From: a virus
Taxonomy: Duplodnaviria > Heunggongvirae > Uroviricota > Caudoviricetes
Virus record (IMG/VR): IMGVR_UViG_2925919700_000003
Coordinates: 1-13,319 of that record
Strand: one strand, 5' to 3'
DNA: 13,319 nucleotides
Shown here: positions 1-13,319 of the stretch, piece by piece
How positions within the stretch are numbered: the stretch's first letter is position 1
How the letters are laid out: every line of letters starts with the position of its first letter
Position numbers and translations under genes: made by a program
The notes under the pieces: generated by a model
Databases searched by the model: none
The model's input: only the letters and a program-made list of their open reading frames with translations
What the model was told of the DNA's origin: nothing

Positions 1-1053
1 TTACGGGGTAATGCCAACCGCTGCCGCCACTTTGTCGCCACTTGGCAGCGTTGCCAGAGGATTGAAACGGAGCGCCGTTTCCAGATGATCCGGTGCCAGA
101 TGTGCGTAACGCATAGTCATTTTTATATCGTGGTGTCCGAGAATTTTTTGTAAGGCCAGAATGTTTCCACCCGACATCATGAAGTGCGCCGCAAACGTAT
201 GGCGCAGAACGTGTGTGAGTTGACCGCGAGGGAGCACGATAGACGTTTTTTCCATCACGGATAAAAATTGAAAATAGCAGTCTGTGAAGAAATTGAACCC
301 ATCAAGCGCCATGATCTCTTCGTAAAGCTCTTTACTGATAGGGATGCTTCTGTTTTTCTTCCCCTTCGTTCTTACAAAGGTAATTCGGTATTTGGTCACC
401 TGTGAACGAGTAAGATTTACGGCTTCTCGCCAGCGTGCGCCTGTGCTTAAGCATATCTTAACTACCAGTGCCAGAATTGGGTCCTGACGTTTGCAATCAG
501 CCAGTAATTCAACAATCTGCTCATGGGTAAGCCATGCCATCTCTTTTTCTGCGATGGTGAATTTTCGCATGTTCTCCAGTGGGTTCGGATACGACCATTC
601 GCCCAGGCGGGATAGTTCGCTAAAAACACTACTTAGATAGCTTTGCTCCAGGTTAATGGTGACCGGGCTTGCTCCTTTCTTCCATTTCTCGCTGAAGTAG
701 ATCTCACCTGTCAGGCGTTTATCTCGATAGTGGGCAAACATTTTAGAGGTGAGATCAGTTGCAAGGGGATTGCCCAGAGCGTCAACCATCAGCAGCAATT
801 TGTCATAGACATGCTGCCCAGCAGTCAGTGATTTACCATGTAGTTTGAACCATAGCTCAACCACGTCTTTCAGTGTTCGACGATCCACTGATTCACCTAG
901 CCAGGGCTTTGCTTCGGTTTCTTCCATCGTGTGACGCTCAAAAGCCAGTGCTTCGCCTTTGGTGGCGAATTGTTTACGCACACGACGCCCACTACGTCCG
1001 GCGGGGTAACATTCGCAAAGCCATTTTCCTGTGGTGAGTTTTCGTACAGCCAT
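1..1053 (-). CDS. int: Tyrosine recombinase / phage integrase, P2-186 family
   Basis: 350 aa from ATG at 1051-1053 (minus strand), preceded by GGAGGG; the longer 376-aa ORF start is unlikely. N-terminus MAVRKLTTGKW...RKQF resembles the P2 Int N-terminus; C-terminal region has R..HxxR...Y signature (LRHTFAAHF, MTMRYAHL). Stop is the first triplet of the window. Confidence 0.9.
   Translation of the reverse strand: MAVRKLTTGKWLCECYPAGRSGRRVRKQFATKGEALAFERHTMEETEAKPWLGESVDRRTLKDVVELWFKLHGKSLTAGQHVYDKLLLMVDALGNPLATDLTSKMFAHYRDKRLTGEIYFSEKWKKGASPVTINLEQSYLSSVFSELSRLGEWSYPNPLENMRKFTIAEKEMAWLTHEQIVELLADCKRQDPILALVVKICLSTGARWREAVNLTRSQVTKYRITFVRTKGKKNRSIPISKELYEEIMALDGFNFFTDCYFQFLSVMEKTSIVLPRGQLTHVLRHTFAAHFMMSGGNILALQKILGHHDIKMTMRYAHLAPDHLETALRFNPLATLPSGDKVAAAVGITP
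19..40. repeat. Left copy of 22-bp direct repeat, putative attL core, lying inside the 3' end of int
   Basis: cgctgccgccaCtttgtcgcca at 19-40 recurs as cgctgccgccaTtttgtcgcca at 10465-10486 (21/22 identical). The two copies bracket the phage-like block: int stop at 1-3, ogr stop at 10462-10464. Confidence 0.6.
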
Positions 1054-1241
1054 AAAAAATGCCCTCCAATAGAGAGCATTTTTACTGTATGTATAACCAG
1101 TGTCAATGTATGAAATCCTGCGACCATACATCTCACTGAAGCCATAATGAAGTAGGCTATTCTTTTTGCTATGTGATCATGTAACTTTTGCGGTTAACCT
1201 GTGGCTCATTTTTATTTTAGGCGCAGATATAAAAGCAAAAG

Positions 1242-1433
1242 TTATCGTGAGTTTTTAGTACAGATTTTTTTGGATTTACTAATAGTTCCATCATTGCAAA
1301 CGAATTTGCCATCAGAGGTACAGTGAGAAACACCTCCCTTTTTCCCTGAGCAGGGATAATTTCTAGCATAGGTAGCTAGTGGGTTTAATAACAAAGAACA
1401 TGACAAAACCACAAAAAATACCTTACCAAGCAT
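1242..1433 (-). CDS. Small secreted cysteine-rich peptide (63 aa precursor), function unknown
   Basis: Strong SD (GGGAGGA) 5-6 nt upstream of ATG at 1431-1433. N-terminus [23 protein letters not shown] looks like a Sec signal peptide (possible AxA-type cleavage after TYA; an alternative VLSC lipobox is possible). Predicted mature ~40 aa part is basic with 4 Cys. Same strand as cI and int, between them; AT-rich. Confidence 0.55.
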
Positions 1434-1448
1434 AATTTCCTCCCGGTA

Positions 1449-2024
1449 CTATTTAACATACTTGACTGTTAAGCTTATAATTTTACCAATTATTTCAATG
1501 TCTTCTATCTTACATTCGAAGGCTCTGTTTCCACCCTCGACGAAGATTCTTCCACCGGGTAAACGAGTAATGTCACGGATCGTTATTTCGCCATCAATAC
1601 TTATTACCCATTTACCATCACGTATATCATCAAATTCCTTATCACAAATAAATTCAGAATTATTATCTGTGATTACAAAAAGATTCTTGAATGCCGACGG
1701 TAGAAATTCTCTATCGAAAATATAAAAACCGTCTTCACACAAGGCCCCATCAGATAATACATATTTAGCAACTTCCATAGTATTTGTATTACCTGAAGTT
1801 TGCTTTGAACCATGCCCGGTTGTGAGCCAATTAAGCGAGGTTCCTGTTTCAAGGGCGCACTGGATTACCCATTCTGCTGGGAATGAGTCACGCATGTAGC
1901 GTGTGGCGAGTGTACTTTTAGAGATTCCTAAATGATCGCACAACGCCTGTCGAGTCTTGAATCCATAAGCTTCTACCATGCGCTCTATGGCGCCTCGTCC
2001 GCCTTTCTCCAAATTCATGGTCAC
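1449..2024 (-). CDS. cI: Phage 186 CI-like immunity repressor
   Basis: 191 aa; N-terminal HTH region (EAYGF...LCDHLGISKSTLATRY...CALETGTSLNWLTTGHG) and C-terminal region (W.ISIDGEITIR.ITRLPGG...GG..FEC.IEDIE) match my recollection of 186 CI. GGAG precedes the ATG. Divergent from apl-cII. Confidence 0.85.
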   Translation of the reverse strand: MTMNLEKGGRGAIERMVEAYGFKTRQALCDHLGISKSTLATRYMRDSFPAEWVIQCALETGTSLNWLTTGHGSKQTSGNTNTMEVAKYVLSDGALCEDGFYIFDREFLPSAFKNLFVITDNNSEFICDKEFDDIRDGKWVISIDGEITIRDITRLPGGRIFVEGGNRAFECKIEDIEIIGKIISLTVKYVK

Positions 2025-2042
2025 TCCAAGTGAACTTTTATC

Positions 2043-2071
2043 TTGACGATTTCACTGTGCGATCGTATGTT
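2043..2071 (+). promoter_or_regulatory. Candidate sigma70 lytic promoter (pR-like) for apl-cII
   Basis: TTGACG (2043-2048), 17-nt spacer, TATGTT (2066-2071), about 70 nt upstream of the apl ATG. Short inverted repeats (GTGAA...TTCAC) flank the -35 and could be operator half-sites. Position fits a 186-type switch region. Confidence 0.4.
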
Positions 2072-2143
2072 TATGGTGTTCACAAAATACAAACGATCCG
2101 TATTCGTCCTGATTAATCATCATTAAACGAGGAATGTTGCATC

Positions 2144-2365
2144 ATGAGACCTAACATTTCAATCACTCTTACCACGCCTCATGTGACTATTGAACGCTAT
2201 AGCGAGCTGACAGGGCTATCCATCGATACCATCAATGATATGTTGGCTGATGGACGCCTTATCCGTCACCGTCTGCGCAAAGATAAAAAACGCGAAAAAG
2301 TGATGATCAACATAGCAGCAATGACCGTTGATGCGCTTTCAGAATGCAATCTAAACCTTAATTAG
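2144..2365 (+). CDS. apl: Apl/Cox-like excisionase and transcriptional regulator (small HTH protein)
   Basis: 73 aa, first gene of the rightward operon divergent from cI, with probable HTH ([19 protein letters not shown]); GAGGA upstream. Assignment is mainly positional. Confidence 0.7.
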
Positions 2366-2397
2366 TTCGATTCTGAAATACATCAGAGGCATTGACC

Positions 2398-2907
2398 ATG
2401 TTTGATTACCAAGTTTCCAAACATCCACATTTTGATGAAGCCTGTCGTGCATTTGCACTGCGCCACAATCTGGTGCAACTGGCAGAACGTGCAGGCATGA
2501 ATGTGCAGATTCTGCGGAACAAGCTGAACCCAGCTCAGCCTCATTTATTAACCGCACCAGAAATCTGGCTGCTTACCGATCTGACTGAAGATTCAACGCT
2601 GGTAGATGGTTTTCTGGCACAGATTCATTGTCTGCCATGTGTACCGATTAATGAGGTGGCAAAAGAGAAACTGCCACATTACGTCATGAGTGCAACCGCA
2701 GAGATCGGGCGTGTTGCTGCAGGTGCGGTGTCTGGCGATGTAAAAACCTGTGCCGGTCGTCGTGATGCTATCAGCAGCATTAACTCTGTAACACGACTGA
2801 TGGCGCTGGCGGCTGTTTCATTGCAGGCCCGTTTACAGGCTAATCCTGCGATGGCGAGTGCAGTTGATACCGTGACTGGCCTCGGTGCTTCATTTGGTTT
2901 GCTGTGA
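2398..2907 (+). CDS. cII: Phage 186 CII-like lysogeny establishment activator
   Basis: 169 aa from ATG at 2398 (ORF-track start 2392 is TTG). N-terminus [24 protein letters not shown]...[11 protein letters not shown] matches my recollection of 186 CII; follows apl as in 186. Confidence 0.8.
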
Positions 2908-2914
2908 GGTGCTT

Positions 2915-3115
2915 ATGCTGACGAAAGAACCATCATTTGCATCGCTGCTGGTTAAACAAAGCCCGGCAATGCATTACGGTCACGGCTGGATCATGGGGGA
3001 GGATGGTAAACGCTGGCATCCGTGCCGTTCACAAGATGAATTGCTGGCAGAACTATCTACGAAAAAACGGGGGAACAAATGGCTATTGAAGGCACTGCAG
3101 CAACTGTTCCATTAA
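2915..3115 (+). CDS. Small early-operon protein (66 aa), at the position of 186 fil
   Basis: ATG at 2915 with GAGGTG just upstream, starting 8 nt after the cII stop. No motif recognised. Overlaps the next ORF by 37 nt. Confidence 0.4.
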   Translation: MLTKEPSFASLLVKQSPAMHYGHGWIMGEDGKRWHPCRSQDELLAELSTKKRGNKWLLKALQQLFH

Positions 3116-3420
3116 GCCCCGGTGAACGCCTGAATGGACTTAATCACATTGCGGAGTTAAGGGCGAAAGTTTTTGGCCTGAATATTGAGTCAGAGCTTGA
3201 GCGGTTTATTAAAGATATGCGTGATCCATGGGATATCAATAATGAACAAAATAAAAGGGCACTGGCTGCCATATTCTTTATGGCAAAAATTCCAGCTGAA
3301 CGTCATAGCATCAGCATTAATGAGCTGACCACTGACGAAAAGCGGGAGTTGATTAAAGCAATGAATCATTTTCGTGCAGTGGTGAGCTTATTTCCCAGAC
3401 GGCTAACCATGCCGAATTAA
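3079..3420 (+). CDS. Hypothetical phage early protein (113 aa)
   Basis: ATG at 3079 preceded by a GGGGGA purine run; long ORF in the early operon; no recognised motif. Confidence 0.5.
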   Translation: MAIEGTAATVPLSPGERLNGLNHIAELRAKVFGLNIESELERFIKDMRDPWDINNEQNKRALAAIFFMAKIPAERHSISINELTTDEKRELIKAMNHFRAVVSLFPRRLTMPN

Positions 3421-3487
3421 CCAACTAATGAAATTAATGGCGTAAACCCGCCGGGCATCCCTTTATCTAAATTCAGGAGAATTGATT

Positions 3488-3721
3488 ATGCGTAATATTG
3501 AAACCCTCACGACTAAAACCGGACCGGATGACGCAGGGCTTAATATTTTACTGACAGAGGCTCGTCTGGAAGAACGCCGGGCAAGGGCTGAAGCAATGGC
3601 TGCTCGCCTTGATAGCCTGGCGTGTTATATCTCATCCCGCCAGCTAAACCACGTGGAAGCGGCAGAACTGCTGCGCGTGACTGCTGAAGCAATCCAGAAC
3701 GAAGCGCAGGAGATCCACTAA
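3488..3721 (+). CDS. Hypothetical phage early protein (77 aa)
   Basis: AGGAGA 7 nt upstream of ATG at 3488; its stop TAA overlaps the next gene's ATG (TAATG at 3719-3723), suggesting translational coupling. Confidence 0.55.
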   Translation: MRNIETLTTKTGPDDAGLNILLTEARLEERRARAEAMAARLDSLACYISSRQLNHVEAAELLRVTAEAIQNEAQEIH

Positions 3722-3948
3722 TGGCTGATGCAATGGATCTCGTACAGCAGCGCGTTGAAGAAGAACGCCAGCGCCATATCCGTGCAGCCCGTGCCAAATC
3801 ACCGGGCGTGTCACGCGTACTTTGCATTGAATGTGAAGCGCCAATTCCGCCAGCACGACGCCGCGCCATTCCGGGAGTGCAGCTTTGCATTACCTGTCAG
3901 GAAATCGCAGAACTGAAAGGCAAACATTACAACGGAGGTGCTGTATGA
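3721..3948 (+). CDS. TraR/DksA-family C4 zinc-finger protein
   Basis: 75 aa with CIECEAPIPPARRRAIPGVQLCITCQ (CxxC-x17-CxxC), typical of DksA/TraR-type zinc fingers found in P2-like early regions. Stop overlaps the dam start (ATGA at 3945-3948). Confidence 0.75.
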   Translation: MADAMDLVQQRVEEERQRHIRAARAKSPGVSRVLCIECEAPIPPARRRAIPGVQLCITCQEIAELKGKHYNGGAV

Positions 3949-4724
3949 GCACCATCCTGAAATGGGCGGGAAATAAAACCGCCATTATGCCAGAACTGAA
4001 AAAATACCTTCCTGCTGGCCCGCGACTGGTTGAACCTTTCGCGGGTTCCTGTGCTGTGATGATGGAAACGGATTATCCCAGCTATCTGGTTGCGGATATT
4101 AATCCTGATTTAATCAACCTCTATAAAAAGGTTGCCGCTGATTGTGAATCGTTTATATCTCGCGCCAGAGTTTTATTTGAGATCGCAAACAGGGAGGTGG
4201 CTTATTACAACATAAGGCAGGAGTTTAACTGCTCAACTGAAATTACTGATTTCATGAAAGCGGTATATTTCCTGTATCTCAATCGTCACGGTTACCGTGG
4301 TTTATGTCGCTATAACAAGAGCGGGCATTTCAACATTCCCTACGGTAATTATAAAAATCCGTATTTCCCTGAAAAAGAACTTCGCACATTTGCAGAAAAA
4401 GCCCAGCGAGCAACGTTTATCTGCGCCAGCTTTGATGAAACGCTGACGATGTTGAAGGCGGGAGATGTGGTGTATTGCGATCCGCCATATGACGGTACGT
4501 TTTCCGGTTATCACACTGATGGTTTCACTGAAGATGACCAGTATCACCTGGCATCCGTTCTTGAACATCGGTCATCAGAAGGACATCCGGTCATTGTTTC
4601 TAACAGTGACACATCCCTGATCCGTTCGCTGTATCGCAATTTTACTCACCACTATATCAAGGTAAAACGCAGCATCGGTGTGGCAGCTGGCGAGGGTACT
4701 GGAGCTGAAGGTGTACGCGGATGA
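3945..4724 (+). CDS. dam: DNA adenine (N6) methyltransferase, Dam/D12 class; C-terminus probably replaced at a deletion junction
   Basis: [11 protein letters not shown] start, PFAGS AdoMet-binding motif and DPPY catalytic motif ([10 protein letters not shown]). GGAGG 7 nt upstream. After ...[10 protein letters not shown] the last ~16 aa ([15 protein letters not shown]) do not look like a Dam C-terminus, and a tail-fibre reading frame begins at about 4678. Confidence 0.8.
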
Positions 4725-5748
4725 TCAGATGGCAAAACATCTTGCCGCACCGGACCCGCATTCACAGTATGCACAGAAAGAAAGTCCTACGTTTACCGGG
4801 ACACCCAAAGCGCCAACGCCAGCGGCGGGGAATAACACCACGCAGGTTGCGACCACAGCGTTTGTTCAGGCTGCACTGACGGCTATTATTAATGATGCGC
4901 CAGCCACGCTGGACACGCTGAAAGAAATAGCCGTAGCCATTAACAATGATCCGAAATTCAGTACCACCATTAACAATGCGCTGGCACTGAAAGCTCCGCT
5001 GTCGAGTCCGGCACTCACCGGAACGCCAACAGCCCCCACGGCGGCGCAGTCGGTCAATAATACACAGATTGCCACTACGGCTTTTGTGAAATCGGCGATT
5101 GCAGGAATGGTGGGTTCTGCACCTGCGGCACTGGATACACTGAACGAACTGGCGGCGGCACTGGGGAATGACCCGAACTTTGCCACGACAATGCTTAATG
5201 CACTGGCAGGTAAACAACCGCTGGACAATACGCTGACTAATTTGAGTGGAAAGGATGTAGCTGGTCTTCTCGCATACCTTGGTCTGGGGGAAACGATAAA
5301 TAAAGCCTCCGGAGCTATGCAGAAATCAGCTAATGGTTCTGATATTTCTGATATATCAGCCTTCCGAAATGCGCTCCGGTTAGGGGCCGCTGCAACACGA
5401 GATGTTGGAGGGGATAATGCCTCGAAGTTACTGGATTTAGACAGTTTCAGGTCAATGATGTCAGGTAATGGCTACATCTACATTCCATGCATTGCGACGA
5501 CAGGAAACCCGGTGAAACTTATGTTGCAGTGGGGAACGGTGGCAACACAAAAGGGAGCTGATGCTGGATATGCCTTACCATTTGCTTTTCCCTATGCAGG
5601 CTTGTTTGCGACCGGAAACCGTGGAACATCTGGCTACAATGCCGCGATGAATGTGCGTATTGCCAGCAGAACGCATATCAGTATTCAGAACTGGTCGCCA
5701 TCCGGAGAGGGCACCGAAGATTGTTGTTTTATCGCGCTGGGGTATTAA
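4678..5748 (+). pseudogene. Side tail fibre protein (P2 gpH / lambda Stf-like), N-terminally truncated fragment
   Basis: Open frame with no convincing start/RBS, overlapping the dam 3' end. Contains fibre repeats ([31 protein letters not shown]...NTTQ[VI]ATTAFV and TLNELAAALGNDPNFATTM.NALAGKQP). The tail-attachment N-terminal domain is absent. Confidence 0.75.
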
Positions 5749-5750
5749 GA

Positions 5751-6164
5751 ATGAATAAATTTTATAAAGGCTCTTTCTATCCGGAAGCACTAAAAGAGGT
5801 ATATATCAGCGCTGGCTCATGGCCTGAAAACGGCGTTGATGTTGATGATGAAACAATGGCAATTTACACGGGTGTCGTACCGCAGGGTAAAATGCTAGGT
5901 TCCGATAAAAATGGCAACCCTGCTTGGGTGGATATTCCGCCTCTTTCAACGGAGCAATTAGTTGCCATTATGGAGCAGAAGAAAGGGAAACTTCGTTCGA
6001 TAGCCGATGCTGAAATTAGCTGGCGACAGGATGCCGTTGATGAAGGGATAGCGACGAAAGAGGAAACTGCCGCTTTAACTGAATGGAAGAAATACCGTGT
6101 GCTGTTGATGCGTGTTGATACATCACTAGCCCCCAATATTGATTGGCCCGAAGTGCCTGTTTGA
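5751..6164 (+). CDS. Tail fibre assembly protein (Tfa / gpG-like)
   Basis: 137 aa from ATG at 5751, immediately after the fibre stop. C-terminal region (W..YR.LLMRVDTSLAPNIDWPEVP) is Tfa-like. Confidence 0.75.
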   Translation: MNKFYKGSFYPEALKEVYISAGSWPENGVDVDDETMAIYTGVVPQGKMLGSDKNGNPAWVDIPPLSTEQLVAIMEQKKGKLRSIADAEISWRQDAVDEGIATKEETAALTEWKKYRVLLMRVDTSLAPNIDWPEVPV

Positions 6165-6181
6165 GTATTTTCAATACGTAT

Positions 6182-6202
6182 TAGGGGGGAGTATCCCCCC
6201 TA
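6182..6202. terminator. Palindromic hairpin between convergent tfa and acyltransferase genes (bidirectional terminator candidate)
   Basis: tagggggga / tcccccctа perfect 9-bp inverted repeat with 3-nt loop, flanked by A/T-rich sequence on both sides; sits in the 43-bp gap between two convergent stop codons. Confidence 0.6.
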
Positions 6203-6207
6203 AAATA

Positions 6208-7347
6208 TTATGCTGTCTTGAACTGTAAAAGCACTTTACTAATTCTTCCCGACAGTAATACAGCTGGTTTATCGAAAAGACGATAGAAACCCCAGGACAC
6301 TGGTAAGCTTATGGCTACGCAAATTATTATTGATATGAGGCTTGCTGCTAATTCATCAATGCGTAAGGACAAGTAGTTAAATGATGGTATTGCTACCGCG
6401 TAAATTAAAACCATTTGTAATAAATATAATGAGAAAGATATCTTGCCTAAAAATATTGCTGGTTTTGTAGATAGTATATTGTTAACCCCATTGCTCCTCA
6501 ATGCAAATAAAACAATAAAAATACCAGAGAATAAAAACAGGGTGTACTCAGTTAAGTAATTATTAATATCTGAGAAAATGCTTGAATAGGCATATGATTG
6601 TACTTTATATCCAGCAAAGTATAATCCAAGAATTAGGATTGCGACAGATGATTTTTTTGATAGTTTAATATTTGTCTTGTATATTACGGAGCCAGACATA
6701 AAACAAGCCAATCCATAGTATAGTGCGTCGCCATCATTGTAATAGCCTAGTGATAGGAATATAAGAAATACAATCGCTGGAAAAAGTGCGGAGTTTGTTT
6801 TCTTGGATATAAATAGTAAAGCCAGAATATATGATCCGATGAGTTCAATTTTCATGGTCCATAATACCCAGTTATAGGTCTTAACACCATCCCCACCAAA
6901 AGCACCTATTAATCCTGTGAATATGGCACCATGTAAGCTGTAATCAAAGGTTCCTAGATTTGAGGCCCATTCGGAAATGCCAGTTCTATTTATATCTATG
7001 TGTGAGTATACAGCCCATCCAATCAAACAAGAGAAAAATACTGGCACCATTAATCTTATATATCTTTTTAAAAGGAATGCAAAGAAAAGAATTGAATCAA
7101 ATCGCTTAGAGAAACTTGAAGATAAAACAAAACCACTTAATACAAAGAATACGTAGACTCCAGCAGAGCCAGAGTAAAAAAAAGAGAAAGGAGAGTTCAT
7201 GATATAACTCTCAAAAGAATACCTCATGGACTCTGCTGCATGCATATATGGGTAGAAAGTATATGCAAGATGTGAGAAAAACACAGCAAGACAGGCGATG
7301 CCTCTGAGACCGTCCGCATTACTATTGTGTTCTTGAGCAACACTCAT
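6208..7347 (-). CDS. Acyltransferase family 3 integral membrane protein (O-antigen/LPS acetylase-like); cargo gene
   Basis: 380 aa from ATG at 7345-7347 (ORF-track start at 7395 is TTG). Polytopic and very hydrophobic; N-terminal GLRGIACLAVFFSHL is typical of acyltransferase-3 (OafA/Oac-like) enzymes. Clearly more AT-rich than the flanking phage and host DNA. Opposite strand to the surrounding late genes. Confidence 0.75.
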   Translation of the reverse strand: MSVAQEHNSNADGLRGIACLAVFFSHLAYTFYPYMHAAESMRYSFESYIMNSPFSFFYSGSAGVYVFFVLSGFVLSSSFSKRFDSILFFAFLLKRYIRLMVPVFFSCLIGWAVYSHIDINRTGISEWASNLGTFDYSLHGAIFTGLIGAFGGDGVKTYNWVLWTMKIELIGSYILALLFISKKTNSALFPAIVFLIFLSLGYYNDGDALYYGLACFMSGSVIYKTNIKLSKKSSVAILILGLYFAGYKVQSYAYSSIFSDINNYLTEYTLFLFSGIFIVLFALRSNGVNNILSTKPAIFLGKISFSLYLLQMVLIYAVAIPSFNYLSLRIDELAASLISIIICVAISLPVSWGFYRLFDKPAVLLSGRISKVLLQFKTA

Positions 7348-7380
7348 GAAAATTAACCTATGTTTAGAGTAATGTAGCCT

Positions 7381-7404
7381 AAAACGCCTAATCAAAAATA
7401 GGCG
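7381..7404 (-). promoter_or_regulatory. Small hairpin plus U-run in the 5' leader of the acyltransferase gene (attenuator or terminator-like)
   Basis: Minus strand reads cgccta-tttttgat-taggcg followed by tttt, about 34 nt upstream of the acyltransferase ATG. Stem is only 6 bp, so weak. Confidence 0.25.
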
Positions 7405-7418
7405 GATACCTTTGAGGC

Positions 7419-7454
7419 CATTCTAGCCTGAGGTTACATTCTAGCCTGAGGTTA
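7419..7454. repeat. Perfect 18-bp tandem direct repeat (cattctagcctgaggtta x2)
   Basis: Two identical adjacent 18-bp units at 7419-7436 and 7437-7454, in the region between the acyltransferase start and the late promoter. Confidence 0.9.
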
Positions 7455-7577
7455 ATCAAGATACCATTATGCTTTCATATCCAATCTGGCCGGAAGCGTC
7501 GCATCTGTTTCTCGCTAAGTATCAACGTAGTAAGCATCCATCAGTTCACTGATCATTCACCTTCTTAAAACTGCTAT

Positions 7578-7595
7578 TGTGCCAGCGCTGGCACA
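7578..7595 (+). promoter_or_regulatory. Ogr/Delta-type activator binding site (TGT-N12-ACA dyad) of a P2-family late promoter (P_F-like)
   Basis: tgtgccagcgctggcaca is a perfect 18-bp palindrome fitting the TGT-N12-ACA late-promoter operator; its centre is about 84 nt upstream of the sheath-like start codon at 7670, compatible with the centre lying at about -55 from the transcription start. Confidence 0.6.
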
Positions 7596-7669
7596 GGGTT
7601 AAACGCGTGCGCCGCGTGCATATCAACCAGAACATAGGCACACCCCCTGTAAACCGGAGAGATTGCCTT

Positions 7670-7732
7670 ATGGCTCAGGATTACCACCACGGGGTGCGCG
7701 TTGTTGAAGTCAACGAGGGCAACGATGAGTGA
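7670..7732 (+). pseudogene. Remnant of tail sheath gene (gpFI-like), first ~17 codons only
   Basis: ATG at 7670 encodes MAQDYHHGVRVVEVNEG..., matching my recollection of the P2 sheath N-terminus (MSDYHHGVQVLEINEG); the frame stops after 20 codons at TGA 7730-7732, overlapping the tape-measure ATG. Confidence 0.55.
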
Positions 7733-8723
7733 TAACAACCTGCGTCTGCAGGTCATTCTTAATGCGGTTGACAAGCTCACCCGCCCATTTCGATCTGCGC
7801 AGGCCAGTTCAAGAGAACTGGCTGCTGCTGTCAAAAAATCCCGCGATGCAATAAAGCAGCTTGATCAGGCCGGGAGCAGTCTGGACAGCTTCCGAAAGCT
7901 GCAGGCAGAAAATCAGAAATTAGGCGACAGGCTGAACTATGCCCGCCAGCGTGCAAATTTGCTCAGTCAGGAACTGGGAGCGATGGGGCCGCCTTCGCAA
8001 CGTCAGGTTGTTGCTCTGGGCCGTCAACGGCTGGCTGTTCAGCGCCTGGAAGAACGCCAGAAAAAGCTGCAGCAGCAGACGGCGCTTGTGCGTGCTGAAC
8101 TGTACCGGGCAGGAATTTCTGCGAAAGACGATGCGGGAGCAACTGCCCGTTTAGCCCGTGAAACATCACGTTATAACCAGGAACTTTCGAAACAGGAGGC
8201 GCGGCTGAAGCGACTGGGGGAAGCTCAGCGCAGGATGAATGCAGCGCGTGCCAGTTATGCCCGTTCGCTGGAGGTGCGTGATCGTATTGCAGGTGCCGGA
8301 GCCACCACCACGGCTGCAGGGCTGGCAATGGGCGCACCAGTGATGGCGGCAGTAAAAAGCTATACCAGCATGGAAGATGCCATGAAAGGTGTGGCAAAGC
8401 AGGTCAATGGTCTGCGTGACGATAATGGCAACCGCACTGCACGTTTTTATGAAATGCAGGATGCCATCAAGGCTGCCAGCGAACAGTTGCCGATGGAAAA
8501 CGGTGCGGTGGATTTCGCTGCACTGGTTGAAGGTGGTGCGCGCATGAACGTCGCAAACCCTGACGACAGTTGGGAAGATCAGAAACGTGACCTGCTGGCC
8601 TTCGCCAGTACGGCAGCAAAGGCGGCAACAGCCTTTGAGCTGCCAGCGGATGAACTGTCAGAAAGTCTGGGGAAAACCGACGTCCGTCCACGCAGTTTCT
8701 GGGACCGGAAAACGACATGCTGA
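7725..8723 (+). pseudogene. Tail tape measure protein (gpT-like), N-terminal ~330 aa, truncated
   Basis: ATG at 7725 (MSDNNLRLQVILNAVDKLTRPF...), GAGGG upstream; coiled-coil-like Q/R/A-rich N-terminal region. Frame ends at 8723, far too short for a P2-size tape measure, and a gpU-like frame opens at 8654. Confidence 0.7.
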
Positions 8724-9058
8724 CGCTTTCCGGTGTTCTTATGCCGGAAATAACAGGCGGCAGGCTGTCGTTGCTGGCACTGGAGCAGATGGCAGAACAG
8801 GGGAAAGCATGGCCCCTGATTGAAGGCAGCGGCACGATTTACGGCATGTATGTGATTGAGGGACTGAATCAGACTAAAACGGAGTTTTTCCGCGACGGTA
8901 TGCCGCGCCGGATTGAGTTCACCCTGTCGCTCAAACGAGTGGATGAATCCCTGTCCGATATGTTCGGTGATCTCAGTGCGCAACTGAATAATCTGCAGGA
9001 CACGGCAACGTCTGCCTTAAGCGATATCAGTAAAACGGTGGGAGGGCTGCTGTCGTGA
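8654..9058 (+). pseudogene. Tail protein gpU-like, N-terminally truncated fragment
   Basis: Frame open from 8654 (first ATG at 8717); ...FLGPENDMLTLSGVLMPEITGGRLSLLALEQMAEQGKAWPLIEGSGTIYGMYVIEG... resembles the P2 gpU central/C-terminal region. Its stop overlaps the gpD start (GTGA at 9055-9058). Confidence 0.6.
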
Positions 9059-10155
9059 ATTTCAGCTCTGAACTGCTTAACAAAGGCAACAAAACTCCCG
9101 CATTCAGCATCAGTATTGAGGGCAGGGATATCACCACTGTGCTGGATAACCGCCTGATGAGTTTGACGCTGACGGATAACCGGGGCTTTGAAGCGGACCA
9201 GCTTGATCTGGAGCTGGACGACGCTGACGGAAAAATCGTGCTGCCGCGCCGTGGTGCGGTCATTACGCTGGCGCTGGGCTGGAAGGGGCAGCCGCTTTTC
9301 CCTAAAGGGGCATTCACAGTGGACGAGATTGAACACACTGGCGCACCGGACCGCCTGACTATCCGGGCGCGAAGTGCTGATTTTCGGGAAACGCTGAATA
9401 CCCGCCGTGAAAAATCGTGGCATAAGACCACCGTCGGGGAAGTGGTGAAGGAAATAGCCGCGCGGCACAAGCTGAAGATGGCACTGGGTAAAGACCTGTC
9501 AGATAAACCCGTGGAGCATATAGACCAGACTAATGAGAGTGACGGCAGTTTTCTGATGCGGCTGGCGCGACAGTACGGTGCCATCGCGTCGGTGAAAAAT
9601 GGCAATCTGTTATTCATCCGGCAGGGGCAGGGCAAAAGCGCCACTGGTAAACCTCTGCCAGTGATCACTATCACACGCAAGGACGGCGACAGTCACCGAT
9701 TTACCCTGGCAGATCGCGGAGCCTACACGGGCGTAATTGCCAGCTGGTTGCATACCCGCGAACCTGCGAAGAAAGAAAGCACCACGGTGAAGCGTAAGCG
9801 CAGAACTAAGAAGCAGAAGAAAGAGCCAGAAGCGAAGCAGGGCGATTACCTGGTGGGTACGGATGAAAACGTGCTGGTACTTAATCGCACTTATGCCAAC
9901 CGGAGCAACGCCGAACGAGCGGCGAAAATGCAGTGGGAACGCCTGCAACGCGGCGTTGCGTCATTTTCGCTACAACTGGCAGAAGGGCGGGCAGATCTCT
10001 ACACGGAAATGCCAGTGAAAGTCAGTGGCTTTAAACAGCCGATAGATGATGCGGAATGGACCATTACGACTCTGACGCATACCGTCAGTCCGGATAACGG
10101 TTTTACGACCAGTCTGGAGCTTGAAGTGAGGATTGATGATTTCGAAATGGAATGA
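9055..10155 (+). CDS. D: Tail protein gpD-like (late tail gene D)
   Basis: 366 aa from GTG at 9055 with GGGAGGG about 8 nt upstream; sits between U and ogr as in P2; similar in size to P2 gpD as I remember it. Confidence 0.75.
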   Translation: MNFSSELLNKGNKTPAFSISIEGRDITTVLDNRLMSLTLTDNRGFEADQLDLELDDADGKIVLPRRGAVITLALGWKGQPLFPKGAFTVDEIEHTGAPDRLTIRARSADFRETLNTRREKSWHKTTVGEVVKEIAARHKLKMALGKDLSDKPVEHIDQTNESDGSFLMRLARQYGAIASVKNGNLLFIRQGQGKSATGKPLPVITITRKDGDSHRFTLADRGAYTGVIASWLHTREPAKKESTTVKRKRRTKKQKKEPEAKQGDYLVGTDENVLVLNRTYANRSNAERAAKMQWERLQRGVASFSLQLAEGRADLYTEMPVKVSGFKQPIDDAEWTITTLTHTVSPDNGFTTSLELEVRIDDFEME

Positions 10156-10245
10156 TTCTTCGCAATAGAGAACTTTTAAGTTTGCAAAATGGAATAATGC
10201 GATATCATTATTGTGAATTTAGCAAAAATGGGGAGAGCTCGAAAA

Positions 10246-10464
10246 ATGATGATTTGCCCACTGTGTGGAAGTACCGCCCATACTCGCAGCAGTTTTCAGG
10301 TATCTTCATTGACCAAAGAGCGTTACAACCAGTGCCAGAACATTAACTGCAGCCATACTTTTGTTACCCATGAAACTTTTGTTCGTTCGATTGCTACGCC
10401 AAAAGAGTCAAATCCGGTTCAGCCGCATCCAATGAAATCAGGACAGGTGGCGCTCTCTCTTTGA
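10246..10464 (+). CDS. ogr: Ogr/Delta-family zinc-finger late-gene transcriptional activator
   Basis: 72 aa from ATG at 10246 with GGGGAGAG 8 nt upstream. MMICPLCGSTAHTRSS...KERYNQCQNINCSHTF has the Cx2C-x22-Cx4C arrangement and the KERYxQCQN motif characteristic of P2 Ogr / 186 B. Confidence 0.9.
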   Translation: MMICPLCGSTAHTRSSFQVSSLTKERYNQCQNINCSHTFVTHETFVRSIATPKESNPVQPHPMKSGQVALSL

Positions 10465-10486
10465 CGCTGCCGCCATTTTGTCGCCA
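10465..10486. repeat. Right copy of 22-bp direct repeat, putative attR core
   Basis: cgctgccgccattttgtcgcca immediately follows the ogr stop codon; 21/22 identical to 19-40. Confidence 0.6.
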
Positions 10487-10543
10487 TCGTTAAAAAACAG
10501 TGCTTCTAACATCATGATTTTAAACAGCATAAATTTCAGGCAA

Positions 10544-10587
10544 CAAAAAACCCATCAACCTTGAACCGAAATGGCGGGGTTGATGGG
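10544..10587 (-). terminator. Rho-independent terminator downstream of ybjL
   Basis: 10-bp perfect stem cccatcaacc / ggttgatggg (10551-10560 and 10578-10587) with 17-nt loop; on the minus strand it is followed by TTTTTTG; about 110 nt past the ybjL stop. Confidence 0.55.
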
Positions 10588-10699
10588 CTCCACAAAATGG
10601 GGACATCAAAGAAAAGCAGTGGCATTAATTAAGACTGATGCCCTGCGGAAAAGTTCTGCGGTTGTGCAAAAAAATTTCATTTTCAGGGCAACTTCAGTT

Positions 10700-12385
10700 T
10701 TATCCTAATCCTGGCCATACCATGACGATGATTGTCCCTGCCAGCGTCAGCAGGACGTTGGCGATTGCGTAGGTGCCCGCATAGCCCAGCGCAGGGATGT
10801 TACTGCGAGCTGTATCACTGATGATCTCCATTGCCGGCGCGCAGGTGCGTGCGCCCATCATTGCGCCGAACAACAGTGCGCGGTTCATTCGCAATACATA
10901 AGCACCGAACAAGAAACAGATAACCACGGGCACAAGACTGACAATTAATCCGGCAATCAACATCTGACCGCCAATCGCGCCCAGGCCGTTATTAATACCG
11001 CTACCGGCGCTCAGACCAACGCCTGCCATAAACACCATCAAGCCGAACTCTTTCACCATGCTTAATGCACCTTGCGGAATGTAACCGAAGGTCGGGTGGT
11101 TAGCACGCATAAAGCCCAGCATAATTCCGGCGAATAACAACCCGGCAGCGTTCCCCATGCCGAAACTGAATGTGCTGAACTGGAAGGTGATCATCCCGAT
11201 CATCAGCCCAATAACAAAGAAGGCGCAAAATGCCAGCAGGTCAGTGACCTGGCTGTGAATCGAGATAAAGCCGATGCGATCGGCGATGGTTTTTACGCGA
11301 CGGGCATCACCGCTGACTTGTAAAACGTCACCTTTGTTAAGCACGACGTTGTCATCTATCGGCATCTCAATCTGGCTACGAATGACGCGGTTAAGGAAGC
11401 AACCGTGATCGGTCAACTTCAGTTGTGCGAGACGTTTACCTACAGCGTTATGGTTTTTAACGACCACTTCTTCAGTGACGATACGCATGTCGAGAAGGTC
11501 ACGATCGAAAACTTCTTTACCGTTACGGAAGCTGGGATCGAGTCGGGCATGGGCGTCGGGATAGCCTACCAACGCTATTTCATCGCCCATTTGTAGCACG
11601 GCATCACCGTCTGGATTTGCCAGAATCCCGTTACGTCGAATACGTTCAATGTAGCAGCCGGTTTGTCGATAAATACCCAGTTCACGCAGATTTTTGCCGT
11701 CGGTCCAGGCCACCAGCTCCGGGCCGACGCGATAGGCGCGGATCACCGGTAAATAAACCTTACGGTTGGCATCAGTGTCCAGGCCACGTTCGCGGGCGAT
11801 TTGCTGGGCGCTGGTCTGTAAGTCCTGATGCTGCAATTTCGGCAAGTAACGCGCACCAACAATCAAACTCACCAGACCGATTAAATAGGTTAAGGCATAC
11901 CCGAGGCTCAGATTATCCAGTGCCAGTGAGAGCTGCCTGCTTTCCATGCCGGAATGACGCAGTGTATCGCCAGCACCGACCAGAACCGGTGTCGACGTCA
12001 TAGAGCCTGCTAACATACCGGCCGTCAGGCCAATATCCCAGCCAAACAGCTTACCTAACCCTAAGGCGATCACCAGCGCACTGCCAACCATCACCAGTGC
12101 TAACATTAGGTAATTTTTCCCATCGCGAAAAAAAATGGAAAAAAAGTTCGGTCCGGCTTCGACCCCGACGCAGAAAATAAACAGCATAAAGCCAAGATTA
12201 AGCGCATCGGTGTTAATGCTGAAATGTTGTTGGCCTAATAACAGCGATACGACTAAAACGCCAATGGAATTACCCAGTTGGATCGAACCAAGTCGTAACT
12301 TTCCGAGACATAGCCCAAGCGCGAGGACCACAAATAATAACAGAATGTAATTCCCATTTAACAATTCGGCGACGTTTATATTCAC
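10700..12385 (-). CDS. ybjL: Putative transport protein YbjL (AAE-family transporter with central TrkA-C/RCK-type domains)
   Basis: 561-aa polytopic membrane protein; sequence ([24 protein letters not shown]...) recognised as E. coli YbjL. GTG start in the ORF track, no clear SD. Confidence 0.9.
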
Positions 12386-12654
12386 GGAGGCTAACTTCTT
12401 GTTTACTAGTAAGCTGTTGAAAGAAATGGTAATTTACGATAATGTTTTTTACCAGAATTCAGGGCGCAGATTCATTCAGCGCACCTAAACGATAGTAAAG
12501 TAACAATATATTTTACTAGTGTAATCACATTAGGTATCAACGGCTATATGAATTGCGTTGGCCTATATTAGCATGGAATGCGAAGCGGCTTTATCTTACT
12601 GAACGCCACACTGGCGAAAAATGTGTTCGATAGACGCAGTGTCAGGAGGAACGA

Positions 12655-13032
12655 GTGAAACATAAACAACGTTGGGCGGGGGCAATCTGCTGTTTTGTCC
12701 TCTTCATTGTGGTGTGCCTTTTTCTGGCGACGCACATGAAAGGCGCTTTTCGGGCTGCCGGGCATCCTGAAATCGGCTTGCTATTTTTCATTCTTCCTGG
12801 AGCAGTCGCCAGCTTCTTTTCACAGCGTAGAGAAGTCCTGAAACCTCTGTTTGGCGCAATGCTGGCGGCACCCTGTTCGATGCTCATTATGCGGCTGTTT
12901 TTTTCACCGACGCGCTCATTCTGGCAAGAGCTGGCATGGTTACTAAGCGCGGTGTTCTGGTGTGCGCTGGGGGCACTGTGTTTCTTATTTATCAGTAGTT
13001 TGTTTAAACCACAGCACAGAAAAAATCAGTAA
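12655..13032 (+). CDS. ybjM: Inner membrane protein YbjM
   Basis: 125 aa, hydrophobic, GTG start with AGGAGGA upstream; position between ybjL and grxA matches the E. coli K-12 gene order. Confidence 0.8.
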   Translation: MKHKQRWAGAICCFVLFIVVCLFLATHMKGAFRAAGHPEIGLLFFILPGAVASFFSQRREVLKPLFGAMLAAPCSMLIMRLFFSPTRSFWQELAWLLSAVFWCALGALCFLFISSLFKPQHRKNQ

Positions 13033-13052
13033 AGCCCTCAACGCGAGGGCTT
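13021..13052 (-). terminator. Rho-independent terminator of grxA (hairpin shared with convergent ybjM)
   Basis: 8-bp stem aagccctc / gagggctt with 5-nt loop (13032-13052); on the minus strand followed by a T-run (complement of aaaaa at 13021-13025); lies just past the grxA stop. Confidence 0.6.
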
Positions 13053-13061
13053 GTCAGACGA

Positions 13062-13319
13062 TCAGGCGTCCAGATTTTCTTTCACCCATGCAGCAAAATC
13101 GGTATAGCCGCCGATATGTTGCTGATCGACAAAAATCTGCGGCACGGTTTCTACGGGTTTACCTGCCTTTTGTTGTAGATCTTCTTTAGTGATCCCTTCC
13201 GCACGAATATCTACATACTGATACTGAAAATCATCGCGTTCATTGCTCAATTTCTCAGCCAGATCTTTTGCACGCACACAGTAAGGGCAACCCGAACGAC
13301 CAAAAATAACGGTTTGCAT
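13062..13319 (-). CDS. grxA: Glutaredoxin 1
   Basis: 85 aa, MQTVIFGRSGCPYCVRAKDLAEKL... with the CPYC active site; recognised as E. coli Grx1. The start codon is the last triplet of the window. Confidence 0.95.
   Translation of the reverse strand: MQTVIFGRSGCPYCVRAKDLAEKLSNERDDFQYQYVDIRAEGITKEDLQQKAGKPVETVPQIFVDQQHIGGYTDFAAWVKENLDA

Follow-up and report, generated by a model that had tools for sequence, protein, structure and literature searches.

Paired 22-mers in a 186/Fels-2-like prophage remnant at rybB are probable integrase arm sites of attP, lying inward of the 14-bp attachment core

Two near-identical 22-mers lie close to the ends of a prophage remnant in the 13,319-nucleotide stretch of viral DNA analysed here (the window; IMG/VR record IMGVR_UViG_2925919700_000003), and they are very probably (roughly 0.9) the P-arm and P′-arm integrase sites of a 186/Fels-2-type attP, whose phage integrates at the 3′-end of rybB. 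The element itself is a ~10.63 kb 186/Fels-2-like (Peduoviridae) prophage remnant at rybB, defective in both replication and particle formation (Table 1).

Table 1. Coordinates of the mapped features in the window, with the matches or remarks that define them
Feature	Position	Strand	Match or remark
int, 186-type tyrosine integrase, 350 aa, intact ORF	1..1053	-	Pfam Int_N 3e-32, Phage_integrase 7e-22
P′ arm, tandem 11-bp predicted Int sites TGCCGCCACTT (22-32) and TGTCGCCACTT (33-43)	19..43	+	contains repeat copy A
Small conserved phage ORF, 63 aa, between int and cI	1242..1433	-	phrog_6000, 3e-34; hypothetical in MB06234
cI, 186-type immunity repressor, intact ORF	1449..2018	-	Pfam Phage_CI_repr 3e-33, Phage_CI_C 3e-27
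Cox/Apl-like excisionase/repressor, 73 aa, intact ORF	2144..2365	+	phrog_575 'Cox-like excisionase and repressor', 6e-31
Early operon	2398..3948	+	Pfam matches
cII	2398-2907	+	Pfam
fil	2915-3115	+	Pfam
DUF5347 gene	3079-3420	+	Pfam
DUF2732 gene	3488-3721	+	Pfam
TraR/DksA zinc-finger gene	3721-3948	+	Pfam
Dam-type adenine methylase gene	3945..4724	+	Pfam MethyltransfD12 3e-75, profile 1-253 of 253
Deletion junction 1, dam/tail-fibre H fusion	4694..4698	.	4-5 bp microhomology; overlapping BLAST segments against L001 and L005
Tail-fibre (gpH-like) C-terminal fragment and assembly gene	4699..6164	+	phrog_454 3e-85; Pfam Gp53-like_C
Tail-fibre assembly gene	5721-6164	+	Pfam Caudo_TAP 2e-37
Acyltransferase-3 family cargo gene (moron)	6208..7395	-	Pfam Acyl_transf_3 9e-26
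Deletion junction 2	7714..7721	.	FI, FII, E, E' gone, ~2.1 kb
Tape-measure gene (gpT) 5′ fragment	7725..8679	+	phrog_28 5e-76; 4LV2017 mapping
Deletion junction 3	8675..8679	.	rest of gpT and gpU 5′-end gone, ~2.2 kb
gpU 3′ fragment	8680-9058	+	Pfam Phage_P2_GpU, profile positions 45-120 only
gpD, intact	9055-10155	+	Pfam Phage_GPD
ogr/B-like late-gene activator, intact ORF	10246..10464	+	Pfam Ogr_Delta 1e-21
P arm, tandem 11-bp predicted Int sites TGCCGCCATTT (10468-10478) and TGTCGCCATCG (10479-10489)	10465..10489	+	contains repeat copy B
IHF-consensus-like site, predicted, between P arm and core	10507..10519	-	12/13 matches
attR common core AACAAAAAACCCAT	10542..10555	.	prophage right boundary; last 14 nt of rybB
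rybB sRNA gene, integration target, intact	10542..10620	-	Rfam RF00110, 105.3 bits, model 1-79 of 79
ybjL	10700-12385	-	

Searching the window found the 22-mer CGCTGCCGCCAYTTTGTCGCCA in two copies on the same strand with a single mismatch between them: copy A (CGCTGCCGCCACTTTGTCGCCA, 19-40) is located 16 nt within the 3′-end of int, the left edge of the window coinciding with the int stop codon, and the first base of copy B (CGCTGCCGCCATTTTGTCGCCA, 10465-10486) adjoins the ogr stop codon. The preliminary description had reported both copies, and its coordinates, its one mismatch and its placing of them in the int 3′-end and after the ogr stop were all exact. None of 200 dinucleotide-preserving shuffles contained two 22-mer matches, even when 3 mismatches were allowed.

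To map the prophage boundaries, the window was compared with the empty locus of K-12, with a lysogen of 99.8% identity and with >4,300 E. coli genomes in which the site is unoccupied. Comparison of lysogen and empty loci showed that the true junctions coincide with a core of 14 bp, AACAAAAAACCCAT, i.e. the final 14 nt of the rybB terminator, which is all that attL and attR share with the empty site of K-12, is found once in the K-12 rcdA-ybjL locus, and is also what the record of Klebsiella phage 4LV2017 itself annotates as attL/attR. The core lies outward of both repeats, 55 nt from copy B and 92 nt from copy A. The attL falls 75-88 bp outside the left edge of the window (core at 5913-5926 of the lysogen L001), and that the source genome has one is inferred by way of a relative matching window 1-4698 at 100% identity. 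Among 5,426 complete E. coli genomes, the attR junction was detected in 1,104 and the attL junction in 1,058, that is, ~20% are occupied by a prophage at rybB; in the remaining genomes homology runs up to the core boundary and stops there (window 10542, or 10529 via partial similarity; L001 5926). The prophage sits at the rybB 3′-end, where the sRNA gene is intact and its terminator hairpin fold is kept at attR, and downstream of int the core forms the 3′ half of a hairpin with T-tract. The size of ~10.4 kb proposed earlier is not borne out, the element measuring ~10.63 kb with its left core outside the window, and of the earlier placement next to ybjL only the vicinity holds, since the immediate neighbour is rybB.

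In the free genome of Klebsiella phage KP12, ogr, a 22-mer, the core, the other 22-mer and int are contiguous, and the attP rebuilt from the window and L001 aligns to KP12 in one piece (100% of 1,017 bp, 98% identity). As judged from such sequence comparison, both 22-mers are phage DNA, not host DNA. The 55-nt and 92-nt arm-core spacings are identical in the window and MB06234, KP12, 4LV2017 and ESSI2_ev129, and the 92-nt P′ spacing also occurs in L001 and in four further lysogens, with several genera represented. ESSI2_ev129 aligns ungapped over 229 nt with an int region only ~76% identical; its spacers retain 28/55 (51%) identical positions on the P side and 60/92 (65%) on the P′ side, compared with 14/14 in the core, 21/22 in the P′ pair and 17/22 in the P pair. 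Thus, in ESSI2_ev129 and other relatives, arm position and spacing are conserved while the flanking non-coding DNA diverges.

Each 22-mer consists of two predicted 11-bp arm-type sites, arranged head to tail, with the pattern TGYCGCCAYTT, and the arm-site consensus of 186-type integrases is tgccGCCActt (Nilsson et al., PMC3448106). The site TGCCGCCACTT matches this consensus exactly, TGTCGCCACTT and TGCCGCCATTT agree with it at 10/11 positions, and TGTCGCCATCG is weaker. The 186 GenBank record gives an arm-type consensus of YAYCGCCAYTY with 3 sites to the left and 2 to the right of attP; compared with it, three of the four half-sites deviate at position 2 alone (G for A), and the fourth, TGTCGCCATCG, has an additional deviation at the last two positions. 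The arm sites of 186 carry the label 'predicted' in that record. YRYCGCCAYTY occurs three times in the window, in each case within the two 22-mers, where 0.25 occurrences are expected, and at least three were reached in 0 of 200 shuffles. As in 186 and Fels-2, the window arm sites are 11-bp phased tandem pairs with both arms in one orientation.

The integrase, in whose gene the P′ arm lies, has 56% identity with the Int of 186, 35% with that of P2 and 99% with that of 4LV2017, and the alignment shows no variation at its catalytic residues R207, H281, R284, H307 and Y316. Its W11, E14 and Y16 align with W, E and Y of 186, the P2 residues being Y, D and R; three N-terminal Int positions have been proposed to separate 186-type from P2-type arm recognition (PMC3448106). 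At the position equivalent to the IHF-like site of the window, ESSI2_ev129 has 13/13 consensus matches. From their sequences, the arm sites would be expected to bind Int and the IHF-like site IHF.

That the 22-mers are themselves the attL and attR cores, i.e. a duplicated crossover sequence marking the prophage limits, had been the preliminary proposal, and it accords with their being same-orientation direct repeats near the int and ogr ends, which flank attP in P2/186 genomes. The uninterrupted reference locus gives other boundaries, namely AACAAAAAACCCAT, and the K-12 rcdA-ybjL locus has no match to the 22-mer at up to 3 mismatches, so the repeats are found neither at the host/prophage junction nor in the unoccupied attB. 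In thousands of genomes the host homology ends 55 and 92 nt further out, in the free phages the real core is flanked by the two copies, and the C/T difference between the copies is repeated in MB06234 and 4LV2017 and was not found in ESSI2_ev129 or KP12. The proposal is rejected, its chance being practically nil; 22-mers as att cores are ruled out by the empty-site comparison.

Another phage protein, the Cox/Apl-like excisionase or CI, might bind the 22-mers instead of Int, given that Cox/Apl sites of P2 and 186 are also located within attP near the int end. Those sites are however confined to one side of the core, between core and P′ arm, whereas the 22-mers flank both sides; 186 and Fels-2 have retained the arm motif, yet the Cox/Apl-like protein resembles 186 Apl weakly; and the motif does not recur in the cI-apl switch region (2019-2143), all of which renders this assignment highly improbable. 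A search for Cox/Apl binding sites in the interval from core to P′ arm identified none. A host derivation of the P-arm copy, as a functionless relic of the captured rcdA 3′-end, draws on the rcdA segment TGACGCTGCATTTTGTCACC, of which 19/20 aligned positions equal the P-arm 22-mer with one 4-nt gap, a similarity score equalled in only 1 of 2,000 shuffles. The rcdA stretch is nevertheless coding sequence (GMTLHFVTD) that is conserved across every genus examined and is devoid of the CGCCA centre of both half-sites, and comparison of the arm spacers with the attB flanks revealed no other similarity. Moreover, 186 and Fels-2, whose integration sites lie elsewhere, have the same arm motif, suggesting that it is older than the use of the rybB site, and we consider such a relic extremely improbable.

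The gene content is that of a P2-family phage reduced by deletion. By domain matches (Pfam, PHROG), int, cI, cox/apl and cII are ordered at one end and D and ogr at the other, and the remnant is collinear with 4LV2017 save for three deletions and mosaic patches. Compared with a full-length relative, the deletions sum to ~22 kb, which bears out the earlier view of a P2/186-family remnant that has int and ogr at opposite ends and has lost most of the phage; its further statement that int, the excisionase-like gene and the repressor persist likewise holds, the three being intact ORFs. Junction 1 removed ~17.9 kb compared with 4LV2017, comprising gpA, tum/DinI-like, head, lysis and baseplate genes, and replaced the 3′-end of the methylase gene but kept its MethyltransfD12 domain whole. 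At junction 2, window 7604-7721 corresponds to 26137-26254 of 4LV2017 and window 7714-8679 to 28373-29338. With gpA, DinI/Tum-like, Q-P-O-N-M-L, lysis, baseplate, FI/FII/E and most of T deleted, this is not a complete inducible phage, no head, lysis or baseplate gene being left. Among the complete genomes of the collection, none reproduces the deletion pattern exactly; the closest, MB06234, shares two junctions. The acyltransferase gene probably starts near 7347, and its annotation in MB06234 is acyltransferase family protein.

Taking the 22-mers as arm sites, Int would act as a heterobivalent tyrosine integrase, of which the N-terminal domain would bind the arm sites and the core-binding and catalytic domains would act on AACAAAAAACCCAT, and a single Int could reach both, given the IHF bends predicted between arm and core. 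Integration splits attP at the core, and so brings the P arm to a place directly interior to attR, beside ogr, and the P′ arm to one directly interior to attL, where it overlaps the int 3′-end; the repeats are observed at exactly these positions. The core furnishes the 3′ stem half and U-tract of two terminators, those of the phage int-operon and of host rybB, both of which integration rebuilds, and since insertion three microhomology-flanked deletions have removed the ~22 kb.

The remnant plausibly confers immunity and may still be competent for excision, although loss of the tum-like (DinI-family) antirepressor gene and of gpA probably weakens excision. A stronger proposal, that it is a maintained mini-element combining cI immunity, a Dam-type methylase domain that outlasted the deletion, acyltransferase cargo, int plus cox/apl and intact att sites, appears very unlikely to us. 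Only the intact ORFs speak specifically for it. If it were true, the element could still excise, be lost or be re-captured, and the pseudo-arm similarity in the rcdA 3′-end could contribute to site capture.

Prophages at rybB and paired arm sites inside prophage ends are already known biology. This gene is hotspot #29 ('Felsduovirus') for P2/186-like prophages, recorded in 109 genomes (Hochhauser et al. 2023, PMC10121019), and the Kpn38RybB prophage is integrated there as well (Hudson et al. 2014, PMC4048246). These rybB-integrating prophages, Klebsiella phages 4LV2017 and KP12 among them, share with the window element the integrase (99% to 4LV2017), the core, the arms and the site between rcdA and rybB-ybjL, and differ in that the window copy has been reduced by three deletions to a 10.6-kb remnant. 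The PhiECO1 site (Nilsson et al. 2011) has a chromosomal position similar to that of the rybB site, which does not imply that the two are the same.

Compared with P2, the layout is alike, running from ogr through P arm, IHF, core and (Cox) to a P′ arm overlapping the int 3′-end, and each P2 arm is also a tandem pair of ~11-bp sites totalling ~22-27 bp, the P2 arms and IHF site having been footprinted. P2 differs in its arm motif (tgTGGaCa), in its P2-type Int with the discriminators noted above, in its 27-bp intergenic core and in its spacings (35 + 86 nt versus 55 + 92 nt here). As for 186, it integrates at ileY with a 36-bp core from the tRNA-Ile 3′-end instead of at the rybB terminator, has three P-arm sites where two were found here, carries orf69 between int and attP whereas here int itself contains the P′ pair within its coding sequence, and encodes an Apl only weakly similar to the Cox/Apl-like protein of the window. 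In common with the window element, 186 has the arm motif as 11-bp phased tandem pairs flanking the core in one orientation, IHF sites between arm and core (footprinted in 186, a candidate here), an Int with the same N-terminal discriminator residues, and an early region of the same cI/apl/cII/fil type.

The 22-mer CGCTGCCGCCACTTTGTCGCCA was re-located at 19-40 of the window (copy A) and on the same strand at 10465-10486 (copy B), where it differs by a single C to T mismatch at position 12, so the repeats had been placed exactly in the preliminary description; two matches occurred in no shuffle of the window, even with three mismatches permitted. Copy A falls within the 3′-terminal part of int (1-1053, minus strand), which encodes a 350-aa tyrosine integrase, and copy B starts at the base directly following the stop of ogr (10246-10464), a gene for an Ogr/Delta zinc-finger protein. 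The reading of the two copies as attL and attR cores delimiting a ~10.4-kb remnant was not borne out, because the uninterrupted K-12 locus shows other boundaries: it carries the sRNA gene rybB between rcdA and ybjL, the 22-mer was not found in it, and the prophage ends fall instead at the 14-bp AACAAAAAACCCAT.

A search of 5,426 complete E. coli genomes with the whole window turned up numerous prophages of this type between rcdA (ybjK) and ybjL, among them that of the lysogen MB06234 (L001), which is 99.8% identical to the window overall and 100% over 1-4698, and from which the left flank missing from the window was taken. A three-sequence comparison of attB, attL and attR yielded only AACAAAAAACCCAT in common. 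This core is single-copy in the window (10542-10555), and since the Rfam RybB match is full length and spans 10542-10620 (minus strand), it represents the last 14 nt of rybB, comprising the U-tract and the 3′ half of the terminator stem. The left core was located at L001 5913-5926, 75-88 bp outside window position 1, and the left flank of the source genome is expected to read rcdA stop, ~16 nt, AACAAAAAACCCAT, TTATGTAAATGGGTT..., with the int stop 75 nt on; assuming a left flank as in MB06234, the inserted DNA amounts to ~10,629 bp. The ogr-to-rybB junction was detected in 1,104 and the rcdA-to-int junction in 1,058 of the searched genomes, i.e. ~20% of complete E. coli genomes carry junctions of these prophages; in genomes lacking the former, window homology starts at 10542, or at 10529 via partial similarity, and in those lacking the latter homology stops at the final core base, L001 5926.

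An attP of 1,017 bp was reconstructed by joining the ogr-to-core segment of the window to the core-to-int segment of L001. Klebsiella phage KP12 matches it full length in one unbroken piece (98% identity), with the 22-mers flanking the core, one per side, while Klebsiella phage 4LV2017, deposited in prophage orientation, carries them inside its annotated attL and attR (CAGGCAACAAAAAACCCAT, the same core). Judged from these sequences, both 22-mers are phage DNA. When the attP arms were aligned locally with the host flanks and scored against shuffles, only the P-arm 22-mer against the rcdA 3′ end stood out (1/2,000 shuffles scoring as high), the rcdA coding stretch TGACGCTGCATTTTGTCACC (3882-3901 of L003, the empty K-12 locus) agreeing with window 10462-10485 at 19/20 aligned positions with a 4-nt gap. 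In all genera examined, this stretch is conserved coding sequence (GMTLHFVTD), and the CGCCA found at the centre of the arm site is missing from it. Given the conserved coding and the presence of the arm motif in phages with other targets as well, the similarity is probably a coincidence, and a host-derived P arm, or rcdA as a pseudo-arm, is unlikely.

Several lines of sequence evidence argue that the 22-mers are arm-type integrase sites. Each comprises two tandem 11-bp units, and the first unit of copy A exactly matches the consensus tgccGCCActt reported for 186-type integrases, as against tgTGGaCa for P2-type ones (Nilsson et al., PMC3448106). In the GenBank record of coliphage 186, predicted arm-type sites of consensus YAYCGCCAYTY are annotated, three to the left and two to the right of attP. 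Three occurrences of the degenerate motif YRYCGCCAYTY were counted in the 13.3-kb window (expectation 0.25; 0/200 shuffles reach 3), all of them within the two 22-mers. Likewise, the integrase is 56% identical to 186 Int versus 35% to P2 Int, and carries W, E and Y at three N-terminal residues for which a role in discriminating 186-type from P2-type arm recognition was proposed (PMC3448106).

Attachment-site elements, deletion junctions and intact genes of the remnant (positions in the window; identities are with the attP of Escherichia phage ESSI2_ev129)
Feature	Position	Sequence or content	Lost relative to 4LV2017	Identity
attB (K-12)		...tagataAACAAAAAACCCATcaacc...		
attL (L001)		...tagatAACAAAAAACCCATttatgtaaatggg...		
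attR (window)		...ttcaggcAACAAAAAACCCATcaacc...		
Core				14/14
P′ pair				21/22
P′ arm (copy A), first unit	22-32	TGCCGCCACTT		
P′ arm (copy A), second unit	33-43	TGTCGCCACTT		
P′ spacer				60/92
P pair				17/22
P arm (copy B), first unit	10468-10478	TGCCGCCATTT		
P arm (copy B), second unit	10479-10489	TGTCGCCATCG		
P spacer				28/55
Deletion junction 1	4695-4698	dam joined to tail-fibre H	~17.9 kb: gpA, DinI/Tum-like gene, portal, terminase, capsid, lysis, tail completion, baseplate genes	
Deletion junction 2	7714-7721	upstream of FI joined to T	~2.1 kb: FI, FII, E, E′	
Deletion junction 3	8675-8679	T joined to U	~2.2 kb	
Intact ORFs		int, 63-aa phrog_6000 ORF, cI, Cox/Apl-like gene, cII, fil		
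Intact ORFs (continued)		DUF5347, DUF2732, TraR/DksA, tail-fibre assembly gene, acyltransferase cargo gene, gpD, ogr		

The arm-to-core spacing was compared in ESSI2_ev129, which has a ~76% identical int region (nucleotide), the same core and a different gene in place of ogr next to attP. Its attP aligns gap-free with the reconstructed one over 229 nt, which together with the identities of the segments indicates that the 55-nt and 92-nt arm-to-core distances are kept while the spacers drift. The P′ 22-mer also lies exactly 92 nt after the core in four more lysogens found via RcdA (other Escherichia species, an Enterobacteriaceae isolate and Klebsiella michiganensis). Both spacers hold IHF-like sites at conserved positions, all of them consensus matches only, with one predicted in the P spacer (10507-10519) and two in the P′ spacer. 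In Lelliottia sp. WAP21 (L089, 2050-2170) the same core-proximal P′ spacer adjoins a different integrase 3′ end and the GCCGCCA pair is absent at the 92-nt position; its recombination module may be mosaic. A comparison of the cI-apl switch region with the core-to-P′ spacer gave no convincing Cox/Apl binding repeats common to both. The switch region contains a near-perfect 18-bp inverted repeat (GATCGTATGTTTATGGTG / CACAAAATACAAACGATC, 2061-2098), a candidate CI operator.

On the P2, 186 and lambda paradigm, a heterobivalent Int would hold the arm pairs with its N-terminal domain and the core with its central and C-terminal domains, IHF would bend the spacers and so bridge arms to core, and strands would be exchanged inside AACAAAAAACCCAT; integration would then leave the P arm next to ogr at attR and the P′ arm within the int 3′ end at attL. 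Downstream of int, the core also supplies the 3′ half and T-tract of an intrinsic terminator (AACCCATTTACATAAATGGGTTTTTTGTT, detected on the minus strand), and the rybB terminator is rebuilt at attR, so that with the core shared by both terminators both transcripts would still be terminated after integration.

The preliminary description had also held that most of the phage was lost while int, the excisionase-like gene and the repressor persisted, and this was upheld: mapping against the full-length 33.5-kb relative 4LV2017, and against MB06234, revealed three deletions relative to the former, with 4-8 bp overlap at the junctions, and intact int, Cox/Apl-like and cI ORFs. CI-mediated immunity is plausible from the gene content, and excision may be mechanistically feasible, as the nearest relative has int, cox/apl and the two att sites. 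SOS induction of 186 works through the Tum antirepressor; the tum-like gene is deleted in the remnant, as is gpA and hence replication, and an excised circle, if any, would simply be lost. At junction 1 the dam-type methylase gene (3945-4724) has lost no more than its final ~100 nt; it keeps the whole MethyltransfD12 domain (profile positions 1-253 of 253) plus a new C-terminal tail and may still yield an orphan adenine methylase. An Acyl_transf_3 gene in the opposite orientation (6208-7395, minus strand), flanked by the tail-fibre assembly gene and the FI-upstream remnant, has outlasted all three deletions; it looks like typical lysogenic-conversion cargo, possibly for O-antigen or surface-sugar acylation.

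No identical remnant was found among the 5,426 genomes. The best match, MB06234, has junction 2 and the flanks adjoining junction 1 in common with the window, while its T-D deletion is different and gpA through the portal gene are kept. When L001 10699-17349 and 21319-22057 were compared with the window, the two were seen to share the H/G/acyltransferase segment as well, and each has a deletion absent from the other (dam 3′ through terminase in the window, T 3′ through D 5′ in MB06234). The pattern points to one already-defective ancestor that decayed independently and stepwise in the two lineages. In MB06233, a sister isolate of MB06234, the site is empty.

The phage DNA left of the core (10529-10541, ATAAATTTCAGGC) shows full or almost full identity to the attB flanks downstream of rcdA in E. 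albertii, E. ruysiae, Citrobacter amalonaticus and Klebsiella pneumoniae (L017, L016, L023, L028), whereas E. coli attB differs there (ATAAGTTTTAGAT). Perfect attP/attB identity thereby reaches 19-25 bp in those four hosts versus only 14 bp in E. coli; the latter would be either a secondary host or one whose flank has drifted. Two RcdA-encoding contigs bear non-enterobacterial labels, Corallococcus carmarthensis (L037) and Vagococcus sp. (L052); one is 428 bp and 99% identical to E. coli rcdA, the other 161 kb, and both likely reflect contamination or mislabelling in public assemblies.

The original observation is thus correct and its role mis-assigned, the true explanation being established biology. 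P2-like ("Felsduovirus") prophages in rybB of E. coli form hotspot #29 with 109 genomes (PMC10121019), and rybB integration in Klebsiella is known from island Kpn38RybB (PMC4048246); prior knowledge rests on these two, since rybB is not mentioned in the main text of Bobay et al. 2013 (PMC3603311), a paper cited for integration at this gene. The chief value is corrective, in that direct repeats found close to the ends of a prophage need not be its att cores. In P2/186-type phages the arm sites (2 x 11 bp) exceed the real core (14 bp here) in length and stand out more as repeats. If they are taken for the boundaries, the two ends are displaced by 55-92 bp and the rybB target goes unnoticed, while for annotation the correct boundaries reveal this sigma-E-dependent regulator to be intact with a rebuilt terminator and the remnant to be without replication and induction functions.

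The arrangement agrees with known systems. In P2, where the arms have been footprinted, ogr is followed by the P arm and the P′ arm falls within the 3′ end of int, both arms being tandem pairs of the P2 motif. P2 and Fels-2 have a terminator separating ogr from the P arm; none was detected at that place here. The IHF sites footprinted in 186 and P2 are paralleled by the consensus-only sites of the remnant, and 11-bp phased tandem pairs as found here occur both in coliphage 186 and in Fels-2, the core of the latter being the ssrA 3′ end.

What the first reader, a model, noticed from the sequence alone, without database searches (positions are those of the whole stretch)
1242..1433. Small secreted cysteine-rich peptide gene inside the cI-int lysogenic operon
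Between the repressor and integrase genes, on their strand, lies a 63-codon ORF with a strong SD, a textbook signal peptide and a ~40-aa basic mature part with four cysteines. Genes in this position are transcribed with the repressor in the lysogen, which is where phages typically place host-modifying, exclusion or toxin-like morons. I do not recognise the peptide as a member of a known family. A small exported disulfide-bonded peptide expressed from a prophage could act at the envelope, for example on a receptor, porin or peptidoglycan enzyme.
Basis: partly seen in the sequence, partly recalled or inferred. Interest (0 to 1): 0.6.

Follow-up and report, generated by a model that had tools for sequence, protein, structure and literature searches.

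The report
Prophage copy of YdcA periplasmic mini-protein
The 63-codon ORF is a real, strongly conserved gene sitting just behind the repressor gene of a 186-like E. coli prophage. It encodes an exported, disulfide-bonded basic mini-protein of the YdcA family, which is already catalogued but has no known function, so it is a known kind of gene whose job is still open.

Summary
ORF 1242-1433 (-) has 63 codons and starts 15 nt after the cI stop, behind a GGGAGG Shine-Dalgarno. It has a Sec-type signal peptide and a 40-aa, pI 9.7, four-cysteine mature part. The claim that it belongs to no known family is wrong. It passes the curated cutoff of NCBIfam NF007463 (PRK10040.1-2), matches phrog_6000, its exact sequence carries Pfam PF27300 (YdcA), and newer RefSeq annotations call this protein (WP_001513672.1) 'YdcA family protein'. 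About 12% of complete E. coli genomes carry it next to cI. The mature peptide is under extreme purifying selection (pN/pS about 0.03, synonymous sites saturated), while the signal peptide drifts. A YdcA gene recurs between cI and int in E. coli, Klebsiella, Enterobacter, Hafnia and Haemophilus HP2/S2 prophages. In the E. coli and Klebsiella prophages it lies beside variable defence cargo in the same slot. The only solved relative is Legionella Dis2, a two-lobed, disulfide-pinned subunit of the Dot/Icm outer-membrane cap. Elsewhere the domain sits N-terminal to three unrelated exported nuclease families. Best reading: a lysogen-expressed periplasmic docking module, probably a lysogenic-conversion or exclusion factor like the non-homologous K139 Glo. 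Function is untested. Modest interest.

The parts
1242..1433 (-). ydcA-like CDS (63 codons + TAA stop at 1242-1244); identical to RefSeq WP_001513672.1 'YdcA family protein'
   Evidence: NF007463 114.6 bits, cutoff 93; phrog_6000 3e-34; PF27300; pN/pS about 0.03
1365..1433 (-). Sec signal peptide, residues 1-23; predicted signal peptidase I cleavage after A-T-Y-A23
   Evidence: Ala at -1 invariant in 29/29. Sequence otherwise diverges freely (pN 0.53). Hydrophobic core KD 2.86. Cleavage site is inferred, not measured.
1245..1364 (-). Mature 40-aa peptide with the YdcA domain ([32 protein letters not shown]): four Cys, net charge +7, pI 9.7
   Evidence: four Cys in 151/152 domains; AF2 pLDDT 80.5, beta-hairpin; Dis2 top fold match
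1439..1444 (-). Shine-Dalgarno GGGAGG, 5 nt upstream of the ATG, inside the 15-nt cI-ydcA gap
   Evidence: kept in 76/80 IMG/VR copies
1449..2018 (-). cI repressor (186 type); RefSeq start at 2018, longest ORF runs to 2024
   Evidence: Diverged together with ydcA as one module: window 2376..1250 aligns at 72% nt identity to L010.
1143..1241 (-). Spacer specific to this prophage type, at the place where relatives carry a 1.3-kb KAP NTPase (PDC-S20) gene
1055..1083 (-). Terminator-like 13-bp hairpin plus U-run directly abutting the int AUG; the int SD GGAGG lies in its 3' arm. Probable end or attenuator of the cI-ydcA transcript.
   Evidence: dG -20.8, z -6.7. Same architecture with different stem sequence, and a U-A to C-G compensatory change, in L010/L016/L004/L005. 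Function is inferred.
1078..1106 (-). Conserved promoter-like element TTGACA-17-AAAAAT in the int leader; its -10 overlaps the 5' arm of the hairpin
   Evidence: conserved as TTGACx-17-TAAATT in relatives; function not tested
1..1053 (-). Tyrosine integrase at the left prophage end (host rcdA lies just outside the window)
2144..2365 (+). Apl/Cox-like gene, divergent from cI; the pR/pL switch region lies at 2019-2143
   Evidence: phrog_575; 186 annotation used for analogy

Best explanation
The ORF is a genuine gene of a 186-like (Peduoviridae) E. coli prophage. It encodes a YdcA-family mini-protein.

Shown: it starts 15 nt after cI behind a strong SD, so it rides on the repressor's lysogenic (pL/pE-type) transcript. 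That transcript probably ends or is attenuated at the hairpin just before int.

Inferred from sequence: the 23-residue signal peptide sends it through Sec and signal peptidase I cuts after Ala23. That releases a 4.3-kDa, very basic peptide into the periplasm, where its four invariant cysteines form two disulfides around a beta-hairpin.

Inferred from relatives: the YdcA domain is a periplasmic docking module for a conserved, probably anionic, envelope-proximal ligand (the inner face of the outer membrane, or nucleic acid). It forms both lobes of Dis2 at the outer-membrane side of the Legionella Dot/Icm cap. It is the N-terminal module of exported nucleases of three unrelated folds. It also occurs in T6SS-linked proteins.

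Inferred from context: as a free domain made constitutively in the lysogen, it acts as a lysogenic-conversion factor at the envelope. It most likely hinders entry of competing phages or foreign DNA, as periplasmic Glo does from the same slot in phage K139.

The identity and expression logic are near certain. The biochemical ligand and the phenotype are not shown.
For: Identity:
- NF007463 at 114.6 bits against a cutoff of 93.
- phrog_6000 at 3e-34.
- PF27300 precomputed on the identical protein.
- RefSeq name 'YdcA family protein'.

Real and constrained:
- Mature core pN 0.025 against pS 0.93 versus L010; signal peptide pN 0.53.
- Intact in 80/80 IMG/VR copies.
- Present next to cI in 647/5426 complete E. 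coli genomes, with a CDS annotated in every sampled row showing the cI-adjacent copy.

Operon:
- 15-nt gap with SD, and no terminator or promoter between cI and the ORF.
- 186 lysogenic operon annotation.
- Hairpin before int.

Recurrent cI-to-int placement:
- E. coli and Klebsiella: cI-YdcA-KAP-int.
- Enterobacter: cI-YdcA-int.
- Hafnia: cI-orf-YdcA-int.
- Haemophilus HP2/S2: an unannotated, intact 60-aa ORF just after cI.

Docking-module inference:
- Dis2 is the best PDB sequence hit (E 1.4e-4 for the full profile, 2.3e-3 for the domain only).
- Dis2 is the single clear Foldseek hit (probability 0.95, TM 0.63, 39% identity; the next hit has probability 0.10).
- A Dis2 homologue carries PF27300.
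- hhalign gives 79% probability.
- Dis2 is described as lying near the outer membrane, with two lobes and five disulfides (PMC8486379).
- Fusions among 58 longer representatives: Endonuclease_NS x3, SNase x2, PLDc_2 x1, VasL x1.
- A T6SS cluster with a GIY-YIG neighbour.

Exclusion analogy:
- K139 Glo is annotated 'periplasmic protein; involved in phage exclusion' and lies between cI and int.
- PD-Lambda-1 and PDC-S20 occupy the same slot in relatives.
- The cI-int hotspot is described in PMC9122126.
Against: - No experiment links any YdcA-family protein to phage exclusion, DNA binding or membrane binding.
- PADLOC has no model that matches it.
- Glo is not homologous (hhalign probability 0.1%).
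- E. coli already has a core chromosomal ydcA. Its only reported phenotypes are acid induction and 3-hydroxypropionate sensitivity of the deletion (PMC7642389). That fits a host-physiology role at least as well.
- The near-invariant mature sequence is unlike arms-race defence proteins.
- Nuclease fusions are 6 of 58 longer representatives, and only the top 150 of 466 clusters were seen.
- The signal-peptide cleavage site and the disulfides are predictions.
Confidence: 0.4

Rival explanations
1. Host-fitness moron. The prophage supplies an extra, constitutively expressed copy of a housekeeping envelope protein (as bor, lom or sodC do). It improves envelope robustness, for example acid or organic-acid tolerance, and has no effect on other phages.
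For: - Chromosomal ydcA is a core E. coli gene.
- Its deletion makes E. coli W sensitive to 3-hydroxypropionate, and the paper cites acid induction under YdcI (PMC7642389).
- The mature peptide is about 75% identical to K-12 YdcA and under extreme purifying selection. That implies the same conserved ligand as the host copy.
- Some family members are plainly chromosomal, next to dsbC, hom and cysS.
Against: - Repeated capture by unrelated mobile elements: 186-like and HP2-like prophages, the structural modules of Moraxella phages and a comparable unannotated region of an Acinetobacter phage, and a 3.9-kb MOBQ plasmid.
- It sits in a slot that otherwise holds defence genes. Both points suggest a benefit tied to mobile-element competition.
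- The host already has a copy.
Confidence: 0.3
2. Periplasmic DNA-binding peptide. The basic domain binds DNA. Free in the periplasm, it interferes with DNA that crosses the envelope (natural transformation, conjugation, ejected phage DNA), which protects the prophage from curing or competition.
For: - The domain is N-terminal to three unrelated exported nuclease folds (Endonuclease_NS, SNase, PLD-Nuc).
- It lies next to a GIY-YIG nuclease and next to a TraD-like gene on a MOBQ plasmid.
- Net charge is +7.
- Phage-borne copies are frequent in naturally competent genera: Haemophilus, Moraxella, Acinetobacter.
- HP2 pairs it with an OB-fold (tRNA_anti-like) protein.
Against: - Dis2 and the VasL/T6SS contexts do not involve DNA.
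- E. coli and Klebsiella are not known for natural transformation (from general knowledge).
- Phage DNA is normally shielded during ejection (from general knowledge).
- Median domain charge across the family is only +3.
- No DNA-binding fold was recognised.
Confidence: 0.15
3. Secreted cationic antimicrobial or toxin-like peptide (defensin-like) aimed at competitors.
For: - It is small, cationic and two-disulfide.
- A YdcA-family gene was among loci unique to antimicrobial-positive Pseudomonas protegens strains (PMC13541209).
Against: - There is only a Sec signal. No export system, processing enzyme or immunity gene lies nearby.
- The domain is a building block of larger periplasmic proteins and of a T4SS structural subunit.
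- A core chromosomal copy exists without a partner.
Confidence: 0.04
4. Lipoprotein: Cys12 within V-L-S-C is lipidated and the protein is membrane-anchored.
For: VVLSC (residues 8-12) formally fits the loose PROSITE lipobox residue pattern (sequence inspection).
Against: - Cys12 lies too close to the N-terminus, with only about 7 hydrophobic residues before it.
- Homologues with a Cys there have F, I or V at -1, and most have no Cys at all.
- The invariant feature is Ala at -1 of the later signal peptidase I site.
Confidence: 0.03

Closest known systems
E. coli K-12 YdcA (b1419), founder of the YdcA family (Pfam PF27300, NCBIfam PRK10040 models)
   Same: Same architecture: signal peptide plus one roughly 34-aa domain with four Cys and the PCSGxKGG[IV]SHC...[14 protein letters not shown] motif. 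About 75% identical in the core. No biochemical function is known for either.
   Different: - Different NCBIfam subfamily: it passes NF007463 but fails the K-12-type equivalog NF007462 (68.5 bits against a cutoff of 118).
- Unrelated signal peptide, and more basic (+7 against +5).
- Prophage-borne and wired to cI, instead of chromosomal between hokB and cybB near ydcI.
Legionella pneumophila Dis2 (Lpg0823), subunit of the Dot/Icm T4SS outer-membrane cap (PDB 7MUC/7MUD)
   Same: - It is the only solved relative: best sequence hit and best fold hit.
- A homologue carries PF27300.
- It has a signal peptide, is disulfide-stapled, and lies in the periplasm close to the outer membrane.
   Different: - Dis2 has two tandem lobes with five disulfides and is a stoichiometric part of a secretion machine (13 copies).
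- The window protein is a single free domain, with no T4SS genes nearby.
- Similarity is remote (39% over 38 columns, Foldseek E 0.14).
Glo of Vibrio phage K139 (periplasmic superinfection-exclusion protein)
   Same: - Same place and logic: a Sec-exported soluble periplasmic protein encoded between cI and int on the PL lysogenic transcript of a P2-related phage.
- It is annotated as involved in phage exclusion and cited as a soluble periplasmic Sie protein in PMC3952083.
   Different: No sequence relationship (hhalign probability 0.1%). Glo is 137 aa and not a four-Cys mini-domain (two Cys in 137 aa). An exclusion phenotype is shown for Glo only.
Defence cargo of the cI-int slot in P2/186-like prophages (PD-Lambda-1; KAP NTPase PDC-S20; Vibrio P2-like cI-int hotspot of Rousset et al. 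2022)
   Same: Same slot, and the same expression from the lysogenic transcript.
   Different: - Those are large cytoplasmic NTPase or nuclease-type proteins that swap between phages.
- YdcA is tiny and exported, is not in PADLOC, and is the constant neighbour of cI while the larger gene varies.
Other periplasmic exclusion proteins (T4 Spackle, P1 Sim); named from general knowledge, not tested here
   Same: Small Sec-exported periplasmic proteins that block incoming phage at the envelope.
   Different: No homology was detected to any phage family other than phrog_6000. Their mechanisms (gp5 lysozyme inhibition for Spackle) involve phage-specific targets, whereas YdcA is nearly invariant.

Membership tests
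YdcA family (Pfam PF27300; NCBIfam NF007463 PRK10040.1-2; PHROG 6000) | Profile score above the curated cutoff | tested here: met
   NF007463 at 114.6 bits against cutoff 93, E 1.3e-33. phrog_6000 at E 3.1e-34. PF27300 precomputed on the identical protein P0001. The local Pfam copy lacks PF27300.
YdcA family (Pfam PF27300; NCBIfam NF007463 PRK10040.1-2; PHROG 6000) | Four conserved cysteines and the PCSGxKGG[IV]..C...F[IV]CxDG..S.SK..C motif | tested here: met
   All invariant columns are present. Four Cys in 151/152 domain instances from 149 representatives.
YdcA family (Pfam PF27300; NCBIfam NF007463 PRK10040.1-2; PHROG 6000) | Domain placed directly after an N-terminal signal peptide (exported protein) | tested here: met
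   Domain starts at residue 25. Median start is 26 in 149 representatives. Ala at -1 is invariant. Export itself is not testable here.
K-12 YdcA equivalog (NCBIfam NF007462 PRK10040.1-1) | Score above the equivalog cutoff | tested here: not met
   68.5 bits against cutoff 118. It is a paralogous subfamily, not the ortholog of b1419.
Dis2-type T4SS outer-membrane-cap subunit | Lobe fold and sequence similarity | tested here: inconclusive
   [not shown]
Dis2-type T4SS outer-membrane-cap subunit | Two tandem lobes and association with T4SS genes | tested here: not met
   Single domain. No T4SS genes in the window.
Periplasmic superinfection-exclusion protein of P2-related phages (K139 Glo type) | Encoded between cI and int on the lysogenic strand, with a signal peptide | tested here: met
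Periplasmic superinfection-exclusion protein of P2-related phages (K139 Glo type) | Sequence homology to Glo | tested here: not met
   hhalign probability 0.1%
Periplasmic superinfection-exclusion protein of P2-related phages (K139 Glo type) | Exclusion phenotype in lysogens or on expression | not testable with these tools
   Needs plating and adsorption assays.
Known or candidate anti-phage defence systems (PADLOC-DB 2.0) | Match to any defence protein model | tested here: not met
   0 families for the peptide. Slot neighbours in relatives hit PDC-S20 (1e-171) and PD-Lambda-1 (7e-120).
Bacterial lipoprotein | Conserved lipobox with Cys at a suitable distance from the N-terminus | tested here: not met
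   VLSC at residues 9-12 is too early and is not conserved in homologues. No LipoP run was available.

The most novel reading that the evidence does not exclude
YdcA-family mini-proteins are a widespread cargo of mobile elements: 186/HP2-like prophages, Moraxella and Acinetobacter phages, and small MOBQ plasmids. In this reading they form a new class of periplasmic entry-exclusion factor. A free, disulfide-stapled basic docking domain would coat a conserved anionic site at the inner face of the outer membrane, or bind DNA in transit. That would block phage genome delivery, conjugation or transformation. The same domain would explain how Dis2 and exported nucleases are positioned in the envelope.
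Probability: 0.15. Interest if true: 0.65.

Novelty: already known. Interest (0 to 1): 0.3.

Why it matters
As a sequence object it is catalogued and ordinary, since newer RefSeq annotations name this exact protein. What is still open is what the YdcA domain does.

Three observations made here were not found in the searched literature:
- A YdcA gene recurs between cI and int in 186/HP2-like prophages of at least five genera.
- The domain is related to both lobes of Dis2. The authors of that structure could not assign Dis2 a relative or a function.
- It is fused to three unrelated exported nuclease folds.

Together these give a cheap, testable hypothesis for a family found in essentially all E. 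coli and on many mobile elements. If the lysogen-expressed copy proves to be an exclusion or envelope-conversion factor, it would add a very small, easily synthesised peptide to the set of phage-encoded envelope modifiers. It would also help annotate Dis2.

Tried and rejected
- Local Pfam-A gave only a sub-threshold GULLO2 hit, because PF27300 is newer than the local copy. The family came from NCBIfam, PHROGs and precomputed Pfam.
- Megablast of the region against deposited phages found only the int leader in Klebsiella phages. No enterobacterial phage record holds this gene.
- LDL-receptor class A repeats and lysozyme appear at E 0.06-4 in the PDB profile search. These were judged to be cysteine-pattern noise.
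- My initial recollection of a resemblance to DUF3761/YHYH was not supported by any Pfam hit at E of 1 or less, and was dropped.
- The viral-contig scan returned 80 identical copies, so it gave no diversity beyond confirming that the ORF is intact.
- Searching with a Dis2 fragment returned only two truncated metagenomic homologues.
- RNAalifold on the int-leader hairpins failed because MAFFT misaligned the two stem classes. The covariation claim therefore rests on single-sequence folds and visual comparison.
- Most literature hits for 'ydcA' concern unrelated genes of the same name: the B. subtilis rhomboid, a pS88 methylase and a gonococcal island ORF.
- Nesper et al. 1999 (PMC93736) is not held in the library. 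Glo's role is cited from the K139 record and from secondary papers.
- The chance-ORF reading was rejected on the selection evidence.
Full report
**1. What is there**

The window opens with the left end of a 186-like prophage. On the minus strand lie a tyrosine integrase (1-1053), the ORF in question (1242-1433) and a 186-type CI repressor (1449-2018). On the plus strand lie an Apl/Cox-like gene, cII, fil, DUF5347, DUF2732, a TraR/DksA-like gene and dam.

The ORF has 63 codons. The cI stop codon TAG (1449-1451) is followed by 15 nt holding GGGAGG, 5 nt before the ATG. The consensus scan finds no promoter-like or terminator-like site on that strand between cI and the ORF. In phage 186 itself, cI and int form the documented pL/pE lysogenic operon.

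**2. It is a real gene**

The exact protein heads a 90%-identity cluster of 355 member sequences, seen on at least 1,000 contigs (the count's cap). A 318-bp query covering the gene and its flanks matches 647 of 5,426 complete E. coli genomes. In every sampled row showing the cI-adjacent copy a CDS is annotated under the match; the one weakest row hit chromosomal ydcA instead. All 80 IMG/VR prophage copies fetched have the ORF intact, and 76 keep GGGAGG.

The cI-ORF module of a different E. coli prophage (L010) aligns with window 2376..1250 at only 72% nucleotide identity. Even so, in the 34-codon mature core 20 of 21.5 synonymous sites differ, against 2 of 80.5 non-synonymous sites. In the signal peptide pN is 0.53. 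Synonymous change is saturated, the mature peptide is almost frozen, and the leader drifts freely. That is the signature of an exported protein whose mature part is the functional unit. The overlapping ORFs in other frames (1217..1369 -, 1201..1326 +) have no such support.

**3. It belongs to a known family**

- NCBIfam NF007463 (PRK10040.1-2) scores 114.6 bits against a curated cutoff of 93.
- PHROG 6000 matches at 3e-34.
- The collection's precomputed Pfam assignment is PF27300, named YdcA.
- Newer RefSeq annotations call WP_001513672.1 'YdcA family protein'.
- The founder, E. coli YdcA, was recovered from a chromosome between hokB and cybB. It shares about three quarters of the core residues.
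- The window protein fails the K-12-type equivalog model (68.5 bits against 118), so it is a paralogous subfamily.

A profile search of 1.84 billion representatives finds 466 clusters. In 149 representatives the domain starts at a median position of 26, directly after a leader. It has four cysteines in 151 of 152 instances and a median net charge of +3. So the statement that the peptide belongs to no known family is wrong. The family itself has no assigned function. The only E. coli data found are 3-hydroxypropionate sensitivity of a ydcA deletion and a cited acid induction under YdcI (PMC7642389). One comparative study calls the family 'poorly characterized' (PMC13541209).

**4. Context in relatives**

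The cI-int interval is a cargo slot:
- Fels-2 and 186 have nothing there; cI abuts int.
- KP12 and vB_EcoM-813R9 have a 558-aa protein matching PD-Lambda-1.
- Klebsiella phage 4LV2017 has a 349-aa unknown.

A YdcA gene recurs in the slot:
- E. coli and Klebsiella prophages: cI-YdcA-KAP NTPase (PDC-S20, 1e-171)-int.
- Enterobacter: cI-YdcA-int.
- Hafnia: cI-orf143-YdcA-int.
- Haemophilus phages HP2 and S2: an intact but unannotated 60-aa YdcA ORF immediately after cI, followed by a protein with an OB-fold (tRNA_anti-like) domain and then int.

Compared with L010, the window simply lacks the 1.3-kb KAP gene. YdcA stays with cI and has diverged along with it. YdcA is therefore the recurrent neighbour of cI, and the larger gene is the variable cargo.

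Elsewhere the gene is a moron inside the tail-gene region of Moraxella phages and in a comparable, unannotated stretch of an Acinetobacter phage. It is one of five genes on a 3.9-kb MOBQ Acinetobacter plasmid, next to a TraD-like gene. It is also chromosomal in other bacteria.

Rousset et al. 2022 described a cI-int antiviral hotspot in Vibrio P2-related phages (PMC9122126). A 2026 preprint lists minor P2 hotspots around the integrase. Neither mentions YdcA.

**5. What the domain looks like and where else it occurs**

AlphaFold2 gives a small beta-hairpin core with pLDDT 77-80.

Evidence linking it to Legionella Dis2 (Lpg0823):
- By sequence, the best PDB match of the family profile is Dis2 (E 1.4e-4 with the leader, 2.3e-3 for the domain alone). 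Both Dis2 lobes align to the C..GG[IV]..C...[LV]VCN[DN]G..S motif.
- By fold, Dis2 is the top Foldseek hit for both models. With the mature model: probability 0.95, TM 0.63, 39% identity, and the next hit has probability 0.10.
- hhalign gives 79%.
- A metagenomic Dis2 homologue carries PF27300.

Sheedlo et al. describe Dis2 as lying near the outer membrane in the Dot/Icm outer-membrane cap. It has two similar lobes pinned by five disulfides, and they found no structural relative or function for it (PMC8486379).

Among 58 longer family representatives, the N-terminal YdcA domain is followed by:
- Endonuclease_NS (3)
- staphylococcal-nuclease (2)
- PLD-type nuclease (1)
- a VasL T6SS domain (1)
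- the PBCV basic adaptor domain (2)

. On a Citrobacter plasmid a YdcA-domain protein sits between tssE and a GIY-YIG/T5orf172 protein.

The common denominator is a small, basic, disulfide-stapled module that places periplasmic or exported proteins at some conserved envelope-proximal ligand. The near invariance of the mature sequence from Enterobacterales to Burkholderiales points to a universal ligand: the inner face of the outer membrane, peptidoglycan or nucleic acid. It does not point to a fast-evolving phage or receptor protein.

**6. Most likely mechanism**

- Shown: the gene is real, constrained, and coupled to cI.
- Inferred from sequence: Sec export, cleavage after Ala23 and two disulfides.
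- Inferred from relatives: a docking module for a conserved anionic envelope ligand.
- Inferred from context: a free copy made constitutively in the lysogen acts as a lysogenic-conversion factor. It most likely hinders entry of competing phages or foreign DNA.

The best precedent is positional. Phage K139 encodes Glo between cI and int on its PL transcript. The record annotates Glo as a periplasmic protein involved in phage exclusion, and others cite it as a soluble periplasmic exclusion protein (PMC3952083). Glo is not homologous to YdcA, so this says how the gene may work, not what family it belongs to.

I put about 0.4 on this composite. The identity part is near 0.95 and the exclusion part about 0.35. 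A host-fitness role that copies the chromosomal YdcA gets 0.3. A specifically DNA-directed role gets 0.15. An antimicrobial-peptide reading and a lipoprotein reading are unlikely.

**7. A caveat on the 'cI-int operon'**

Directly before the int start codon, the lysogenic-strand RNA folds into a 13-bp hairpin followed by a U-run: AAAAAUGCUCUCU-AUU-GGAGGGCAUUUUU, window 1055-1083, dG -20.8 kcal/mol for the 51-nt stretch 1045-1095 that contains it, z -6.7. The int SD lies in its 3' arm.

Relatives with other slot cargo keep the same architecture with different stem sequences. One difference is a U-A to C-G compensatory change between L010 and L016. They also keep a conserved TTGACx-17-TAAATT/AAAAAT promoter-like element whose -10 overlaps the 5' arm. 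Lineages in which int abuts the preceding gene lack all of this.

So the cI-ydcA(-cargo) transcript probably terminates or is attenuated here, and int may have its own control. This would explain why genes dropped between cI and the hairpin are expressed in lysogens. It is an inference. RNAalifold could not be applied because the alignment failed.

**8. Verdict**

The object is an already annotated member of a known family whose function is unknown. New here are the recurrence of a YdcA gene between cI and int in P2/186/HP2-like prophages, the Dis2 relationship and the nuclease fusions. These make the family's function testable with simple experiments.

Interest is modest at 0.3. A specialist would not be surprised by a small exported moron behind cI, but the family is widespread and unexplained.

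Noticed in passing
window 1055-1106 (-); also L010 7575-7611, L016 7575-7611, L004/L005 just upstream of int: The int leader holds a terminator-like hairpin plus U-run abutting the int AUG, with the int SD in the 3' arm (z -6.7). A conserved TTGACx-17-(AAAAAT/TAAATT) promoter-like element has its -10 overlapping the 5' arm, and an ACTG...CAGT inverted repeat lies in its spacer. The stem sequence differs between prophage types but the architecture is kept (one U-A to C-G compensatory change). This suggests int is insulated from the cI transcript and separately controlled.
   Followed up: partly
[not shown]
   Followed up: partly
window 4698 (junction); 3885-4724, 4678-5748: The prophage is a deletion remnant. 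Compared with E. coli MB06234, 6.65 kb is missing: the 3' end of dam, replication endonuclease, dinI-like, sieB-like, portal and a partial terminase. The truncated dam is joined to a truncated gp53-like tail-fibre gene. This junction is contiguous in none of 5,426 complete E. coli genomes, so it is either a rare deletion or an assembly artefact.
   Followed up: partly
window 10542-10620 (-): A full-length RybB sRNA gene (Rfam RF00110, 105 bits) sits at the right prophage boundary, next to ybjL/ybjM. Its 3' end faces the prophage, which suggests that the attachment site overlaps the rybB 3' end.
   Followed up: no
window 6208-7395 (-): An acyltransferase-3 family gene lies beside the tail-fibre and tail-fibre-assembly genes. 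This is a typical position for an O-antigen-modifying lysogenic-conversion gene.
   Followed up: no
window 1453-1481 (+): A near-consensus sigma-70 promoter-like site (TTAACA-17-TATAAT, 11/12) lies on the strand antisense to cI, at the 3' end of cI just upstream of the ydcA start. It may be chance in AT-rich DNA (the scan total equals the shuffle expectation).
   Followed up: no
L010-L019 6198-7529; L004/L005 3591-5267: The cI-int slot of sister prophages holds a KAP NTPase matching the PADLOC candidate PDC-S20 (1e-171), or a 558-aa protein matching PD-Lambda-1 (7e-120). This 186-like slot is therefore a defence hotspot comparable to the one reported for Vibrio P2-like phages.
   Followed up: partly
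proteins P0116, P0220, P0164, P0172, P0197, P0180 (representative library); L022 4926-6727: The YdcA domain is fused N-terminally to SNase, Endonuclease_NS and PLD-type nucleases. On a Citrobacter plasmid it is encoded between tssE and a GIY-YIG/T5orf172 protein in a T6SS cluster.
   Followed up: partly

Follow-up and report, generated by a model that had tools for sequence, protein, structure and literature searches.

What joined the methyltransferase gene dam of a prophage to the middle of its tail-fibre gene, and what is left of the two genes? The question is raised by a stretch of viral DNA of 13,319 nucleotides (the window), analysed here at its full length. An earlier note on this DNA, made from the sequence alone, had placed a deletion junction at 4660–4740. 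The junction is real, and its crossover lies at 4695–4698. It is very probably an ordinary deletion scar in a decayed P2-like prophage, produced by homology-poor recombination. This kind of feature is already known and such scars are common; only the pattern of breakpoints across sister remnants merits a specialist's second look.

A defective P2-like prophage next to ybjL

The window, 13.3 kb from the integrase stop codon to the start of grxA, holds a P2/186-like prophage remnant adjoining ybjL of E. coli. The prophage is inserted in the chromosome between rcdA and ybjL. Gene labels were assigned with Pfam profiles and with the annotation of near-identical DNA from E. coli MB06234. The minus strand at the left end carries a complete prophage integrase (1–1053; Pfam Int_N and Phage_integrase), which maps base for base onto the annotated MB06234 integrase, and a complete CI-type repressor (1449–2018; Phage_CI_repr and Phage_CI_C, with the MB06234 annotation). 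On the plus strand follows the early operon 5′ of dam (2144–3948), in which the MB06234 annotation and Pfam label cox-like, cII-like, fil, DUF5347, DUF2732 and TraR/DksA zinc-finger genes. This operon leads into the chimeric dam gene (3945–4724) and the tail-fibre (gpH-like) remnant (4699–5748), both on the plus strand. Downstream lie an intact tfa, a gpG-like tail-fibre assembly gene (5751–6164, plus strand; Caudo_TAP), and an intact Acyltransferase_3 cargo gene on the minus strand (6208–7347; PF01757), located between tfa and the sheath gene. The encoded 379-aa acyltransferase is annotated in MB06234, AREA_497 and PSS-15, and a search of the cargo gene against PADLOC gave no match.

Comparison with intact relatives identifies two more scars in the tail genes. 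At the second (7670–7725, plus strand), the first 52 nt of the sheath gene are joined, near 7721, just 5′ of the tape-measure ATG at 7725, with a loss of ~2.1 kb (sheath, tube and E/E′). The same scar is present in three further loci (L162, L167 and L168), while among complete RefSeq E. coli genomes it is found in MB06234 only. The tape-measure fragment that follows (7725–8679, plus strand), delimited by its homology with gene T of KP12 and PSS-15, comprises approximately the first 318 codons. It ends in the third scar (8670–8679), which near 8675 joins the tape measure to the middle of gpU through an AAA overlap within an imperfect 10-nt match, at a cost of ~2.2 kb. The deletion that MB06234 carries in its tape-measure/U/D region overlaps that of the window without either being nested in the other; the two arose independently.

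The right part of the prophage holds a C-terminal gpU fragment (8717–9058, plus strand; Phage_P2_GpU, profile positions 45–120 only), a complete gpD gene (9055–10155, plus strand; Phage_GPD) and the intact late-gene activator ogr (10246–10464, plus strand; Ogr_Delta, with the MB06234 annotation). Next comes a 27-nt attR core (10530–10556), obtained from direct-repeat family D2 at locus L159 and converted to window coordinates. It is identical to attL, which lies ~75–100 nt outside the start of the window, at 24 of 27 positions. The host genes ybjL, ybjM and grxA make up the right end.

The remaining genes are colinear with those of phage KP12, 813R9 and the PSS-15 prophage, following the P2/186-like (Peduoviridae) order int, C, cox, early operon, dam, A ... 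H, G, FI ... T, U, D, ogr, with att repeats. The modules of a functional phage are incomplete: H, T and U are truncated, and A, cos, Q, P, O, N, M, L, the lysis genes, R, S, V, W, J, I, FI, FII and E are absent from the window. The element is a defective remnant for which particle production is impossible. Such a dead prophage may still give immunity via CI, and it has the acyltransferase cargo aboard.

The dam–fibre joint and the two broken genes

As an intact reference, the prophage of E. coli PSS-15 is the best suited: it is inserted at the chromosomal site of the remnant and has the same rare acyltransferase gene as cargo. In megablast comparisons with phage records, dam homology (up to 99.6% identity) stops at window position 4698 and fibre homology (up to 97.5%) begins at 4695; in the Klebsiella phage KP12, the two corresponding points are 18,172 bp apart. 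Three-way alignments with KP12 and, later, with the intact PSS-15 prophage put the crossover inside GGTA at 4695–4698; MB06234 was also used in delimiting the junction. At this position, the dam parent reads GCTGGCGAGGGTA followed by AATCAGC, the fibre parent reads GATGATAAGGTA followed by CTGGAGCTG, and the window reads GCTGGCGAGGGTA followed by CTGGAGCTG. These alignments of dam, fibre and window define a 4-bp overlap. In codon terms, dam codon 251/252 is joined to tail-fibre codon 155/156. The earlier note was right that dam is fused to the fibre gene, although it put the break directly after the Dam residues KRSI (~4672–4678); native Dam sequence continues for 7 codons beyond KRSI (IGVAAGEG), which places the break at 4695–4698. 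The fibre-derived frame that it saw opening at ~4678 is likewise displaced, as 4678–4694 is dam DNA read in another frame.

Relative to the PSS-15 prophage, 17,506 bp are missing (reference 1894–19399). This segment contains the last 34 dam codons, gene A, small genes and cargo, cos, the portal gene and both terminase genes; then the scaffold, capsid, head-completion, holin, lysozyme and spanin genes; and finally R, S, V, W, J, I and fibre codons 1–155. All genes that the earlier note had listed as lost are found between the two points in the intact prophage. Direct or inverted repeats of at least 8 nt do not occur within 4600–4800, the joint contains neither an IS element nor a recombinase gene, and the window has no transposase ORF. 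With both flanks colinear with an intact parent, an overlap of a few bp and no IS element, long repeat or recombinase site, the joint has the features of a microhomology-mediated (illegitimate) deletion.

Several specific mechanisms were considered for the joint and rejected. Nicking by gpA at ori-like sites does not fit, as neither dam 1893 nor fibre 19396 has a sequence like that of the annotated P2 nick site (GCGCCTCG/GAGTCC, nicked at the slash) or of its homologue at ~4016–4045 of the PSS-15 prophage; the P2 ori 11-mer was not found in the A gene of the PSS-15-type prophage. Switching by a Gin/Cin/Pin-type invertase was discarded as well: the window has no serine invertase, the acyltransferase gene occupies the position of the KP12 invertase, and the boundary of KP12 homology at window position 5292 is 600 bp away from the joint. 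An IS element or repeat at the joint was dismissed, none being found there. Finally, a partial Chi match and the motifs CTGGAG/CTGAAG, which we take to be type IIS restriction sites, were judged by eye to have an unfit geometry.

The joint is real and clonally inherited. The 259-aa chimeric Dam protein is found, residue for residue, in at least 24 public assemblies (24 contigs read, from an index of assemblies in which 32 blocks contain it), among them GCA_019235255.1, GCA_033267405.1 and GCA_018493095.1. Three contigs compared are colinear with the window at 99.99–100%, and a fourth contig, at locus L165, has the same architecture. All known occurrences come from draft and read-archive assemblies, reached by exact-protein look-up. 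A search of 5,426 complete RefSeq E. coli genomes did not find the joint, and exact scans returned nothing from species-representative genomes (with a fibre-side 26-mer contained in the window) or from metagenome contigs (with a junction 26-mer). That an assembler falsely joined two contigs has a negligible probability, because the chimeric protein recurs in at least 24 assemblies; the identical protein and colinear DNA come from independent NCBI and Logan assemblies, and the 4 bp of common sequence at the joint are too short to mislead an assembler. The idea that dam and the fibre gene are both short by native design can draw on the 345-aa fibre ORF that a gene caller predicts from GTG 4711. 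It is nevertheless next to impossible, given that intact relatives all encode a Dam of 285 aa upstream of gene A and a fibre of 505 aa downstream of gene I, and that the Dam tail found here comes from out-of-frame fibre DNA.

The deletion scar leaves a dam frame (3945–4724) whose product starts with MSTILKW and is native over residues 1–251. As the earlier note had suspected, the C-terminus is not that of a Dam protein: the last eight residues, TGAEGVRG, are the fibre gene read out of frame up to a stop at 4722–4724. The chimera has 259 aa compared with 285 aa in intact homologues, the intact gene measuring 858 bp. The Pfam D12 methyltransferase profile PF02086 matches residues 7–244 over its full length (profile positions 1–253 of 253; E = 2.9e-75), and both the AdoMet-binding motif EPFAGS (30–35) and the DPPY motif (179–182) are present. 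The protein thereby resembles phage orphan Dam enzymes of the D12 class, alpha group (E. coli Dam, PDB 2G1P; T4 Dam), which share the DPPY and N-terminal FxGxG-type motifs; residues 4–263 of intact Dam align with E. coli Dam at E = 1e-72. It differs from E. coli Dam in that the part aligned to 259–270 and the remaining C-terminus are replaced by eight unrelated residues.

The 34 lost residues (252–285) begin with KSAxEIIAV, a segment that aligns with E. coli Dam ~259–267 and in which, among 20 homologues, K252, A254, E256, I258 and A259 show full or at least 90% conservation. Thus, the core motifs are all kept, as the earlier note had stated, but a near-invariant C-terminal segment has been removed, so that the chimera lacks part of the complete, conserved fold. 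The PADLOC orphan-methyltransferase profile is matched only up to position 257 of 275. In an AlphaFold (AF2) model of an intact homologue, residues 253–260 form a strand paired with 234–241, in a poor model with a mean pLDDT of 48. The last strand of a methyltransferase fold usually lies inside the central sheet. The chimeric Dam is probably impaired, to judge from the loss of the conserved segment and from this low-confidence model strand.

The fibre gene keeps residues 156–505, or 350 of 505, with codon 156 falling within the overlap; residues 157–505 are encoded by 4699–5748, as delimited by comparison with the fibre of the intact prophage at locus L170, from which the remnant differs by zero mismatches. 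The loss corresponds almost exactly to the N-terminal tail-collar, baseplate-attachment domain PF12571, which occupies residues 1–150 of the full-length 505-aa fibre and is absent from the remnant. The distal receptor-binding part (Gp53-like_C) is retained and followed by the Tfa chaperone gene (Caudo_TAP), which is intact, in agreement with the earlier note. Tfa is found unchanged in 238 index blocks of public assemblies. The suggestion in the earlier note that the distal fibre and Tfa could act as a recombination reservoir for receptor-binding modules is speculative. The earlier description of the fibre frame as one without a start codon does not hold: the frame is open from 4663 to 5748 and contains GTG 4678, GTG 4711 and ATG 4730 as candidate in-frame starts. 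GTG 4711 has a GGAG 6 nt upstream and is the start picked by the gene caller in locus L160.

The late promoter of the fibre gene is lost, and a search of the plus strand near the joint found no sigma-70-like promoter. The fibre remnant is promoterless, downstream of dam in the early operon. By analogy with P2 biology, the intact CI repressor should keep this operon, including the remnant, silent. For annotators, the dam gene is best recorded here as a truncated chimera and the fibre ORF as a pseudogene fragment.

Sister remnants and the route to the joint

Looking up the identical Tfa protein yielded seven deletion architectures of one prophage lineage, together with nearly identical intact copies (L170). 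The window shows no mismatch to MB06234, L162 and L167 over ~9 kb of shared DNA, and it differs from the other three sister remnants by 0–3 mismatches in each segment compared. Every architecture lacks the lysis genes (reference 13961–15600) and the capsid genes. An independent dam–fibre joint is found 25 bp away in locus L174 (dam 1734 to fibre 19421), and the database holds chimeric Dam proteins of further remnants, some with Dam fused to gpD, gpA and gpR-region DNA.

Defective P2-like prophages at rcdA–ybjL (MB06234, APEC O78, O19:H7 730V1 and AREA_497) share the site and gene order of the window. They carry similar internal fusions (terminase to fibre, portal to tape measure, A to J, portal to V), with truncated genes that RefSeq annotates as pseudogenes. 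They differ in that none of the remnants in the 5,426 complete genomes has the dam–fibre joint of the window.

E. coli K-12 carries a small P2 remnant made up of ogrK and a gpD fragment. Bobay, Touchon and Rocha reportedly described, in PNAS in 2014, the domestication and decay of prophages by deletion from comparative genomics. The present case resembles known prophage decay in that lysis and structural genes are gone while repressor, integrase and cargo are kept; unlike in known cases, several states of one prophage can be aligned here with 0–3 point mutations in the shared DNA. Illegitimate recombination at short homologies in E. coli comprises RecA-independent deletion between short direct repeats and alternative end joining. 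The overlaps of 0–6 bp, lacking a recombinase site or IS element, are of this type, whereas their unusual TA-richness and the recurrence of endpoints depart from the textbook form.

The whole middle of the prophage was very probably lost by illegitimate, homology-poor recombination. The class of mechanism would be microhomology-mediated joining, either by template switching during replication or by end joining after a break. Rapid selection may have driven the process, favouring cells rid of the killing functions of a prophage that was already tail-less, with further loss afterwards; this is suggested by the absence of lysis and capsid genes from all architectures, an argument from gene content alone.

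Whether the joint arose in one event or in several bears on the earlier proposal of one large deletion. The deletion itself stands; the word "one" is put in doubt by the joints of MB06234 and L167. The closest relative is MB06234, whose type is represented by assembly GCF_053103255.1; it matches the window without a mismatch in ~8.6 kb of flanks (1–4698 and 9399–13319). Between these flanks, a single substitution and one 18-bp repeat copy separate the two. MB06234 retains an intact dam, A, sieB, the portal gene and half of the terminase, which ends in GAACGGATA and is joined to the identical fibre nucleotide, CTGGAGCTG. In L167 (GCA_014105395.1), the identical terminase nucleotide is joined to gene V instead. 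In PSS-15 coordinates, the resulting chain reads terminase 9619 to V 16818 in L167, terminase 9619 to fibre 19398 in MB06234, and dam 1893 to fibre 19396 in the window.

Two routes could produce this outcome. In one, GGTA would join dam to an intact fibre gene in a single event. In the other, the terminase would be joined to the fibre nucleotide, a state kept in MB06234, and a 6,656-bp deletion from dam would then end exactly at the old terminase–fibre joint. From the sequences, with the fibre endpoint common to MB06234 and the window and the terminase endpoint common to MB06234 and L167, a stepwise route is no less likely than one event.

The competing account, a reading to which we assign slightly less than an even chance, posits exactly one 17.5-kb deletion, preceded at most by the sheath–tube loss, and treats the fibre endpoint of MB06234 as an independent hit on a hot spot. 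In its favour, the overlap is longer with the intact fibre gene (GGTA, 4 bp) than with the MB06234 joint as partner (only TA), and selection would pick one hit that deletes the lysis genes. Hot spots do exist: one gpD endpoint (28433–5) occurs with three partners despite conflicting other scars, and a dam endpoint (1767–9) in four joints from different lineages. Against it stand the terminase end common to L167 and MB06234, the fibre end common to MB06234 and the window, and the lack of any point substitution between the window and either remnant in the shared DNA compared. Moreover, the other fetched loci containing the right-side 26-mer are intact upstream in the fibre gene in 151 of 152 cases, MB06234 being the sole exception; we therefore rejected the idea that the fibre site is a hot spot in general. 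The odds of one step as opposed to two are about even, with our slight lean towards the stepwise route.

Taken alone, the scar matters little, being one step in the decay of such viruses. The sister remnants, on the other hand, form a natural series for the pace and route of prophage inactivation.

Re-used endpoints and TA-rich overlaps

Endpoints recur across the sister remnants (coordinates of the PSS-15 reference). The terminase endpoint 9619 and the fibre endpoint 19396/8 are each used twice. The gpD endpoint 28433–5 is used three times, and the remnants concerned carry other scars at odds with simple descent; the dam endpoint 1767–9 is used four times, in different lineages. A tape-measure endpoint (26227/31) is the right end of one deletion and the left end of another. 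Three endpoints lie downstream of the P2 ori nick-site homologue, at a distance of at most 200 bp.

The overlaps also share sequence features. In a first set of 19 overlaps, TA lies inside 12, where 0.76 would be expected, and A is the last base on the plus strand in 16 (4.75 expected); the opposite strand is unbiased. G is frequent at −4, and a single overlap exceeds 4 bp. In a held-out set of eight joints from other chimeric Dam proteins, TA lay in the overlap in 1/8 and the overlap ended in A in 1/8. TA was found at most 2 nt from the overlap in 6/8 held-out joints (1.3 expected), a statistic that was set after the data had been seen. The joints are partly related by descent, so these counts are not fully independent, and the TA and endpoint pattern may partly reflect shared descent.

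Together, endpoint re-use and the TA excess are unlike random microhomology joining, and something more specific may act. The deletions could be directed by a specific break or switch activity at preferred sites resembling G-N-T-A on the plus strand, for example during abortive induction or in-situ replication of the trapped prophage. Such an activity would bear on the mechanism alone and agrees with the reading as a scar. We consider it unlikely. The excess of TA and of a terminal plus-strand A in the 19 overlaps speaks for it, as do the re-used endpoints, the three ends near the nick-site homologue and the proximity of TA in six held-out joints. However, the strict signature fails in the held-out joints (1/8), the looser TA statistic is post hoc and taken from joints that share descent, and the P2 nick site and its homologue are unlike the motif; nor did a candidate enzyme emerge. 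A search of the literature on the P2 ori and on TA-biased deletion joints found nothing usable.

Extended to the whole family, this reading would make the decay non-random, with recurrent endpoints, many different deletions against almost no point change in shared DNA, and strand-biased, TA-rich overlaps of rarely more than 4 bp, produced by breaks or template switches when a trapped prophage replicates or is induced, after which cells that have lost the lysis genes survive. We regard this proposal, too, as doubtful. If true, the dam–fibre joint of the window would be one product of this process. Should the endpoint re-use and the TA bias hold, they would offer a way into the mechanism by which illegitimate deletions form in E. 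coli.

Deletion endpoints in dam, gene A and the structural genes

Public assemblies hold many further chimeric Dam genes (at 6589-6595 in L174 and 6565-6567 in L172, as well as in the remnants L173 and L175-L178), including an independent dam|fibre fusion that lies 25 bp away from the joint of the window. Other fusion partners of Dam are gpD, gpA and the gpR region. In the coordinates of L158, the intact reference prophage of E. coli PSS-15, dam 1767-9 served as an endpoint four times in other lineages; deletions that gut these prophages often have their left end in dam.

Re-use of endpoints extends to other genes. Comparing L003 (the sister remnant of E. coli MB06234), L006 and the sister remnants L162, L163, L167 and L168 in PSS-15 coordinates, we found the same endpoints joined to different partners: terminase 9619 (twice), fibre 19396/8 (twice), gpD 28433-5 (three times) and tape measure 26227/31 (twice). 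The portal gene was used twice at ~8190, with the endpoints a few bp apart. Within gene A, the interval L158 4016-4250 holds three endpoints, at 4101 (strain 730V1), 4190 (L168) and 4230 (L178), all downstream of the sequence homologous to the P2 ori nick site and no more than 200 bp from it; ~0.3 such endpoints would be expected by chance.

The short sequences common to both parents at the joints were examined in the same six loci and in L004, L005 and L172-L178. TA is enriched in these overlaps (12/19 vs 0.76 expected), and on the plus strand 16 of the 19 end in A, against an expectation of 4.75. The strict TA or final-A signature did not replicate in the eight held-out joints, taken from other chimeric Dam loci; a looser TA statistic, defined post hoc, was present in six of these eight (1.3 expected).

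Further scars and the recency of decay

The window carries two more deletion scars. At the second (7670-7725), only the initial 52 nt of the tail-sheath gene remain, fused just 5′ of the tape-measure ATG, with loss of sheath, tube and E/E′ (~2.1 kb). This scar is common to five different decay architectures, and MB06234 is the only complete RefSeq genome that has it. At the third (8670-8679), the tape-measure gene is fused to the middle of gpU, with ~2.2 kb lost. MB06234 instead has a deletion from tape measure to gpD in this region; since the two overlap without being nested, they are independent in origin.

Across the ~9 kb of DNA shared with MB06234, L162 and L167, the window shows no mismatch. 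Other remnants differ from it by 0-3 mismatches per segment, and the intact prophage L170 by 0-1. Measured against point mutation, decay therefore happened very recently.

Cargo lost and cargo retained

The dam|fibre deletion of the window removed the entire slot between gene A and portal, whose cargo differs in each sister prophage. For the four loci L003 (8458-9879), L006 (13559-16811), L004 (9258-10606) and L158 (5195-7639), the cargo listed is SieB, retron Ec78 with PtuAB, a TIR-domain protein and a STAS-like protein. In P2-like phages, this slot is described as an anti-phage hot spot (PMC9122126).

An intact Acyl_transf_3 gene is retained as cargo on the minus strand (6208-7347), between tfa and the sheath gene, in a slot where Klebsiella phage KP12 has an invertase. 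The gene is rare (4/5,426 complete E. coli genomes) and is intact in every remnant of the lineage except L167, where an IS element is inserted. A PADLOC search gave no match for this acyltransferase, which may be a surface-modifying conversion gene and the selected part of the remnant.

Two small differences lie near this gene. An intergenic C-run at ~7643 is one base shorter in the window than in all other assemblies of the same locus, carriers of the dam|fibre joint included, and may reflect a sequencing error or a private indel. Two tandem copies of the 18-bp unit CATTCTAGCCTGAGGTTA lie 5′ of the acyltransferase gene (7419-7454); 12 other loci likewise have two copies, and MB06234, PSS-15 and L171 have one.

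Follow-up and report, generated by a model that had tools for sequence, protein, structure and literature searches.

The prophage studied here carries a gene for a stand-alone acyltransferase-3 (AT3) protein between its tail-fibre assembly gene (G) and its sheath gene (FI). This raises the question of what such a gene does at this position, and which surface polymer, if any, its product modifies. The window, i.e. the whole stretch of 13,319 nt that was analysed, derives from a decayed, heavily deleted P2-like prophage of E. coli.

The G/FI junction and its cargo segment

The features around the junction are listed in Table 1. The remnant of gene H (H') is joined at 4694-4698, through deletion, to a dam methylase gene of almost full length; it is at least 99.2% identical to the region from nt 465 to the end of H in intact prophages. 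Gene G, labelled tail fiber assembly protein in the RefSeq annotation of the four annotated genomes, is convergent with the AT3 gene. The FI stub is fused, again through deletion, to the start of the tape-measure gene T. The antisense location of the AT3 gene between G (ending at 6164) and the FI late-promoter dyad (7579-7596), as given in an earlier sequence-only reading of the window, was confirmed. The dyad sits 93 nt before the sheath ATG (7671) and forms the right border of the cargo segment. A TGT-N12-ACA dyad is found at -87 to -94 in all related P2-like loci (79/79), and the equivalent place in P2 is the annotated pF activator site. Alignment to relatives with an empty junction picks up again at approximately 7604 (7574 in one locus).

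Table 1. Features at the G/FI junction (positions within the window).
Feature	Position	Strand	Basis or remark
3' part of tail-fibre gene H (fibre tip, Gp53-like_C)	4695..5748	+	PF21882, E 7.7e-08
Tail-fibre assembly gene G (Caudo_TAP)	5751..6164	+	PF02413, E 2e-37
Variable cargo segment (hairpin, AT3 gene, AT3 5' region)	6165..7603		Alignment with relatives
GC-rich hairpin between the stops of G and AT3	6181..6203		Perfect 10-bp arms, 3-nt loop
Stand-alone acyltransferase-3 (AT3) gene	6208..7347	-	379 aa, ~10 transmembrane helices
AT3 5' region, expected seat of a lysogen promoter	7348..7578	-	Promoter scans
18-bp perfect tandem duplication, CATTCTAGCCTGAGGTTA x2	7419..7454		Copies 100% identical
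TGT-N12-ACA dyad (TGTGCCAGCGCTGGCACA)	7579..7596	+	Ogr/Delta-type activator site, sheath (F) late promoter
First 17 codons of sheath gene FI	7671..7722	+	Alignment with AREA_497, MB06234 and EC556

The start codon of the AT3 gene is the ATG at 7347 (the mechanical open reading frame reaches further, to a TTG at 7395), and the same 1140-nt CDS is found in the RefSeq annotation of four genomes. The protein predicted earlier is thus real, but its length is 379 aa and not 380 aa. The gene is AT-rich compared to its surroundings, as had been claimed. Its GC content is 0.351 (GC3 0.313), against a window mean of 0.475; among the neighbours, G has 0.454 and T' has 0.562. The 1140-bp stretch with the lowest GC content in the entire window begins at 6151.

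The hairpin between the two convergent stops has its arms at 6181-6190 and 6194-6203 (dG about -19 kcal/mol, z -4.2). It is not followed by a T-run on either strand, which is why the terminator scan made no call. Homologous cassettes have other hairpins at the equivalent place, and the records of P2 and Sf6 annotate a terminator there. The hairpin is a probable bidirectional transcription stop devoid of a U-tract. It had been described as the AT3 gene's "own" terminator, which is not tenable, because it is common to AT3 and G.

The AT3 5' region is confined to the four carrier genomes and differs from that of a 76%-identical cassette (L004). No sigma-70-like promoter was found upstream of the AT3 gene by the promoter/terminator scan. 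When the scan of this region was relaxed, the best match was ATGGTA-18-TAGAAT at 7467-7438 (8/12 matches), which is unconvincing. An Rfam scan of 6000-7800 returned no RNA element (only a sub-threshold match to IS009, 20.9 bits versus a gathering score of 117). The tandem repeat in this region does consist of perfect copies, each CATTCTAGCCTGAGGTTA unit providing a TAGAAT on the minus strand; it is, however, a recent polymorphic duplication rather than a conserved element. The copy number varies among alleles (one or two), with a single copy in three of the five known alleles, those of both intact prophages among them.

Family, motifs and fold of the AT3 protein

The HMM check that had been proposed with the sequence-only reading was positive: the protein matches Pfam Acyl_transf_3 (PF01757; E 7.6e-26; 91.4 bits at a cut-off of 31 bits), and the match covers profile positions 3-322 of 326 and protein residues 10-352. 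It also matches phrog_3333 ('O-acetyltransferase', E 1.2e-29). Within the 379 aa, PF01757 is the only domain above the Pfam cut-off. The AT3-SGNH fusion subclass (OafA, OafB, OatA) is excluded, as Pfam finds no C-terminal SGNH domain. The protein has the motifs R15-X10-H26, R95-X-X-R98 (R95-Y-I-R98) and S304-X3-Y308, and all three (R-X10-H, RXXR, SXXXY) are invariant in an alignment of 48 homologue sequences (A2). These motifs have been described as essential, with R-X10-H located in TMH1 and RXXR in TMH3 (PMC9833829). The AlphaFold2 model of the protein (pLDDT 89.6, pTM 0.89) predicts the ten-helix transmembrane acyltransferase fold, which is matched by HGSNAT and GWT1, two transmembrane acyltransferases that use acyl-CoA.

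Similarity to characterised bacterial enzymes is low, with 25.7% identity over 300 aa to Sf6 Oac and 28.6% over 63 aa to WecH; similarity to OpgC is not significant. There is no match to an NCBIfam equivalog. Because of this low identity and the lack of an equivalog, no substrate can be transferred or read from the sequence, and orthology to the characterised Oac was rejected for the same reasons. A PDB sequence search gave no match, and none of the PADLOC defence-system models matched at E <= 0.01. A BFVD structure search returned one match, a 637-aa viral protein without a name.

Distribution and genomic associations

When 5,426 complete genomes of E. coli were screened, 4 contained the AT3 segment. 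Five copies of the gene are known, two in apparently complete P2-like prophages with different attachment sites (ybjL in PSS-15, ssrA in tcmA_3) and three in independently deleted remnants, and the ORF is intact in all of them. When 50,697 deposited phages were searched by tblastn, only Pantoea phage PA-1 was found (29% identity). A comparison of 46 related P2-like contigs showed nothing in the slot of about 16, an invertible fibre segment in about 22 and a single AT3 gene in 6. These six genes are at most 37% identical to one another or to the window gene (GC 0.31-0.36). A further, different AT3 gene occupies the G/FI slot of EC556, so that eight non-orthologous AT3 genes (that of the window and at least seven others) use one slot; 33 complete genomes carry one or another of the eight cassettes. 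The gene is variable cargo and not core, as had been proposed, given its presence in so few genomes and the varied slot content of the relatives; the synteny comparison with P2-like relatives likewise shows that the G/FI content varies and that this AT3 gene is missing from most. Positions 6165-7603 are best explained as an AT-rich 'moron' cassette that a P2-like prophage gained by horizontal transfer at its G/FI junction. The cassette is a new example of known phage cargo and entails no new principle or mechanism. Two studies of P2 hotspots (PMC9122126, bioRxiv 10.64898/2026.02.27.708500) gave no text match for acyltransferase, acetyltransferase, O-antigen or tail fiber.

It had been argued that the gene is the selected payload of this prophage, being kept while morphogenesis genes were lost. 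This argument is weak and lacks statistical support. The gene is also carried by two apparently complete prophages, and the H' fragment, G and the 17-codon FI stub are retained beside it. Comparison of the five alleles shows 0-2 nonsynonymous and 0 synonymous differences, and such near-identity means that selection on AT3 is not measurable by dN/dS.

Homologues with 40-76% identity adjoin tail-fibre, TAP or tailspike genes in several prophage types (lambdoid/Mu-like, P2-like, and those of Serratia, Hafnia and A. baumannii). The region J-I-H-G-AT3-FI-FII is 99.5-100% identical in two prophages, which are 90-97% identical elsewhere. The O-antigen cluster of PSS-15 (9.2 kb), a rare variant of the O89/O101/O162-family O-antigen cluster, is complete in exactly four genomes, and these are the four AT3 carriers. 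Common ancestry may account for part of this co-occurrence: at a 19-kb locus, the chromosomal background is the same in PSS-15 and tcmA_3, and the ybjL flanks are 99.5-100% alike in all carriers. The serogroup presumed for the window's own strain is taken only from 100%-identical relatives and not from the 13 kb themselves. The fibre/tailspike synteny elsewhere and the perfect co-occurrence with one rare O-antigen cluster both lend support to a role in lysogenic conversion.

The more distant relatives known from Acinetobacter (35-40% identity) have a chromosomal location, and pgaB-pgaC-pgaD directly precede 37 of the 80 species-representative homologues. The wider AT3 family reaches beyond the O-antigen. 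In a neighbour-joining tree, the pga-linked clade is monophyletic and apart from the Enterobacterales clade that holds the AT3 protein. All examined members of the latter are prophage-borne, and PNAG was therefore down-weighted as a substrate.

Proposed function, alternatives and known systems

We consider it probable that the moron cassette encodes an AT3 enzyme that acylates the host O-antigen, giving lysogenic conversion; the addition of acyl groups to cell-surface O-antigen is the most likely activity to be predicted for its product. By homology, the donor for the inner-membrane enzyme would be cytoplasmic acyl-CoA, bound via R15, R95 and R98; H26 would be the catalytic residue, and the group transferred would most likely be acetyl. 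This group would then move through the central pore of the protein to the periplasmic face and form an ester there with a hydroxyl on one of the sugars of a glycan. The host O-antigen, a rare one of the O89/O101/O162 family and of the Wzm/Wzt-exported type, is the most likely acceptor and would be modified following export and ahead of ligation to lipid A-core. Since the Ogr-dependent late operons on its two sides run antisense to it, the gene may be expressed in the lysogen from its own promoter, and transcription would end at the hairpin shared with G. Lysogens would be expected to show a changed O-epitope and an adsorption block for phages that use this O-antigen, the parent phage included. 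Acylation would give a rare E. coli O-antigen a new variant, distinct in serology and chemistry, and would account for resistance of the carrier strains to phages using that antigen.

The enzyme might instead act on another envelope glycan, the effect on phages being indirect or absent. Candidates are enterobacterial common antigen (ECA), osmoregulated periplasmic glucans (OPG), PNAG, colanic acid/capsule, LPS core and peptidoglycan. AT3 enzymes do use many glycans, as illustrated by WecH (ECA), OpgC (OPG) and IcaC (PNAG) (PMC9833829), and both the pga linkage in Acinetobacter and the identity of just 25.7% to Oac leave room for such a substrate. We nevertheless regard this as unlikely, considering that the protein groups with the prophage-borne Enterobacterales clade and not with the pga-linked one, that the AT3 gene is consistently tied to fibre or tailspike genes, that eight non-orthologous AT3 genes in one slot fit a hypervariable target, and that its carriers have one rare O-antigen cluster in common. 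Foreign AT-rich genes are frequently silenced. The gene might be a silent passenger, formerly useful to the phage, unexpressed in the defective prophage and too young for decay. This would agree with the outcome of the sigma-70 scan (no promoter meets its criteria, 8/12 being the best match), with the youth of a lineage whose five alleles show 0-2 differences, and with the similar retention of useless neighbours (H', the FI stub, T', U'). Still less probability is given to a silent passenger than to another glycan, since the ORF is intact in 5/5 copies, three of them in independently deleted remnants, one deletion endpoint is just 375 bp from the gene, every catalytic residue is kept, and both intact phages carry it.

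Position and orientation would also suit a non-catalytic superinfection-exclusion factor, with a role analogous to that of P2 Fun(Z) in blocking T5, because the AT3 gene shares both with fun(Z) and its product is an inner-membrane protein. Such a role is very improbable: the protein has neither similarity to Fun(Z) (BLASTP E 0.12) nor a PADLOC match, and the AT3 catalytic motifs, being fully conserved throughout the clade, favour an enzymatic function.

O-antigen acylation remains our preferred reading. The G/FI junction of this P2-like lineage might be a dedicated AT3 exchange slot, in which each AT3 is matched to the adjacent fibre tip and to one O-antigen type, so that fibre tip, chaperone and receptor-masking enzyme move together as a 'recognise-and-mask' module. 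We put this forward as a speculation that is unlikely to hold. If it is true, phage host range and the chemistry of the O-antigen could be predicted from the AT3 type, and for the present cassette one would expect an acylated form of the O89/O101/O162-family antigen that is as yet undescribed. In a still less likely variant, the enzyme would acylate a non-O-antigen polymer such as PNAG, as might be suggested by the pga-linked relatives from Acinetobacter. Eight unrelated AT3 genes in one slot by the fibre genes of near-identical P2-like phages constitute a simple genomic marker, which pairs phage receptor-binding modules with their putative target surface sugars and would be useful for host-range prediction and serotyping.

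HGSNAT and GWT1 are transmembrane acyl-CoA acyltransferases with solved structures. They differ from the AT3 protein in being eukaryotic, in their low identity (13-15%), in having additional domains and in their reactions (N-acetylation or inositol acylation). AT3 O-acetylases encoded on phages beside tailspike genes have been known since Sf6. Like the window protein, Sf6 Oac and also OacB, OacC and OacD from Shigella prophages are stand-alone, devoid of an SGNH domain and encoded by temperate phages; the window gene, too, is non-essential cargo of a temperate phage or prophage. Sf6 oac is likewise convergent with the receptor-binding gene, with a hairpin between them, and the OacC gene is located at the end of the tail module (PMC4206707). 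Sf6 is, however, a P22-like podovirus and not a P2-like myovirus, and its slot is beside int/attP rather than between two late operons. Oac targets the Shigella rhamnose backbone, whereas the likely target of the window enzyme is a Wzm/Wzt-type O-antigen.

Salmonella OafA and OafB (GtrC) as well as OatA share the AT3 domain, R-X10-H and RXXR with the window protein, and the gene for OafA is located on a phage remnant (PMC7380047). In these fusion proteins, AT3 is followed by an eleventh helix and a periplasmic SGNH domain, whereas the window protein has only the AT3 domain.

In the P2 record, fun(Z) is flanked by the V-operon terminator on one side and the pF activator site on the other and has the same orientation, which bears out the Z/fun-equivalent position that had been assigned to the AT3 gene. 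Both lie past G and its terminator or hairpin, ahead of the activator site and FI, and fun(Z) is non-essential lysogenic-conversion cargo at this same junction. The proteins are not homologous by BLASTP; Fun(Z) has 528 aa and no Pfam domain, and blocks T5 by an unrelated mechanism (P2 record annotation). In the Salmonella Paratyphi C prophage SPC-P1, which is not P2-like judging from its P22-like tailspike and module order, ORF16 is an AT3 gene with 31.65% GC directly after the tailspike gene (PMC3022927). It resembles the window gene in its AT-richness, in being carried by a temperate phage and in its place by a receptor-binding gene.

The prophage remnant and its variable slot

The window is E. 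coli chromosome that carries a P2/186-like prophage remnant (see table). The nearest complete genome is that of MB06234, with flanks of 4,698 nt and 3,921 nt that are 100% identical to the window. Its internal deletions differ from those of the window, and AREA_497, MB06234 and the window all carry remnants that are each deleted differently. The dam'::H' junction is within 1 nt of the terminase'::H' junction of MB06234 (position 12350 of its locus, L002). One H' deletion endpoint has been used repeatedly, with dam' as left partner in the window and terminase' in MB06234. Despite the identical flanks, the T-U-D deletions are mutually exclusive (window, T nt 952 to U nt 98; MB06234, T nt 1695 to D). 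Prophages at the ybjL site also carry other genes: a retron reverse transcriptase, an AAA ATPase and a PtuB HNH system in AREA_497 (L001 1154-4406), a SieB-family gene in MB06234 (L002 9834-10379), and an FRG-domain gene between an S-like gene and V in EC556 (L003 7773-8708).

Features of the window around the acyltransferase-3 (AT3) gene
Feature	Position	Strand	Remark
integrase	1-1131		prophage remnant
CI	1449-2024		prophage remnant
dam methylase/tail-fibre gene H	junction 4694-4698		dam nearly full-length, fused to 3' two-thirds of H
G	5751-6164		tail-fibre assembly gene
hairpin	6181-6203		perfect, 10-bp arms
AT3 gene	6208-7347	-	379 aa
tandem repeat	7419-7454		18-bp unit, perfect
late-promoter dyad	7579-7596		TGTGCCAGCGCTGGCACA; 93 nt upstream of FI start
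sheath gene FI			17 codons remaining, fused to start of tape-measure gene T
T			fused to 3' part of U
D and ogr			prophage remnant
ybjL	10700-12385		host gene
ybjM	12655-13032		host gene

The sequence-only reading had taken the AT3 gene for variable cargo rather than conserved core, which is borne out by its distribution and by the empty or otherwise occupied junctions of relatives. The gene is found in only 4 of 5,426 complete E. coli genomes (PSS-15, tcmA_3, AREA_497 and MB06234), as is the 256-bp region upstream of it. Apparently complete P2-like prophages with this gene are integrated at ybjL in PSS-15 and at ssrA in tcmA_3. Homology to relatives with an empty junction resumes at about 7604, and therefore the cargo segment extends from 6165 to about 7578-7603.

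The slot was surveyed in 80 related IMG/VR contigs (sheath protein at least 89% identical), 46 of which have a tail-fibre assembly protein (TAP) gene on the + strand upstream of the sheath gene. The junction is empty (106-350 bp) in about 16 of the 46 and holds an invertible fibre segment (resolvase, inverted fibre tip and TAP) in about 22. A single large gene is present in six, and all six code for AT3 proteins (PF01757, E 1e-26 to 5e-33). These have at most 37% identity to each other or to the window gene, a GC content of 0.31-0.36, and either orientation. In this P2-like lineage, the G/FI junction is a recurrent site of AT3 genes that are unrelated to each other. A further AT3 gene occupies the junction in EC556 and 17 other genomes, all swine-derived, which include two O139:H1 strains and ETEC-named isolates; seven other AT3 types together occur in 29 of the 5,426 genomes. 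In the invertible host-range segment (L101-L146), a serine recombinase accompanies a fibre tip and a TAP gene that are both inverted. The inverted tip of one such contig (L103, 2978-3487) hardly differs from the C-terminal end of the window's H fragment (5240-5748), so that this fibre tip also circulates as a switchable alternative.

The AT3 protein and its flanking elements

Membership in the AT3 family is solid. The protein, given earlier as 380 aa and thus one residue too long, matches nearly the whole Pfam profile Acyl_transf_3 (E 7.6e-26) and also PHROG 3333 "O-acetyltransferase" (1.2e-29). It has the motifs R-X10-H (R15, H26), RXXR (R95, R98) and SXXXY (S304, Y308), which have been described for AT3 proteins, the first two being essential (PMC9833829). 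Across 48 aligned homologues, none of the six residues varies. Both fold matches of the predicted model, HGSNAT and GWT1, take the acyl group from acyl-CoA in the cytoplasm and transfer it to a sugar on the opposite side of a membrane. An SGNH domain is absent; the protein thus resembles Oac in being a stand-alone AT3 and differs from fusions of the OafA/OatA type. Characterised enzymes are only distantly similar, with 25.7% identity for Sf6 Oac over 300 aa and 28.6% for WecH over 63 aa. The comparison with OpgC was not significant, and none of the NCBIfam equivalogs searched matches. Judged by these sequence comparisons, no known enzyme's substrate specificity is transferable. The marked AT-richness had been recognised correctly: with a GC content of 0.351 (GC3 0.313) versus 0.475 for the window, the gene is its most AT-rich gene-sized stretch.

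The hairpin (dG about -19 kcal/mol, z about -4) had been regarded as the gene's own terminator. It was not called by the terminator scan because a T-run is missing on either strand. The stops of G and the AT3 gene converge on either side of it, the hairpins found at the equivalent place in homologous cassettes are unrelated to it, and terminators are annotated there in the P2 and Sf6 records. For these reasons, the hairpin is probably a shared bidirectional stop rather than private to the AT3 gene. At the 3' end of G (6000-6127), Rfam gives a weak match to IS009 (20.9 bits against a gathering score of 117, E 0.029), which is almost certainly due to chance.

The tandem repeat, also reported before, is real and varies in copy number. 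Two copies of the unit occur only in the window and AREA_497, and one in MB06234, PSS-15 and tcmA_3; it is a recent duplication. Neither the promoter scan nor a relaxed scan of the upstream region found a convincing promoter for the AT3 gene; the -10 element of the best candidate (ATGGTA-18-TAGAAT) falls within the repeat unit. A dyad like that of the late promoter is found at -87 to -94 in 79 of 79 related P2-like loci, and the activator site of P2 pF is annotated at the equivalent place. A C-run (7644-7648) that separates the late promoter from the ribosome-binding site of FI has five residues in the window and six in AREA_497 and MB06234.

Linkage to receptor-binding genes and O-antigen, and proposed function

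In several prophage types, AT3 homologues are convergent with or adjoin receptor-binding genes. One with 76% identity adjoins the TAP gene of a prophage remnant that has terminase/portal genes of lambda type and a baseplate gene of Mu type; nucleotide homology covers the AT3 gene and the final 145 nt of the TAP gene and stops short of the AT3 gene's 5' region. Another P2-like phage has the same TAP/AT3/sheath junction (62%). More distant homologues are found in a Kluyvera prophage with a Mu-like baseplate (49%), next to a glycine-rich fibre gene in a Serratia prophage (40%), and, at about 38-40%, beside a tailspike remnant in Hafnia and near a tailspike gene in an A. baumannii prophage. Between the PSS-15 and tcmA_3 prophages, J-I-H-G-AT3-FI-FII is 99.5-100% identical, while head, lysis, T, U and D genes are 90-97% identical; the AT3 gene thus moves as part of a fibre block that was exchanged recently. 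This mosaic exchange covers about 6.6 kb (10629-17251, L098 versus L099).

The O-antigen cluster of PSS-15 is of the Wzm/Wzt type and belongs to the O89/O101/O162 family; it includes an additional methyltransferase and a large (658-aa) glycosyltransferase. Four genomes have this 9.2-kb cluster in full, with about 100% identity, and these are the four AT3 carriers and no others. In the remaining 318 genomes with a match, coverage does not exceed 63%, with 92-97% identity among the matches listed. That the cassette tracks this rare cluster is suggestive, not proven, because ancestry is a partial confounder of the association. At an unlinked 19-kb locus, PSS-15 and tcmA_3 hardly differ, and AREA_497 and MB06234 are not among the 25 closest genomes. 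Equally close strains (O27:H7 B4103-1, MB06101 and JNU) are among neither the AT3 carriers nor the genomes with the complete cluster. In the ybjL flanks, differences among the carriers are 0-0.5%, and the attachment sites of the two intact prophages differ. Downstream of gnd, PSS-15 has a second gene set (O-antigen region L186, 2514-21080) with two GT2 genes, a gene with a lysyl-PG-synthase-like domain, "capsular biosynthesis" genes, a 926-aa hypothetical protein and a GtrA-family gene, which could be a further glycan-modification module.

We think it reasonably probable, on sequence grounds, that the AT3 gene is a lysogenic-conversion cassette. Its expression would not be tied to the Ogr-dependent late operons, and the encoded enzyme would O-acylate the O-antigen after export, thereby changing the epitope and blocking adsorption of phages that use this O-antigen. 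Action on another glycan acceptor is a much less likely alternative. Acinetobacter relatives (35-40% identity) are chromosomal, and pgaBCD directly precedes the AT3 gene in 37 of 80 loci; however, in a neighbour-joining tree the window protein belongs to a separate Enterobacterales clade, all examined members of which are prophage-borne. The pga-linked copies, on the same strand as pgaB-pgaC-pgaD (GTDB loci L012, L013 and L020-L097; e.g. L012 2177-7128), form a monophyletic clade. This Acinetobacter gene looks like a conserved fifth member of the PNAG locus, and its product may O-acylate PNAG. A second Acinetobacter paralogue is located between an EamA transporter gene and genes for an amidohydrolase and a TonB receptor.

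It is rather improbable that the gene is a silent passenger. The ORF is intact in all three differently deleted remnants, in one of which a deletion ends 375 bp away. The argument that retention through decay shows selection is still compatible with this, but statistics do not back it: the alleles differ by 0-2 nonsynonymous and no synonymous changes, and neighbouring gene fragments have likewise been retained. Exclusion of phages without catalysis, as by Fun(Z), is very improbable, given the conserved catalytic motifs and the absence of a PADLOC match for the protein. Overall, what the sequence-only reading observed is confirmed, and its interpretation, taken as a hedged hypothesis, is correct in the main.

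Comparison with known systems

It is already well known that phages carry genes for stand-alone AT3 glycan acyltransferases next to those for receptor binding. There are two modest additions: a G/FI slot that hosts unrelated AT3 genes, and a cassette that appears to track one rare O-antigen cluster. The position had rightly been equated with P2 Z/fun, since fun(Z) has the same slot and orientation; the proteins, however, are unrelated. For Fun(Z) (528 aa, P2 record L184, 3179-4762), a Pfam search gave nothing at E <= 0.01, and this classic occupant is without an assigned fold. The Sf6 tailspike/oac region shares its layout with the window, namely a receptor-binding protein gene, a hairpin, and an AT3 gene on the opposite strand. 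The arrangement of ORF15 and ORF16 in SPC-P1 also resembles this layout (PMC3022927).

Follow-up and report, generated by a model that had tools for sequence, protein, structure and literature searches.

How does a phage late promoter come to stand in front of a reading frame of 20 codons, and does such an arrangement represent a retained regulatory device or a by-product of prophage decay? This question is raised by a stretch of E. coli prophage DNA of 13,319 nt, referred to here as the window. The original prediction held that an Ogr operator and its late promoter survive there in front of gene fragments, the start of the sheath gene being fused to the start of the tape-measure gene, and that the resulting unit could still respond to a superinfecting phage or to a satellite activator. 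We compared the window with intact relatives, with the annotated records of 186 and P2, and with other genomes and assemblies that carry the same remnant.

The element, its insertion site and its relatives

Analysis of the open reading frames and of their Pfam matches (Table 1) indicates that the window very probably holds a decayed prophage of the 186/P2 type (Peduoviridae), about 10.5 kb long, in E. coli. The prophage is located at the 3′ end of the E. coli small RNA gene rybB, between rcdA/ybjK and ybjL. Judged by its immunity region, which CI, CII and Fil define, the element is a remnant of the 186 type. Its gene order (int-CI ... D-ogr) and the att repeats in a host gene are those of a defective P2/186-like prophage. 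The 14-mer AACAAAAAACCCAT, which forms the att core at the right end, recurs at the element's left end in a Logan locus (L007, 2185-2200), and a Logan contig encoding an identical T′ protein shows the complete element of ~10.5 kb, running from rcdA/ybjK to rybB-ybjL. Neither the list of reading frames nor the Pfam scans revealed a replication gene A or a portal, terminase, capsid, lysis, baseplate, sheath or tube gene in the window, and three internal deletion junctions were mapped in the element.

The site itself is a published one, since P2-type elements occupy the rybB ncRNA gene in E. coli W, B and Crooks (Rybb*W, Rybb*B and Rybb*Cr; PMC3032704 Table 2). These elements share insertion site and phage type with the window element, whereas Rybb*B carries the retron Ec86 (PMC3032704), which is absent from the window.

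Two intact relatives served as main references, the prophage of E. coli tcmA_3 and Escherichia phage 500465-1 (Wadgaonvirus, Peduoviridae). Both are 98-99.7% identical to the window in T, U and D, and tcmA_3 also shares its acyltransferase gene and, with 99.4% identity, its promoter and sheath start. They differ from the window element in possessing the complete FI-FII-E-E′-T-U-D set, in their ogr allele (77% identical in DNA) and in being integrated at ssrA instead of rybB.

Table 1. Position and basis of the features assigned in the window and at its junctions
Feature	Position	Strand	Basis or remark
Integrase	1-1131	minus	Pfam scan and ORF order
186-type CI repressor, full length	1449-2024	minus	Pfam scan and ORF order
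apl/cox-sized ORF	after CI in left-to-right order		ORF order
CII, Fil, DUF5347, DUF2732, DksA/TraR zinc-finger protein	right of the apl/cox-sized ORF		Pfam scans
Dam-type methyltransferase ORF	3885-4724
Tail-fibre gene, C-terminal part	4678-5748		followed by its assembly gene
Acyltransferase cargo gene ("moron")	6208-7395	minus	Pfam Acyl_transf_3; divergent from the late promoter
Putative binding dyad of an Ogr/B/Delta-type activator	7578-7595		TGT-N12-ACA; perfect 18-bp palindrome TGTGCCAGCGCTGGCACA
-10-like hexamer GAACAT	7630-7635	+	no -35 hexamer
20-codon fusion ORF	7670-7732	+	MAQDYHHGVRVVEVNEGNDE and stop; sheath codons 1-17, last three E′ codons (N-D-E), native E′ stop
Deletion junction 1 (sheath to T)	7720-7721		CA shared; sheath side GAGGGCA/CCCGAT, E′ side GGGGCCA/ACGATG
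Truncated tape-measure gene T′	7725-8723	+	~317 of 1025 codons, then 15 out-of-frame codons from U sequence
Deletion junction 2 (T to U)	8670-8676		~2.2 kb; patchy microhomology GGGGAAAAtCGcC versus GGGtAAACCGAC
U′ fragment	8717-9058	+	113 codons; N-terminal part of gpU missing
D, full length (tail/baseplate hub protein)	9055-10155	+	366 aa; Pfam Phage_GPD
Sigma-70-like promoter of ogr	10181-10208	+	TTTGCA-16-TATCAT
ogr/B-type late activator gene, intact	10246-10464	+	72 aa; Pfam Ogr_Delta (PF04606)
Host small RNA gene rybB	10542-10620	minus	Rfam RybB, 105 bits; ybjL also to the right
att core, right end of prophage (rybB 3′ end)	10542-10555		14 nt, AACAAAAAACCCAT

A candidate late promoter upstream of the sheath remnant

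A perfect palindrome with the halves TGTGCCAGC and GCTGGCACA is indeed found where the original prediction had seen one, 92 nt upstream of the ATG at 7670. It matches the consensus TGT-N12-ACA, which is stated in PMC3931495 together with the Ogr motif CX2CX22CX4C. Counted loosely, TGT-N12-ACA is no rarer in the window than expected by chance (4 matches versus 3.4 expected, a number that 84 of 200 shuffles reach), and this count was not used as evidence. The other matches, at 5459, 12346 and 13001, lie in the tail-fibre gene or in host DNA and were discarded as chance occurrences. The perfect 18-bp palindrome is the single one in the window, with 0.05 expected and one present in 17 of 300 shuffles.

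What decides for a promoter, as far as comparison of sequences goes, is homology and not motif statistics. Over 7560-7721, the window shares 99.4% identity with three intact prophages in their promoter and sheath start, and the dyad, the spacer and the -10 are identical to those of the intact tcmA_3 prophage. Alignment with the regions upstream of the sheath gene in four intact prophages or phages, in 186 and in P2 revealed that the TTGTG core is unchanged across the seven aligned sheath promoters, 186 pJ and P2 pF included, and that the dyad falls on the B-protein site annotated for 186 and on the activator site of P2. The region is in all likelihood the late promoter of the sheath operon, corresponding to P2 pF and 186 pJ, which agrees with the predicted retention of such a promoter.

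The features of the pF/pJ class can be recognized one by one. First, a TGT-N12-ACA dyad lies upstream of the core. Secondly, a weak -10 is present without a -35 hexamer, and a sigma-70 scan found no complete two-hexamer promoter in 7396-7669. Thirdly, the promoter occupies the head of the sheath operon, as 186 pJ and P2 pF do directly upstream of the sheath gene. The distance from the first T of TGT to the -10 is 52 nt in the window (GAACAT), 52 nt in 186 pJ (GACAAT) and 53 nt in P2 pF (GAAAAT). According to the 186 and P2 records, transcription starts 7-9 nt past those hexamers (B site 14091-14110 and start 14159 in 186; activator site 17555-17583 and start 17626-17628 in P2), and extrapolation from these annotated starts predicts that transcription would begin at ~7644. 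In the pF/pJ class the dyad is centred ~55-58 nt before the start, a distance which in the window is taken to the extrapolated start.

All three promoters display a TTGTG...CA dyad, and the left half-site TTGTGCCAG is identical in 186 pJ. In contrast, the right half is imperfect (CCA) in 186 pJ and P2 pF, whereas the window dyad is perfect and ends in ACA. The sequence between dyad and -10 is unrelated to that of 186 and P2, and where a sheath gene would follow, the window promoter is now followed by a 20-codon remnant.

The intact tcmA_3 prophage contains a further perfect TGT-N12-ACA palindrome, TTGTATCAGCACTGATACAA, at 3201-3220 of locus L003. It lies between the virion-morphogenesis (S-like) gene and the baseplate gene V, where the late promoter of the V operon is expected.

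At the predicted start, the C-run at 7643-7647 comprises five Cs in the window versus six in all four relatives, among them two Logan loci, L007 and L008, that are otherwise identical to the window. The difference may reflect either a true mutation or a sequencing error in the homopolymer.

The 20-codon frame as a product of deletion

The reading frame that follows the promoter ends after 20 codons at the start of the tape-measure gene, as had been noted. Its stop (7730-7732) overlaps the tape-measure ATG at 7725, and the two frames share 8 nt within ATGAGTGA. In intact relatives the same ATG begins a sheath gene of 1,173 bp, and the sheath gene that it begins is a full one in tcmA_3, CFT073, MS7163 and phage 500465-1. 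Of the full-length sheath frame (gpFI, ~390 aa), 17 codons are left in the window, which bears out the proposal that the frame is the remnant of a sheath N-terminus. The annotation of tcmA_3, in which a GpE-family CDS ends at 11300 and T starts at 11293, was used as a frame check. Read from these alignments, the small frame is FI(1-17)+NDE, with the native overlap between E′ stop and T start kept. Since the join keeps sheath codon 17 in the reading frame that ends at the E′ stop, T would also remain coupled as in the native arrangement.

The intact tcmA_3 prophage carries, after the promoter, the full sheath gene, the tube gene, E, E′, T (3,078 bp), U, D and ogr. Alignment with it, the approach originally suggested for mapping the breakpoint, placed the junction at a 2-nt CA microhomology. 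The sheath side of tcmA_3 reads ...GTCAACGAGGGCA/CCCGATC and its E′/T side ...AGCGGGGCCA/ACGATGAGTGATAAC, while the window reads GTCAACGAGGGCAACGATGAGTGATAAC across the junction. The crossover thus falls in the shared CA, which is preceded by patchy similarity (7 matches in the preceding 10 bases). From 7717 onward, the window is 99.4-99.7% identical to the E′/T boundary of the intact prophages. Relative to tcmA_3, 2,126 bp are missing. The loss comprises the remaining sheath gene, the tube gene and E, as predicted, together with nearly all of E′. It also includes a hairpin-plus-T-run present at the E′ start in the intact relative. The junction very probably arose by illegitimate recombination.

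Further deletions and the order of events

Downstream of the small frame, the window contains the fragments of T and U and the complete D that had been described. T′ is 99.4-99.7% identical to intact T until 8676-8679. At the second junction, the sequence leaves T at about codon 317 and enters U out of frame, ~100 nt into the gene. The Pfam match of U′ to Phage_P2_GpU covers only profile positions 45-120 of 120. D has the same length as in phage 500465-1 and tcmA_3, with 98.2% DNA identity. The U′ start codon at 8717 overlaps the T′ stop (8721-8723), and U′ in turn overlaps the start of D.

The third junction, near 4695, joins the methyltransferase region to the C-terminus of the tail fibre, and we read it as the mark of a large deletion that removed the replication, head, lysis and baseplate genes. 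The match to the tail-fibre gene of phage 500465-1 begins at 4695, and the methyltransferase and tail-fibre reading frames overlap.

Searches for the sheath-T junction revealed that the genome of E. coli MB06234, the only one of 5,426 complete E. coli genomes to carry it, contains an identical copy at this chromosomal position, and that further copies occur in Logan assemblies from two separate sequencing runs (L007 and L008). This recurrence indicates that the junction is real and lineage-specific. A 35-mer spanning it has no exact match in the collection of species-representative genomes, and the junction is therefore a strain-level feature. The second junction is present in L007 and L008 and absent from MB06234, where a longer T fragment is joined to the C-terminal part of D, with loss of U and of the D N-terminus. 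The MB06234 remnant retains gene A, the portal gene and a terminase fragment. Because the second junction occurs only in the Logan loci and not in MB06234, the sheath-T deletion is the oldest shared lesion and the later ones are specific to sublineages. The three deletions can in this way be dated relative to each other within one prophage lineage.

The activator gene and its control

The activator gene ogr is retained, as had been claimed, and encodes a protein (MMICPLCGSTAHTRSSFQVSSLTKERYNQCQNINC...) of the full length of 72 aa with the CX2CX22CX4C motif. Its Ogr_Delta match reaches 76.7 bits versus a curated cut-off of 26.3, and it shares 53% identity with the B protein of 186. On these grounds, the product is assigned to the Ogr/Delta family of zinc-finger late activators and is predicted to activate late promoters.

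The gene is preceded by a sigma-70-like promoter of its own, the -10 of which (TATCAT) is that of 186 pB, a promoter marked as CI-repressed in the 186 record. The resident ogr is probably likewise repressed by CI and not constitutively on. The CI protein encoded here is 33% identical to 186 CI. A comparison for CI operators, covering the pR-like region (2000-2160) and the ogr promoter, yielded one shared 9-mer and half-sites. The 9-mer, GAACTTTTA, is common to 2032-2040 and 10170-10178 and is statistically weak, with ~0.15 shared 9-mers expected by chance. In each of the two promoters, the pR-like early one and that of ogr, it lies just upstream of the -35, with GTGAA/GAGAA-like half-sites nearby.

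Over 10156-10464, which includes the ogr allele and its promoter, DNA identity with phage 500465-1 and tcmA_3 is 77%, versus 98-99.7% for T, U and D; the parent phage was therefore mosaic. The same interval is identical in the window and MB06234.

The predicted transcription unit

In the P2 record, a terminator past ogr stops both the ogr and the F-operon transcripts, and in the 186 record tB stops the pB and late transcripts. Given these shared terminators, late transcription normally reaches the activator gene. As a terminator scan revealed no strong, convincing terminator on the + strand between 7644 and 10464, a late transcript would span the 20-codon frame, T′, U′, D and ogr, or ~2.8 kb.

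By extrapolation from 186 and P2, the promoter would depend on an activator. Because it has no -35 hexamer, it would be off unless a protein of the Ogr family is present. Binding of the activator to the dyad, centred ~57 nt upstream of the start, would allow RNA polymerase to initiate near 7644 and to produce an mRNA comparable with the F/J operon transcript of P2 and 186. The activator could be supplied by the resident ogr, by a superinfecting P2/186-like phage or, in the form of Delta, by a P4-like satellite. The resident gene would also be driven by its own sigma-70-type promoter, probably kept off by the resident CI.

Responsiveness to Ogr is well supported by homology, through the near-identity with the promoter of intact prophages and through the geometry shared with 186 pJ and P2 pF. 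It is reasonable to expect that the unit could respond to a superinfecting phage or satellite. The originally proposed Ogr-responsive unit thus stands as regards its composition (T′, U′, D and ogr), and is refined in three respects, the element being of the 186 type, with a resident ogr that is probably CI-repressed, the fusion being in frame with the E′ stop, and the survival of promoter and ogr being no more than a young deletion would be expected to leave.

The stop codon of ogr lies 78 nt from rybB. As there is no + strand terminator between them, ogr or late transcripts could extend antisense into rybB.

Neutral decay versus retained function

The whole structure is best explained by recent, neutral decay of the prophage and not by selection for a device. 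An intact promoter and ogr are what is expected after a young deletion, the flanks of this one being 99.4-99.7% identical to intact prophages. Their intactness is not evidence of selection, and nothing else indicates selection. The element offers a clean natural case of microhomology-mediated prophage decay that happens to spare regulatory parts. The orphan promoter and the 20-codon frame are thereby explained, which is mostly of value for annotation. If the promoter still answers activators of the Ogr family, such remnants could add to the cross-talk between P2-like phages, P4-like satellites and their host.

We consider it unlikely that the promoter no longer fires, either through contraction of the C-run at the predicted start, for instance, or through a resident activator that is never made. 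In that case, the unit would be entirely inactive. The contraction is seen in the window alone, the promoter of the resident ogr is similar to the CI-repressed 186 pB, and an intact CI gene is present. However, the dyad, spacer and -10 do not differ from those of intact prophages, a change of one base at or after +1 seldom abolishes a promoter, and repression of the resident gene by CI would be no obstacle to activators provided in trans.

Somewhat less probable still is a selected, domesticated module, in which the host would keep the late promoter, T′, D and ogr as a device for sensing Ogr. Under this explanation, the T fragment could act as a decoy that poisons the tail assembly of superinfecting P2-like phages, positive feedback by Ogr could mistime their late genes, or the module could serve as a helper for P4-like satellites. 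Promoter, D and ogr do remain intact beside deleted neighbours, the fusion retains the overlap on which native E′/T translational coupling depends, and the junction persists in more than one strain. Yet the closeness of the flanks to intact prophages shows the deletion to be young, and intact parts are then expected under neutrality. In MB06234, the sister remnant lacks U and the D N-terminus, meaning that the downstream unit is not conserved whole, and the junction is confined to that one genome among the complete E. coli genomes. Moreover, an ogr gene beside attR has also been kept in the 629-bp PR-X of K-12, which fits simple positional survival.

We give slightly less credence again to a working minimal circuit, in which the late promoter would be switched on by Ogr, B or Delta arriving from outside and read-through would produce more resident Ogr in a positive feedback. 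The truncated T protein and gpD, made as well, could then interfere with tail assembly or late-gene timing of superinfecting P2-like phages, or help P4-like satellites, and transcription would run antisense into rybB, a sigma-E small RNA gene. If this were true, the antisense read-through would couple phage infection to envelope-stress regulation.

That the 20-codon frame is a normal small gene of the phage group, or the junction an assembly artefact, has a negligible probability and is refuted by the full sheath gene that the same ATG starts in the intact relatives, none of those examined having the frame as a separate gene, and by recurrence of the exact junction both in a finished genome and in assemblies built from separate sequencing runs; the reading as a sheath remnant stands.

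Comparison with the K-12 remnant PR-X

Work by Slettan and colleagues from 1992 in J Bacteriol is said to have found the ogr genes of K-12 and B functional. Retention of ogr in prophage remnants is already documented for E. coli K-12, and the window element is a further example. The cryptic K-12 prophage PR-X is, like it, a P2-type remnant with an intact ogr (ogrK), accompanied by a D fragment (yegZ). This "ogr-D′" remnant sits at the small RNA gene cyaR, its attachment site (PMC3032704 Table 2; K-12 annotation). PR-X differs in its size of 629 bp and in being without late promoter, T and U, whereas int, CI, early genes, the late promoter, T′, U′ and a complete D remain in the window element.

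The acyltransferase gene and the adjacent intergenic region

The slot that the acyltransferase gene occupies, with the tail-fibre genes on one side and the sheath gene on the other, is variable. The gene is intact in the window, and its product may still modify the cell surface. The same gene is found upstream of an intact sheath gene in E. coli tcmA_3 and CFT073, whereas the slot holds fun(Z) in P2 and a DNA invertase in phage 500465-1. The region between the acyltransferase gene and the late promoter contains an exact tandem duplication of 18 bp (CATTCTAGCCTGAGGTTA twice, 7419-7454). This duplication is present in the window, L007 and L008, and the sequence occurs as a single copy in MB06234 and in the intact tcmA_3 prophage.
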